A stretch of 40,147 nucleotides of DNA from Staphylococcus phage SP276: sequence record NC_055023.1. The stretch is one strand, 5' to 3'. The notes under the pieces are model-generated. The model was not told the origin of the DNA and made no database searches. It worked only from the letters and a program-made list of their open reading frames with translations. How positions within the stretch are numbered: the first letter of the stretch is position 1; each line of letters opens with the position of its first letter. The position numbers and the translations under genes were made by a program. Positions 1 to 40,147 of the stretch are shown piece by piece.

Positions 1-2544
1 ATGGATCGTATTGCTAAATCAATCCGAACATTTGGAACTATCGGTGCTAATATGATTCAAGGTACATTGTTGTCATCATTTAGTGCGTTAATCCCTATAA
101 TAGCTAGCTTAGTACCGGCGATTATGGCTGTAGGTAATGCGTTAGCTGTTGTCGGTGGTGGCGCGTTAGGCCTTGCGGGAGCTTTTGGTATTGCTACTGC
201 TGGCGCCGTTGGTTTTGGTGCGATGGCTATATCAGCAATCAAAATGCTTGAAGATGGTACGTTGCAAGCAAGTGCTGCAACATATGCATACAAACAAAGT
301 TTAAAAGGCGTAACAAATGAATGGCAAAAAATCATTAGTTTGAATGCCGATTCTATATTTGGCGCTTTATCATCAGCTTTGAACGGTGTACGAACCACTT
401 TAAAAAACTTAACTCCTTTCCTAAAAGGTGTATCAGAAGCAGTTAATTCTACCGCACAAAATTTTGAAAAGTGGGTATCATCTTCTAGCACAGCTAAAAA
501 AGCTTTTGAAACGATGAACACATCAGGCGTTAAAGTCTTTTCTAGCTTATTAAGTGCTGCAGGACGATTCGGTGATGGTCTTGTTAACATATTAACTCAA
601 TTTGCGCCATTATTTGAGTTTGTGGCTAATGGATTAAACAATATGGGTGCGTCCTTTCAAGAGTGGGCAAATAAAGTATCGACGCAGCAAGGTATTCAAA
701 AATTTATTGATTACGTAAAAGTGAATTTACCAATTATCGGTAAGATTTTCGGCGATACATTCTTAGGTATCTTCAATTTGTTTAAAGCTTTCGGCTCAAA
801 TTCGCAAACTATCTTTGAAGCGTTAGCACAAATGGCTAGTAAGTTCCGCGCTTGGTCAGAGCAAGTCGCTCAGTCAGATGGATTTAAAAAATTTATAGAC
901 TATGTCCAACAAAATGGCCCGACTATTATGAGTTTAATTGGTAATATCATAATGGTATTAGTCAATTTCGGTACAGCGATGGCACCTATTGCGAGCGTTG
1001 TACTGAATGTAGTCACTGCAATTACTGGTTTTGTTGCAAAGTTATTCGAGACGCATCCGATCGTTGCTCAAATTATTGGTTTGGCAATTACTTTTGGTGG
1101 TGTCTTAATGACATGGATTCCAATTATCGTTGGGATTGTTTCGTATTTAGCTCCTTTAATAGCTAGATTTGGCTTTTTAAAGACATCAATGCTATTACTG
1201 AGTAGAGTTTTCACTTTACTTAGTGGCCCAATAGGAATTGTTTCCAAACTGTTTCCTATACTTGGTGCTGCAATCGGGTTTTTAACTTCTCCAATCGGAT
1301 TAGTTATCGGCGCAATTATCGCATTAATTGCGATTTTCGTTATTTTGTGGAACAAAAACGAGGCCTTTAGAAATTTCATCATCAATTTATGGAATTCAAT
1401 TAAAGATTTCTTTATAAATCTGTGGACAACTTTAGCAACGATAGCATCTGTTTTATGGCAATTACTACTAACAACAATAGTGAAAATTATTATAAGTATA
1501 CAAATGTGGTTAACAACAACATGGCAAAATATACTAACGTTTTTATCAACTTTATGGAATACGTTAATCGTGATTGCAACAACAATTTGGAATTTGCTTG
1601 TGACTGTTATTGTAACTGTTATCACTACGATACTAACCATTCAACAAGCGGTATGGAATGCGATTTTAAGCTTTTTACAAACGATATGGAACACCGTTGT
1701 TTCGGTAGCAACAACCGTTTGGAACACATTAGTAACTGTTATCACAACTGTTTTAAATGCTATAAATTCATTTGTAACTACAATTTGGAATGCTATATAC
1801 AGTTTCTTCACTTCAATTTTAAGTAGAATCTCATCTACGGTAAGTCAAAAATTTAGTGAAGTTTATAGATGGATTTCAACAAAAATTCAACAAGCGTATA
1901 GCATTTTAAGCTCTATTTTATCGAATATGTGGTCGGTCGTTTCAAGTAAATTCAGTCAAATTGTGTCTACTGTAATTTCAAAAATGGTTGAATTTTACAA
2001 TGCCATTAAACAAAAAGTACAGGATTCGCTTAATGCGGTAGTCAATTTTGTTGGTGAATTTATGGACGCCGGCAGGAATCTCATAATGGGATTAGTTAAC
2101 GGAGTGAAAAATGCAGCAGGTGCCTTAATTGACGCGGTAACTGGCGCAGTTAGTGGTGCTATTGATAAAGCGAAATCTTTATTAGGTATCAAATCGCCTT
2201 CACGTGTCTTTAAGCAGATTGGTGTTTACACGATGCAAGGTTTAGGGATTGGTGTTGATCAAGAGGGACAAAATGCGGTTGGTAGCGTTGTAGACGTCGC
2301 TAGACAATTAACGAAAGCATTTAATCCAGTTTTAAGTTTGCCTAGCATATCTGACGCTACAAGCGGTTTGAATGGATTAGGTGGATTAAGTGCAAACCTC
2401 ACAACACAAATCCAACACACACATTCGTTTGAAACTAGCCCTAGAATGAAAACGGTAAGAATTGAAATGAGATTAGACAATGATGCGATTTACGGCATTG
2501 TTAACGATAAACAGGCAGAAAAACATTCAATCTTTGAAATGTAG
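1..2544 (+). CDS. Tail tape measure protein
   Basis: 847 aa, Gly/Ala-rich N-terminus, long alpha-helical region. Residues ~455-600 carry 11-residue repeats with periodic Trp (LWNxLxxxAxx). The gene lies just upstream of Dit/Tal and just after the chaperone pair across the window junction. Confidence 0.85.
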   Translation: MDRIAKSIRTFGTIGANMIQGTLLSSFSALIPIIASLVPAIMAVGNALAVVGGGALGLAGAFGIATAGAVGFGAMAISAIKMLEDGTLQASAATYAYKQSLKGVTNEWQKIISLNADSIFGALSSALNGVRTTLKNLTPFLKGVSEAVNSTAQNFEKWVSSSSTAKKAFETMNTSGVKVFSSLLSAAGRFGDGLVNILTQFAPLFEFVANGLNNMGASFQEWANKVSTQQGIQKFIDYVKVNLPIIGKIFGDTFLGIFNLFKAFGSNSQTIFEALAQMASKFRAWSEQVAQSDGFKKFIDYVQQNGPTIMSLIGNIIMVLVNFGTAMAPIASVVLNVVTAITGFVAKLFETHPIVAQIIGLAITFGGVLMTWIPIIVGIVSYLAPLIARFGFLKTSMLLLSRVFTLLSGPIGIVSKLFPILGAAIGFLTSPIGLVIGAIIALIAIFVILWNKNEAFRNFIINLWNSIKDFFINLWTTLATIASVLWQLLLTTIVKIIISIQMWLTTTWQNILTFLSTLWNTLIVIATTIWNLLVTVIVTVITTILTIQQAVWNAILSFLQTIWNTVVSVATTVWNTLVTVITTVLNAINSFVTTIWNAIYSFFTSILSRISSTVSQKFSEVYRWISTKIQQAYSILSSILSNMWSVVSSKFSQIVSTVISKMVEFYNAIKQKVQDSLNAVVNFVGEFMDAGRNLIMGLVNGVKNAAGALIDAVTGAVSGAIDKAKSLLGIKSPSRVFKQIGVYTMQGLGIGVDQEGQNAVGSVVDVARQLTKAFNPVLSLPSISDATSGLNGLGGLSANLTTQIQHTHSFETSPRMKTVRIEMRLDNDAIYGIVNDKQAEKHSIFEM
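1380..1800 (+). repeat. ~33-bp (11-codon) tandem repeats inside the tape measure gene
   Basis: Protein shows W at intervals of 11 (or 22) residues over ~140 aa (…LWNSIKDFFINLWTTLATIASVLW…TIWNLLVTV…AVWNAILSFLQTIWNTVVSVATTVWNTLVTV…). The corresponding DNA is periodic. Confidence 0.7.
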
Positions 2545-2556
2545 GAGGTATCATAC

Positions 2557-3489
2557 ATGGACATTAAAATCACGAAACTAGATGGTACTTCCTACCATTT
2601 AGAAGATTATAAAATGATTGTTAAAGACGTAATTGTAGAAAGTATAGAAATGAAAGATGATTATCAAGATTATGAAGGCATGCACGGCAGGCATCTTGTA
2701 AGTAGTTTGTATCATTCACGTAAAATACATGTACCCGTGTTCTTTGTGGCTGATGACAATCTAGATTATGCAATACAACGTAATTTGCTGTATGAGCTAG
2801 TACAAGATGAAAAGCCGTTTTATATTCAAGAATTGCGTAGACACGACAAAGTAAACTATAAATTTAAAAACACTTTGGCAACTGATTATCAACAAGTAGA
2901 TGATCATGGTATACCTATTTTTGACGATGATAATCTTCAAGTGAACGCTAAAAGGTATCTCGTTAAACTGTCTAATGTGTTGACACCAGAACAAAAAAAC
3001 AACATCGGTAATGTATCACTAGAATTTGTTACGACACATTTGCCGTTTGCTGAATCAGTTGAAACAAGTTTAGATTTGCACAAGCAACTAATCAATGGCT
3101 TTTGGGCGTCTGATGATGACATCGATTTTGATGACACTGCAAAACAAACGTATATTTTTAATAATGTTAAATCGGGTCAAGTTTACTATCACGGTACAGT
3201 CCCTAACAAGCAATTTAACATGTACAAAAAGGTCAGAATAACAATAGGTAAAGCGACAAACGATTTTCAGTGGTCTCTTTCAGGAAGTGATTTAATGCGT
3301 GTGAGTGGCGTTGAGTTTAAGTCTGGTGATGTTTTAGAATATGACGGTTTAAGAATCACTAAAAACGGTCGCTCGGTTGTTAATGAATCTAATATTGCGT
3401 TACCGGTCTTCTTGCCTGGCTTTAACGAATTTAGATTTAACCAAAATGTAAAAAAAGCCGAATTTGATATGCGATTTTATAGTAAGTAG
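2557..3489 (+). CDS. Distal tail protein (Dit-like siphovirus tail component)
   Basis: 310 aa, directly after TMP, good RBS (ggaggtatcatac-ATG). Position and size are typical of Dit. Confidence 0.65.
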   Translation: MDIKITKLDGTSYHLEDYKMIVKDVIVESIEMKDDYQDYEGMHGRHLVSSLYHSRKIHVPVFFVADDNLDYAIQRNLLYELVQDEKPFYIQELRRHDKVNYKFKNTLATDYQQVDDHGIPIFDDDNLQVNAKRYLVKLSNVLTPEQKNNIGNVSLEFVTTHLPFAESVETSLDLHKQLINGFWASDDDIDFDDTAKQTYIFNNVKSGQVYYHGTVPNKQFNMYKKVRITIGKATNDFQWSLSGSDLMRVSGVEFKSGDVLEYDGLRITKNGRSVVNESNIALPVFLPGFNEFRFNQNVKKAEFDMRFYSK

Positions 3490-3501
3490 GTAGATAAAGA
3501 A

Positions 3502-4899
3502 ATGATTAAATTACGTAATATATTAGGCGAAGCATATTTTCTGCAAGTACCAACAGAACTCACAGAGCGTATAAGTGGTGAAAGCCAGTTGACATTTAGC
3601 TTTTCAGAAAACGAAAGTAACAGAGAAATTGTAAATACGATTTCTAAAAAATGGCAAGTCACTAATGTTGGTGGTCAAAATGATGACAAAATCTATACGG
3701 TTGCTTTAGTTTCTAAAGAATCAAACTCATTAACAACAAGGGTAACTGTGCATTGCAAAGAAAAACAAATTGACGATTTAAAAGCAAAACGCATATACGA
3801 CAATTTGACTGGTAGCTTTACCGCTGAACGTTTCTTTTCAACTGTTTTTAAAGGGACGGGATATAAATACAAATTAGATGCTAAAGTTAAAGCATTAAAA
3901 TTTGAAAATGCGGGCGATGGTGACACTGTACTTGAGACCTTTCAAAAAGGTCTAGAACGCTATAATCTTGAATTTAAATATGTTCCAAAGACAAAAACAT
4001 TTATCTTAACTAAAAAGGTCTTTCAAAAAGCGGACTATTTTATCGAAAACGGTACTAACGCTTTGAATTTTAAGTTAGAAGAAGATTCTTCTGAGTTTTA
4101 TACTTACATTCGTGGTTACGGCAACTTTGATGATAATGTGAAATTTCAAGAAGCATCAATGCAACTTATCTACCAACATCCATTAGCCGATGATATAGGT
4201 ATTTATGAAGCGCCCGCAATTATTGACGGCAGAATTAAAGATGAAGAGTTTTTACGTAACAAGATGATTAATACTGTTGATAACTCATTAAAAACATCTT
4301 TGACATTAGACTTTATCACATTACAAGAAGAATATGCTGAAGCGGTTCCTGTCGTGGGTGACCTCGTACCTGTTAAAGATGATATTATTGATGTTTTTGA
4401 CTTTGTTAGAATCGTAGAGGTACAAACTAAACGAGACATCAACAATAAGATTTTTGAACAAAACGCCACGCTTGGAGACTATAAAAAGCGTGATAGATAT
4501 AATTCAAAAGTTAGCAATAGCGTCAGTCTTGCGAACAGCATCGGTGGAAGTTCTACAGACATTAGAGAAGCTAAAGACAAGATAAAAGGGTTTGTGTCAT
4601 CAGCTAACAATGTGCTTGATATGGGTAACGCGTTAAGAGCTGATTCGAAAGGTATAAAGTCGGTAAATAAGTTGTTGAATACTGTTTTTACACCTGACAA
4701 AGGCATAGCAATTAGTAATGATGGTGGAAAGACGTTTGTCACTGCATTGGATGGCGATGGTGTAAATGTTGATGTTATACCGGTTGCGACGACAACAAAA
4801 AAAGGTTTAATGTCGAAAGATGACAAAATAAAATTAGATAATTTGAATGGTGTAGGCTCAAGTCGACTTGGGTCTATTTTTTATAAGGAAGTGAAGTAA
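3502..4899 (+). CDS. Tail-associated tip protein (Tal-like, baseplate hub)
   Basis: 465 aa, immediately follows Dit. C-terminus carries a KKGLMSKDDKIKLDNL repeat shared with the next gene. Confidence 0.55.
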   Translation: MIKLRNILGEAYFLQVPTELTERISGESQLTFSFSENESNREIVNTISKKWQVTNVGGQNDDKIYTVALVSKESNSLTTRVTVHCKEKQIDDLKAKRIYDNLTGSFTAERFFSTVFKGTGYKYKLDAKVKALKFENAGDGDTVLETFQKGLERYNLEFKYVPKTKTFILTKKVFQKADYFIENGTNALNFKLEEDSSEFYTYIRGYGNFDDNVKFQEASMQLIYQHPLADDIGIYEAPAIIDGRIKDEEFLRNKMINTVDNSLKTSLTLDFITLQEEYAEAVPVVGDLVPVKDDIIDVFDFVRIVEVQTKRDINNKIFEQNATLGDYKKRDRYNSKVSNSVSLANSIGGSSTDIREAKDKIKGFVSSANNVLDMGNALRADSKGIKSVNKLLNTVFTPDKGIAISNDGGKTFVTALDGDGVNVDVIPVATTTKKGLMSKDDKIKLDNLNGVGSSRLGSIFYKEVK

Positions 4900-4902
4900 T
4901 AA

Positions 4903-5595
4903 ATGGCTGAAATTACTAAGGCAAGGACGTTAACATACGATGGCGAAGAGGTTTATGCTAGATCGCACATTGATGTTGTTGACGGTTTAGATAAATCAAA
5001 GTTATTAACTGACGAGCAAAAACAAAAACTAGAAAACTTTAATGCGGATGCAATTGATGTTGCAACGCCATCGAAAAATGGTTTGATGTCCGCGCAAGAC
5101 AAAACTAAACTGGACAGCTTAAAACAGTTCAACCCTGATACACTCACAAATGCGACTACTCAAAAAGCGGGCTTAATGTCGGCAGAAGATAAACAAAAGC
5201 TTGATGAACTGAAAACGAATTCAAACGAGTATGACAAAGGGATAAGTGGCGGTAGCGCTTCAAATATTATTATAGAAAGCAATGTGAATCGATGGCCGAA
5301 TAACACTCAAGTGGTTAATTTAAGTAAAAAAGTAAGTGAGTGCAAAAATGGTGTTATTTTAGTGTGGCGTTCTGATACAGAAGATGATTACTATCATTAT
5401 CAGTATGTTCCGAAATACCACGTTTCAGCACATAGCACAACAAAAATTGTGCATTTAATCCCTACAAACTCAGCAAATGAGTTTTGTACAAAAACGGTTA
5501 TTGTAAAAGATAGCTCGATAACAGGTACAGCTGACAATCATAACAGAGCAACAAACGCTAATAAAGTACGATTGCATGAAATTTTAGAATTTTAG
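4903..5595 (+). CDS. Tail fibre-like protein with GLMSxxDKxKLDxL repeats
   Basis: 230 aa. Two copies of the motif (KNGLMSAQDKTKLDSL, KAGLMSAEDKQKLDEL), plus one copy at the C-terminus of the upstream gene. Confidence 0.55.
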   Translation: MAEITKARTLTYDGEEVYARSHIDVVDGLDKSKLLTDEQKQKLENFNADAIDVATPSKNGLMSAQDKTKLDSLKQFNPDTLTNATTQKAGLMSAEDKQKLDELKTNSNEYDKGISGGSASNIIIESNVNRWPNNTQVVNLSKKVSECKNGVILVWRSDTEDDYYHYQYVPKYHVSAHSTTKIVHLIPTNSANEFCTKTVIVKDSSITGTADNHNRATNANKVRLHEILEF

Positions 5596-5606
5596 GAGGT
5601 TTGGAA

Positions 5607-6650
5607 ATGAAGTTAAAGTTATCTAATGTGTTTCGTGATTTTAAAAAAGATGTTGAAAGTAATTTTAAAGAAATTGATAAGTTACTAACTGAGTTACTCG
5701 ACATTAAAAGCAAAACGAGTAATAAATATTTGGACAGTTTGATTGATACACTTTTTACTAAACGATATGATCAACTGCAAAAAGAAATCAGAGCAATTGT
5801 GTTGCCTGAAATGTCCCCTCTTGCAATTACAGAGGATTATGAAAAGAGTTTAAGTGATTTAAAAGGGGAGCGACATACATCACTCAAATCACGATTAGAT
5901 GCAGATTTAAATCAAATTAAAAGTCAATCTCAAAAGACTGCTAATGATGATAGATTTATCGTGACTGAAAACGGTACAATCTTTGCTGATTTTGTTAAAA
6001 AGTCAAAGACAATCAAAAGTGTTAAAAAAATTGGGATTATTGGTGATTCTGTCGCAAAAGGTAGTAAATCAAATAAAAACTTTGGTAAATACCTGTCTGA
6101 AAAGTTAGGTGCTACTGTACAGAATGAAGCGGTAAGCGGTGCGACTATGTCAACAGTCAAGGCTAATTCCATTTATGAACAAGCTTCAAAAATCAGAAAT
6201 AAGGATTTAGTTATCATTCAAGGGACTGATGACGATTGGTTATACAACGGCTCGTCAGGTGTTCAAATTGGAACAAGTAAAACAAATGAAAAAACGTTTT
6301 ACGGTGCGTTTTGTAAAACAGTTGAATTGATTAAATCTAACAATCCTAAAGCTAAGATTCTTGTGATGACTGCAACGCGTCAGCTACCTGTAAACGGCAC
6401 AACAATCAGACGGAAAGACACCGATAAGAATAGTCTAGGGCTTGATTTAGAAGCGTATGTAAATGCGCAAGTGCTTGCGTGTTCAGAACTTAATGTACCG
6501 GTTTTTGATGCATACCACACAGACTTATTAGATCCATATAATCCTGCTTTCAGAGTTAAAAACATGGTTGATGGATTGCATCCGAACGAGCTCGGACACG
6601 AAGTAATTACACATGAACTGTTAAAAAATTACTACTATTTTTACGGATAA
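5607..6650 (+). CDS. Tail-associated SGNH/GDSL family hydrolase (esterase)
   Basis: GIIGDSVAKGS block (GDS with Ser nucleophile) and C-terminal DGLHPNELGH (DxxH catalytic dyad). RBS taggaggt 7 nt before ATG at 5607. The ORF-track start at 5601 is a TTG. Confidence 0.8.
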   Translation: MKLKLSNVFRDFKKDVESNFKEIDKLLTELLDIKSKTSNKYLDSLIDTLFTKRYDQLQKEIRAIVLPEMSPLAITEDYEKSLSDLKGERHTSLKSRLDADLNQIKSQSQKTANDDRFIVTENGTIFADFVKKSKTIKSVKKIGIIGDSVAKGSKSNKNFGKYLSEKLGATVQNEAVSGATMSTVKANSIYEQASKIRNKDLVIIQGTDDDWLYNGSSGVQIGTSKTNEKTFYGAFCKTVELIKSNNPKAKILVMTATRQLPVNGTTIRRKDTDKNSLGLDLEAYVNAQVLACSELNVPVFDAYHTDLLDPYNPAFRVKNMVDGLHPNELGHEVITHELLKNYYYFYG

Positions 6651-6666
6651 GAAAGAAGGTTAAATA

Positions 6667-7938
6667 ATGGCAAATCAAGACTTATTTTACGATATTACTA
6701 AGCAAGGTACCTCACAAGAAAAGCAACAATACTTAGTCACGCGTGTTGGTGACGGCGGACTTAAAACTGTAACAATCACAGTGTGGTCGAATGGTACACC
6801 TTACAATCTTCATGGTCTTACACCTGTTTTCGAAGGCGTTAAACCAGATGGCGAAAAAATTATCGACACACGCGGTGCCATTGTATTAGATCCTGTCAAT
6901 GGTGTATTTCGATACACATTCCCACATCAAGCAAGCACAGCGGAAGGCGAATACAGACAAGCCTTTTTCAAATTAAAGCGTGGCGAGCAAACAGATTCGA
7001 CACTTGAAGTCAAAATTACTGTACTTAAAAATATGGTTGAATTTGGGATTAATTCAGAATCATACTTTACCGAATACCAACAAAAAATAGCTGAATTAGA
7101 AGAAAAAATCAATACGTATTTAGAAGAATTGAAAACGAAGGCTGCAGGTACAGAAGCGCAAGTCGAAGCAAATGCCACTTTAGCAAAAGCGTTAAAACAG
7201 CAACTAGATTTGATTCAATCCATCGCGAATGAGCGTGAATTACTGACAAAAGGTGAATTTAACGAGGCGCTCAATACTGTTAATAATAATGTTGATGCAA
7301 TTAGTTCAAAAATCGATACTTTAAAACGAGAAACTACTGAAGAATTAGAGCGTATTAAAGATGAAGTGACTGGAGTTAAAACGGGTGTGCTTGATGATGT
7401 TGCTAATATTACAAAATCGGGTGTGTACTACTTTAATAGTACAACTCAAAACATACCGACACGTAATTCTAACAATGCGAACGGGTACATTGAAGCGGTT
7501 ATGAAAGACGCGGATAACGGTATGATGACTATGCTCGGTGCAGGCTATTCTATCGAAAAATATAAAGGCAAATTGCATGGGCGTTGGGTATCGTCTGTAC
7601 CGGTTAAGTTGTGGTCAGGTAAGCTGACTAAAGGACAAACCGCAACATTGAACGGTAATTGTCATGATTTTGGAAAACTAATCATTGAAGTAGGCTACAC
7701 AACTAATAGACATGCAGTTGAATGGGTTAACATTCCAAATAACGGCAGCACTATTTATATGAATCATATCGGTATGCAAAGTTCCGGCGACGGTTATAAA
7801 AACGGCCACCTTGATGAAGTTGTCATTCAAATCAAAGACGATACACATATCGTTTTACAAAAGACTTTAAAAGCAACGGGTGATGCTCAAGCGGTCGATT
7901 CAGACGCATATATTTCCGCTATCTACGGCATTTATTAA
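6667..7938 (+). CDS. Baseplate upper protein or receptor-binding protein (BppU-N-like N-terminus, coiled-coil stalk, C-terminal head)
   Basis: 423 aa. N-terminal ~120 aa resembles the BppU_N domain of TP901-1 and staphylococcal phi11-type RBPs. Central heptad-rich segment. Position before the lysis genes. Confidence 0.6.
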   Translation: MANQDLFYDITKQGTSQEKQQYLVTRVGDGGLKTVTITVWSNGTPYNLHGLTPVFEGVKPDGEKIIDTRGAIVLDPVNGVFRYTFPHQASTAEGEYRQAFFKLKRGEQTDSTLEVKITVLKNMVEFGINSESYFTEYQQKIAELEEKINTYLEELKTKAAGTEAQVEANATLAKALKQQLDLIQSIANERELLTKGEFNEALNTVNNNVDAISSKIDTLKRETTEELERIKDEVTGVKTGVLDDVANITKSGVYYFNSTTQNIPTRNSNNANGYIEAVMKDADNGMMTMLGAGYSIEKYKGKLHGRWVSSVPVKLWSGKLTKGQTATLNGNCHDFGKLIIEVGYTTNRHAVEWVNIPNNGSTIYMNHIGMQSSGDGYKNGHLDEVVIQIKDDTHIVLQKTLKATGDAQAVDSDAYISAIYGIY

Positions 7939-7970
7939 GATTGCTCGAAATCTATTAAGGCGGTGTTTGT

Positions 7971-8345
7971 ATGGATGAGATAAAGAAAATTAAACAAGAA
8001 ATTGCTGATTTAACTGAACGTGTTGATAGTATAGAGCAGACAGCAAACGAAGCGGCCTCACATGTTGTTAGTCTGCGAAAGGAATACAGGAATGGTCATC
8101 AAGAATTACAAGAATCACACAAGGAACTCAAAGACAAACAAGAAAAAGTTGTTAATGAAAACTTTGAACAAACTAAAATTTTGAATCGTATTGAAGAGCG
8201 CTATCAAATGCAAGTCGAAGTTGCCCAAAACAACGAGGGTAAGACGCTAGCTTTGAATAAGTGGCTCGTTGGTGCTATTTGGGCGTTGGTAACAATCGTT
8301 ATGATTGTTGTTATTACAGCGTCTATCAATGCGTTAATTCCTTAA
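7971..8345 (+). CDS. XhlA-like membrane protein (coiled coil plus C-terminal TM helix)
   Basis: 124 aa. Coiled-coil N-terminus, hydrophobic C-terminus LVGAIWALVTIVMIVVITASI. RBS aaggcggtg. Confidence 0.55.
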   Translation: MDEIKKIKQEIADLTERVDSIEQTANEAASHVVSLRKEYRNGHQELQESHKELKDKQEKVVNENFEQTKILNRIEERYQMQVEVAQNNEGKTLALNKWLVGAIWALVTIVMIVVITASINALIP

Positions 8346-8468
8346 GGAGGTGTTTATATGAGTTGGGCTAATTGGCTAGCATGTTACTTATATGGACGCA
8401 AATGTAAATAATTTTTGTGAGTCGGCACTTTACGTGTCGACTTATTTTTTCGAAAGTGAAGTGATGTC

Positions 8469-10358
8469 ATGGCACTGCCTAAAACGGGTAAACCAACGGC
8501 AAAACAGGTGGTTGACTGGGCAATCAATTTAATCGGCAGTGGTGTAGATGTAGATGGTTATTATGGTCGTCAGTGTTGGGATTTACCAAATTACATTTTT
8601 AATAGGTATTGGGGTTTTAAGACACCAGGCAACGCAAGAGATATGGCATGGTATCGCTATCCTGCAGGGTTCAAGATATATAAAAACACTACTAACTTTG
8701 TCCCTAAGCCGGGCGATATGGCAATTTGGACAGGTGGTAACTACAACTGGAACACATGGGGTCACACGGGTATTGTTGTCGGCCCATCAACCAAAGACTA
8801 TTTTTATAGTGTAGATCAGAACTGGAATAACGCTAACTCATACGTCGGTAGTCCTGCAGCAAAGATAAAGCATAGTTATTTTGGTGTAACTCATTTTGTT
8901 AGACCTGCATACAAATCGGAACCTAAGCTTACACCTATACCACCAGAAAATAAGCCTATACCGAAAGACCCTGAGCCGACAAAGAAACCCGAATCAAACA
9001 AACCAATATATAAAGTAGTGACAAAAATCTTGTTTACTACTGCGCGTATAGAGCTAGTAAAAGCAAATCGCTTTGTACACTACATCACCAAATCAGATAA
9101 CCACAATAATAAACCTAATAAAATTGTTATCAAAAACGCAAACACAGCATTGTCTACAAATGACATTTACAAGTATCGAGAAGATTTAAACGAAGATGAA
9201 ATTCCTCACTTTTTCGTCGATAGATTAAATGTGTGGGCGTGTAGACCTATTGAGGAAAGCGTACAAGGTTATAACAATGCAATAGTTTTATCCATTACAG
9301 AAGCGAGAACTGCAGTGAGTGATAATTTTAAGATGAACGAAATCGAATGCTTATCGTTAGCTAAGCTATTATTAGAGGCTAACGGTAAAAAGATGAACAC
9401 AAGCTCTATTGTTATCGATAAAAGCTCTTGGAGAACGTTCAAATTGCACACTGGTAAAGATTCTTTGAAGTCTAGTAGTTTTACTTCTAAAGACTATCAA
9501 AAGGCCGTCAACGAGCTAATTAAGCTATTTAACGACAAAGATAAGTTATTGAACAATAAACCAAAAGACGTCGTAGAAAAAATAAGAATTAGAACAGTTG
9601 TTAAAGAAAATACAAAATTTGTGCCTAGTGAGTTAAAACCTAGCAATAACATTAAGGACAAGCAAGACAGTAAAATTGATAGAATCATTAGCAATTACAG
9701 CTTAAAACAAGCTTTAGATATTCAATTTAGTCTTAATCCGAAGCCCCAAACTTCAAATGGTGTAACTTGGTATACAGCTAGTTTAAATCAAACTAGGGCA
9801 GCGATGGACACTAACAAAATCTTTAACAACAACGTACAAGTTTATCAGTTTTTGAAGCTGAATCAATATCAAGGAATTTCAGTTGATAAGTTAAACAAGT
9901 TGCTTGTAGGTAAAGGGACTTTACAGAATCAAGGTCAAGCGTTTGCTGATGGTTGTAAAAAGTACGGCGTTAATGAAATCTATCTGATTGCACACGCATT
10001 CTTAGAAAGTGCTAATGGTACATCATTCTTTGCGAGTGGTAGAACCGGTGTATATAACTATTTCGGCATAGGTGCTTTTGACAACAATGCAAATAACGCA
10101 ATGGAATTCGCACGCAGTCATGGATGGACATCACCTGTTAAAGCGATTATTGGTGGTGCCGAATTTGTTGGAAAAGGATATTTCGATGTAGGTCAAAATA
10201 CTTTGTATCGTATGCGTTGGAATCCGAAGAAACCAGGTACACATCAATATGCGACTGATATTAGTTGGGCGAAAGTTCAAGCAAAAATGATTAGTGCAAT
10301 GTATAAAGAAATAGGATTAAAAGGCGAATATTTTATATATGATCAATACAAAAAATAA
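8469..10358 (+). CDS. Tail-associated peptidoglycan hydrolase: N-terminal CHAP domain plus C-terminal N-acetylglucosaminidase
   Basis: CHAP signature (YYGRQCWDL … GHTGIV). Pro-rich linker. C-terminal LIAHAFLESANGTS, FGIGAFD and YATD blocks typical of the mannosyl-glycoprotein endo-beta-N-acetylglucosaminidase domain. Confidence 0.85.
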   Translation: MALPKTGKPTAKQVVDWAINLIGSGVDVDGYYGRQCWDLPNYIFNRYWGFKTPGNARDMAWYRYPAGFKIYKNTTNFVPKPGDMAIWTGGNYNWNTWGHTGIVVGPSTKDYFYSVDQNWNNANSYVGSPAAKIKHSYFGVTHFVRPAYKSEPKLTPIPPENKPIPKDPEPTKKPESNKPIYKVVTKILFTTARIELVKANRFVHYITKSDNHNNKPNKIVIKNANTALSTNDIYKYREDLNEDEIPHFFVDRLNVWACRPIEESVQGYNNAIVLSITEARTAVSDNFKMNEIECLSLAKLLLEANGKKMNTSSIVIDKSSWRTFKLHTGKDSLKSSSFTSKDYQKAVNELIKLFNDKDKLLNNKPKDVVEKIRIRTVVKENTKFVPSELKPSNNIKDKQDSKIDRIISNYSLKQALDIQFSLNPKPQTSNGVTWYTASLNQTRAAMDTNKIFNNNVQVYQFLKLNQYQGISVDKLNKLLVGKGTLQNQGQAFADGCKKYGVNEIYLIAHAFLESANGTSFFASGRTGVYNYFGIGAFDNNANNAMEFARSHGWTSPVKAIIGGAEFVGKGYFDVGQNTLYRMRWNPKKPGTHQYATDISWAKVQAKMISAMYKEIGLKGEYFIYDQYKK

Positions 10359-10375
10359 TTTACGGAGGTATTCAA

Positions 10376-10630
10376 ATGATTAACTGGAAAATCAGAATAA
10401 AGCAAAAAACGTTTTGGGTGGCGATATTATCAGCCATCTTTTTATTTGCACAAAGTATCGCTAAAGTTTTGGGATACGACATTCAAGTTTATACAGAACA
10501 ACTGACAGACGCGTTAAACAGTATTCTAGGGATTCTAGTTTTAATGGGTGTTATTCAAGACCCGACGACACAAGGAGTTAGCGACAGTCATCAAGCACTT
10601 AATTATGAAGAACCTAGACAAAAATATTGA
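10376..10630 (+). CDS. Holin
   Basis: 84 aa, two predicted TM helices, charged C-terminus. Strong RBS (ggaggtattcaa-ATG). Immediately upstream of endolysin. Confidence 0.75.
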   Translation: MINWKIRIKQKTFWVAILSAIFLFAQSIAKVLGYDIQVYTEQLTDALNSILGILVLMGVIQDPTTQGVSDSHQALNYEEPRQKY

Positions 10631-10642
10631 GAGGTGAATGAC

Positions 10643-11398
10643 ATGAAAACATATAGTGAAGCAATAAGTCGTTTACGTTGGTATGAAGGTAGATACATTG
10701 ACTTTGATGGTTATTGGGCATACCAGTGCATGGATTTAGCTGTTGATTACATTTATTGGTTGTTAGGCATTCGCATGTGGGGTAACGCTAAAGATGCGAT
10801 TAACAACGACTTTAAAAATATGGCTACAGTCTATGAAAATACACCTTCATTCGTCCCACAAGTAGGCGACGTAGCGGTATTTAGAAGCGGAATTTATAAG
10901 CAATACGGTCACATTGGCATCGTATACAACAGTGGTAATACAAATCAATTTTTGATTTTAGAACAGAATTTCGATGGCAATGCAAATACGCCTGCAAAGT
11001 TAAGATGGGATAATTATTATGGTTGTACGCATTTTATACGCCCTCATTACAAAAGAGAGAATACCACTTCTAAAATCGCTAATAAAATCAGTCCACCATC
11101 ACATAAAGCGGCAGGCAATTCAGCTAGTAAGATTATCAGTGGAAGTAGAGCGCCGTATAACCTCAAATGGTCAAAAGGTGCTTATTTTAATGCAAAAGTT
11201 GACGGTTTAGGTGCTACATCGGCAACACGGTATGGTGATAGCCGTGCAAATTATCGTTTTGACGTCGGACAAGCCGAATATGTACCAGGCACGTTAATTT
11301 ATGTATTTGAAATCATTGATGGTTGGTGTCGTATCTATTGGAATAATCATAACGAATGGATCTGGCATGAAAGACTGATTGTTAAAGAAGTATTCTGA
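10643..11398 (+). CDS. Endolysin: CHAP peptidase/amidase plus C-terminal SH3b cell-wall binding domain
   Basis: CHAP motifs (YQCMDLAVDY … GHIGIV). C-terminal SH3_5-like block (YFNAKVDGLGATSATRYGDS…GWCRIYWNN). ATG at 10643 with RBS gagaggtga. The ORF-track start at 10634 is a GTG. Confidence 0.85.
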   Translation: MKTYSEAISRLRWYEGRYIDFDGYWAYQCMDLAVDYIYWLLGIRMWGNAKDAINNDFKNMATVYENTPSFVPQVGDVAVFRSGIYKQYGHIGIVYNSGNTNQFLILEQNFDGNANTPAKLRWDNYYGCTHFIRPHYKRENTTSKIANKISPPSHKAAGNSASKIISGSRAPYNLKWSKGAYFNAKVDGLGATSATRYGDSRANYRFDVGQAEYVPGTLIYVFEIIDGWCRIYWNNHNEWIWHERLIVKEVF

Positions 11399-11444
11399 TA
11401 ACAAAAGTAAAATATGATATACTATGTATATCCACGACATGATT

Positions 11445-11478
11445 AGAGGGTAGCCGTAATGGTTACCCTCTTTTTTTA
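11445..11478 (+). terminator. Rho-independent terminator after the lysis cassette
   Basis: AGAGGGTA-(11 nt loop)-TACCCTCT followed by TTTTTTT. Confidence 0.75.
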
Positions 11479-11479
11479 T

Positions 11480-11836
11480 GTTATAATATTGATAAACGAT
11501 CTACTCTATAATTTACTCAGTTATAGCGTGAGGAGCTAACTGTTGCGATGGTTGCCTATTTACTCACCACACCCTCACGGTGTGGTATTTTTTATGGAAA
11601 CACCCCGCCTGCAATAGGTGGGGTGATACCGTTTTTGATACCGTTAATATTTAAATCTCACAAATTTGAAAAATCGAAAATGGCTAAATCTCTTTTTTAC
11701 AGCTTTTTAACAGTGTTTCACTTCAAAAAATCAACTTTAAGATTACCCATGCAGGACATGGCGTTTACTAAAATCGCCAGTATTGCTATAGATTCCAGGA
11801 GATAATTATAAAAATGATACCATTTCGATACCATTA
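11480..11836. other. Probable attP region: two tandem + strand hairpin terminators and four arm-type direct repeats GATACC(G/A)TT
   Basis: Hairpins at 11566-11595 (ACCACAC/GTGTGGT + T-run) and 11601-11625 (CACCCCGCC/GGTGGGGTG). Tandem 12-mers TGATACCGTTTT/TGATACCGTTAA at 11624-11647. GATACCATT x2 at 11816-11835, overlapping the int stop codon. Confidence 0.55.
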
Positions 11837-12880
11837 GTCATCAAATAGTGACATAACATCATGCTTTTTGTTATTGTAAAAATGAGTGTAAGTATCAACT
11901 GTTTCAGTTATACTTGAATGGCGCAACAAATCTCGCAACACATAAATATCGCACCCTTTATCAGCAAGGTAACTTGCATAAGAATGTCTTAACCCGTGTG
12001 ATGTTATTTTAGGAAAAATGGTTTTAACGGTTCTCGAAAAATGTGCGTAATCAGGTGGGGCGTAACCACCGAAAACAAACATTGAATCGTTAAAGCCATA
12101 ATATTTATTTGATGCAATTTCATACATATCAGATAACATTTCAACGAGAATTTTTGGTATTGGCAATATAGCTATTGATGAGCTAGTTTTAGGATAATCG
12201 GCCATTTTCCTTTGAGTGATATCCCAAGTTTTAGATATACTTATTTCTTTTCTTTCTAGATTCACATCTTCCCAAAGCATCCCCATTGCTTCGCCCACTC
12301 TAGTGCCTGTATAAAACATAAAAGTTAACATTTCTCGATATGTGTCGTTTTTCAGATTAACTATTTTATTGTGAAATTCTTCTTTAGTTACAAAGTTGAA
12401 TTTAGTTTTCTTTTTAGGTATTGTAGGTATACCAGTACAAGGATTTGGCGACAAACCGTAGTAAAGAGAAGCATATGAAAAAACAGCTTTAAAAGTGAAC
12501 CAGATCGTACGAGCTGTATTTATTGAATTACAATTATCTATAAGATGAGTTCTAAACTCTAAACACTGAGGCCGTGTTATTTCTGAAATTTTACGGTTTC
12601 CAAACTTTTCTTTTATATGATTCGTGTAATCATATTTTTTTCTGCGTATAGTCCTTTCTCTTAAATCGGTATTTTTTAATTGTTCATAAAACACAACTTC
12701 GTAAATTTGTTTATCTGAATAACCGTTTTTAGTTTTTTGAATAAAATCTGCTTCTGCAACTTTAGCTTGACGTTTTGTTTTAAATCCACGCTTCATTTTG
12801 CGTTTATTATTTCCAAACACATCTTTATACCTTACTGAAAAATACCATTTACCTGTTTTGTCATCTTTGTACACCGGCAT
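11834..12880 (-). CDS. int: Tyrosine recombinase (phage integrase)
   Basis: C-terminal catalytic blocks HGLRHSYAS and LLRHSSITETVDTYTH (R..HxxR..Y). RBS gaggaggaatgacgaa before the ATG at 12880. The ORF-track start at 12898 adds 6 codons. Confidence 0.9.
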   Translation of the reverse strand: MPVYKDDKTGKWYFSVRYKDVFGNNKRKMKRGFKTKRQAKVAEADFIQKTKNGYSDKQIYEVVFYEQLKNTDLRERTIRRKKYDYTNHIKEKFGNRKISEITRPQCLEFRTHLIDNCNSINTARTIWFTFKAVFSYASLYYGLSPNPCTGIPTIPKKKTKFNFVTKEEFHNKIVNLKNDTYREMLTFMFYTGTRVGEAMGMLWEDVNLERKEISISKTWDITQRKMADYPKTSSSIAILPIPKILVEMLSDMYEIASNKYYGFNDSMFVFGGYAPPDYAHFSRTVKTIFPKITSHGLRHSYASYLADKGCDIYVLRDLLRHSSITETVDTYTHFYNNKKHDVMSLFDD

Positions 12881-12918
12881 TTCGTCATTCCTCCTCAAAA
12901 AAAGTAAAAAAAATAATA

Positions 12919-12936
12919 AGGGTACAGGAGTACCCT
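12919..12936 (-). terminator. Palindromic hairpin (AGGGTAC-AGGA-GTACCCT) with a T-run on the minus strand, immediately upstream of the int RBS
   Basis: Perfect 7-bp inverted repeat. On the minus strand it is followed by TTATTATTTTTTTTACTTTTTTTG. Confidence 0.5.
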
Positions 12937-13166
12937 GTTAATAGCTTGTTGCTATTAAGAATAAACTTATTAATCAATTCATGTTATAATTAACGGGAAA
13001 GTAGGTGAAAGTGTGAATTATATTAAATTTGTGATAACTCATTTTTTGATTATTCTAGTGGTTTTGAATTTAGCAATTAGAATTTCTATACTATTTAATT
13101 TAAATTATACTGTTAGTTTCATGATGCTATATATAATTTTTTTAATAGTTGTTAGAGTTGAAATTA

Positions 13167-14354
13167 TTAATTATTATCAGAATCATTTTGGGATACGCTT
13201 TCATCTTCGTTTTTAATTTCACTTTCAAATTTTTCAGGAATTTCTAAAATATTTTTATCAGATGCATTAATTTTTTGATAAAATGTGCGCATTGATTCTT
13301 CCATCTGTATTCTGTCGTATTGATATTTTAATATATCGGTCTTTAGTTTCTCTCTTTCAACATCATTTCTTAATTCTTTAATATCGTTTGGAACCTTTTC
13401 TTGAAATTCTATTCCACCTATGGATTTTATCTTTTTACCCTTAAAAAGTTGGTAAAAAAGTATCACATTAGCTACCCAACTACTAACATTAAATACTCCC
13501 TCGTTTTTGGAATAAATCTCTTTAATAAAATCAAATGGTATGTGTGATATGAATTCGATTAAACCAGGGCTTTGTACATCTATCTTTTGAGATTTAAATT
13601 CAAATGAAGTAATTTCGGTATACATCTTTATTAAATTATTAAATTCAAACCAAAGTTGAGGTGAGATATCTTCTTTTCTTTTTATGTCTATGTTTATGTG
13701 TAAATGATTATTCTGTATATAAACTGGGTTTATTAAATAATTAATTGCTTCTTTATATTCTGATAAATTTATTATTGTTTGATGCATTTGGAGCTTATTT
13801 AATATTTTAGGATCAATACGATAGCGTGAGCATTTTTTTAACCATTTTACTTTTCTATTAAGTTTATTTTTTGAATATTTATAATCCTTCTTCTTACTAT
13901 CTATTTTAATGTTTTGAATTTCTTTATCGGTATATTCAATCGCATTACTAACAATGATTCCTATAGAAAATTCGAAAGATCTATAATTTGGAATCAATAT
14001 GTAATCACCTATATTAATTTCGTGAATAAACTCAAATAAGCGCTTACTTAAATCAGTGATATTTCTTTTAGTTAAATTATTTTTTTCTAATATTTTATCT
14101 CTTTCATCTTCAGATAAGTTGGAAAGGTTTTCTTTCAATTCTTTCTGCTTATTATCATTTTTTGATGTAATTATTTTTTTGTAGTCGTCTAATTTATTAA
14201 ATCCTTTTAAAGTATTTAAATCTACAATGTTGTTAGTTATAGATACATGGTTATTATATTTAAAATCTTTGTACCAACTTCCACCATTTGTACGAATTAG
14301 CCAATAATTTGTATTGTCAGGAATCATATCGATTTTTAAATAATTTTCTTCCAT
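13167..14354 (-). CDS. Hypothetical protein (395 aa), AT-rich moron; no recognised family
   Basis: Strong RBS (ggaggttgaggg-ATG). Very AT-rich codon usage compared with the rest of the genome. The N-terminal pattern YWLIRTNGG…GDYILIPNYRSFEFSIGIIV may be PUA-like or PD-(D/E)xK-like. Acidic C-terminal tail. Confidence 0.7.
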   Translation of the reverse strand: MEENYLKIDMIPDNTNYWLIRTNGGSWYKDFKYNNHVSITNNIVDLNTLKGFNKLDDYKKIITSKNDNKQKELKENLSNLSEDERDKILEKNNLTKRNITDLSKRLFEFIHEINIGDYILIPNYRSFEFSIGIIVSNAIEYTDKEIQNIKIDSKKKDYKYSKNKLNRKVKWLKKCSRYRIDPKILNKLQMHQTIINLSEYKEAINYLINPVYIQNNHLHINIDIKRKEDISPQLWFEFNNLIKMYTEITSFEFKSQKIDVQSPGLIEFISHIPFDFIKEIYSKNEGVFNVSSWVANVILFYQLFKGKKIKSIGGIEFQEKVPNDIKELRNDVEREKLKTDILKYQYDRIQMEESMRTFYQKINASDKNILEIPEKFESEIKNEDESVSQNDSDNN

Positions 14355-14355
14355 C

Positions 14356-14400
14356 CCTCAACCTCCAATTTAAAAGGGTAGGCGTGCTAGCCCTTTTAAA
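14356..14400 (-). terminator. Intergenic hairpin terminator between the two moron genes
   Basis: AAAAGGG-(12 nt loop)-CCCTTTT followed by a T-run on the minus strand. Confidence 0.55.
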
Positions 14401-14401
14401 A

Positions 14402-14911
14402 TCATTTGTTCGCTATAACTTTTAACAATTCAATGATTTCTTCGTTCTGTTTTATAATTTTGTCATTTTGAGCTATTTGTATAAAATTTTGTTTTTGATG
14501 GGTCATATAATAATTATATGTAGCTTGTTTTTCCATATTAAATGTCAGTTGACCAAAAGCATGGTAAAATTTATCAAAGTTTGCTAATATCTGCTGCTTT
14601 TGAAAGACTTCTATTGTAGTGTTTGAAGGATTGTAAATACCTTGAGTAGCAAAGAATTTAGTTATTTTCTCTTTTTGAGATTCTTTGCTCTCTTTAATTT
14701 TAAGTTGCTTGGTTTTTACTTGTTCTTCTTTAAGTCTTTTTTCTTCTTTTAAAAGATCAATTGGATTGTCGTTTAGCCATTCCCAAACAACATTATCTTT
14801 TTGTTCACGTGTTAAAGATTTGTACACCTGCTTTTCTTCTGTTGTTAATGTTCCTTTATACTTATTTTCATTCCAATTTATTTTAGTTTGTTCTTTAAAA
14901 TTTCTAGTCAT
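14402..14911 (-). CDS. Hypothetical protein (169 aa), AT-rich, Lys/Glu-rich
   Basis: RBS aaggagtga 8 nt before the ATG at 14911. Same orientation and composition as the 395-aa gene. No motif recognised. Confidence 0.65.
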   Translation of the reverse strand: MTRNFKEQTKINWNENKYKGTLTTEEKQVYKSLTREQKDNVVWEWLNDNPIDLLKEEKRLKEEQVKTKQLKIKESKESQKEKITKFFATQGIYNPSNTTIEVFQKQQILANFDKFYHAFGQLTFNMEKQATYNYYMTHQKQNFIQIAQNDKIIKQNEEIIELLKVIANK

Positions 14912-14936
14912 TATGTATCACTCCTTGTTTTTATAT

Positions 14937-14957
14937 AAAGCGCCTTGAGGGCGCTAA
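14937..14957 (-). terminator. Hairpin AGCGCC-TTGAG-GGCGCT directly downstream of cI
   Basis: 6-bp GC-rich stem between the cI stop (14961) and the start of the 169-aa gene. Confidence 0.45.
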
Positions 14958-14960
14958 ATA

Positions 14961-15683
14961 CTACAATATAACTTTTCCTGCTACTTTAATATCGTGACTA
15001 CTATCAAAATGTAAATCAGGATATTTTGAATTCAAAGATACCAAACGTATACCTTCTTCATTGATAAACACCTTTTTTAAATAAGCCTCACCATCAATGA
15101 CAAATATACCAATTTGACCACTGTTGATTTGCTTTGTTTTATCGATAAAGATAATCTCTTTATCTTCAAACATAGGTTCCATTGAGTCACCATTCACTTG
15201 CAATGCAAAATCGTGGTTAGGTATGTGTCCGTTGTATTGCGTCGTAAATTCCACACCATCTATCAACGTTTCTCCAGTGCCTGCCGAAGCATAACCGTAT
15301 ACAGCAACTTCTTCGGATATTACATTGTGTGAATTTATATGTAAGACTTTGTTGTTTTGTTCATTTAATTGTTCATTAGCAAAGTCTAATACACGCTTTT
15401 GACGGGGAGGTGTGAGTTTGTCGTATATTGAAGTGATTGAGTTTTCATCTTTATATGTAGTACTTGCTTCACTATACAAATCATTAATCTTTACGTTGAA
15501 GTACTCAGCTAAAACTTTGGCTGTTGATAATCGAGGTTCTTCCTTTTCATTTTCCCATTTTGAAATCTTACCTTTCGTCAGTTTCATTAGGTCAGGATAT
15601 TTATTATTAAGGTCAGTTGCTAATTGTTCCATAGTCATATTTTTATTTTTTCTTAAATTCTTTAAACCTTCACCAATGCCCAT
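14961..15683 (-). CDS. cI: CI-like repressor (XRE HTH plus S24 LexA-like peptidase domain)
   Basis: N-terminal HTH (MTMEQLATDL…). C-terminal VNGDSMEP (Ser nucleophile) and an LKKV Lys motif. RBS aaggaggtcttcat-ATG. Divergent from cro. Confidence 0.9.
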   Translation of the reverse strand: MGIGEGLKNLRKNKNMTMEQLATDLNNKYPDLMKLTKGKISKWENEKEEPRLSTAKVLAEYFNVKINDLYSEASTTYKDENSITSIYDKLTPPRQKRVLDFANEQLNEQNNKVLHINSHNVISEEVAVYGYASAGTGETLIDGVEFTTQYNGHIPNHDFALQVNGDSMEPMFEDKEIIFIDKTKQINSGQIGIFVIDGEAYLKKVFINEEGIRLVSLNSKYPDLHFDSSHDIKVAGKVIL

Positions 15684-15712
15684 ATGAAGACCTCCTTATA
15701 TAAGATAAGTTC

Positions 15713-15741
15713 ATTATAAGAGTTTCGAAAACGAAACGCAA
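15713..15741 (-). promoter_or_regulatory. P_cI-like sigma-A promoter with a palindromic operator in its spacer
   Basis: On the minus strand: TTGCGT-17 nt-TATAAT. The 17-nt spacer contains GTTTCG-TTTT-CGAAAC, which on the plus strand is 15722-15737. Confidence 0.6.
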
Positions 15742-15763
15742 GAAAAAAATTCTATAAAAGTTG

Positions 15764-15834
15764 TTGACATCGAAACTTTTATAATGTATTCTTAAATCAA
15801 GTTGTTACAAACGAAACAAAAAGGAGGGGGTTAA
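15764..15834 (+). promoter_or_regulatory. Rightward (cro) promoter/operator region with CGAAAC half-sites
   Basis: TTGACA at 15764-69 with CGAAAC immediately after, TATAAT-like at 15780-85 (spacing suboptimal). Further CGAAAC at 15811-16. The palindrome TTTCGAAA recurs downstream of cro at ~16054. Confidence 0.45.
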
Positions 15835-16047
15835 ATGGCAACGAGCGCGGCAGATAAACCATACTTAAAAATAAAAAGCTTGATTGCACTTAAAGGCACT
15901 AACCAGAAAGAAGTTGCTAAGGCGATTGGAATGAGTAGAAGTTTATTGAGTATAAAGATAAATCGAATTAATGGTAGAGATTTTACAACTTCAGAAGCTA
16001 AAAAATTAGCAGACCATTTAAATGTTAAAGTTGATGATTTTTTTTAA
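15835..16047 (+). CDS. cro: Cro-like HTH regulator
   Basis: 70 aa. HTH (TNQKEVAKAIGMSRSLLS). Excellent RBS aaaggaggggg. Divergent from cI. Confidence 0.8.
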   Translation: MATSAADKPYLKIKSLIALKGTNQKEVAKAIGMSRSLLSIKINRINGRDFTTSEAKKLADHLNVKVDDFF

Positions 16048-16092
16048 ATTTTAAGTTTCGAAAGTGACAACTATAAAAATAAGGAGGATACC

Positions 16093-16254
16093 ATGGAACA
16101 AACTGCTAACTATAGAATTTACGTAGAAGAAAATGAATGCAATGGATACGTAATATATGCAAACAGTATGAGCGAAGTTTACGAATTAATAAAAAAAGTA
16201 GATAGATTTACAGAAATTAAAATAAGCCCCTCAGAAAAGAAGGGCGTGAAATAA
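16093..16254 (+). CDS. Small hypothetical protein (53 aa)
   Basis: Consensus RBS aaggaggatacc-ATG. Not in the ORF track because it is shorter than 60 aa. Confidence 0.45.
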   Translation: MEQTANYRIYVEENECNGYVIYANSMSEVYELIKKVDRFTEIKISPSEKKGVK

Positions 16255-16257
16255 AAA

Positions 16258-16521
16258 CTAGAGATAATCTTTCAAATGCTTAGAATCGCATATGACATTG
16301 CTCCATGCAGCTTCACCAGTCAACTTAGCTACAAACAGGCTGTCATCATTATCAACAAATAGTTTCAGTTCGTCTCTAATTTCTTTCGCACTGAATACTG
16401 AGTTAACAAACCAAACAGATTTATTGATTCTTTCAGCATTAGGATAATCCTTTATTCTACTTATCAATTTAGGGTAATCCTTATGGTCATTCAAGTCATA
16501 CGAAATGATATAGCTATTCAT
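16258..16521 (-). CDS. Hypothetical protein (87 aa), antisense to the early operon; motif order reminiscent of a Cas2/VapD-like fold
   Basis: Consensus RBS ctaaggaggtgaataac-ATG on the minus strand. Blocks YIISYDL / DYPKLISRIKDY / INKSVWFVN / DDSLFVAKL parallel the beta1-alpha1-beta2…beta4 motifs of Cas2/VapD. Confidence 0.55.
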   Translation of the reverse strand: MNSYIISYDLNDHKDYPKLISRIKDYPNAERINKSVWFVNSVFSAKEIRDELKLFVDNDDSLFVAKLTGEAAWSNVICDSKHLKDYL

Positions 16522-16577
16522 TGTTATTCACCTCCTTAGGTTGATAACAACATTATACACGAAAAGAGGACAACGAA

Positions 16578-16772
16578 ATGCAGGAACAAAACAAAAAAGT
16601 CATCTATTACTACTATGACGAAGAAGGTAATAGACGACTTTGGAGCGTAAACAACTTAAACGAATCTGTTGTAAGTGGATACAAAGCTAGAATTGAATTT
16701 TTCAAAAAGAAAAATCCTGATGTAGATAATCTATTCATTCAAATAGATGGTGTTGAATTTAAATTACTGTAA
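16578..16772 (+). CDS. Hypothetical protein (64 aa)
   Basis: RBS aaaagagga, ATG at 16578. Confidence 0.5.
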   Translation: MQEQNKKVIYYYYDEEGNRRLWSVNNLNESVVSGYKARIEFFKKKNPDVDNLFIQIDGVEFKLL

Positions 16773-16783
16773 GGAGGATTAAC

Positions 16784-16861
16784 ATGTTTTCTTTAATCGT
16801 AAGCATTTTAGCAATAATTCTATCAATTATCACAATAGCAATTAATTCAAATGATAAGTAA
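16784..16861 (+). CDS. 25-aa hydrophobic peptide MFSLIVSILAIILSIITIAINSNDK
   Basis: Perfect RBS taaggagg 7 nt upstream of the ATG. One TM helix plus a short polar tail. Confidence 0.4.
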   Translation: MFSLIVSILAIILSIITIAINSNDK

Positions 16862-16877
16862 TCAAGGAGGGACAATT

Positions 16878-17045
16878 ATGGAAAAGAAAAAGATAGATTT
16901 GAGGTCTCTAACTAAAGATGAATTTGAAGGTATTCGTATTCCAGTATTATTTTTAAAAATTCAACTTTTTTTCGTTGAAAACGATATAAGCGAAGAGGAC
17001 TGCAAGGTACTAGCTCGCATGCTCAACGCTTATTACGAAGATTAA
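16878..17045 (+). CDS. Hypothetical protein (55 aa)
   Basis: RBS caaggaggg. The internal ATG at 16878 (MEKKK…) is favoured over the track start at 16851. Confidence 0.45.
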   Translation: MEKKKIDLRSLTKDEFEGIRIPVLFLKIQLFFVENDISEEDCKVLARMLNAYYED

Positions 17046-17269
17046 ATTCTTAAATCATTTCTGATTTTAAGACCGTTAGATTTTTGTCCAGATTTTTTCT
17101 TCTTTTGTTCATCGACAATAGTTTGATTGTATTCAACTGCTCGCTCAAAAGCTTTTATATACAAATCAAAATAGTGTTCAACAGAAGAATCTGCGTTTTC
17201 TACTTTTGAAACATTTGGGTTAGAAATAAAAGCAGATGCAAACTTATCTGGATTAATAAATTGTTCCAT
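17042..17269 (-). CDS. Hypothetical protein (~75 aa), antisense to the early operon
   Basis: The longest ORF (to 17317) lacks an RBS. The internal start MEQF… is preceded by gggggtg. Confidence 0.35.
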   Translation of the reverse strand: MEQFINPDKFASAFISNPNVSKVENADSSVEHYFDLYIKAFERAVEYNQTIVDEQKKKKSGQKSNGLKIRNDLRI

Positions 17270-17346
17270 TATGTAACACCCCCAATCCAACGCAGTAGCG
17301 TTAGATACATTATACATAACACTTTAACAGAAAGGAGCATTTAAAA

Positions 17347-18090
17347 ATGCAGAATTTACAAACATTCAATTTTGAAGATTTACCAGTAAGAACATTAACG
17401 ATTGAAAATGAGCCATACGTCGTTGGTAATGAAGTGGCCAAAATTTTAGGTTACTCAAATTATAGAAATGCAATTAATAACCATGTAGAAGAAGAAGATA
17501 AGCTACGTACTCAAATTGAGTACGCAGGTCAGGTAAGAACAGTAACTTTAATTAACGAATCAGGACTATATAGCCTTATTTTCGACGCTTCAAAACAAAG
17601 CAAAAACGAAAACATTAGGAAAATAGCAAGAAAGTTTAAACGTTGGGTAACTTCGGAAGTTTTGCCGGCAATTAGAAAAACAGGAACGTATCAAGTCCCA
17701 AGTGATCCTATGCAAGCGCTGGAATTAATGTTCGAAGCTACTAAACAAACCAAAGAGGAAATCGAAAGTGTGAAAGCAGACGTTATTGATTTAAAAGATA
17801 ACCAAAAACTTGATGCAGGCGAATATGGTTTGGTTACTAAAACTATACATCAACGCGTTGCATACATTAGACAAATTCACGGATTACCTAATAGCAAAGA
17901 GGTTAACAAACCGCTGTATCAAAACATTAACAATGATGTAAATACAATGGCCGGAATTAAAACGAGAACGCAGTTAAGACAGAAACATTTTAACGATGTA
18001 ATGGAAATCATTACAAATTGGTTTCCATCACAATCAACAATGTACGTAATTAGACAACTTGAAATGGACTTTGAGGAGGGGGGCAAATGA
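17347..18090 (+). CDS. ant: Phage antirepressor (Bro-N domain plus KilA-C-like C-terminus)
   Basis: N-terminal FNFEDLPVRTLTIENEPYVVGNEVAKILGY is a typical Bro-N. RBS aaaggagc. Confidence 0.75.
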   Translation: MQNLQTFNFEDLPVRTLTIENEPYVVGNEVAKILGYSNYRNAINNHVEEEDKLRTQIEYAGQVRTVTLINESGLYSLIFDASKQSKNENIRKIARKFKRWVTSEVLPAIRKTGTYQVPSDPMQALELMFEATKQTKEEIESVKADVIDLKDNQKLDAGEYGLVTKTIHQRVAYIRQIHGLPNSKEVNKPLYQNINNDVNTMAGIKTRTQLRQKHFNDVMEIITNWFPSQSTMYVIRQLEMDFEEGGK

Positions 18091-18311
18091 AAAAGCAATT
18101 TTTGACCATAAAGGAATTACAGGTTCTAACTGGTGTATCGAAAAGTAAGGCTACATCTATCACTAGAGCTTTAAATGAAAAAATGGAAGAAGAGGGGTTT
18201 GTTGCTATTAGAGGTAAAATTCCAATTCAATTAGCACGCGAAAAATTTCCGTATAACGATTTGTCAGATGAAGCTGTTAAAGAATTGGAGGAACAGGCAT
18301 GCAATATTTGA
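18087..18311 (+). CDS. Small HTH DNA-binding protein (excisionase or MerR-like HTH_17 pattern)
   Basis: LTIKELQVLTGVSKSKATSI motif. ATGA overlap with ant. RBS gaggagggggg. Confidence 0.5.
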   Translation: MKKQFLTIKELQVLTGVSKSKATSITRALNEKMEEEGFVAIRGKIPIQLAREKFPYNDLSDEAVKELEEQACNI

Positions 18312-18475
18312 TCGCATGGTTCAACACTGTAGCAGTAGCAATCGTACTAACGACAATACTCGCTTTTGCAGGCATGTACTTCACTACTATTCTGTTTGTC
18401 GTAATACTAGCAGAAGCGGTGATGTATAACTTAACTAAGTATGTGTACGACACATTAAAAAAGACTGAGTGCTAA
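18299..18475 (+). CDS. Small membrane protein (58 aa, two TM helices)
   Basis: RBS ggaggaacaggc-ATG. MQYLIAWFNTVAVAIVLTTILAFAGMYFTTILFVVILAEAV…. Confidence 0.45.
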   Translation: MQYLIAWFNTVAVAIVLTTILAFAGMYFTTILFVVILAEAVMYNLTKYVYDTLKKTEC

Positions 18476-18556
18476 TGGCAGTTAGCAAACAGTCGAGGAT
18501 AGTAATTTCGCATAAATATCTATCCTCAATATACAACGAAACAGGAGGATTATCAA

Positions 18557-18817
18557 ATGTATTTTCCAAACGGAGAAGAATTTTCAGGAATCATCGAAGT
18601 AGAAGGCTTCAAATTCCGTAAGCACGTTACTAGACAAGATGATTACATCTTGATTGAAATCACTGACATGACATACAAAATCATCGCAGAAACGAAAGTA
18701 TACGATGTCTCAGATATAGACATCGCGCAAGAAGTTATCAGTGCAGCGTTGTATGACTACATCGAATACCAAACAGATGACTTAGACAGAATCATGGCAC
18801 AACTAATTAAAAACTAG
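18557..18817 (+). CDS. Hypothetical protein (86 aa)
   Basis: RBS acaggagga. Confidence 0.5.
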   Translation: MYFPNGEEFSGIIEVEGFKFRKHVTRQDDYILIEITDMTYKIIAETKVYDVSDIDIAQEVISAALYDYIEYQTDDLDRIMAQLIKN

Positions 18818-18828
18818 GAGGAATTAAC

Positions 18829-19053
18829 ATGGAAAACGAAAAAATGTTAATCACATTAGAAAGATACGACCAACTCATCGCAGAAAGAGCGGTTTACAAA
18901 AATGAAGCTCAACGTTTAGAAGATGAAAATATCGAGCTTAAAGCTCAAATTAAGGATTTGGAAGAAGAGAATAATAAAATTCCATCGATTCATTTCAACA
19001 CACCAAAAACTACTGATGAAGAGGAGGTGTTAATCGATGACGACACTATTTAA
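18829..19053 (+). CDS. Hypothetical coiled-coil protein (74 aa)
   Basis: RBS ctaggagga. Heptad-rich. Confidence 0.5.
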   Translation: MENEKMLITLERYDQLIAERAVYKNEAQRLEDENIELKAQIKDLEEENNKIPSIHFNTPKTTDEEEVLIDDDTI

Positions 19054-19522
19054 TTTGAGAGACGCGTATCAACAAGTTTATGACCTCATAGCTGAACAAG
19101 GTGATGAGACTGTGCTAATCGAGACACTACAAAGCATCAATGACGCTTTAGAGGAGAAAGCGGACGGATATGTAGCTGTAATCAAAACACTGGAAGCTGA
19201 CAACGTCGCTATTGATGAAGAAATCAAACGCCTACGTCAACGTAAGACATCAAACCAAAACGGAATCAGCAGGCTTAAAGAATCATTGCAGTTCGCAATG
19301 GAATCAACAGGTAAAGAGAAATTCAAAACAGCATTGAATAGTTACAGTATCGCAAACAATCCGCCGAGCTTAGACGTTACCGAAGAATCATTGATACCGA
19401 AAGAATACTGGGTATCGCAAGCACCGAAACTAAACAAAAAAGACTTGCTCAAAGACATCAAGAATGGTGCTGACATCAAAGGCGTCGAAGTAAAACAGAC
19501 TAGAAGTTTGAGGGTGAGATAG
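19037..19522 (+). CDS. Gp157-like protein (siphovirus Gp157 family), recombination-module associated
   Basis: RBS gaggaggtg. 161 aa. Position directly upstream of the ERF-type annealing protein, as in many Gram-positive siphoviruses. Confidence 0.5.
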   Translation: MTTLFNLRDAYQQVYDLIAEQGDETVLIETLQSINDALEEKADGYVAVIKTLEADNVAIDEEIKRLRQRKTSNQNGISRLKESLQFAMESTGKEKFKTALNSYSIANNPPSLDVTEESLIPKEYWVSQAPKLNKKDLLKDIKNGADIKGVEVKQTRSLRVR

Positions 19523-20191
19523 ATGAGTGAGCTCAATTTATACCAAAAAATTGCTGATGTTAAAGCAAATATTGATGGTTTTACCAAAGATACAAAAGGA
19601 TACAACTACACTTACGTTAGCGGTTCACAAGTGTTGCATCGTATTCGTTCGAAAATGATTGAACATAACTTGTTACTTGTGCCTAAAACGTTAGAAGAAA
19701 CTTATTCAGTAGAAGACGTAACAAGATACAGCCCTAAATACAAAAAGCAAGTAACCACAACCGAGTACACAGTAAAAGTTAAATTGATCTACACATGGAT
19801 CAATGCGGATAAACCCGAAGAACAATTAGAACTACCTTTTTTTGCAATTGGTCAACAAGATGACCCTGCAAAAGCGTTAGGGACTGCATTAACTTATTCC
19901 GAGCGTTATTTTTTAATGAAATTCTTCAACATTCCGACAGACGAAGATGATGCGGACGCTAAACAGAAAAAAGAGCAATATACAAAGCCTGATGCAAAAG
20001 CGATTGGGACATTGAAAGAAGAGATGCTCAAATTTAGCGAATTGATGCAATCATTAGGCAAGCAAGTAACAATTGATGACGTTCAAAATCAATTAGGTAT
20101 TAGCGATATTCAAGCGTTAACTAATGCACAAATTAGTGCACTCATCAAAAAGTTAGACAATTGGACTAAACAAGCAAAGGAGAATGAATAA
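19523..20191 (+). CDS. ERF-family single-strand annealing protein
   Basis: [19 protein letters not shown] matches the ERF G.A.TYA.RY…FGI signature. Followed by SSB. Confidence 0.7.
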
Positions 20192-20628
20192 TGATCAACA
20201 GAGTCGTATTGGTAGGTCGATTAACAAAAGACCCGGAATTCAGAACGACGCAATCAGGCGTGGAGGTAGCAACATTTACATTGGCAGTTAACCGCAATTA
20301 CAAAAATAAAAACGGAGAACAACAAGCAGACTTTATAAACTGTATTGTTTTTCGTAAGCAAGCAGAAAATGTGAACAACTATCTAAATAAAGGAAATCTA
20401 GCTGGCGTTGATGGTCGCTTACAATCACGCAGTTACGAAAACCAAGAAGGCCGACGTATATTCGTTACAGAAGTGATTTGTGATAGCGTGCAATTTTTAG
20501 AGTCTAAAAATAACAATCAATCTAACAACCAACCACAACAACAAAGAGGTCAAGCGCCTGCACAAGATAATCCATTCACTAACGCAAATAATCCGATTGA
20601 CATCGACGATGAAGATTTACCCTTTTGA
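20191..20628 (+). CDS. ssb: Single-stranded DNA-binding protein
   Basis: OB-fold N-terminus ([16 protein letters not shown]…), Gln/Asn-rich linker, acidic tail [10 protein letters not shown]. Confidence 0.9.
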
Positions 20629-20803
20629 CAAACCTACTGAAAAACAAATTGAATATGCTCAATATTTGCAGTCGTATATTCAAGATGACACAAGTATAAC
20701 GCATATGAGCAAAGATGAATTGAGCTCATATATAAAATTCATCAAACCACAAGCAGAAGAAGTAATGGACGAATTGCGTGGTCATGTAGATGACGTTTGG
20801 TAG
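20597..20803 (+). CDS. Hypothetical protein (68 aa)
   Basis: Overlaps the ssb 3' end. Start uncertain. Confidence 0.35.
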
Positions 20804-20811
20804 GTGATTAG

Positions 20812-21486
20812 ATGCCTTTAATTACTAGCTACATCACTCAAGGTGACGGCACAACAACTGTCGTCATCTCGGGTGTCGAATTAGGTGATAAGGAAACGTT
20901 GCTGCTAGATAACGGGTTTGATGTGGAAGTTGATGTAAACGTCGTAGATCCGTTCCAAATTACAGACAAACAACGGCGTAAGATATTTGCCTTATGCAAC
21001 GATATTGAACAACATACAGGTCAACCTAGAGAATACATGCGCTACATGTTTATGGACTATGTATCGTTTGTCGAGGGTTACGACAGACTATCACTTAGTA
21101 ATTGCAGCAGGACACAAGCAAATCAAGTTATTGAAGTGATACTGGATTGGGTTTTCCACAACGACATACCGCTCAACTATAAAACAAGCGACCTACTCAA
21201 GCAGGATAAATCATTCTTGTACTGGGCGACAGTTAATCGTAACTGCGCGATATGTGGTAAACCACACGCTGAACTAGCGCATTATCAAGCGGTAGGGCGT
21301 GGACGAAACAGACACAAAATAGACCATACAGATAATAAGGTACTTGCGTTATGCCATAGACATCATACAGAACAGCACAATATAGGCATGGACAGTTTTA
21401 ACGACAAATATCACTTGCATGATAGTTGGGTCGATGTTGACGAACGACTTAATAAAATGCTGAAAGGAGGTAAAGTTGATGAATAA
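20812..21486 (+). CDS. Cys/His-cluster protein (DUF968/HNH-like metal-binding module) in the replication module
   Basis: CAICGKPHAELAHYQAVGRGRNRHKIDHTDNKVLALCHRHHTEQH. Confidence 0.5.
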   Translation: MPLITSYITQGDGTTTVVISGVELGDKETLLLDNGFDVEVDVNVVDPFQITDKQRRKIFALCNDIEQHTGQPREYMRYMFMDYVSFVEGYDRLSLSNCSRTQANQVIEVILDWVFHNDIPLNYKTSDLLKQDKSFLYWATVNRNCAICGKPHAELAHYQAVGRGRNRHKIDHTDNKVLALCHRHHTEQHNIGMDSFNDKYHLHDSWVDVDERLNKMLKGGKVDE

Positions 21487-22225
21487 ATTGCTAATTGATG
21501 ACTATCCGATACAAGTCTTACCAAAATTAGCAGAAACAATCGGATTGAATGAAGCGATTATTTTACAACAAATTCATTATTGGTTGAATAACAGCAATCA
21601 TCGATATGATGACAAGAAATGGATTTACAATTCATATCCGGAATGGCAAAAACAGTTCCCTTTTTGGTCGCTAATGACTATCAAAAGAGCAATATATAGC
21701 CTCGAGAAGCAAGAATTGCTAATAGTAGGCAATTATAACAAGGCTAAGTTCGATAAAACAAAATGGTATTCGATTAATTATCATACTCTCGAATCAATGA
21801 TACGACCATCGTACCAAAATGATACGACGAGTGTATCAAAAAGAAACGACGGAGCGTACCAAAATGATACGACCAATACCATAGACTACACAGAGACTAA
21901 CAAACAGAAAGAGACAGACGACGTATCACATATATTCCAATTAATCAGCAAAGAAGTAGAGATGATACAAAATCCGCTAAAAGCACAAGAATTAGAACAA
22001 GCGATAGAATCTTTTGAAAGTAACAAAGTGGAGATTGTACAAGTTGCTATTGATTACTGTAAACAGAACAACAAAGGTATTAACTACCTTATCAAAGTTT
22101 TGGATAACTGGAGTAAAGAGGGCATTAAAACGAAAGAAGAAGCAAGAAAGAAGATAGAACCTAAAAAAACTAAAAAGACAAATGACTTTTTAGAACAGAA
22201 AAGACAAGAGTTATTTGGAGGTTGA
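21479..22225 (+). CDS. Replisome organizer / DnaD-like replication initiation protein
   Basis: Phage_rep_org_N-like N-terminus (YPIQVLPKLAETIGLNEAIILQQIHYWL) and a DnaD-type C-terminal helical domain. ATG at 21479 with RBS ggagg. Confidence 0.8.
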   Translation: MNKLLIDDYPIQVLPKLAETIGLNEAIILQQIHYWLNNSNHRYDDKKWIYNSYPEWQKQFPFWSLMTIKRAIYSLEKQELLIVGNYNKAKFDKTKWYSINYHTLESMIRPSYQNDTTSVSKRNDGAYQNDTTNTIDYTETNKQKETDDVSHIFQLISKEVEMIQNPLKAQELEQAIESFESNKVEIVQVAIDYCKQNNKGINYLIKVLDNWSKEGIKTKEEARKKIEPKKTKKTNDFLEQKRQELFGG

Positions 22226-22229
22226 TTAT

Positions 22230-22577
22230 ATGCCTATGACCGAACAAGAGGCTTTTCAACTCATATCTTTAGTGAGTGACAGCTACAATATGGAATTCCA
22301 TAAATCCAAATATGATGCGTGGACATCAATACTCATTAAAGAAGGCGATTATGAAGCTTCAGTTAAAAAGTTGAAGAATTACATTAAAGAAAGTAAATAC
22401 AAACCAACGTTAGCTGACGTCTTAGCGATTAAGCCCAAAGAGTTTGTAGCAGAAGAAAAACCGAAAGAAGAAACCCACCAATATAAATTGAAACATGATC
22501 CTGAATACGCTGAGGAGTGGCGAAAAGTTAAAGAGCGTGGCTTTCAATTGTTACAGGAGTTGAAAGCTGATGATTGA
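22230..22577 (+). CDS. Hypothetical protein
   Basis: RBS tggagg 8 nt before the ATG at 22230. The ORF-track start at 22215 is a TTG. Confidence 0.5.
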   Translation: MPMTEQEAFQLISLVSDSYNMEFHKSKYDAWTSILIKEGDYEASVKKLKNYIKESKYKPTLADVLAIKPKEFVAEEKPKEETHQYKLKHDPEYAEEWRKVKERGFQLLQELKADD

Positions 22578-23814
22578 TAGATTGAGCACCGAAGAAGCAA
22601 TTCTCGCTAATTTGATGAAAAACCCTGACTTGTTCCCAAAATTCAAGTTAAGATCTGATATGTTTGTCGACGAGGATATACGTAAGATTATCGAGTTTAT
22701 CAAAGACGCCGGTGTAGTAAATCCGAATGAGATTTATTTTAAGTGCCGTGACGATAAAGATTTCGTAGACGTTAAACGATTCACACAGATAAGTAAGTCA
22801 AACGGGACTGACCGCATGTTTTTTATGGACGACCAAATCAACTTGTTAGATGACTACATTACACGTAAGGCGATTGAAGGTTCGCAAAACTTTTTAAGCA
22901 ATCCTAGCAAAAAGGACTTTGTCTATTTACTCGATGAGTTAAACAGTCTTAAAGACATCACAATCGAAAAAAGCAACAAGACAGATGAATTTTTGTCGCA
23001 AGTGATGGAAAGTGTTCTGAGTGATGAACCACCACAAACTATACACACCGGCTTTGGTAAATTAGATGGATTGATACACGGATTCGAGCGAGGCCAATTA
23101 AACGTCATCGCAGCACGTCCATCGATGGGAAAAACCGGACTTGCACTTAATGCAATGTGGAACATTGCGAAACGGGGCTATGAAGTATCATTTTTCAGTT
23201 TAGAAACAACAGGCGACATAGTTATTAAACGTATGATAGCGATGATTGAAGCTATTTCATTATCGGATATTAAACGCCCTTTTGAGTTAGGGACTGAAAA
23301 GACCTCTAAAGTTATGGAAGGGATCAACAAGATTAAACAACACAAGATAAACATATACGACGAAAGTCACTTAACACCATCGAGAATAAGAGAACAAGCA
23401 GCTAAACCATCAGACAAACCGCAAGTCATATTTATCGACTATTTGCAGTTAATGGAATCAGACGCACCAACAAACGATAGACGTGTTGATGTAGAGAAGA
23501 TAAGCCGTGACCTAAAAATTATCGCAAACGAAACAGGTTGCATCATCGTGTTGCTATCACAATTGAATCGTGGTGTAGAATCTCGGAACGACAAACGTCC
23601 GATGATGAGCGATTTAAAAGAGTCTGGCGGAATAGAAGCAGACGCAAGCATGATATTCATGCTGTATCGCGATGATTATTACAACAGAGATGAAGCACAG
23701 CAAGAATCATCTGACATGTCTGAATTAGAAGTTATAGTATCGAAAAATAAAGATGGTGCAACAGGTACGGTTAAGTTTCAGTATTACAAAGCAACGCAGA
23801 GGTTTTTCACATGA
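22570..23814 (+). CDS. DnaB-family replicative helicase
   Basis: Walker A ARPSMGKTGLAL, Walker B IFIDYLQLM, DnaB C-terminal motifs (SQLNRGVESR…). Confidence 0.9.
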   Translation: MIDRLSTEEAILANLMKNPDLFPKFKLRSDMFVDEDIRKIIEFIKDAGVVNPNEIYFKCRDDKDFVDVKRFTQISKSNGTDRMFFMDDQINLLDDYITRKAIEGSQNFLSNPSKKDFVYLLDELNSLKDITIEKSNKTDEFLSQVMESVLSDEPPQTIHTGFGKLDGLIHGFERGQLNVIAARPSMGKTGLALNAMWNIAKRGYEVSFFSLETTGDIVIKRMIAMIEAISLSDIKRPFELGTEKTSKVMEGINKIKQHKINIYDESHLTPSRIREQAAKPSDKPQVIFIDYLQLMESDAPTNDRRVDVEKISRDLKIIANETGCIIVLLSQLNRGVESRNDKRPMMSDLKESGGIEADASMIFMLYRDDYYNRDEAQQESSDMSELEVIVSKNKDGATGTVKFQYYKATQRFFT

Positions 23815-24032
23815 CCGTGCTAGAAATGAAAGAATTTTTAGGAGACCTCTACAGAAGCACATACAAAGACGACACGCTCATTCAAATCAATTTGGTACAA
23901 ATGGGTTGGGCGATTGAGAGGTTGCTTGTGAACGAGCGTATAAACCCGTTTGACGACTATGACGAAGTAAGTCGATTAATATACGACGAAATCGACTTTA
24001 AACAAAGGAGTAAACATGAAAAAACGAATTGA
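23811..24032 (+). CDS. Hypothetical protein (73 aa)
   Basis: ATGA overlap with the helicase. Confidence 0.5.
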   Translation: MTVLEMKEFLGDLYRSTYKDDTLIQINLVQMGWAIERLLVNERINPFDDYDEVSRLIYDEIDFKQRSKHEKTN

Positions 24033-24447
24033 AATATTTTACTTAGAAAACGACAAGAATCTTGGTAACCCTAAAGGGTCATCAAGACCGAGATTCAGCG
24101 GAGGCGGGCATACTTACATGCCTGCACCGTATGTAAAGCATAAAAAGTTTGTAGCGGAACAGTTACCGGATTTGATGATAGATAAGCCGATACGGCTCAC
24201 GATTGAGTTTTACTTCAAGCCTAGTAAGTCGTGGCCGAAACACAAGAAGGAATCGCATATTGGACAGCCGCATAGTATTAAACCTGACATTGACAACTTA
24301 TTAAAAACAATACTTGATGCAGGCAATAACAAGCTGTGGACGGACGATGTATTGATATCAGAAATCAGAACATTCAAAAAATGGGATAGTGTAGCACGGA
24401 CGGTGCTAATCATTGAGGAGCTGAATAACGATGAACAAGATGTATAA
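24016..24447 (+). CDS. rusA: RusA-family Holliday junction resolvase
   Basis: 143 aa. PDIDNLLKTILDAGN…WTDD matches the RusA catalytic Asp cluster. Confidence 0.75.
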   Translation: MKKRIEIFYLENDKNLGNPKGSSRPRFSGGGHTYMPAPYVKHKKFVAEQLPDLMIDKPIRLTIEFYFKPSKSWPKHKKESHIGQPHSIKPDIDNLLKTILDAGNNKLWTDDVLISEIRTFKKWDSVARTVLIIEELNNDEQDV

Positions 24448-24649
24448 CTTGTACAACAGTAACAAAGAGCCGGTGGTAGTCGTGAGCAGAAATATTGACG
24501 GACAATATCACATCAAAGGATTAGACAACACACAACTAGCGCACATCAATCGTACTACTGACGATATAGATGGCTTCAAAAGTACATTCAATCTTTTGAG
24601 CTTTGAAGAATTAGGGCAGTTAGATTTGACGGAATTACTGGATTTTTAG
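24431..24649 (+). CDS. Hypothetical protein (72 aa)
   Basis: ORF with a weak RBS. Confidence 0.45.
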   Translation: MNKMYNLYNSNKEPVVVVSRNIDGQYHIKGLDNTQLAHINRTTDDIDGFKSTFNLLSFEELGQLDLTELLDF

Positions 24650-24659
24650 GAGTGGAATA

Positions 24660-24968
24660 ATGGCACAAAAATTAGAGATTTTTACAAAAGAGCAAGAAGA
24701 AAAAATGAAGCAAAACGGCATACCTAGAGCGATAGCAAGAAGTCGTGTGAGAAGAATGGGGTGGAGTCCTGAAGAAGCTGTCACTACACCTATCCGAGAA
24801 AAGCTTGTGAGTTATACGGATTTCCCAAAACCACCTACTCCTCCGAAAGTGGCTTATATGCGCTTTATGGATAGTCGTAAAGACAAGTCGCATTTAGTTA
24901 AGTACCCGCAGTCAGTAGAACCTAGCGATTTCTATAAATATTTGAAAAGACAGGTGTTGTGGTCATGA
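24660..24968 (+). CDS. Hypothetical protein (102 aa)
   Basis: RBS taggagtgg. Confidence 0.5.
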   Translation: MAQKLEIFTKEQEEKMKQNGIPRAIARSRVRRMGWSPEEAVTTPIREKLVSYTDFPKPPTPPKVAYMRFMDSRKDKSHLVKYPQSVEPSDFYKYLKRQVLWS

Positions 24969-25126
24969 AGATTAGAAGTGTGGACGGAAGAATCATACTA
25001 ACTGATGAGCAAGTGCAACAAATGCATAAAAATCAGTTAAAGCGTGGCCATGTATATAACAGAGTAATTAATTTAGGGTGGACAGTAGATAAAGCTGTCA
25101 GTACGCCAGTAAGGAGCGGAAAATGA
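24965..25126 (+). CDS. Small hypothetical protein (53 aa)
   Basis: ATGA overlap upstream, AAATGA overlap downstream. Below the ORF-track cutoff. Confidence 0.4.
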   Translation: MKIRSVDGRIILTDEQVQQMHKNQLKRGHVYNRVINLGWTVDKAVSTPVRSGK

Positions 25127-25374
25127 ATAATGAATGCGAATACTGTCAACCGTCACATAAAAGAAAATTTATCAAGTTAAGATTTTTCAAAGGGTTTAAA
25201 ACGGATAACTATTTAAATTATTCATTGCGAATTGGAAAAAGTTTTAAATGGGCAAAATTTAAGAAACATAAATTGATGTTATTGGATCACGGTGAAGTGT
25301 GTGCGCATATAGATATCAATTATTGCCCAATATGTGGACGGAAATTAAAAGGAGACGCAAATAATGGAAATTAA
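25123..25374 (+). CDS. Zn-ribbon protein (CxxC…CxxC)
   Basis: CEYC near the N-terminus and CPICG near the C-terminus. RBS taaggagcgg. Confidence 0.5.
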   Translation: MNNECEYCQPSHKRKFIKLRFFKGFKTDNYLNYSLRIGKSFKWAKFKKHKLMLLDHGEVCAHIDINYCPICGRKLKGDANNGN

Positions 25375-25855
25375 AGACTTGAAAATTGGTGATAAAGTGA
25401 GTGTCGAAGTTGGTTCACAACAATTCAAAGATACAGATGATGAGAAGTGGGTTTACGAAACTATTTTCGGAACAGCTGAAGTGACAAAAGTAAATGAAAC
25501 GTATGAATATGCGAATGTTATTTTTGAAAATGGAACTTATGGTGAAATCAACGCAGATGTGGAGTGGTATCCGATTCCGAGTAATACAAAAATTGCAACA
25601 CATGAAACATCAGAGATAAATAAACCTCATCACTATATGTTTGAAGATGGTACTGAGGCTATCAAGATTATCAATATGATTGTGAAACGGTATAAGCAGT
25701 CAATTGTCGCAGCACAAATCTATAACGCAATCAAATACATCGTTAGAGCGCCTTTTAAAAATGGGGTTAAAGATTTGAAGAAAGCAAAAGAAAGTATAAA
25801 TTTTGCCATTAAATTTTGGGATGACAAAGAAATGGAGTATGAAAATGACAGATAA
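25364..25855 (+). CDS. DUF3310-like phage protein
   Basis: C-terminal KPHHY…DGTEAIKII…YNAIKYIVRA…KNGVKDLKKAKESI pattern. Confidence 0.5.
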   Translation: MEIKDLKIGDKVSVEVGSQQFKDTDDEKWVYETIFGTAEVTKVNETYEYANVIFENGTYGEINADVEWYPIPSNTKIATHETSEINKPHHYMFEDGTEAIKIINMIVKRYKQSIVAAQIYNAIKYIVRAPFKNGVKDLKKAKESINFAIKFWDDKEMEYENDR

Positions 25856-26096
25856 GTCACAAGCAAAATCTTACCTAAAACAACACTTTGGTACAAAGCG
25901 TTATTTATATCAAGACGGGCGTAAAGTAGCGCACATGCACATTGTAAATGGATTGTATTTGCTGCATGGCCATTTCAAAACTAAATTCACAAGATTGAAA
26001 TTAGAGTTTGATAATAAGCAAGAATTTTATGACTATCTTAAAAAACACGAATTGCATTTTGAAGAATCTAAACAGTTAAGTTTTTTTGAGGTGTGA
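25845..26096 (+). CDS. Hypothetical protein
   Basis: The internal ATG (MTDKSQAK…) with RBS ggagtatgaaa is preferred over the track start. Confidence 0.45.
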   Translation: MTDKSQAKSYLKQHFGTKRYLYQDGRKVAHMHIVNGLYLLHGHFKTKFTRLKLEFDNKQEFYDYLKKHELHFEESKQLSFFEV

Positions 26097-26099
26097 TAA

Positions 26100-26312
26100 A
26101 TGATTTTATCTAACAGTGTAAGACAACGCTATCGCACTGATACAGTAGGCAAAACGCCGACAGAATTACAAAAGGAATTACGCAAACGTGGTGTACGTGG
26201 GTTTGTGGTTAACGTCAGTCATAACCGTGTAACGATGTTAGTCGATAGACGTGATGTTAAAACGAATAAGGAGTGTATGAGATGTCTAACGAGTACAGAG
26301 ACGCGCAAATAG
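26100..26312 (+). CDS. Hypothetical protein (70 aa), basic
   Basis: ORF tightly packed with neighbours. Confidence 0.45.
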   Translation: MILSNSVRQRYRTDTVGKTPTELQKELRKRGVRGFVVNVSHNRVTMLVDRRDVKTNKECMRCLTSTETRK

Positions 26313-26458
26313 TAAAGCATGCACTGCAATATTATATAAACCGTCCGAATGCTAGTGAACTAGATTTGAAACGTGAGCAAAAAGTTTTGGATAAGGTAAC
26401 TAATCAAGTAAAGGATATGCAAGAAAATTGGGATATAAAAAACAAGGAGGAACGATGA
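26282..26458 (+). CDS. Hypothetical protein (58 aa)
   Basis: ATG at 26282 with RBS aaggag upstream. Confidence 0.4.
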   Translation: MSNEYRDAQIVKHALQYYINRPNASELDLKREQKVLDKVTNQVKDMQENWDIKNKEER

Positions 26459-26706
26459 TGATTAAAATCTATAAAAATGAGAATGACGAATTGGAATGTC
26501 ACGTAAATTATGCAGGATATGACTTTAAATTTCAATGTATTAAAAATGGTTTTGGCGCTACTTTTAAGGGGAGCAATTCAACAGAGTATCGAGAATTCGA
26601 AAGTTATATCGATGAAGATGGTGAAATATTGGATAATTTACAAGATGTAATGTACCACATTGCTTCTGTATGCAACTGGAGAGAAAGCTTTGGGGAGGAA
26701 CGATGA
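26455..26706 (+). CDS. Hypothetical protein
   Basis: RBS aaggaggaacg-ATGATG. Confidence 0.45.
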   Translation: MMIKIYKNENDELECHVNYAGYDFKFQCIKNGFGATFKGSNSTEYREFESYIDEDGEILDNLQDVMYHIASVCNWRESFGEER

Positions 26707-27101
26707 TGAAAATTAAAGTTAAGAAGGAAATGAACCTACATCAGTTAATTCAATGGGCTCGAGAGAATAATGTGAAAGGTGAAACTTTCACATCAAATTA
26801 TGGAAGGAATGTGAAGTTTTATAGCGACGGCTCGTTCAACACCATGGAACCCATCTATCATTGGGACACTTTCACCGTCAAAGCGGAAGAAGAAATCACG
26901 GAGAGAACGGTTATTCCTTTGTTATTAGAAGTGTATGAGTTTGAAGGAGAATTAGTTTTTTTACCTCAAAAGAGAAGTACTATAGAAAGCCTACTAAAAC
27001 AATCTGACCGTGAAGAAAATATTACTACTAAAATATTATACCTTATAAATGATGATGGGACGCTAACGTTAATTTGGAAAGACGGTGAATTAGTGGGATG
27101 A
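26703..27101 (+). CDS. Hypothetical protein, tandem paralog A (MKIKVKK…LIWKDGELV)
   Basis: RBS gggaggaacg-ATGATG. Shares N- and C-terminal blocks with the next gene. Confidence 0.55.
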   Translation: MMKIKVKKEMNLHQLIQWARENNVKGETFTSNYGRNVKFYSDGSFNTMEPIYHWDTFTVKAEEEITERTVIPLLLEVYEFEGELVFLPQKRSTIESLLKQSDREENITTKILYLINDDGTLTLIWKDGELVG

Positions 27102-27478
27102 AATTAAAAGTTAAAAAGAGAATGAATTTTTCTGAATTGCACCAGTGGGCAAAGGAAAATAACGTGAAAAGTAAAACATTTTCTAGCAGTAAATTTGTTA
27201 ACGTTCATTTTGATGAAAATGGACGTGTTAACTGCACTAACGTAGGACACTTTGACAATTTTATTGTGTGGAAAGAAGAAGAAATTACGAAAGATACAAG
27301 ACTTGACCTAATTGTTCGATTTATTGGGCGAATCAATAATGATAGTTTGTACACAATTAACCATATGAGTATAAACGAACACTTATCACGCTTTGCTGAA
27401 ACACTAACAACTCATTTCTATGTTGAAAATGAGGATAGAGAGTTAATTTTAATTTGGAAAGATGGGGAGCTGGTCTAG
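27098..27478 (+). CDS. Hypothetical protein, tandem paralog B (MKLKVKK…LIWKDGELV)
   Basis: ATGA overlap. Conserved MK[IL]KVKK.MN…L.QWA.ENNVK..TF and L.LIWKDGELV blocks shared with paralog A. Confidence 0.55.
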   Translation: MKLKVKKRMNFSELHQWAKENNVKSKTFSSSKFVNVHFDENGRVNCTNVGHFDNFIVWKEEEITKDTRLDLIVRFIGRINNDSLYTINHMSINEHLSRFAETLTTHFYVENEDRELILIWKDGELV

Positions 27479-27479
27479 C

Positions 27480-27692
27480 ATGTACGATTCAAAAGAATAC
27501 TATAAAGAGCAAAGTAAATACTGGCATAACGAACTAATTAAATGTTCAAAAGGACGAGACGATCTAAAGCGCAAATTAGACGATGTAGTTGATTTATTCA
27601 ACACACACCTACACCACAAGAAAGCGTGGTCGGATAATCCTTACTACGACAGAGTGCAACAGAGATTAAATAAAATTATGGAGGACGAATAG
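27480..27692 (+). CDS. Hypothetical protein (70 aa)
   Basis: ATG at 27480 after the stop of paralog B. RBS ggggag. Confidence 0.4.
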   Translation: MYDSKEYYKEQSKYWHNELIKCSKGRDDLKRKLDDVVDLFNTHLHHKKAWSDNPYYDRVQQRLNKIMEDE

Positions 27693-28172
27693 ATGGAAGC
27701 ACCTTATAAAATTCAATCAGAGATTAAAAAAAGAATTATTAAGCCCGAATATAAATTTGAATATATGAACAAATTAGCGGGTGAAACTTTAACACATGTC
27801 TTTCATGTAAATCTTAGTGTCAATTCATTTAATAAATTACCTGCAATAGTTTTTGTTTCCGAAAGTAAGAAGGTATTTATCCACTGTTTGAGAATTGATA
27901 CAGATATGCAAGAAGACGAAGACTTAGCTGATATTGATGCTATTAAAAGGTATCAGATTAACCTTTTTAGATTTGTAAATATGTTACTAGATGATGAAAT
28001 ACAATTTGAAATACTTGATAAAGGAAAATTGCCATTCATCAACCAACAAGTGCTAAAAGAATATTTTGATTACAAGATAAATAAGCGAAAACAGGAAGAA
28101 GAAAAATACCGAAAAGAACAAGAATACAAAACATATTTAAAATTAAAAGAAAAGTTTGAGGAGGACGAGTGA
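27693..28172 (+). CDS. Hypothetical protein (159 aa), Glu/Lys-rich C-terminus ending EEDE
   Basis: TAGATG overlap at the start. Ends in the repeated linker gaggaggacgagtga. Confidence 0.5.
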   Translation: MEAPYKIQSEIKKRIIKPEYKFEYMNKLAGETLTHVFHVNLSVNSFNKLPAIVFVSESKKVFIHCLRIDTDMQEDEDLADIDAIKRYQINLFRFVNMLLDDEIQFEILDKGKLPFINQQVLKEYFDYKINKRKQEEEKYRKEQEYKTYLKLKEKFEEDE

Positions 28173-28328
28173 ATGACTAATGAAGAACTATTTGAGGTGT
28201 TTCAAGAAGCAATGCGTGAATTAGAACATTCTATTCGGCAAATTGATAACGAAGCCGATAGATATATTATTAATAAAGCTATTGAATTGATTGATTCGGT
28301 TGCATGGAAATATGAGGAGGACGAGTGA
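28173..28328 (+). CDS. Small hypothetical protein (51 aa) ending EEDE
   Basis: Begins right after the linker GAGGAGGACGAGTGA-ATG and ends in a second copy of the same linker. Confidence 0.4.
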   Translation: MTNEELFEVFQEAMRELEHSIRQIDNEADRYIINKAIELIDSVAWKYEEDE

Positions 28329-28329
28329 A

Positions 28330-28485
28330 ATGGAGATAAGCCTAGCAGAAACTAGAGAACTTTTAACGATAGCAAAGAGAGTTACACCAGTATTAACGCG
28401 AGAAGAGTTTGAAATGGTTGGCTTAATTTATTTAGGCGCGCTTGAAAGATTAGAAAATAATATGGAGGACACAAACAATGACTAA
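28330..28485 (+). CDS. Small hypothetical protein (51 aa)
   Basis: Starts after the second copy of the linker GAGGAGGACGAGTGAA-ATG. Confidence 0.4.
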   Translation: MEISLAETRELLTIAKRVTPVLTREEFEMVGLIYLGALERLENNMEDTNND

Positions 28486-28996
28486 TACATTACAAATCAA
28501 ATTATTATCAGATAACGCAACAATGCCAAAACGTGAGCACGATACTGATGCAGGCTTTGACATATACGCTGCCGAAACAGTGGTGTTGGAACCACAAGAG
28601 AAAGCGTTAATTGCGACAGATATTGCAGTGAATATTCCTAAAGGTTATGTTGGGTTATTGACTAGCCGTAGTGGTGTGAGTAGTAAAACGCATTTAGTGA
28701 TTGAGACAGGAAAGATTGACGCAGGGTTTCAAGGCAATATGAAGATTAATATTAAGAACGATGATTTACCGAGAATACCTAATTTACGTCAGGCTAAGTA
28801 TAAGGATTTAGAGAATAACTATGTTGAAACAAACGGAAAAGAAACATATAGACTTGGTACCTACAAAATTAAAAAAGGCGACAAGTTAGCACAATTGGTT
28901 ATTGTGCCTATATGGACGCCAACATTACAAGAAGTTGACGAATTTAGCGAGGTGACAGAACGTGGAAAAAAAGGGTTCGGGTCAAGCGGAATCTAA
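28478..28996 (+). CDS. dut: dUTP diphosphatase (trimeric dUTPase)
   Basis: Motifs DAGFDIYA, GLLTSRSGVS, GKIDAGFQGN, and a C-terminal RGKKGFGSSG (motif V). Confidence 0.9.
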   Translation: MTNTLQIKLLSDNATMPKREHDTDAGFDIYAAETVVLEPQEKALIATDIAVNIPKGYVGLLTSRSGVSSKTHLVIETGKIDAGFQGNMKINIKNDDLPRIPNLRQAKYKDLENNYVETNGKETYRLGTYKIKKGDKLAQLVIVPIWTPTLQEVDEFSEVTERGKKGFGSSGI

Positions 28997-29059
28997 ACGT
29001 GTCGAATTCGAGGCGGTTAAGAAAGACATACTAACTAAAGTGAAAGAGGTGCTGAGGAA

Positions 29060-29248
29060 ATGACACAGTATTTAATAAAAGCATTCACAGATTCAACAGG
29101 TCAAACTTTCACAGAAGCAACTAAAGCCAGAGAGAATCAGTCTTTTGAGGTTGTGGAAGCAGAAAGTAAAGAGGAAGCGATTAAGAAGTATGAGAGCCCT
29201 AAAGTTAAACAGCAAGTTATTGCATGCAATATGCCGGATTGGGCTTAA
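29060..29248 (+). CDS. Hypothetical protein (62 aa)
   Basis: RBS gaggtgctgagga. Confidence 0.5.
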   Translation: MTQYLIKAFTDSTGQTFTEATKARENQSFEVVEAESKEEAIKKYESPKVKQQVIACNMPDWA

Positions 29249-29263
29249 TAAGGAGGAAACAGA

Positions 29264-29431
29264 ATGATTAAACGAACAATCAACTTATTAATCACATTGG
29301 CGTTATATGAGTTAGGTACGTACCTAACGGAACAAGCAATCATCATACTAACAGCTAACGATGACGTAGACGCATTTAATGAATATGATCATATCGATTT
29401 AAACGATATACGTGCGGAGGTGAGTGGGTAA
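29264..29431 (+). CDS. Small membrane protein (55 aa)
   Basis: RBS aaggaggaaacaga-ATG. One TM helix. Confidence 0.4.
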   Translation: MIKRTINLLITLALYELGTYLTEQAIIILTANDDVDAFNEYDHIDLNDIRAEVSG

Positions 29432-29574
29432 TGGTGTGGTTGGTTATTATGCTTATCTTTGTATCGCTCTTACTCGTTGGTAGCATGATCGAGAACGCTA
29501 ATTTGAAAGGTGATTTGAAAGCTAAAGGGTATGAGGTTGAATTGTTGCGTGACAGAATCAAGGAGCGTGAGTAA
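29431..29574 (+). CDS. Small membrane protein (47 aa)
   Basis: TAATG overlap. N-terminal TM helix and a charged coiled C-terminus. Confidence 0.4.
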   Translation: MVWLVIMLIFVSLLLVGSMIENANLKGDLKAKGYEVELLRDRIKERE

Positions 29575-30000
29575 ATGATTGAATTGATTGAGATGTATAG
29601 AACTAATAAATTAGAAATAGAAAGTTTAAAACTTAGAAAAGACATTTGCAACGATGAAATAGAGAATTGGGGAGCGGTTAGCGTTAACGATAAGGCTAGA
29701 TTGGGTAAAAAGCACGACTTTTTATCACGTATCAAGCAAACAGATAATGTGGTCGATGAAATCAACGTGATCAATGAGAGGTTGCAAACTTTAAAAACAA
29801 GACAGAAAAAGATTCTTGATGTTATTGATAAATTTGAGGGATTAGAACACAAGATACTGAAATTAAGGTTTATTGAAGGGTATAAGTTAGCAGACATTGC
29901 TGAGTCTCTAGGATACTCTGAACAGTATATTAAAAACAAACATTCTGAGCTGATGAAAAGAATAGAGTTTAAAACGTCACATAAAAGTAAGGTACTTTAA
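29575..30000 (+). CDS. ArpU-family / sigma-70 region-4-like late transcriptional activator
   Basis: 141 aa. C-terminal HTH LKLRFIEGYKLADIAESLGYSEQYIKNKHSELMKRI. Located directly upstream of terS, as late activators are in staphylococcal phages. Confidence 0.6.
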   Translation: MIELIEMYRTNKLEIESLKLRKDICNDEIENWGAVSVNDKARLGKKHDFLSRIKQTDNVVDEINVINERLQTLKTRQKKILDVIDKFEGLEHKILKLRFIEGYKLADIAESLGYSEQYIKNKHSELMKRIEFKTSHKSKVL

Positions 30001-30288
30001 CGTTATTTACGATATTGACGAATTGCATTATATTAATAGTGTGCAGAAATGTACAACGATGATTCTTTCGGTTTTTGTTGATTCCCATACTCCTTTATTG
30101 ATATTAATTGAACGTTAAGGCGCCCGAGAGGCGTCTTTTGTGTGCTGATATGAGCTACATTGAATGTGGTTGATATGAGTGCATAACTCAAATAAAATAC
30201 TCAAAACAAAATCATTAGGCGCTGCACGTTTGTGTGGTGCCTTTTTAAATATTATTAAGCAATTAGCGCGAGAGTGGTGATATATGAG

Positions 30289-30732
30289 ATGAAGTTAAGC
30301 ATAAAACAACAAAGATTTGCAGATGAATACATTAAAAGTGGTAACGCAACGCAAGCGTATATTAAGGCGGGTTATTCTAAAAACAAAGCAAATACCAACG
30401 CAACGAAGCTACTACAAAATACTACAATAAAGCAGTACATTAAAGAGCGTATCGAGCAGGCTCAAGTAGAAAGCCTAATGAGTATAACGGAAGCTTTAGC
30501 ATTATCCGCATCTATTGCGCGAGGAGAACCACAGACAGCTTATACGAAGCGATATGACCATCTAAGTGGTGAAGTAGATAAAGAAGTGACTTACACTATC
30601 ACGCCTAATGTAGAAGAGCGACAGCGGTCAATAGACCATATCTTAAAAGTACATGGTGCGTATATTGATAAAAAAGAGATCACACAAAAGAATATCGAAA
30701 TAAACATTGGTGATTACGATGACGAAAGTTAG
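30289..30732 (+). CDS. terS: Terminase small subunit
   Basis: 148 aa. N-terminal HTH-like segment (KQQRFADEYIKSGNATQAYIKAGYS). Overlaps terL. Confidence 0.75.
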   Translation: MKLSIKQQRFADEYIKSGNATQAYIKAGYSKNKANTNATKLLQNTTIKQYIKERIEQAQVESLMSITEALALSASIARGEPQTAYTKRYDHLSGEVDKEVTYTITPNVEERQRSIDHILKVHGAYIDKKEITQKNIEINIGDYDDES

Positions 30733-31993
30733 TTTGAACTTTAAGCAGCCGTCAAAAGTGTTCAACAAAAATATATTCGAAATACTGTTCAATTACGATT
30801 ACTTTACTGAAGTCCATTATGGTGGCGGTTCAAGTGGTAAATCACATGGCGTTATTCAAAAAGTTGTACTGAAAGCTTTGAAAGACTGGGAATATCCAAG
30901 ACGTATTTTGTGGCTGAGAAAAGTGCAGTCGACAATCAAAGACAGTTTGTTTGAAGATGTGAAAGAATGTTTAATCAATTATGGTATCTGGGACATGTGC
31001 CTATGGAATAAGACAGATAACAAAGTCGAACTTCCAAATGGCGCAGTTTTTTTGTTTAAGGGATTAGATAATCCAGAAAAAATCAAATCGATAAAAGGAG
31101 TGTCAGATATAGTTATGGAAGAAGCATCTGAGTTTACGTTAAATGATTACACACAGCTGACTTTACGTTTGAGAGAGCGTAAACACAAACTGAAACAAAT
31201 CTTTTTAATGTTCAACCCTGTGTCTAAGTTGAATTGGGTATACAAATATTTTTTTGAACATGGTAAACCGATGAAAGGCGTATTGATTAGACAATCGAGT
31301 TACAAAGACAATAAGTTTTTAGACGATATGACACGTGAAAATTTAGAGATGCTAGCAACACGGAATCCGGCATATTACAAAATATATGCTTTAGGCGAAT
31401 TCGCAACACTTGATAAGTTGGTGTTCCCTAAGTATGAAAAGCGAATAATTAGCGATAAAGAAGTAGGTCATTTACCTTCGTATTTCGGTTTAGACTTTGG
31501 ATATGTCAATGATCCTAGCGCTTTTATTCACGTGAAAATAGACAGCGATAACAAAAAGCTTTATGTCATGTCGGAATATGTTAAAAAAGGGATGCTAAAT
31601 AACGAGATTGCACAAGTTATCAATGACTTAGGTTACTCGAAAGAAAAAATAACGGCTGATTCGGCTGAACAAAAAAGCATTATGGAAATCAAAGCAAACG
31701 GTATAGATAGAATTGTGCCTGCCATGAAAGGGAAAGACAGCGTTATGGCAGGCATTCAATTTATTAGTCAATTTGATATTGTTATCGATGAACGTTGTTA
31801 TAAGACGATTGAGGAATTTGACAATTATACTTGGAAAAAAGACAAAAATACGGATGAATATTACAACGAACCTGTTGACACTTATAATCACTGCATTGAT
31901 GCATTAAGATACGCAGTTGAAGCATTAACCATACAGAAAAAGCATCAGAAAAAAGACAAAAATACATTACGTAAGATTAAAAGCTTATTTTAA
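30716..31993 (+). CDS. terL: Terminase large subunit (PBSX/Terminase_3-like)
   Basis: Walker A-like HYGGGSSGKSHG. Nuclease-domain Asp residues (DFGYVNDPSA…ADSAEQ…). Confidence 0.9.
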   Translation, partial: TMTKVSLNFKQPSKVFNKNIFEILFNYDYFTEVHYGGGSSGKSHGVIQKVVLKALKDWEYPRRILWLRKVQSTIKDSLFEDVKECLINYGIWDMCLWNKTDNKVELPNGAVFLFKGLDNPEKIKSIKGVSDIVMEEASEFTLNDYTQLTLRLRERKHKLKQIFLMFNPVSKLNWVYKYFFEHGKPMKGVLIRQSSYKDNKFLDDMTRENLEMLATRNPAYYKIYALGEFATLDKLVFPKYEKRIISDKEVGHLPSYFGLDFGYVNDPSAFIHVKIDSDNKKLYVMSEYVKKGMLNNEIAQVINDLGYSKEKITADSAEQKSIMEIKANGIDRIVPAMKGKDSVMAGIQFISQFDIVIDERCYKTIEEFDNYTWKKDKNTDEYYNEPVDTYNHCIDALRYAVEALTIQKKHQKKDKNTLRKIKSLF

Positions 31994-32004
31994 GGAGGCT
32001 AACA

Positions 32005-33450
32005 ATGACTGTATATACAATCAATAACATTAATACAAAGTTTTCACCTCTTGCTAACGATGACTTTGTTGTCAGCGATTTAGCGGAATTATTAAAAGAG
32101 GAAAGCCTCAGAAACTTCATCAGCAGACATCAAGTTGAACAAGTGCCACGTTTAGAGATGCTAGAAGCTTATTATTTGAATAGAAACACCGATATTCTAG
32201 CGGGTGAACGTCGATTGCAAAAATATGGGGACAAGGCTGACCACAGAGCAGTACATAATTACGCGAAGTATGTGTCACGTTTCATCGTTGGCTATCTTAC
32301 GGGTAACCCTATCACAACTACACATCAGGACAATCAAACGAACGACAAAATCATTGAGCTGAACGATTTGAATGACGCTGATGAGGTTAACAGTGATTTA
32401 GCGTTGAATTTGTCTATTTATGGACGCGCTTATGAGATTGTATATCGTGATTTTGAAGATAAAGACACATTCAAAGTGTTAGATCCTAAAAGCACTTTCG
32501 TAGTATATGACCAAACGTTAGATAAAAAAGTTGTTGCAGGTGTAAGGTACTTTGAAAAGCAAGATAAGGACAAAGTACCAGTTCAGCATGTCGAAGTTTA
32601 TACGACAGATAGAATTTACTATATCGAAATTAAAGGTGGTACATATCACCGTGTGGAAGAAGTGGAACATTACTACAACGATGTACCTATCATTGAATAC
32701 CTCAACGATCAATTTAAACAAGGTGACTTTGAGAATGTTATTACTTTGATAGACTTATACGATAGTGCGCAGTCTGATACAGCTAACTACATGACTGATT
32801 TAAACGATGCTATGCTTGCTATTATCGGTAACGTAGATTTAGACAGTGAAGATGCTAAAGCGTTTAGAGATGCGAATATGATTCATCTAGAGCCTGGTAC
32901 AAATGCAAATGGCTCAGAAGGCAAGGCAGAAGTTAAGTATGTTTATAAGCAATATGATGTTGCAGGTGTTGAAGCGTATAAGAAGCGATTGCAAAACGAC
33001 ATTCACAAGTATACAAATACGCCTGATTTGAATGACGAACAGTTTAGTGGTGTTCAATCCGGAGAAGCTATGAAATACAAGCTATTCGGTCTTGAACAAG
33101 TCAGAGCGATTAAAGAGCGATTGTTTAAAAAAGGATTGATGAAGCGGTATAAGTTGTTATTGAACAATGTTAATTTGACGGGATTAAAGCAACATAATTA
33201 CGCAGATCTAACAATTACGTTTACGCCTAACTTACCAAAGTCTATGATGGAATCTATCAATGCGTTTAACGCGCTTAGTGGTGGTGTATCTGAAAGCACA
33301 CGTTTGAGTTTGTTAGACTTTATCGATAATCCTAAAGAAGAACTCGATAAGATGCACGAAGAAGAAGCGCAACGAGAGAAGCAAGCGGATAAGCGAGGAT
33401 ATGGTGAAGCTTTTGAAAATCATGCGAATGTAGATGAATCAAATGGCTGA
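32005..33450 (+). CDS. Portal protein (SPP1 gp6-like)
   Basis: 481 aa. Position after terL. Acidic C-terminus. Confidence 0.85.
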   Translation: MTVYTINNINTKFSPLANDDFVVSDLAELLKEESLRNFISRHQVEQVPRLEMLEAYYLNRNTDILAGERRLQKYGDKADHRAVHNYAKYVSRFIVGYLTGNPITTTHQDNQTNDKIIELNDLNDADEVNSDLALNLSIYGRAYEIVYRDFEDKDTFKVLDPKSTFVVYDQTLDKKVVAGVRYFEKQDKDKVPVQHVEVYTTDRIYYIEIKGGTYHRVEEVEHYYNDVPIIEYLNDQFKQGDFENVITLIDLYDSAQSDTANYMTDLNDAMLAIIGNVDLDSEDAKAFRDANMIHLEPGTNANGSEGKAEVKYVYKQYDVAGVEAYKKRLQNDIHKYTNTPDLNDEQFSGVQSGEAMKYKLFGLEQVRAIKERLFKKGLMKRYKLLLNNVNLTGLKQHNYADLTITFTPNLPKSMMESINAFNALSGGVSESTRLSLLDFIDNPKEELDKMHEEEAQREKQADKRGYGEAFENHANVDESNG

Positions 33451-34795
33451 TTCACTCGATTACTGGTTAGAGCGTGCGCAAAATACTATAAACAGTGAAT
33501 TGATAGAAGATGCAAAGGCAGCGGCTGAATTACAACGTATAGTCACATTGATGTATGCTGAGATTGCAAAGGAACTACTTGCATTTTACGCTAAATATGC
33601 GACCGCTGAAGGACTTACGATTGCCGAAGCTAAGAAGATAGTTGATGAATTTGATGTCGTTGCTTTTCAGAATAAAGCTAAAGCGTTGGTTAAAAACAAG
33701 GACTTTAGCAAAGAAGCAAATAAGCAACTTAAAAAGTACAATACTAAGATGTATGTATCGCGCGAAAAGTTGTTAAAGCAGAATCTTGATTTGTTAGTGA
33801 CCGAAGCAAGCATCAAAGTAGAAAACCACATAGAAAAGTCGTTGGTTAAAGCTATTGATAGAGAAGTAGAGCGACAATCAGGCATTTTAGGTACTGACAT
33901 CAATGTTACTGACAAGAAGATTAAGGCAGTTGTTAATAGTAACTTCAAAGGTGTTACATGGTCAGAACGCTTGTGGGACGATATGGATCTAGTGCGCAAG
34001 GAAGTCGAACGAGTTGCAACAAATGTTGTTAACAGAGGTCGACACCCGAACGAATACGTTGCTGACTTCAAAAAGAAAACAGGTGCTACAACACATGATG
34101 CTAAACGTTTACTTGTTACTGAATCAGCACGTGTGCAAACGGAAGCACAAAAGCTGTCATACCTTGAAACGCTCGGCGAAGATGGTGAATATGAATTTGT
34201 TGCGAAACGTGATGAAAAGACATCTAAAGTGTGTCGTCATCATGATAAGAAAGTATACAAAGTCAAGGACATGACACCAGGTGTTAACGCTCCTCCTATG
34301 CATCCACATTGTCGAAGCACGACGATACCACGTTTAGGCAATTGGCGTGACGACTTTTTTAAAAAACGTAAAGGTAAGTATAAGTTAGACGAAGAGGAAA
34401 CGACACAACTTTTAGCTAAAAAAGAAATGACGGATGCCATTGATAGTGGTAAAATAAAAGTTGAATTGAACGTTGAAAAGCAGAATCGACACCAATTAGG
34501 TCATCAATTGTATGAAGATTATAAGAAAAAGAATTTACAAAAAGGTAAGGCAATACCAAGTTATACGCTATTAGATAACAGTGAATTAAATTCATTAATA
34601 CATCAAAAAGCGGGTAAAGGTAGTTTAATCGCGGATGACTTTGGGAACTGGAAAAATAAAGAAATTATTGATTTTGGTAAGATTATCGGTAAAGATTATA
34701 TTGACGGTGAATTTATAGAAACAAAACGAGGAACGGTACACTACTCGAAAACTGGAAGTCATATAATACCGAACGGAAAGGGTGAAAAGCGATGA
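33434..34795 (+). CDS. Minor head (head morphogenesis) protein, phage Mu F-like
   Basis: 453 aa. Mu_F-like central region. Typical position after the portal gene. Confidence 0.75.
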   Translation: MNQMADSLDYWLERAQNTINSELIEDAKAAAELQRIVTLMYAEIAKELLAFYAKYATAEGLTIAEAKKIVDEFDVVAFQNKAKALVKNKDFSKEANKQLKKYNTKMYVSREKLLKQNLDLLVTEASIKVENHIEKSLVKAIDREVERQSGILGTDINVTDKKIKAVVNSNFKGVTWSERLWDDMDLVRKEVERVATNVVNRGRHPNEYVADFKKKTGATTHDAKRLLVTESARVQTEAQKLSYLETLGEDGEYEFVAKRDEKTSKVCRHHDKKVYKVKDMTPGVNAPPMHPHCRSTTIPRLGNWRDDFFKKRKGKYKLDEEETTQLLAKKEMTDAIDSGKIKVELNVEKQNRHQLGHQLYEDYKKKNLQKGKAIPSYTLLDNSELNSLIHQKAGKGSLIADDFGNWKNKEIIDFGKIIGKDYIDGEFIETKRGTVHYSKTGSHIIPNGKGEKR

Positions 34796-34986
34796 AACTA
34801 TGGACATATGTAGGAAAAAAAGTAAAGATAGAGTTAACTAACGGAAAAATATTCATCGGGAGAGCCGCTGGTTACGATGATGAAATGGATAATGAAAGTG
34901 GAGAAGATTCTATACATTTAGATAGTGGCAAACTATTATATGATTTTGATGAAAGCCAAATTAAATCGATTGAAGTTTTAGATTAA
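34792..34986 (+). CDS. Hypothetical protein (64 aa)
   Basis: ATGA overlap with the minor head gene. Confidence 0.5.
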   Translation: MKLWTYVGKKVKIELTNGKIFIGRAAGYDDEMDNESGEDSIHLDSGKLLYDFDESQIKSIEVLD

Positions 34987-35065
34987 GCACCTAACCGATA
35001 AAAATGGTTGAGGTGCTATTTTTATACGCAATTTTAAGCTACTGTGCTGCAGTGGCTTTTTTTAT
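34986..35065 (+). terminator. Two tandem rho-independent terminators
   Basis: AGCACCTAACC…GGTTGAGGTGCT + TATTTTTAT at 34986-35025. AGCTACTG-TGCTG-CAGTGGCT + TTTTTTTAT at 35037-35065. Confidence 0.65.
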
Positions 35066-35162
35066 TGCCCAAACCATGCTTATGGCGTTAAAAGATGCAA
35101 GCGTAGTCCAAACCATGCAATGACATAAAACTTGCAAGAGTAGATTAAAATGAGGTGTTTAC

Positions 35163-35774
35163 ATGAATACTCAAGACAAAGTTAAATTCAATTTGCAGTT
35201 TTTTTCAGAGAGTTTAAATAAAGATAGTCTTAATGATGATCCTGAAAAACCAAAAGATACTGATTTAGATTCTGATGAAGAAACAAAAACATACACTGAA
35301 GAAGAATTTAACAAAAGACTGCATGATGAGTTAAGTCGTCGAATGAAGCAAAAAGAGAAAGAAAAGCAAGAAGCAGTTGAAGAAGCTGCTAAATTAGCAA
35401 AAATGAACAAGGATCAAAAGGCAGAATATGAACGTGAAAAGCTGGAATCTGAATTGAAGCAATTGCGTGCTGAAAAGGCTATGAATGAGATGCGTTCAGA
35501 AGCCCGTGTGATGTTCAAAGACAAGGATATCGACGTAAGTGATGAGTTGTTAGACATTGTTGTGTCTGATAGCGCTGAAACGACAAAAAACAACGTTGAC
35601 AACCTTACAAAGATTCTTGATGAAATGGTTCAAAAGAAAGTGCAAGAAACATTACGACAAAATTCGCCTAAATCTTTCAGTAAGAGCGGATTAAGTCGAG
35701 ATGAAATCCTTGCGATTAAAGACGATAGCGAACGACAAAGTGCTATCGCACAAAACATGCACTTATTTAACTAA
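35163..35774 (+). CDS. Scaffolding protein
   Basis: 203 aa, acidic, strongly helical or coiled-coil. Immediately upstream of the major capsid gene. Confidence 0.7.
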   Translation: MNTQDKVKFNLQFFSESLNKDSLNDDPEKPKDTDLDSDEETKTYTEEEFNKRLHDELSRRMKQKEKEKQEAVEEAAKLAKMNKDQKAEYEREKLESELKQLRAEKAMNEMRSEARVMFKDKDIDVSDELLDIVVSDSAETTKNNVDNLTKILDEMVQKKVQETLRQNSPKSFSKSGLSRDEILAIKDDSERQSAIAQNMHLFN

Positions 35775-35791
35775 AAAACGGAGGTAATTTT

Positions 35792-36703
35792 ATGCCAGCA
35801 GAAAACAATTTAATCAATGTGGAAGCATTAGGAAAGGCAAAGTCTATTGATTTTGCTAATAAGTTAGGTGTGGGATTAACCAAATTATTTGAAGCTTTAG
35901 CGATTCAAAACAAAATCCCTATGAACGTAGGTTCAGCACTTAAACAATATCGATTCAAAGTAGAAGATTCTGAAAAACCAAACGGAGATGTAGCAGAAGG
36001 TGACGTAATTCCTTTAACAAAAGTAACTCGTGAACAAGTTGATATTACTGAATTACAGTTTGCTAAATACCGAAAATCAACGTCAGCCGAAGCGATTCAA
36101 GCGCACGGTTACGACTTAGCAATCAATCAAACTGATAACGAAATGATTAAGTACGTTCAGAAAAAGTTCCGTGCTAAATTTTTCGGAACGCTAAAATCAG
36201 CAATTGAAAATGAAGAACGTACAAACAAAGCAAAGTTAAGCGCTAAAAACTTACAAGGTGCTTTATCTAAAGGACGTGCAAACTTGTCTGTATTATTAGA
36301 CGACGAGATTACACCTATCGCTTTCGTTAATCCAAATGATACGGCCGAGTATTTAGCAAATGGTTTTATTAACTCAACAGGTGCGCAATTCGGTGTGAAC
36401 CTCTTAACACCTTATGTAGGCGTTAAAATTGTAGAGTTTGCAGACGTGCCACAAGGCGAAGTGTGGATGACAGTGGCTGAAAACTTAAACGTGGCATATG
36501 CTAATCCACGCGGTGAGTTAGCACGTGCATTTGCTTTTTCAACTGATGCGACTGGTTTCGTTGGTGTGTTACATGACATTCAACCACAACGTTTAACATC
36601 AGACACTATTTATGCATCCGCTATCTCAATGTTCCCAGAAAACATCGACGCGGTTATTAAAGTAACTATCAAAGCAGACGAAGTGAGTAATTTACCCTCG
36701 TAA
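35792..36703 (+). CDS. Major capsid protein
   Basis: 303 aa after the scaffold. Strong RBS aacggaggtaatttt-ATG. Structured hairpin region downstream. Confidence 0.75.
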   Translation: MPAENNLINVEALGKAKSIDFANKLGVGLTKLFEALAIQNKIPMNVGSALKQYRFKVEDSEKPNGDVAEGDVIPLTKVTREQVDITELQFAKYRKSTSAEAIQAHGYDLAINQTDNEMIKYVQKKFRAKFFGTLKSAIENEERTNKAKLSAKNLQGALSKGRANLSVLLDDEITPIAFVNPNDTAEYLANGFINSTGAQFGVNLLTPYVGVKIVEFADVPQGEVWMTVAENLNVAYANPRGELARAFAFSTDATGFVGVLHDIQPQRLTSDTIYASAISMFPENIDAVIKVTIKADEVSNLPS

Positions 36704-36792
36704 ACCCCAAAAAATCGAAATCACACCGAACGCAAAATCGGTAAATATTTCGGTTGAATAGGGGATTTCAAAATTAAGTAGGAGGTATTTAA

Positions 36793-37242
36793 ATGACCAG
36801 AAAACTAAAGTTATACAGCAATGATGAAGTTGTTGCATCTGCAGAGGGAGATGGACGTGTTAACGTGAGTCTTTCAGGCTTAGAGCCTGCAACAACTTAT
36901 CCTAAAGGTAAATACAAAGTTGCTTTTGAGGAAAATGGTAAAGAATCAGAAAAAGTTGATGTACCTGAATTTACTACAAATTCAATTCTAATCACAAGCA
37001 TTAGTTTTGTTCCTGAAAGTAAAACGATTAGCAATGGTACAAATGAACAATTAGAACCTAATATATCGCCATCCACAGCAACTGATAAATCGTTAAGTTA
37101 TGCATCTAATGCACCTGAAACCGTATCTGTTGATGAAAACACAGGAGTGATTAATGCATTACAAACTGGTGAAGCGGTAATTACAGCGACGACAAAAGAT
37201 GGTAGTAATAAAACAGCACAAATCACTATTACAGTTGAATAG
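36793..37242 (+). CDS. Ig-like (Big_2) domain protein, probable head decoration or fibre protein
   Basis: C-terminal ~80 aa match the Big_2 pattern (ITSISFVPESKTISNGTNEQL…GEAVITATTKDGSNKTAQITITV). Confidence 0.65.
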   Translation: MTRKLKLYSNDEVVASAEGDGRVNVSLSGLEPATTYPKGKYKVAFEENGKESEKVDVPEFTTNSILITSISFVPESKTISNGTNEQLEPNISPSTATDKSLSYASNAPETVSVDENTGVINALQTGEAVITATTKDGSNKTAQITITVE

Positions 37243-37583
37243 TGGTGATTAAGATGAGTTACTTAGACGACGTTAAAAGTCGTATAGGATTGAATGATAG
37301 CGAGCAAGATAAACAGCTAAATTCTATCATCGACAATGTTGCTGCTGAATTGTTATCGAGATTGCCGGTAGACACAATTAGCATTCCTGACAGGTTACGA
37401 TTTATAGTCGTTGAAGTTTCAACAAAACGGTACAATCGTATCGGTGCAGAAGGTATGTCTACAGATTCGCAAGACGGTCGTAGTAATAGTTTTGAGCGTA
37501 ATGATTTTGAAGAATATCAAGGTATTATTGATGCTTTGTATCCTAAGCTTGATTCAAGTGAGCGAGGGAGCGTGAATTTCTAA
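37242..37583 (+). CDS. Head-tail connector protein (gp6-like)
   Basis: 113 aa, position, ATGA-type coupling. Confidence 0.6.
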   Translation: MVIKMSYLDDVKSRIGLNDSEQDKQLNSIIDNVAAELLSRLPVDTISIPDRLRFIVVEVSTKRYNRIGAEGMSTDSQDGRSNSFERNDFEEYQGIIDALYPKLDSSERGSVNF

Positions 37584-37897
37584 TGAGGTATTCAGAACGA
37601 GTCGACCTTGTCGTTGAAGAGCGAAGTAAATATAATCCTTTGACCAAAAAGAAAGAAGCCACTTACAAAACATATACAAAAATACCGTGTAATGTTAATA
37701 GATTGTCGAGAGAGCGTACTCAGCTCGAATTTGGCGAAATGGCTAAAGATGTATCGGTAGTGCGTTTGCCTAAACAATTAAAATTCGAACCAACACACGT
37801 CTTGTTAAAAGGCAGAAAATACAAAGTCATGGATATTCGTGTGTACGATCATAGCACTTCACTTTTTATAAGCGAGGTGCTTAGTGATGGAAGCTAG
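37583..37897 (+). CDS. Head closure / head-tail adaptor protein
   Basis: 104 aa, position. Confidence 0.5.
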   Translation: MRYSERVDLVVEERSKYNPLTKKKEATYKTYTKIPCNVNRLSRERTQLEFGEMAKDVSVVRLPKQLKFEPTHVLLKGRKYKVMDIRVYDHSTSLFISEVLSDGS

Positions 37898-38237
37898 GGG
37901 CTTGAAAGAGTTGATAGCACATATGAAAAGCATGCGTGACAATATAGATGATGATGTTGATAAGATTCTGAAAAATAATGCTAACGAGGGTGTTGGTATT
38001 GCAGTATCTAATGCGAAAAAAGTTATGAATAAGGGTTATTGGACTGGTAATCTGGCTCGTTCGATAGAAGTTAAAAAGATGGGGGACTTGCATTATCGTG
38101 TAATATCAACCGCGCATTATAGTGGCTTCCTCGAATTTGGTACTCGATATATGGAACCGGCACCCTTTATGTTCCCGACATATCAAACGTTAAAAAAATC
38201 AACATTAAATGACTTAAAAAGATTGTTAAACGGATAG
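37884..38237 (+). CDS. HK97 gp10-family tail-component protein
   Basis: 117 aa. GNLARSIEV-type motif. Confidence 0.55.
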   Translation: MMEARGLKELIAHMKSMRDNIDDDVDKILKNNANEGVGIAVSNAKKVMNKGYWTGNLARSIEVKKMGDLHYRVISTAHYSGFLEFGTRYMEPAPFMFPTYQTLKKSTLNDLKRLLNG

Positions 38238-38246
38238 AGGTGTTAC

Positions 38247-38642
38247 ATGTTAGAATCTACACCACAACAAGCATTATATGATTATATTTTTACGCAATTA
38301 TTAGGATATGGAATTGACGTTATAGACTTTAAAGAGTTGAACAGTCAATTGACCTATCCTTTTTTTGTATTGCGAGATGTAGAAGTAAGTAAAAGTAAAT
38401 ACACGATGGAAAATGTGGGCGGTGAATTAACCGTAACCATTGATTTGTGGAACTACGCTGATGATAGAGGACAACACGACAGCATTGTTTATGCGATTGA
38501 ATCGATGTTGACTGTTATTGAAAGCGTAGAAAGTTATCAACTAATACTTGATGGAATGATTATTAAAACATTAAACGATATAGAAAATAGCGATAGACAA
38601 TTGCTACATACAGTGATTATCGCTACCTACAAGTTATTTTAA
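38247..38642 (+). CDS. Tail completion / tail terminator protein
   Basis: 131 aa, position before the major tail protein. Confidence 0.5.
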   Translation: MLESTPQQALYDYIFTQLLGYGIDVIDFKELNSQLTYPFFVLRDVEVSKSKYTMENVGGELTVTIDLWNYADDRGQHDSIVYAIESMLTVIESVESYQLILDGMIIKTLNDIENSDRQLLHTVIIATYKLF

Positions 38643-38659
38643 CAAGGAGGTCATAATGT

Positions 38660-39313
38660 ATGGCTAAAAAAGACAGTAAAGATAGATTGTTTTTATTTAG
38701 AATTGCCGGTCAAAAAGTAGACGCTAAAAAGATGATGTTTTTAACTGAGTATAGCGTGTCACTTGAAGCGGATTCTGAAAATGAAGACACGATGGACGAT
38801 TCTTACTCAACTGGTGGATCACTTGAGAACACCATTTCGGCCACAGCTAAAATGGATTATCGTGACAGTTTTGCTGATGAAGTTGAGGATGCTGTGCGTG
38901 ACGGTATCATTTATGAAGCGTGGGAAATTGAAAGCAAAGTGGAAGGTAAGGGCGTAAACGCCGGTAAGTTCAAAGCGAAATATTATCAAGGTAAATTCAA
39001 GAAATTTGAATCTAAAGGCGAAGTAAAAGGCGTTGATGAGTACGAAACAGAATTTAATGTTTTCGGTAAATACCAACGTGGGTTTGCGACAATCCCTGAA
39101 ACGATTAAAACGAAACTTGAACTCGCAGGATATCGATTCCACAACACAACTAAAGACGACCCTGCAACAGAAGTTACTCAAAACATTCCACAACCTACAG
39201 TCGATACTGAGGACATGGAAGATTCAAGAGATGACATGGTGTCAGGCGTCGCTAAACCATCGAATGTGCAAGCAGTACCCAACGCAAAATCAGTTAGTAT
39301 TTCAGCAGAATAA
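38660..39313 (+). CDS. Major tail protein
   Basis: 217 aa. RBS caaggaggt. Followed by a strong terminator. Confidence 0.7.
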   Translation: MAKKDSKDRLFLFRIAGQKVDAKKMMFLTEYSVSLEADSENEDTMDDSYSTGGSLENTISATAKMDYRDSFADEVEDAVRDGIIYEAWEIESKVEGKGVNAGKFKAKYYQGKFKKFESKGEVKGVDEYETEFNVFGKYQRGFATIPETIKTKLELAGYRFHNTTKDDPATEVTQNIPQPTVDTEDMEDSRDDMVSGVAKPSNVQAVPNAKSVSISAE

Positions 39314-39331
39314 TCAACGGGCTAAATCGCC
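39306..39331 (+). terminator. Rho-independent terminator after the major tail gene
   Basis: AACGGGC-TAAATC-GCCCGTT followed by TTTTTTATTAATTTTTT. Confidence 0.8.
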
Positions 39332-39370
39332 CGTTTTTTATTAATTTTTTAAACTATGGAGGCTATTTAA

Positions 39371-39754
39371 ATGATTACAGTAAAAAATGGAAAGCACGGA
39401 TTAGAATTGAAGTTTGGATTAGGTCAATTAACTGCAATTGACAAATCGTTAGGCTTGAATGTTGAAAAAATCAATTTAGGCGAAGGACTATCAATGTTAA
39501 TTCCTAAGTTAGAAAAAGGAAATATTATCGCTTTAGCAAAAGTTGTCAACGCTGCTACTTCAGGACAAAAAGGACGTCCAAAAACAGACGAAGAGCTTGA
39601 AGAAGTATTAATCAATGCACGTGATGAATATGGTTCATTCAAAAAGTTTGGTCAAGCTATTATTGACTTTTTGGGGGAGCGACCATTGACCCAAGACCTC
39701 GTACAGGATCACTTGAAAGACGAGGAAGCGGAGACAGTGACGGAAGAACAATAA
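39371..39754 (+). CDS. Tail assembly chaperone (G-like)
   Basis: 127 aa. Acidic C-terminus. Position between the major tail gene and the tape measure gene. Confidence 0.6.
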   Translation: MITVKNGKHGLELKFGLGQLTAIDKSLGLNVEKINLGEGLSMLIPKLEKGNIIALAKVVNAATSGQKGRPKTDEELEEVLINARDEYGSFKKFGQAIIDFLGERPLTQDLVQDHLKDEEAETVTEEQ

Positions 39755-40131
39755 CATACAGCAGAATTGTAATCGCGTGCATGTCAGATTTGAAAATGAC
39801 CAGTTTAAAAGAAATCAATGAAATGACTTTGACTGAGTTTAACTATCGCATGTATGCGTTACGATTTGATGTTTTGAAAGAAGAATATGAGCGTTACAAG
39901 TTAGCGTTTGCGATACGTGATGCAGCTGCAACAAAGAATGAGGGGACCGAAAAGGAACCCAAAGAAGTATACAGGTTCAAAAGTCCAAATGACATATTGG
40001 ATTATGAGGTTAATTACAATCGATTACTTGATGGTAAAGAGATTGTGTTTACTGATGAACTTGAAGAAGTGGAACCTGAAAACAATAACTTCTTAAAAGC
40101 GATAGCAGAAATTAACAATAATATTAAATAA
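39667..40131 (+). CDS. Tail assembly chaperone C-terminal extension (GT-like); -1 frame relative to 39371-39754, probably made by programmed frameshift
   Basis: The downstream ORF is in the -1 frame. The ATG at 39781 has no RBS. The frame is open back to 39667, overlapping the end of the upstream ORF. A TTTTTGGGGG run lies in the overlap. Confidence 0.45.
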   Translation, partial: LFGGATIDPRPRTGSLERRGSGDSDGRTITYSRIVIACMSDLKMTSLKEINEMTLTEFNYRMYALRFDVLKEEYERYKLAFAIRDAAATKNEGTEKEPKEVYRFKSPNDILDYEVNYNRLLDGKEIVFTDELEEVEPENNNFLKAIAEINNNIK

Positions 40132-40147
40132 TGAGGAGGTGGGATAA

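Follow-up and report, generated by a model that had tools for sequence, protein, structure and literature searches.

The interval between the integrase gene int and the cI-type repressor gene of the phage analyzed here may well carry a conserved two-gene cassette (module A, positions 13013-14354) that acts as a phage-exclusion system expressed in the lysogen and consisting of a sensor and a membrane effector. The presumed sensor is a 395-aa protein. Its proposed partner, the second component of the cassette, is the product of a short plus-strand open reading frame (ORF) of 67 codons that runs towards the larger gene, and this assignment is based on the sequence of the ORF and on its recurrence next to relatives of the 395-aa gene.

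The window comprises a stretch of 40,147 nt (NC_055023.1) from a Staphylococcus pseudintermedius phage, Staphylococcus phage SP276, which is called SP120 in the following. An overview of the features in and around the interval is given in Table 1. The minus strand carries int, the 395-aa ORF, the 169-aa ORF and cI, and the predicted gene order with two minus-strand genes between int and cI was thereby confirmed. The int gene starts at the annotated ATG (12880), or at 12898 if an upstream TTG is used. The repressor is matched by Pfam Peptidase_S24 (E = 6e-27) as well as HTH_19/HTH_3. The AT-richness of the interval, estimated by eye in the original prediction, was borne out by calculation: the GC content of positions 12899-14960 is 25.6%, compared to 36.1% (sd 1.5, minimum 31.8) in windows of equal length outside the lysogeny region. 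Among the 44 ORFs of at least 120 aa, the genes for the 395-aa and the 169-aa protein are the two with the lowest GC content (24.6% and 26.9%, respectively), and their GC3 values of 20% and 21% compare to a median of 31.5%. In the related Coventryviruses phiSP119-3 and pSp_SNUABM-J, the cargo between int and cI is a different one, and the homology breakpoints relative to these phages coincide with gene starts. The comparison supports the earlier claim that the interval holds variable, horizontally exchanged cargo, and points to a recent exchange. The cassette itself appears to be dispensable, as closely related phages have other cargo at this site.

Table 1 Features of the int-cI interval and its boundaries (window positions)
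Feature	Position	Strand	Basis
int, tyrosine integrase (downstream boundary)	11834-12880	minus	Pfam Phage_integrase and Arm-DNA-bind_4; annotated integrase
Intrinsic terminator, 7-bp stem AGGGTAC/GUACCCU followed by the U-rich run UUAUUAUUUUUUUU	12919-12936	minus	folding and terminator scan
Extended -10 promoter element of the small ORF, TGTTATAAT	12982-12990	plus	conservation across loci
Shine-Dalgarno sequence AGGTGA, 4 nt 5' of the GTG of the small ORF	13003-13008	plus	read from sequence
67-aa ORF, GTG start	13013-13216	plus	ORF list; no GenBank annotation
Gene for the 395-aa protein	13167-14354	minus	ORF list
Imperfect palindrome AAAAGGGcUAG...CUACCCUUUU in the 47-nt spacer that separates the 169-aa gene from the 395-aa gene	14356-14400	minus	folding
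Gene for the 169-aa protein, all-helical product	14402-14911	minus	ORF list
GC-rich hairpin AGCGCC-CUCAA-GGCGCU just 3' of the cI stop codon	14937-14957	minus	folding
cI-type repressor (upstream boundary)	14961-15683	minus	HTH and peptidase S24; annotated phage repressor

A plausible description of the interval is that the lysogeny operon has taken up two cargo modules that are unrelated to each other, namely module A and a module B that consists of the 169-aa gene and the palindrome downstream of it. The original prediction had instead combined the 395-aa and 169-aa genes into one accessory or defence system, expressed in the lysogen as separate units bounded by terminators. The two genes are adjacent, encoded on the same strand and both AT-rich, and hairpins are found where they had been predicted, but among 109 loci homologues of both genes occur together in SP120 only, and about 90 loci harbor the 395-aa family without a 169-aa homologue. 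Conversely, the 169-aa gene is present at 99% identity in phiSP119-3, where other genes are located downstream, and its homologues recur beside repressors without the 395-aa gene. These comparative data largely refute the pairing, which is barely credible also with regard to the transcription signals described below. The 169-aa gene, encoding a helical protein, is best regarded as a separate accessory gene of the repressor-proximal region that lies outside the cassette.

The three hairpins of the interval had been taken as terminators that delimit independent transcription units. All three are present, and only the int-proximal one is convincing as a terminator. It has a folding energy of -11.0 kcal/mol (z = -4.6), none of 200 shuffled sequences was equally stable, and it alone passed the terminator scan. 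The minus-strand transcript of the lysogeny genes probably terminates here. The hairpin also overlaps with a potential int promoter (TTAACA, 17 nt, TATTAT, 12941-12913), and it appears to belong to the int side because the region 12899-13019 is kept at 96.7% identity in pSp_SNUABM-J despite the other cargo of this phage, with the same gene order around int. The hairpin downstream of cI (-13.1 kcal/mol, z = -2.9, 2 of 200 shuffles equally stable) has a poor U tract (UUUAUAUAAAAA) and is absent from the output of the terminator scan; it is possibly a partial terminator or attenuator. The palindrome between the two cargo genes is at chance level (-11.6 kcal/mol, z = -0.4, 71 of 200 shuffles equally stable) and fails the terminator scan. 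It is located within a block shared with phiSP119-3 (window positions 14331-14960), which is followed by a different gene in that phage, and it thus seems to travel with the 169-aa gene, at most as a weak attenuator or stabiliser. As this palindrome is not significant and neither of the two upstream hairpins leaves space for a promoter before the following ribosome-binding site, the idea of independent transcription units was not upheld. A promoter for each gene was likewise rejected, since consensus promoter hits were not above those in shuffled sequence (21 found, 26.9 expected). The probable source of the lysogenic transcript is cI. In relatives, the 395-aa homologue is found 12 to 148 nt after the repressor-side genes.

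The stretch of 230 nt that separates the 395-aa stop codon from the int-proximal hairpin contains the plus-strand 67-aa ORF, which had been overlooked in the original prediction. The ORF is convergent with the 395-aa gene, the last 50 nt of which it overlaps. The product has two hydrophobic helices and ends in the basic and aromatic tail GIRFHLRF. At the same position, eight loci from staphylococci, Mammaliicoccus and Macrococcus encode homologues of 67-74 aa with a similar C-terminal tail (GIRFHLRF, GIRVVRRF or similar). The extended -10 element upstream of the ORF, TGnTAnAAT, is invariant and located at the same distance in 7/7 loci from different elements (SP120, S. devriesei, three satellite-like (PICI-like) elements, a Mammaliicoccus prophage and Macrococcus); it was missed by the consensus scan because a good -35 element is lacking. 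The Shine-Dalgarno string AAAGTAGGTGAAAGTGTG is kept in most of these loci, namely the four close staphylococcal ones. For codons outside the overlap with the 395-aa gene, the pN/pS ratio of the small ORF is 0.28-0.39. The ORF is missing from the GenBank annotation as well as from a collection of 15 billion proteins, its product has no Pfam match at E ≤ 0.1 and no usable one in NCBIfam, and a search of PHROGs with the eight small proteins gave zero matches. A copy in an S. aureus genomic island has a frameshifted small ORF and an intact large gene.

A small ORF of this kind accompanies the 395-aa family far beyond these genera. The locus scan was based on the narrower alignment A3, as the broad alignment A2 was too diverse. 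Under a strict criterion (45-100 aa, two hydrophobic helices, -160 to +380 nt from the stop codon of the family gene), 35 of 55 non-redundant loci have a two-helix ORF at the 3' end of the family gene, and a looser match is present in 15 more. No small ORF was seen in the remaining 5 clusters, in which the family protein is mostly short (307-318 aa). In other parts of the genome loci L004-L038, the background rate of two-helix ORFs is 0.024 per 500 nt. Typically, the ORF is convergent with the family gene (30 of the 35, mostly Firmicutes); the five co-directional cases are from Bacteroidota, Treponema and one viral contig. Loci with both components belong to phages, satellites and chromosomes of several phyla, prophages and satellites being typical. 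The small proteins resemble each other mostly in hydrophobic composition and may or may not be homologous across phyla. The 395-aa family encompasses at least 1,000 clusters at 50% identity (E ≤ 1e-10) in Firmicutes, Bacteroidota, Spirochaetes and others. It is repeatedly found at the same site in prophages and satellites of Staphylococcus, Streptococcus, Lactobacillus and Bacillales. The cassette lies between repressor and int in SP120, in Streptococcus phages and satellites, in a Mammaliicoccus prophage and in satellite-like (PICI-like) elements of S. epidermidis, S. cohnii and Staphylococcus sp. HKU1. An integrase follows the family gene in 30 of 56 viral-contig loci, and the family is also present in loci without a detected integrase.

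A small hydrophobic protein, a strong -10 element and an mRNA that is predicted to be wholly overlapped by the convergent transcript could also point to a type I toxin-antitoxin-like addiction module. The small hydrophobic peptide would then act as the toxin and the convergent mRNA would provide the antitoxin RNA with its 3' UTR, stabilising the prophage or satellite next to int, with the 395-aa protein as an unrelated passenger. In Streptococcus phage SF39, the corresponding region has annotated type I (Fst) toxins. This explanation is very improbable, as the small ORF and the 395-aa family co-vary across phyla, with a co-directional arrangement in five clusters, and as proteins of 57-87 aa with two helices are bigger than typical type I toxins. 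The purifying selection on the small protein, with its C-terminal overlap, fits a partner equally well as a toxin.

In the structure model of the 395-aa protein, residues 17-215 are predicted to form an EVE/YTH-like (PUA-like) domain, with a PUA-like beta-barrel fold and a helical insert. Five aromatic residues (Y17, W18, F31, F109 and W171), considered as candidates for an aromatic cage around a modified base, are invariant in 21 sequences. The VQSPGxxE motif, which is near-invariant, belongs to a small alpha/beta domain made up of residues 217-271; a hydrophobic helix (~286-304) and a coiled-coil, acidic tail follow. The N-terminal part of the model is confident, and the C-terminal third is of low confidence, with pLDDT values below 50 at 283-329 and 365-395. 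The hydrophobic helix of the window protein is borderline (1.28 on the Kyte-Doolittle scale, 19-residue window); in those relatives that score as hydrophobic (65 of 107), the segment lies 7-15 residues (10th-90th percentile) after the QSPG motif. The helix is probably membrane-associated.

The earlier statement that the proteins belong to no recognised family held for Pfam and NCBIfam and did not hold for other collections. NCBIfam has no match for the 395-aa or the 169-aa protein and Pfam is likewise empty for both, apart from a chance NOMO match of the 395-aa protein at E ≤ 1; the two proteins are matched by PHROGs 10226 and 5375 (E = 6e-45 and 2e-43), both of unknown function, and the 395-aa protein by PDC-S02 models of PADLOC. 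The EVE, YTH and ASCH models of Pfam do not match the 395-aa protein at E ≤ 1. PDB sequences searched with a profile gave no match, and a Foldseek search of the model against the PDB returned nothing significant. Neither a nuclease domain (HNH, PD-(D/E)xK or Mrr type) nor a McrB-type GTPase with McrC was found, and HEPN was not matched in Pfam or PADLOC. The N-terminal domain of the family is also matched by a type II restriction-enzyme model (REase_II). Some relatives bear a precomputed Pfam accession, PF28530, that is not mentioned in the literature searched.

PUA-like domains read nucleic-acid bases, often modified ones, and PUA-like (EVE/YTH/ASCH) readers are found in type IV restriction enzymes, e.g. 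VcaM4I, and as N-terminal domains of archaeal McrB. The 395-aa protein differs from these type IV readers in that it has no nuclease or NTPase but a hydrophobic helix, a coiled coil and a small membrane partner. A transmembrane-linked architecture is not mentioned in a 2020 census of EVE contexts (PMC7641849), and the literature searched does not describe a defence architecture that joins a PUA/EVE domain to a transmembrane part. A precedent for a PUA-type sensor in a defence system is the PUA-Calcineurin-CE-HAD module, in which the sensor is reported to bind m6-dAMP from the degraded host chromosome; that module differs from the cassette in its calcineurin-like and HAD effectors and in its mechanism, dNTP depletion (10.64898/2026.01.15.699771).

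The closest catalogued candidate is PDC-S02, a single-gene phage defence candidate of PADLOC that was derived bioinformatically and is unvalidated. It is matched by the N-terminal ~160 residues of the 395-aa protein (model PDLC04819, E = 4.8e-7; three other PDC-S02 models are weaker), and relatives of the protein match the profiles with E-values down to 5e-29. Across 28 family members, the alignments cover roughly positions 3-165 of profiles with 308-346 positions; they mostly stop by about profile position 170 and never extend past 203 of the 299-346 profile positions. The C-terminal half of PDC-S02 never aligns to the family, and the C-terminal halves therefore differ. To identify the alternative C-terminal domain, full-length PDC-S02 members were sought among family representatives whose profile match ends early (by query position ~270-300), and none was fully covered. 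Furthermore, PDC-S02 is defined as a single gene, whereas the 395-aa family keeps a second gene for a small membrane protein. PDC-S02 correlates with prophage number in Pseudomonas aeruginosa according to one preprint. In the one published test, a representative that was probably used as a single gene did not protect E. coli B against T4, T5 or T7 (10.1101/2024.09.26.614923).

A role unrelated to defence, in lysogeny or host conversion, was considered as well, for example that of a membrane-associated regulator of integration/excision or of host physiology. The cassette is very consistently located just upstream of int, the annotation of SP120 lists no excisionase, and the small ORF sits in the position that is traditionally labelled xis in staphylococcal phage annotations (PMC11087260). 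Such a role is nevertheless improbable in view of the presence of the 395-aa family where no integrase is detected, the dispensability of the cargo in close relatives and an N-terminal domain that is common to a defence-island-derived candidate and a restriction-enzyme model. An excisionase function of the small ORF was rejected, its product being a hydrophobic protein with two membrane helices and not an excisionase-type DNA binder.

A precedent for the layout of the cassette is found in S. aureus phage 80α, the best-studied staphylococcal case, whose whole lysogeny module is transcribed from the cI promoter and whose tha-1/ith-1 genes form an antisense non-contiguous operon transcribed from the same promoter (PMC11087260). 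The cassette occupies the same niche, with a candidate defence gene in the cI operon and, next to int, a small opposite-strand gene with a predicted promoter of its own. In sequence layout, the promoter at 12982-12990, the convergent overlap and a terminator located past the small ORF would fit such an operon. Unlike Tha-1/Ith-1, the cassette has no HEPN domain, and there is no sequence similarity between the two. Nothing in PMC11087260 suggests that Ith-1 is a membrane protein, whereas the partner in the cassette has two hydrophobic helices. Based on the sequence and the 80α precedent, the 395-aa gene would be read from the cI promoter through the 169-aa gene, and this long transcript would stop at the int-proximal hairpin, the sole good terminator. 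Because the terminator sits beyond the small ORF, the 3' UTR of the cI transcript would be antisense to the entire small-ORF mRNA. The small ORF would be driven by its own extended -10 promoter, and the ratio of the 395-aa protein to the small product would therefore flip between lysogeny and lytic growth.

The same arrangement is compatible with a small membrane protein that is not a co-effector but an inhibitor or antidote of the 395-aa protein, comparable to Ith-1 for Tha-1 or to an antitoxin. During lysogeny, the long cI transcript would silence the small ORF by antisense and the 395-aa protein would be active; once the phage itself enters lytic growth, the small protein would be made and the system switched off to avoid self-targeting. 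This possibility, which is rather unlikely, draws on the layout shared with tha-1/ith-1 (int, an opposite-strand small gene with a constitutive-type promoter, a defence gene in the cI operon), on the position of the terminator, which makes the long transcript antisense to all of the small ORF including its Shine-Dalgarno sequence, and on the S. aureus island copy that kept the large gene without a working small ORF. It accounts less readily for the retention of the pair in chromosomal loci that lack a detected integrase and for the co-directional operons of Bacteroidota and Treponema, as a prophage life-cycle switch is not evident in these loci. Moreover, the 395-aa protein has no recognisable enzymatic effector that would need inhibition, and an inhibitor with two transmembrane helices would be unusual.

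In the preferred reading, with the small protein as co-effector, the PUA-like domain of the 395-aa protein would detect infection through a nucleic-acid or nucleotide signal and hand this signal to a membrane complex formed by the hydrophobic helix of the 395-aa protein and the small protein, which would either permeabilise the membrane, leading to abortive infection, or block DNA entry. RexA/RexB of phage lambda combine a cytoplasmic sensor with a membrane protein, are encoded in the cI operon and cause exclusion via membrane depolarisation. RexB is larger than the small ORF product and has four transmembrane helices. The lambda pair can serve as a working analogy only: gene orientation differs, and no Pfam match to RexA/RexB was obtained for the 395-aa protein (E ≤ 1) or the small protein (E ≤ 0.1), if the library holds such models.

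More generally, the cassette could tentatively represent a widespread and undescribed two-component anti-phage system, in which a reader of modified bases or nucleotides is directly wired to a membrane effector formed by the helix of the reader and an obligatory partner of two transmembrane helices; this extension is doubtful at present. Annotation pipelines would usually miss such a partner because it is short and often convergent. If the proposal is true, a frequent int-proximal hotspot cargo of Gram-positive prophages and satellites gains a testable architecture of sensor, membrane effector and hidden gene. PUA-like base-reading domains have so far been known as front ends of nucleases and a few enzymes, and they would then also drive a response at the membrane level. 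Catalogues of defence systems that are built from annotated genes could omit an essential short convergent partner, which affects how candidates are cloned and tested, and the antisense arrangement in staphylococcal prophages would constitute a built-in switch between lysogeny and lytic growth. Both genes of the cassette are presently labelled 'hypothetical protein'. The annotation of SP120 is corrected by the addition of one gene, for which an antisense layout similar to tha-1/ith-1 is predicted.

The int-cI interval (12899-14960) is 100% identical to that of Staphylococcus phage SP120 (AP019560, Coventryvirus), which was obtained from S. pseudintermedius by mitomycin C induction. SP120 and both annotated genes of the interval were already in GenBank, and PHROGs includes families of both proteins. 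The original statement that they match no recognised family is only half borne out: PHROG 10226, of unknown function, matches the 395-aa protein over its full length. The predicted AT-rich composition was confirmed by calculation: GC content is 25.6% in the interval, whereas windows of equal length outside the lysogeny region have a mean of 36.1% (sd 1.5, minimum 31.8%). The 395-aa and 169-aa genes have the two lowest GC contents among the 44 ORFs that reach 120 aa or more, and their GC3 is approximately 20-21% compared to a median of 31.5%.

Features of the int-cI region (window positions)
Feature	Position	Strand	Remarks
Tyrosine integrase (int)	11834-12880	-	
Extended -10 element TGnTAnAAT	12982-12990	+	5' of small ORF; invariant in seven loci
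Shine-Dalgarno AGGTGA	13003-13008	+	4 nt before GTG of small ORF
Small ORF	13013-13216	+	GTG start, 67 aa, two hydrophobic helices, tail GIRFHLRF
395-aa gene	13167-14354	-	GenBank: 'hypothetical protein'
169-aa gene	14402-14911	-	GenBank: 'hypothetical protein'
cI-type repressor	14961-15683	-	HTH and peptidase S24

The two annotated genes had been proposed to form one system, which is contradicted by their distribution. In a tblastn search of 109 loci, a 169-aa homologue was found beside a 395-aa homologue in SP120 only, and the related Coventryvirus phiSP119-3 carries the 169-aa gene without the 395-aa gene. The phiSP119-3 block matching 14331-14960 (98.7% identity) runs from the 169-aa gene through the palindrome downstream of it to the ribosome-binding site and initial 24 nt of the following gene; DUF6978 and DUF1828/DUF1829 genes follow in place of the 395-aa gene. 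Searches with the 169-aa protein detected homologues in Staphylococcus only; that of IME1354 lies directly after a repressor and an ImmA-like metalloprotease, and that of phiIPLA88 two genes away from int. A low-confidence model of the protein is all-helical, and neither fold nor sequence searches gave a specific match. The 169-aa gene is treated here as a putative independent, repressor-proximal accessory gene.

A different partner is encoded in the 230 nt between the 395-aa stop codon and the terminator. The small plus-strand ORF located there extends over the final 50 nt of the 395-aa gene and lacks annotation in the GenBank record. Its exact 67-aa sequence is absent among 15 billion predicted proteins, where the 395-aa protein is present repeatedly. 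In staphylococci and relatives, its length (67-74 aa) and C-terminal motif are kept, with a pN/pS of 0.28-0.39 over the 49 codons outside the overlap. The Shine-Dalgarno string is kept in most of the seven loci, which belong to different mobile elements.

Loci were scanned in one genome per species (32 loci) and in viral contigs (59 loci), and the large proteins were clustered at ≥70% identity, yielding 55 clusters with enough flanking sequence. An ORF of 45-100 aa with two strong hydrophobic segments, located -160 to +380 nt from the large-gene stop codon, is found in 35 clusters (30 convergent, 5 co-directional); 15 further clusters contain a looser match and 5 none. The co-directional cases stem from Flavobacterium, Bacteroidales, Treponemataceae and one viral contig. 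The background of such ORFs at other positions of the genome loci (L004-L038) is 0.024 per 500 nt; in this set, the small ORF occurs at 22 of 34 loci vs. about 0.8 expected. Distant 395-aa homologues are also encoded between repressor and int in the Streptococcus phages SF39 and phiGBSVK-D and the satellite Javan339; in all three, the 3' end of the homologue is accompanied by a small convergent ORF with a hydrophobic product. The two-gene unit is thus very probably real, and is established as far as comparative genomics allows. SF39 also has a pair of annotated Fst-family type I toxin genes in its lysogeny region (1790-2194 of locus L006), a few hundred nt upstream of the repressor preceding its 395-aa homologue.

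A profile search with the 395-aa family yielded 1760 clusters (50% identity) at E <= 1e-3 and 535 at E <= 1e-30, most members being 330-450 aa long and aligned over nearly their full length. The very recent Pfam family PF28530 appears to be assigned to some relatives. In the AlphaFold model, residues 10-220 are confident and the region beyond ~280 is poor. The N-terminal part probably, though not certainly, forms a PUA-like (EVE/YTH-like) sensor domain, a similarity missed by Foldseek against the PDB and by all sequence models. The same ~160 N-terminal residues match both PDC-S02, a PADLOC single-gene phage defence candidate, and a section of a model for type II restriction enzymes. As the PDC-S02 profile match ends halfway in 28 of 28 proteins tested, the two families have a sensor-type domain in common but differ in their C-terminal halves. 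PDC-S02 itself is a bioinformatic candidate, and the only test found reported no protection (T4, T5, T7; E. coli B) (10.1101/2024.09.26.614923).

A small alpha/beta domain that carries a near-invariant VQSPGxxE motif is part of the C-terminal half of the 395-aa protein. Of 107 relatives, 65 score as hydrophobic, and in these the hydrophobic segment lies 7-15 residues (10th-90th percentile) past the motif; in the staphylococcal branch it is weaker (Kyte-Doolittle 1.28) and placed after an inserted helix. The protein ends with a coiled-coil, acidic tail, and no enzymatic effector domain is detectable in it. Literature searches retrieved no description of the PUA-like assignment, the membrane-type C-terminal half or the small partner for this family.

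In staphylococci, the cassette formed by the 395-aa gene and the small ORF is the final unit ahead of int in SP120, in a Mammaliicoccus prophage and in satellite-like (PICI-like) elements of S. epidermidis, S. cohnii and Staphylococcus sp. HKU1. The latter encode primase-type (D5_N/PriCT_1) genes, and the S. epidermidis element also TscA. The gap to the upstream repressor-side genes is 12-148 nt. An integrase is located within a few hundred nt after the 395-aa homologue at 30 of 56 viral-contig loci. A copy in S. aureus resides in a lukED/egc genomic island (leukocidin/enterotoxin genes). There, a DUF6978 and DUF1828/DUF1829 pair (2590-3836 of the island loci L039-L041) lies 1-2 kb upstream of the 395-aa homologue. 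As the same pair replaces the cassette in phiSP119-3 (L002, 2768-4025), the int-proximal cargo seems to be drawn from a common interchangeable pool.

Variable cargo in the interval was borne out by related phages, since phiSP119-3 and pSp_SNUABM-J carry other genes. In pSp_SNUABM-J, only 12899-13019 on the int side is common and the cargo is entirely different. It keeps the int promoter region and the small-ORF promoter, Shine-Dalgarno and first two codons, followed by an unrelated soluble 63-aa protein; for phiSP119-3, homology continues as far as codon 8 in the 395-aa gene. Because homology in the two shared blocks (12899-13019; 14331-14960) breaks off no more than a few codons from gene starts, the comparison suggests an exchange of cassettes at conserved translation-start regions.

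The three hairpins of the interval had been taken to delimit independent transcription units. All are present, but only the int-proximal one (12919-12936; 7-bp stem, then UUAUUAUUUUUUUU) has terminator quality, with z = -4.6, 0/200 shuffles as good and the only pass in the terminator scan. The hairpin 3' of cI is stable (z = -2.9) with a poor U tract, and that between the 169-aa and 395-aa genes is at shuffle level (z = -0.4, 71/200). Promoter-like hexamer pairs show no excess (21 observed, 26.9 expected by chance). As the hairpins are unequal and such pairs are at chance level, separate units are not established. A perfect 8-bp inverted repeat (TTAATAGC / GCTATTAA, 5-nt spacer, 12938-12958, +/-) between the int-proximal terminator and the small-ORF promoter could be an operator or binding site.

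The cassette genes would be expressed in the lysogen within the cI operon. With its only good terminator on the far side of the small ORF, the long transcript would have a 3' UTR that covers the complete small-ORF mRNA in antisense, Shine-Dalgarno included. S. aureus phage 80α transcribes its entire lysogeny module as one unit from the cI promoter, ith-1 of the defence pair tha-1/ith-1 is a small opposite-strand gene beside int with its own constitutive promoter, and this antisense 'non-contiguous operon' switches between the lysogenic and lytic states (PMC11087260). The sequence of SP120 fits the same layout.

These data demonstrate how the locus is built, that the gene pair is conserved and that it occupies a mobile int-proximal niche. 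An anti-phage role of the cassette is somewhat favored, and its predicted function would place it with prophage-borne sensor-effector exclusion systems. The PUA-like domain might sense a nucleic acid or nucleotide linked to infection; a recent preprint reports a PUA domain serving as defence sensor for m6-dAMP (bioRxiv 10.64898/2026.01.15.699771). Membrane output could then proceed via the helix of the large protein and its two-helix partner, either by permeabilising the membrane, as in abortive infection, or by blocking DNA entry. This specific membrane-effector mechanism is tentative and rather doubtful. As the main alternative, the small protein may be an antidote instead of a co-effector, a view favored by the 80α analogy and by the frameshift in the S. 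aureus island; the co-directional operons at loci without a detected integrase speak against a purely life-cycle-based role. In the island, the small two-helix ORF (L039, 6170-6380, -) is split by the frameshift, so that its N-terminal part and the part ending YYQNHYWLRLHLRL lie in successive frames; the large gene (389 aa) is intact and its 90%-identity cluster comprises 145 member sequences.

Two further ORFs were noted in the window. Between lysin and int, an 85-aa ORF (11548-11805, +; annotated as ORF_16 with a later start) is without Pfam match. It may not be a real gene, as a strong plus-strand terminator-like hairpin (11566-11586) lies inside its 5' end. In the early region, an 87-aa ORF (16258-16521, -) matches Pfam CRISPR_Cas2 (E = 9e-7, 29.4 bits, cut-off 23.8). 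It is a lone Cas2-like protein of a temperate phage, as neither a CRISPR array nor a further cas gene lies nearby, and its pSp_SNUABM-J counterpart is annotated as 'putative CRISPR associated protein'.

Follow-up and report, generated by a model that had tools for sequence, protein, structure and literature searches.

The window analysed here, a 40,147-nucleotide stretch of Staphylococcus phage SP276 (NC_055023.1), carries in its lysogeny module a gene for a 395-aa protein that is a divergent member of the defence-candidate family PDC-S02. PDC-S02 is catalogued as a single-gene candidate of uncharacterised function, but it is probably a two-gene system, since a tiny membrane-protein gene always travels with the large gene. 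We tentatively favour the reading that the two genes form an anti-phage module that may be expressed in the lysogen and act at the membrane. Relative to the catalogued family, the conserved partner with two transmembrane (TM) segments, the putative N-terminal fold assignment and the defined mobile cassette are new. The two genes are as follows.

13167-14354, minus strand: large gene, 395 aa, an ATG-initiated open reading frame running from 14354 down to 13167, annotated "hypothetical protein".
13013-13216, plus strand: unannotated small ORF, 67 aa, GTG start, present in the ORF list and missing from the AP019560 annotation.

The large gene is real and not a chance ORF, because gene-called proteins in S. 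pseudintermedius genomes are 100% identical to its product and the family comprises ~1,760 clusters at 50% identity. With these called relatives and a GGAGG Shine-Dalgarno sequence at 14366-14362, the 395-aa protein put forward in the initial annotation stands. The window DNA is 99.9% identical to that of phage SP120, and the protein is a 100% match to ORF_18 of the SP120 record AP019560; the SP120 paper does not mention the gene. Over its full length the protein matches PHROG 10226 (phrog_10226, E 6e-45), and it matches the PADLOC PDC-S02 HMMs PDLC04819 (E 4.8e-7), PDLC04815 (9.7e-6) and PDLC04806 (9e-4). Among 46 relatives from a profile search, 45 match PDC-S02, with a best E of 1.9e-23. 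Searches of NCBIfam and of a Pfam copy that does not include PF28530 gave no match to the large protein itself; precomputed matches to PF28530 (DUF8426) are recorded on a 350-aa truncated copy that is 100% identical to it (P0006) and on further relatives (P0014, P0022, P0028-P0033). By these sequence matches the family is the one listed as PHROG 10226 and PADLOC PDC-S02, and probably as Pfam DUF8426, which is large and uncharacterised, and our literature search for PF28530 or DUF8426 returned no paper naming either. Searches of PDB sequences with the single protein and with a profile yielded nothing; the best hit, RimP at E = 1, covers only a "V.SPG" string and is treated as chance.

The large protein is built from the following parts.

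13785-14327, minus strand: predicted PUA-like (EVE/YTH-like) N-terminal domain, aa ~10-190.
14019-14219, minus strand: charged three-helix insert inside the PUA-like domain, aa 46-112, from the structure model and charge counts.
13500-13784, minus strand: middle alpha/beta domain with an orphan fold, aa ~191-285.
13443-13499, minus strand: hydrophobic TM-like helix, aa 286-304, GVFNVSSWVANVILFYQLF, from hydropathy (KD19).
13170-13388, minus strand: long mixed-charge helix (aa 323-365) and disordered acidic tail (aa 366-395), from model secondary structure, pLDDT and charge counts.

Residues conserved across the family in the N-terminal domain are Y17, W18, R21, G25, F31, F109, D117, P122, S126, G132, R167 and W171. 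Both motifs quoted in the initial annotation can be read in the protein: aa 17-31 are YWLIRTNGGSWYKDF and aa 115-141 are IGDYILIPNYRSFEFSIGIIVSNAIEY, and the Lys/Glu-rich insert of about 70 aa described between them corresponds to a charged segment of 67 aa (K+R 15, D+E 13). This insert varies in length across the family and is modelled as helices 55-76, 82-92 and 96-112. The middle domain contains a near-invariant VQSPG motif (aa 260-264, nt 13563-13577), of which SPG is invariant. The TM-like helix that follows is borderline in the window protein (KD19 1.28) and more hydrophobic in the family (median 1.79; at least 1.6 in 94 of 153 proteins). Model confidence is low across this stretch, and in a positive-inside analysis the charges that flank the helix in family members are at odds with a simple single-pass N-in topology. 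Just beyond it, G306 and G314 are conserved in 94% of the family. The C-terminal ~60 aa had been called highly acidic, which applies to the last 30 aa (K+R 3, D+E 10) and is overstated for the last 60 (9 vs 14), as residues 320-365 form a mixed-charge helix. No enzyme domain or recognisable enzymatic effector was found in the large protein.

In the structure model the N-terminal domain resembles the PUA-like (EVE/YTH-type) fold, and it is a predicted nucleic-acid reader. This fold elsewhere reads flipped or modified nucleic-acid bases; we know of no staphylococcal phage DNA modification that could serve as the ligand. Among the closest structural neighbours are the EVE-HNH enzyme VcaM4I and the reader domains of McrB. 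The Pfam HMMs for EVE, YTH and ASCH gave no match at E ≤ 1 to the window protein and its 46 relatives, a PDB profile search gave no EVE/YTH match, and the hhalign alignment contains no counterpart of the EVE pocket motif W-D-G-V-R-N-Y-x-A-R-N that follows strand 2. In contrast to EVE, YTH and ASCH domains, the PUA-like domain is split by the ~67-aa helical insert. Type IV readers (the VcaM4I/TspA15I group and the EVE/YTH-like domains of McrB) have a nuclease or GTPase partner, whereas the large protein has neither, and its putative output region consists of the hydrophobic helix together with the small membrane protein. The searched text of a census of EVE domains mentions no membrane-linked architecture (10.1101/2020.08.06.240630).

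The small ORF converges with the large gene and covers its last 50 nt. Its product has two TM-like segments and a basic C-terminus (…GIRFHLRF), and the chance probability of 67 open codons is 1.2e-3. Homologues in the same position share 37% identity with it in an S. epidermidis-type locus (E 1e-10) and 29% in Macrococcoides (E 0.002). The dN/dS of 0.25-0.38 for the staphylococcal small ORF, the sole open frame of six, indicates that it is under purifying selection. A small hydrophobic ORF lies in this position beside the large gene at 45 of 49 unique loci, as against 17 of 128 controls (92% vs 13%; odds ratio 73, p 3e-23). These ORFs span phyla and GC contents and encode proteins of 54-83 aa, with two TM-like segments in 37 of the 45 and a net positive charge over the last 12 aa in 30. 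In Bacteroidota and in loci of 50-53% GC the small gene lies on the same strand as the large gene, abutting or overlapping its stop, and the same-strand and convergent copies are homologous to each other. The copy on an S. aureus island has a frameshifted small ORF beside an intact large gene, and so the large gene may persist without a functional partner. The frequency at family loci compared with controls, together with the joint transfer described below, probably sets PDC-S02 apart from the single-gene ("S") class.

Both genes lie in a variable region between the integrase and repressor genes, with the following features.

12982-14366, unstranded: mobile two-gene cassette, delimited by confined DNA similarity and consisting of the small ORF with its own putative promoter and the large gene with a Shine-Dalgarno sequence and no promoter.
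12982-13007, plus strand: small-ORF signals read from the sequence, an extended -10 box TGTTATAAT (12982-12990) and a Shine-Dalgarno sequence AGGTG (13003-13007).
12936-14960, unstranded: variable cargo slot of the lysogeny module, from breakpoints against phages VL4 and SpT152.
11834-12898, minus strand: int, the integrase gene bordering the slot, from Pfam.
14961-15683, minus strand: CI/S24 repressor, from Pfam.
14402-14911: unrelated 169-aa gene in the slot.
12919-12936, minus strand: intrinsic-terminator-like hairpin with a U-run, from a terminator scan, downstream of the large gene and upstream of int.

DNA similarity to a satellite-like element of S. cohnii (92.9%), to S. devriesei (88.4%) and to an IMG/VR contig (84%) is limited to window positions ~12978/12982-14353/14366, which indicates that both genes are transferred together between phages and satellites as a ~1.4-kb (1.38-kb) cassette. 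The extended -10 box, which we take as the probable promoter of the small ORF, is conserved together with the Shine-Dalgarno sequence and start in the loci L014, L016, L026 and L009 despite diverged flanks. The slot has a GC content of 24-27%, compared with ~36% elsewhere, and the sister phages VL4 and SpT152 fill it with genes of 145 and 55 aa. Homology with VL4 ends (12935) at the hairpin, which has a predicted RNA folding energy of -11 kcal/mol (z -4.6); if transcripts terminate there, the 3' UTR of the large gene would be antisense to the whole small ORF. Other prophages and SaPI/PICI-like satellites carry the large gene in the same place, with a tyrosine integrase directly downstream in 23 of 56 viral contigs, and the cassette is found in satellites, in an S. 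aureus chromosomal island and in non-phage settings in Bacteroidota. Some relatives adjoin AbiTii, a DEDDh exonuclease (PDC-S48) or an SLFN-like helicase with MazG. The upstream 169-aa gene was rejected as a partner, being unconserved beside homologs and outside the shared cassette. Strand, the middle alpha/beta domain, the TM-like helix, the low-GC cargo context and the convergent small ORF are features on which the initial annotation was silent.

The large gene shares its slot between cI and int in staphylococcal siphoviruses with the Tha/Ith system of 80alpha and phiNM2. In S. aureus phage 80alpha the slot holds the defence gene tha-1, which shares the cI transcript during lysogeny and is paired with a small antisense gene on the opposite strand, forming a "noncontiguous operon" (PMC11087260). 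The systems differ in their proteins: Tha, which has a HEPN domain and is switched on by tail proteins, shows no sequence or fold relationship to the large protein, whereas Ith, earlier annotated as Xis, is a soluble inhibitor and the opposite-strand gene described here encodes a two-TM protein, which in other phyla lies on the same strand. A Tha-like HEPN effector was also considered and rejected, with no HEPN match in Pfam or PADLOC.

By analogy, we suggest that in the lysogen the large gene would be transcribed by read-through out of the repressor operon, given that it lies on the same strand as the flanking repressor and int genes, that the cassette holds no promoter of its own for it and that 80alpha sets a precedent. 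The large and small proteins may associate at the membrane via their hydrophobic segments; binding of a nucleic-acid feature of an infecting phage by the PUA-like domain would then trigger the membrane module, and either DNA entry would be blocked or membrane integrity would collapse, amounting to superinfection exclusion or abortive infection. In addition, the overlap between the convergent transcripts may hold the expression of the two genes balanced or mutually exclusive. Membrane exclusion proteins such as Sie2009 and Ltp occupy the slot between int and repressor in Gram-positive prophages and thus share the position in the lysogeny module. A sensing part coupled to a membrane-embedded part, as proposed here, is also seen in Kiwa (KwaA/KwaB) and in the TM effectors of CBASS, Pycsar and retrons. 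The type of sensor (PUA-like) and the domain order set the cassette apart from these systems, and the PADLOC models of Kiwa-, CBASS-, Pycsar- and retron-type systems match neither the large nor the small protein.

Several other explanations have to be weighed against a defence module. It is highly improbable that the small ORF is no gene, that PDC-S02 truly is a single-gene candidate and that the hydrophobic ORFs are by-products of AT-rich terminator regions. The window small protein has no relative in a collection of 5.8 billion proteins and no match in Pfam, PHROG or PADLOC; jackhmmer with it finds staphylococcal copies only, hhalign does not join the staphylococcal cluster to the small proteins from outside Staphylococcaceae, and such a downstream ORF also occurs at 13% of control genes. 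Against this stand the strong enrichment over those controls, the purifying selection, the retained expression signals, the cassette similarity that starts exactly at the putative small-ORF promoter, and the homologous ORF in loci of 50-53% GC, where it is gene-called in some. We give equally little credence to a type IV restriction endonuclease, in which the middle or C-terminal region would contain a cryptic nuclease joined to the PUA-like reader. Such an enzyme would fit the structural neighbours VcaM4I and McrB, the annotation of one streptococcal phage homolog as "putative restriction endonuclease domain protein" and a weak PADLOC REase_II match in 4 of 46 relatives (3e-6), but the nuclease reading fails for want of conserved catalytic residues or an enzyme fold. 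Of the PUA-like or nuclease-like core first suggested for the N-terminus, the PUA-like resemblance survives in part and the nuclease does not. The PD-(D/E)xK alternative falls with it, as neither conserved catalytic D...(D/E)xK residues nor the restriction-endonuclease-like fold on which they would sit was found.

An addiction or toxin-antitoxin (TA)-like module is an unlikely but more substantial competitor. The small two-TM protein would be a membrane toxin restrained by the overlapping transcript of the large gene or by its protein, and the module would mainly stabilise the prophage or satellite, with phage exclusion as a by-product. The type I TA loci Fst/RNAII, TxpA/RatA and SprA1/SprA1AS share this convergent 3'-overlap geometry, in which the gene for a small hydrophobic membrane peptide converges on the 3' end of its neighbour. 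The putative promoter of the small ORF, the 50-nt coding overlap, an antisense 3' UTR that would cover the full small ORF if termination occurs at 12919-12936, and carriage on mobile elements would all suit such a module. However, the small gene shares the strand of the large gene in many lineages and is operonic in Bacteroidota and in 50-53% GC loci, and antisense control is thus not a conserved principle. No Rfam type I TA RNA was found, a scan of 12700-13500 giving sub-threshold noise only; type I toxins are typically shorter than these small proteins, and the overlapping transcript encodes a conserved 395-aa multi-domain protein that far exceeds the needs of an antitoxin. Somewhat less likely still is a non-defence membrane role in temperate elements, such as lysis timing, induction, excision or handling of the element's own DNA. 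The location in the lysogeny module next to int, the holin-like topology of the small protein (two TMs, basic C-terminus) and the negative outcome of one defence test are compatible with such a role. Yet the phage appears to have no need of the cassette, because close relatives with the same int and repressor lack it, and the satellites, the S. aureus island and the non-phage Bacteroidota contexts also speak against a role in the phage cycle, as does the lysis module of SP120, which already encodes a holin and a lysin. A class II-like holin identity of the small ORF was rejected on the same ground, with no adjoining lysin and no Pfam or PHROG holin match.

To return to the defence module that we favour, PDC candidates were nominated for their location inside BREX, DISARM or type I RM loci and are described as untested candidates (10.1101/2024.01.29.577857). 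When a cold-seep representative of PDC-S02 was expressed in E. coli B and challenged with T4, T5 and T7, it did not feature among the candidates that protected (PMC12881386); the construct carried just the synthesized CDS and so probably lacked the partner. A bolder and rather doubtful extension is that the family represents a new class in which a PUA-like reader of nucleic acid or modified bases is wired to a membrane effector, and not to a nuclease; this effector would consist of the hydrophobic helix of the large protein together with an obligatory ~70-aa two-TM partner. Taken together, and with the same reserve, such a class might combine sensing in the manner of type IV restriction with abortive infection or exclusion as its output, in a ~1.4-kb cassette distributed across Bacillota and Bacteroidota. 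It would follow, at a similarly speculative level, that scoring PDC-S02 as a single gene was a mistake and the reason for its failure in the only test.

The overlooked partner gene is a concrete reason for retesting PDC-S02 as a pair, and it illustrates how small membrane genes that lack annotation can go unnoticed next to candidates listed as "single-gene" in defence catalogues. Phages and PICI-type satellites exchange the cassette, which makes it a clean case of cargo being shuffled within the lysogeny module. If the pair is a defence system, PUA-like readers would gain a membrane-acting output beyond the nucleases and McrBC-type motors to which they have been tied so far, and a common system, with its ~1,760 clusters, would be added to the arsenal that prophages and satellites carry in staphylococci and many other bacteria. 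The cassette is present in lysogens of veterinary and clinical staphylococci, and could limit therapeutic phages there.

The window corresponds to Staphylococcus phage SP120 (AP019560; 99.9% identity), a temperate, mitomycin-induced siphovirus from S. pseudintermedius. The 395-aa ORF of the initial annotation is a real gene of the minus strand, with its ATG at 14354, its stop at 13167 and a GGAGG Shine-Dalgarno (SD) sequence at 14366-14362; the SP120 record lists it as ORF_18, "hypothetical protein". This large gene is located between a tyrosine integrase and a CI-type repressor, all on one strand, in a slot with a GC content of 24-27% compared with ~36% elsewhere in the window:

11834-12898, minus strand: tyrosine integrase
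12919-12936: the stronger terminator-like hairpin, with a U-run, after the two-gene cassette (-11 kcal/mol, z -4.6)
13013-13216, plus strand: small ORF of 67 aa with a GTG start, opposite the large gene and directly downstream of it
13167-14354, minus strand: large gene
14367-14400: hairpin between the large gene and the 169-aa gene (-11.6 kcal/mol)
14402-14911, minus strand: 169-aa Lys/Glu-rich protein, phrog_5375 (function unknown)
14961-15683, minus strand: CI-type HTH/S24 repressor

The sister phages VL4 and SpT152 have the integrase and repressor in common with SP120, and their slot content is unrelated: homology is lost at 12935 and regained at 14961. The large gene is therefore dispensable cargo of a swappable slot. 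As alternative cargo, the sisters hold two small hypothetical genes of 145 aa and 55 aa (2642-3259 of VL4 locus L002; 2200-2817 of SpT152 locus L003). The 169-aa gene, whose product has no Pfam, NCBIfam or PADLOC match, lies within the low-GC slot but outside the cassette. It was considered as a cassette member and ruled out, its counterpart beside the S. aureus homolog being unrelated; it appears to be independent cargo. The early region contains a solo Cas2-like gene of 87 aa (16258-16521, minus strand), which matches Pfam CRISPR_Cas2 above the gathering score (E 9e-7), PADLOC Cas2b (2e-6) and phrog_1090. Its VL4 and SpT152 orthologs are annotated Cas2, and no cas1 or CRISPR array occurs near it.

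The large protein gave no match to local Pfam and NCBIfam models. It matches PHROG 10226 (unknown function) over its full length (E 6e-45) and PADLOC PDC-S02 weakly (E 4.8e-7). Database relatives are staphylococcal, Mammaliicoccus, Macrococcoides, Virgibacillus and metagenomic, and several have a precomputed PF28530 (DUF8426) assignment; we found no mention of DUF8426 in the literature. Searching 1.8 billion representatives with a profile yielded 1,760 relatives at E <= 1e-3, almost all of them full-length (330-450 aa), and PDC-S02 models were matched by 45 of 46 sampled relatives. The PDC set comprises 145 candidate systems nominated for their embedding in BREX, DISARM or type I RM loci (10.1101/2024.01.29.577857). 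One PDC-S02 member of a cold-seep metagenome, its coding sequence expressed in E. coli B with pQE82L, was outside the four candidates protective against T4, T5 or T7 (PMC12881386). PADLOC "REase_II" is weakly matched by four of 46 family representatives (alignment A2; best E 3e-6), and the homolog in streptococcal phage SF39 (OK173051, 38258-38968) is annotated "putative restriction endonuclease domain protein".

In an AlphaFold2 model built on 21 aligned sequences, confidence is high over aa 10-210 (pLDDT > 90) and intermediate over aa 211-282; past that point it is low, except for a long helix at 323-365. The N-terminal motifs quoted in the initial annotation are present, separated by a charged segment (aa 46-112; K+R 15, D+E 13) that is modelled as three helices. 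The "highly acidic" tail of about 60 aa was overstated (K+R 9 vs D+E 14), and it is the last 30 aa that are acidic (3 vs 10). The closest structural neighbours of the modelled N-terminal domain, which include the EVE-HNH enzyme VcaM4I and McrB reader domains, are PUA-like base-reading domains. Neither Foldseek, whose best hit had E 0.023 and whose hits included nothing PUA-like, nor Pfam HMMs run on 46 relatives reproduced this resemblance. In a directed test, genuine EVE sequences derived from the PDB were compared by hhalign with the family N-terminal profile, helical insert removed. The match has a probability of 9% and P 0.0035, against P 0.24-0.77 for negative controls, and its register is the one first proposed from sequence. 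The family N-terminal domain contains no counterpart of the EVE "WDGVRNYxARN" motif. We propose with moderate confidence that the domain has the suggested PUA-like fold, as a separate family and not as an EVE member.

Residues of this N-terminal domain conserved across 172 relatives are Y17, W18, R21 (100%), G25, F31, F109, D117, P122 (100%), S126, G132, R167 and W171. The set is aromatic and basic, and might plausibly form the lining of a pocket for a ligand. A conserved acidic, lysine or histidine constellation is absent, so that the alternative PD-(D/E)xK or other nuclease reading is unsupported.

About 12 residues past an SPG motif, the family has a hydrophobic segment with a median Kyte-Doolittle-19 score of 1.79 (>= 1.6 in 94 of 153 proteins); the window protein scores only 1.28. 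Conserved G306 and G314 follow, then a charged tail of ~85 residues. Across the family, the flanks of this segment (window aa 286-318, nt ~13401-13499) are richer in K+R on the C-terminal than on the N-terminal side (1.74 vs 0.89; 55 proteins vs 20). This contradicts a simple N-in single-pass topology. Under the positive-inside rule, the large N-terminal part would lie extracellularly, an implausible location for a protein lacking a signal peptide. A re-entrant segment, or one that enters the membrane only upon activation, may explain the pattern. The middle domain has a "V(Q/S)SPG" strand-turn, and the N-terminal domain of ribosome maturation factor RimP contains this string at the aligned position (family profile equivalent to window aa 202-292, nt ~13479-13751); the match is not significant (E = 1) and is probably chance or a common local structural motif.

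The small ORF, missing from the SP120 record annotation, overlaps the last 50 nt of the large gene; its product has two TM-like segments and ends in a basic C-terminus. Counterparts occupy the same position in an S. epidermidis-type locus (37% identity, E 1e-10) and in Macrococcoides (29%, E 0.002), their divergence roughly paralleling that of the large protein. We defined a partner as an ORF of 50-110 aa with KD17 >= 1.8, located -120 to +150 nt from the large gene stop. Genomes and viral contigs supplied 49 non-redundant loci, of which 45 carry one, compared with 17 of 128 other long ORFs of the same loci used as controls (odds ratio 73, Fisher p 3e-23). The median length is 70 aa, and 37 of the 45 have exactly two TM-like segments. 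Orientation is convergent in Bacillota and phage loci and same-strand in Bacteroidota and some others.

The partner is not an artefact of AT-rich DNA, since it is present and homologous in three further loci: gene-called with a 4-nt overlap of the large gene stop in L082 (53% GC), as a clearly homologous uncalled ORF in a "gap" in L083 (50% GC), and as a called same-strand gene 10 nt past the large gene in L086 (33% GC). The L082 and L086 proteins match convergent and same-strand copies alike (E 1e-5 to 1e-41). In staphylococci, its frame is the sole open one among six and is under purifying selection, with dN/dS of 0.25-0.38 over 50 non-overlapping codons. Conservation extends to a putative promoter element, an extended -10 (TGTTATAAT, 12982-12990), and to the AGGTG SD and GTG/TTG start codon. 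Given the composition, 67 open codons would arise by chance with a probability of 1.2e-3. No match to the window small protein turned up in Pfam, PHROGs, PADLOC or a 5.8-billion-protein collection, and its staphylococcal cluster could not be joined by sequence to other small-protein clusters; its equivalence to them is based on position and architecture. The overlap (13167-13216) encodes the acidic end of the large protein (…IKNEDESVSQNDSDNN) and, on the opposite strand, the basic end of the small protein (…INYYQNHFGIRFHLRF). Both ends are well conserved in close relatives, which may reflect double coding constraint.

DNA similarity of SP120 to unrelated elements with close homologs (an S. cohnii satellite-like element, 92.9%; S. 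devriesei, 88.4%; an IMG/VR contig, 84%) is confined to ~12980-14360, from the putative small ORF promoter to the large gene SD and start, so both genes travel together as a 1.38-kb cassette. The cassette has no promoter for the large gene. If transcription stops at 12919-12936, the large gene 3' UTR would be antisense to the whole small ORF.

In prophages and in SaPI/PICI-like satellites (the latter with D5_N/PriCT primase and TscA/TscT genes), the cassette is flanked by the HTH repressor and the integrase and shares their strand. A tyrosine integrase is immediately downstream in 23 of 56 viral contigs, where most copies lie within ~3 kb of a contig end. One Virgibacillus copy sits past the lysin, at the prophage end. 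In S. aureus, one genomic-island copy (L004-L007, ~7170-7400) is flanked by lukD/E-like leukocidin genes and an enterotoxin cluster; its large gene is intact (389 aa, 64% identity) and its small ORF frameshifted, the N-terminal half in one frame and …YYQNHYWLRLHLRL* in another. Distant members neighbour AbiTii (Hymenobacter) or a DEDDh/PDC-S48 exonuclease and integrase (Pseudolactococcus). Others, in metagenomic contigs, adjoin an SLFN-g3-like helicase with MazG-like and TPR genes, or Beta_protein (PF14350), P4 cII-like and IS1595 transposase genes (L083-L085, 2149-4581; L082, 1-2768), contexts that look like defence islands or mobile elements; the neighbours of the remainder are uninformative. 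The corresponding cI-int slot of S. aureus phage 80alpha holds the defence gene tha-1, which is co-transcribed with cI in the lysogen and has a small partner on the opposite strand (PMC11087260).

The best-supported reading of the SP120 cassette is a two-gene accessory module expressed in the lysogen, presumably from the cI operon. Its PUA-like domain would sense a ligand, and its output would be membrane-associated, through the hydrophobic helix and an interacting two-TM partner. Its most likely role would be to guard the lysogen or satellite host from other phages by exclusion or abortive infection. A toxin-antitoxin-like addiction module is a weakened alternative, as the partner is on the same strand elsewhere, and a cryptic type IV restriction enzyme is at odds with the missing catalytic signature. 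The reading of the small ORF as spurious is contradicted by the 45/49 enrichment, the dN/dS and conserved signals, the homology across orientations and the cassette co-transfer. A non-defence membrane function is a rival to the protective role.

The family had been catalogued and left uncharacterised. New here are the proposed PUA-like assignment, the lack of an enzymatic effector and, most importantly, the defined cassette with its conserved small membrane partner. The sole negative PDC-S02 test may be explained by the coding sequence having been cloned without its partner. We rate the proposed module as kin of reader-domain conflict systems, and with these findings a "single-gene candidate" becomes a two-gene system that can be tested.
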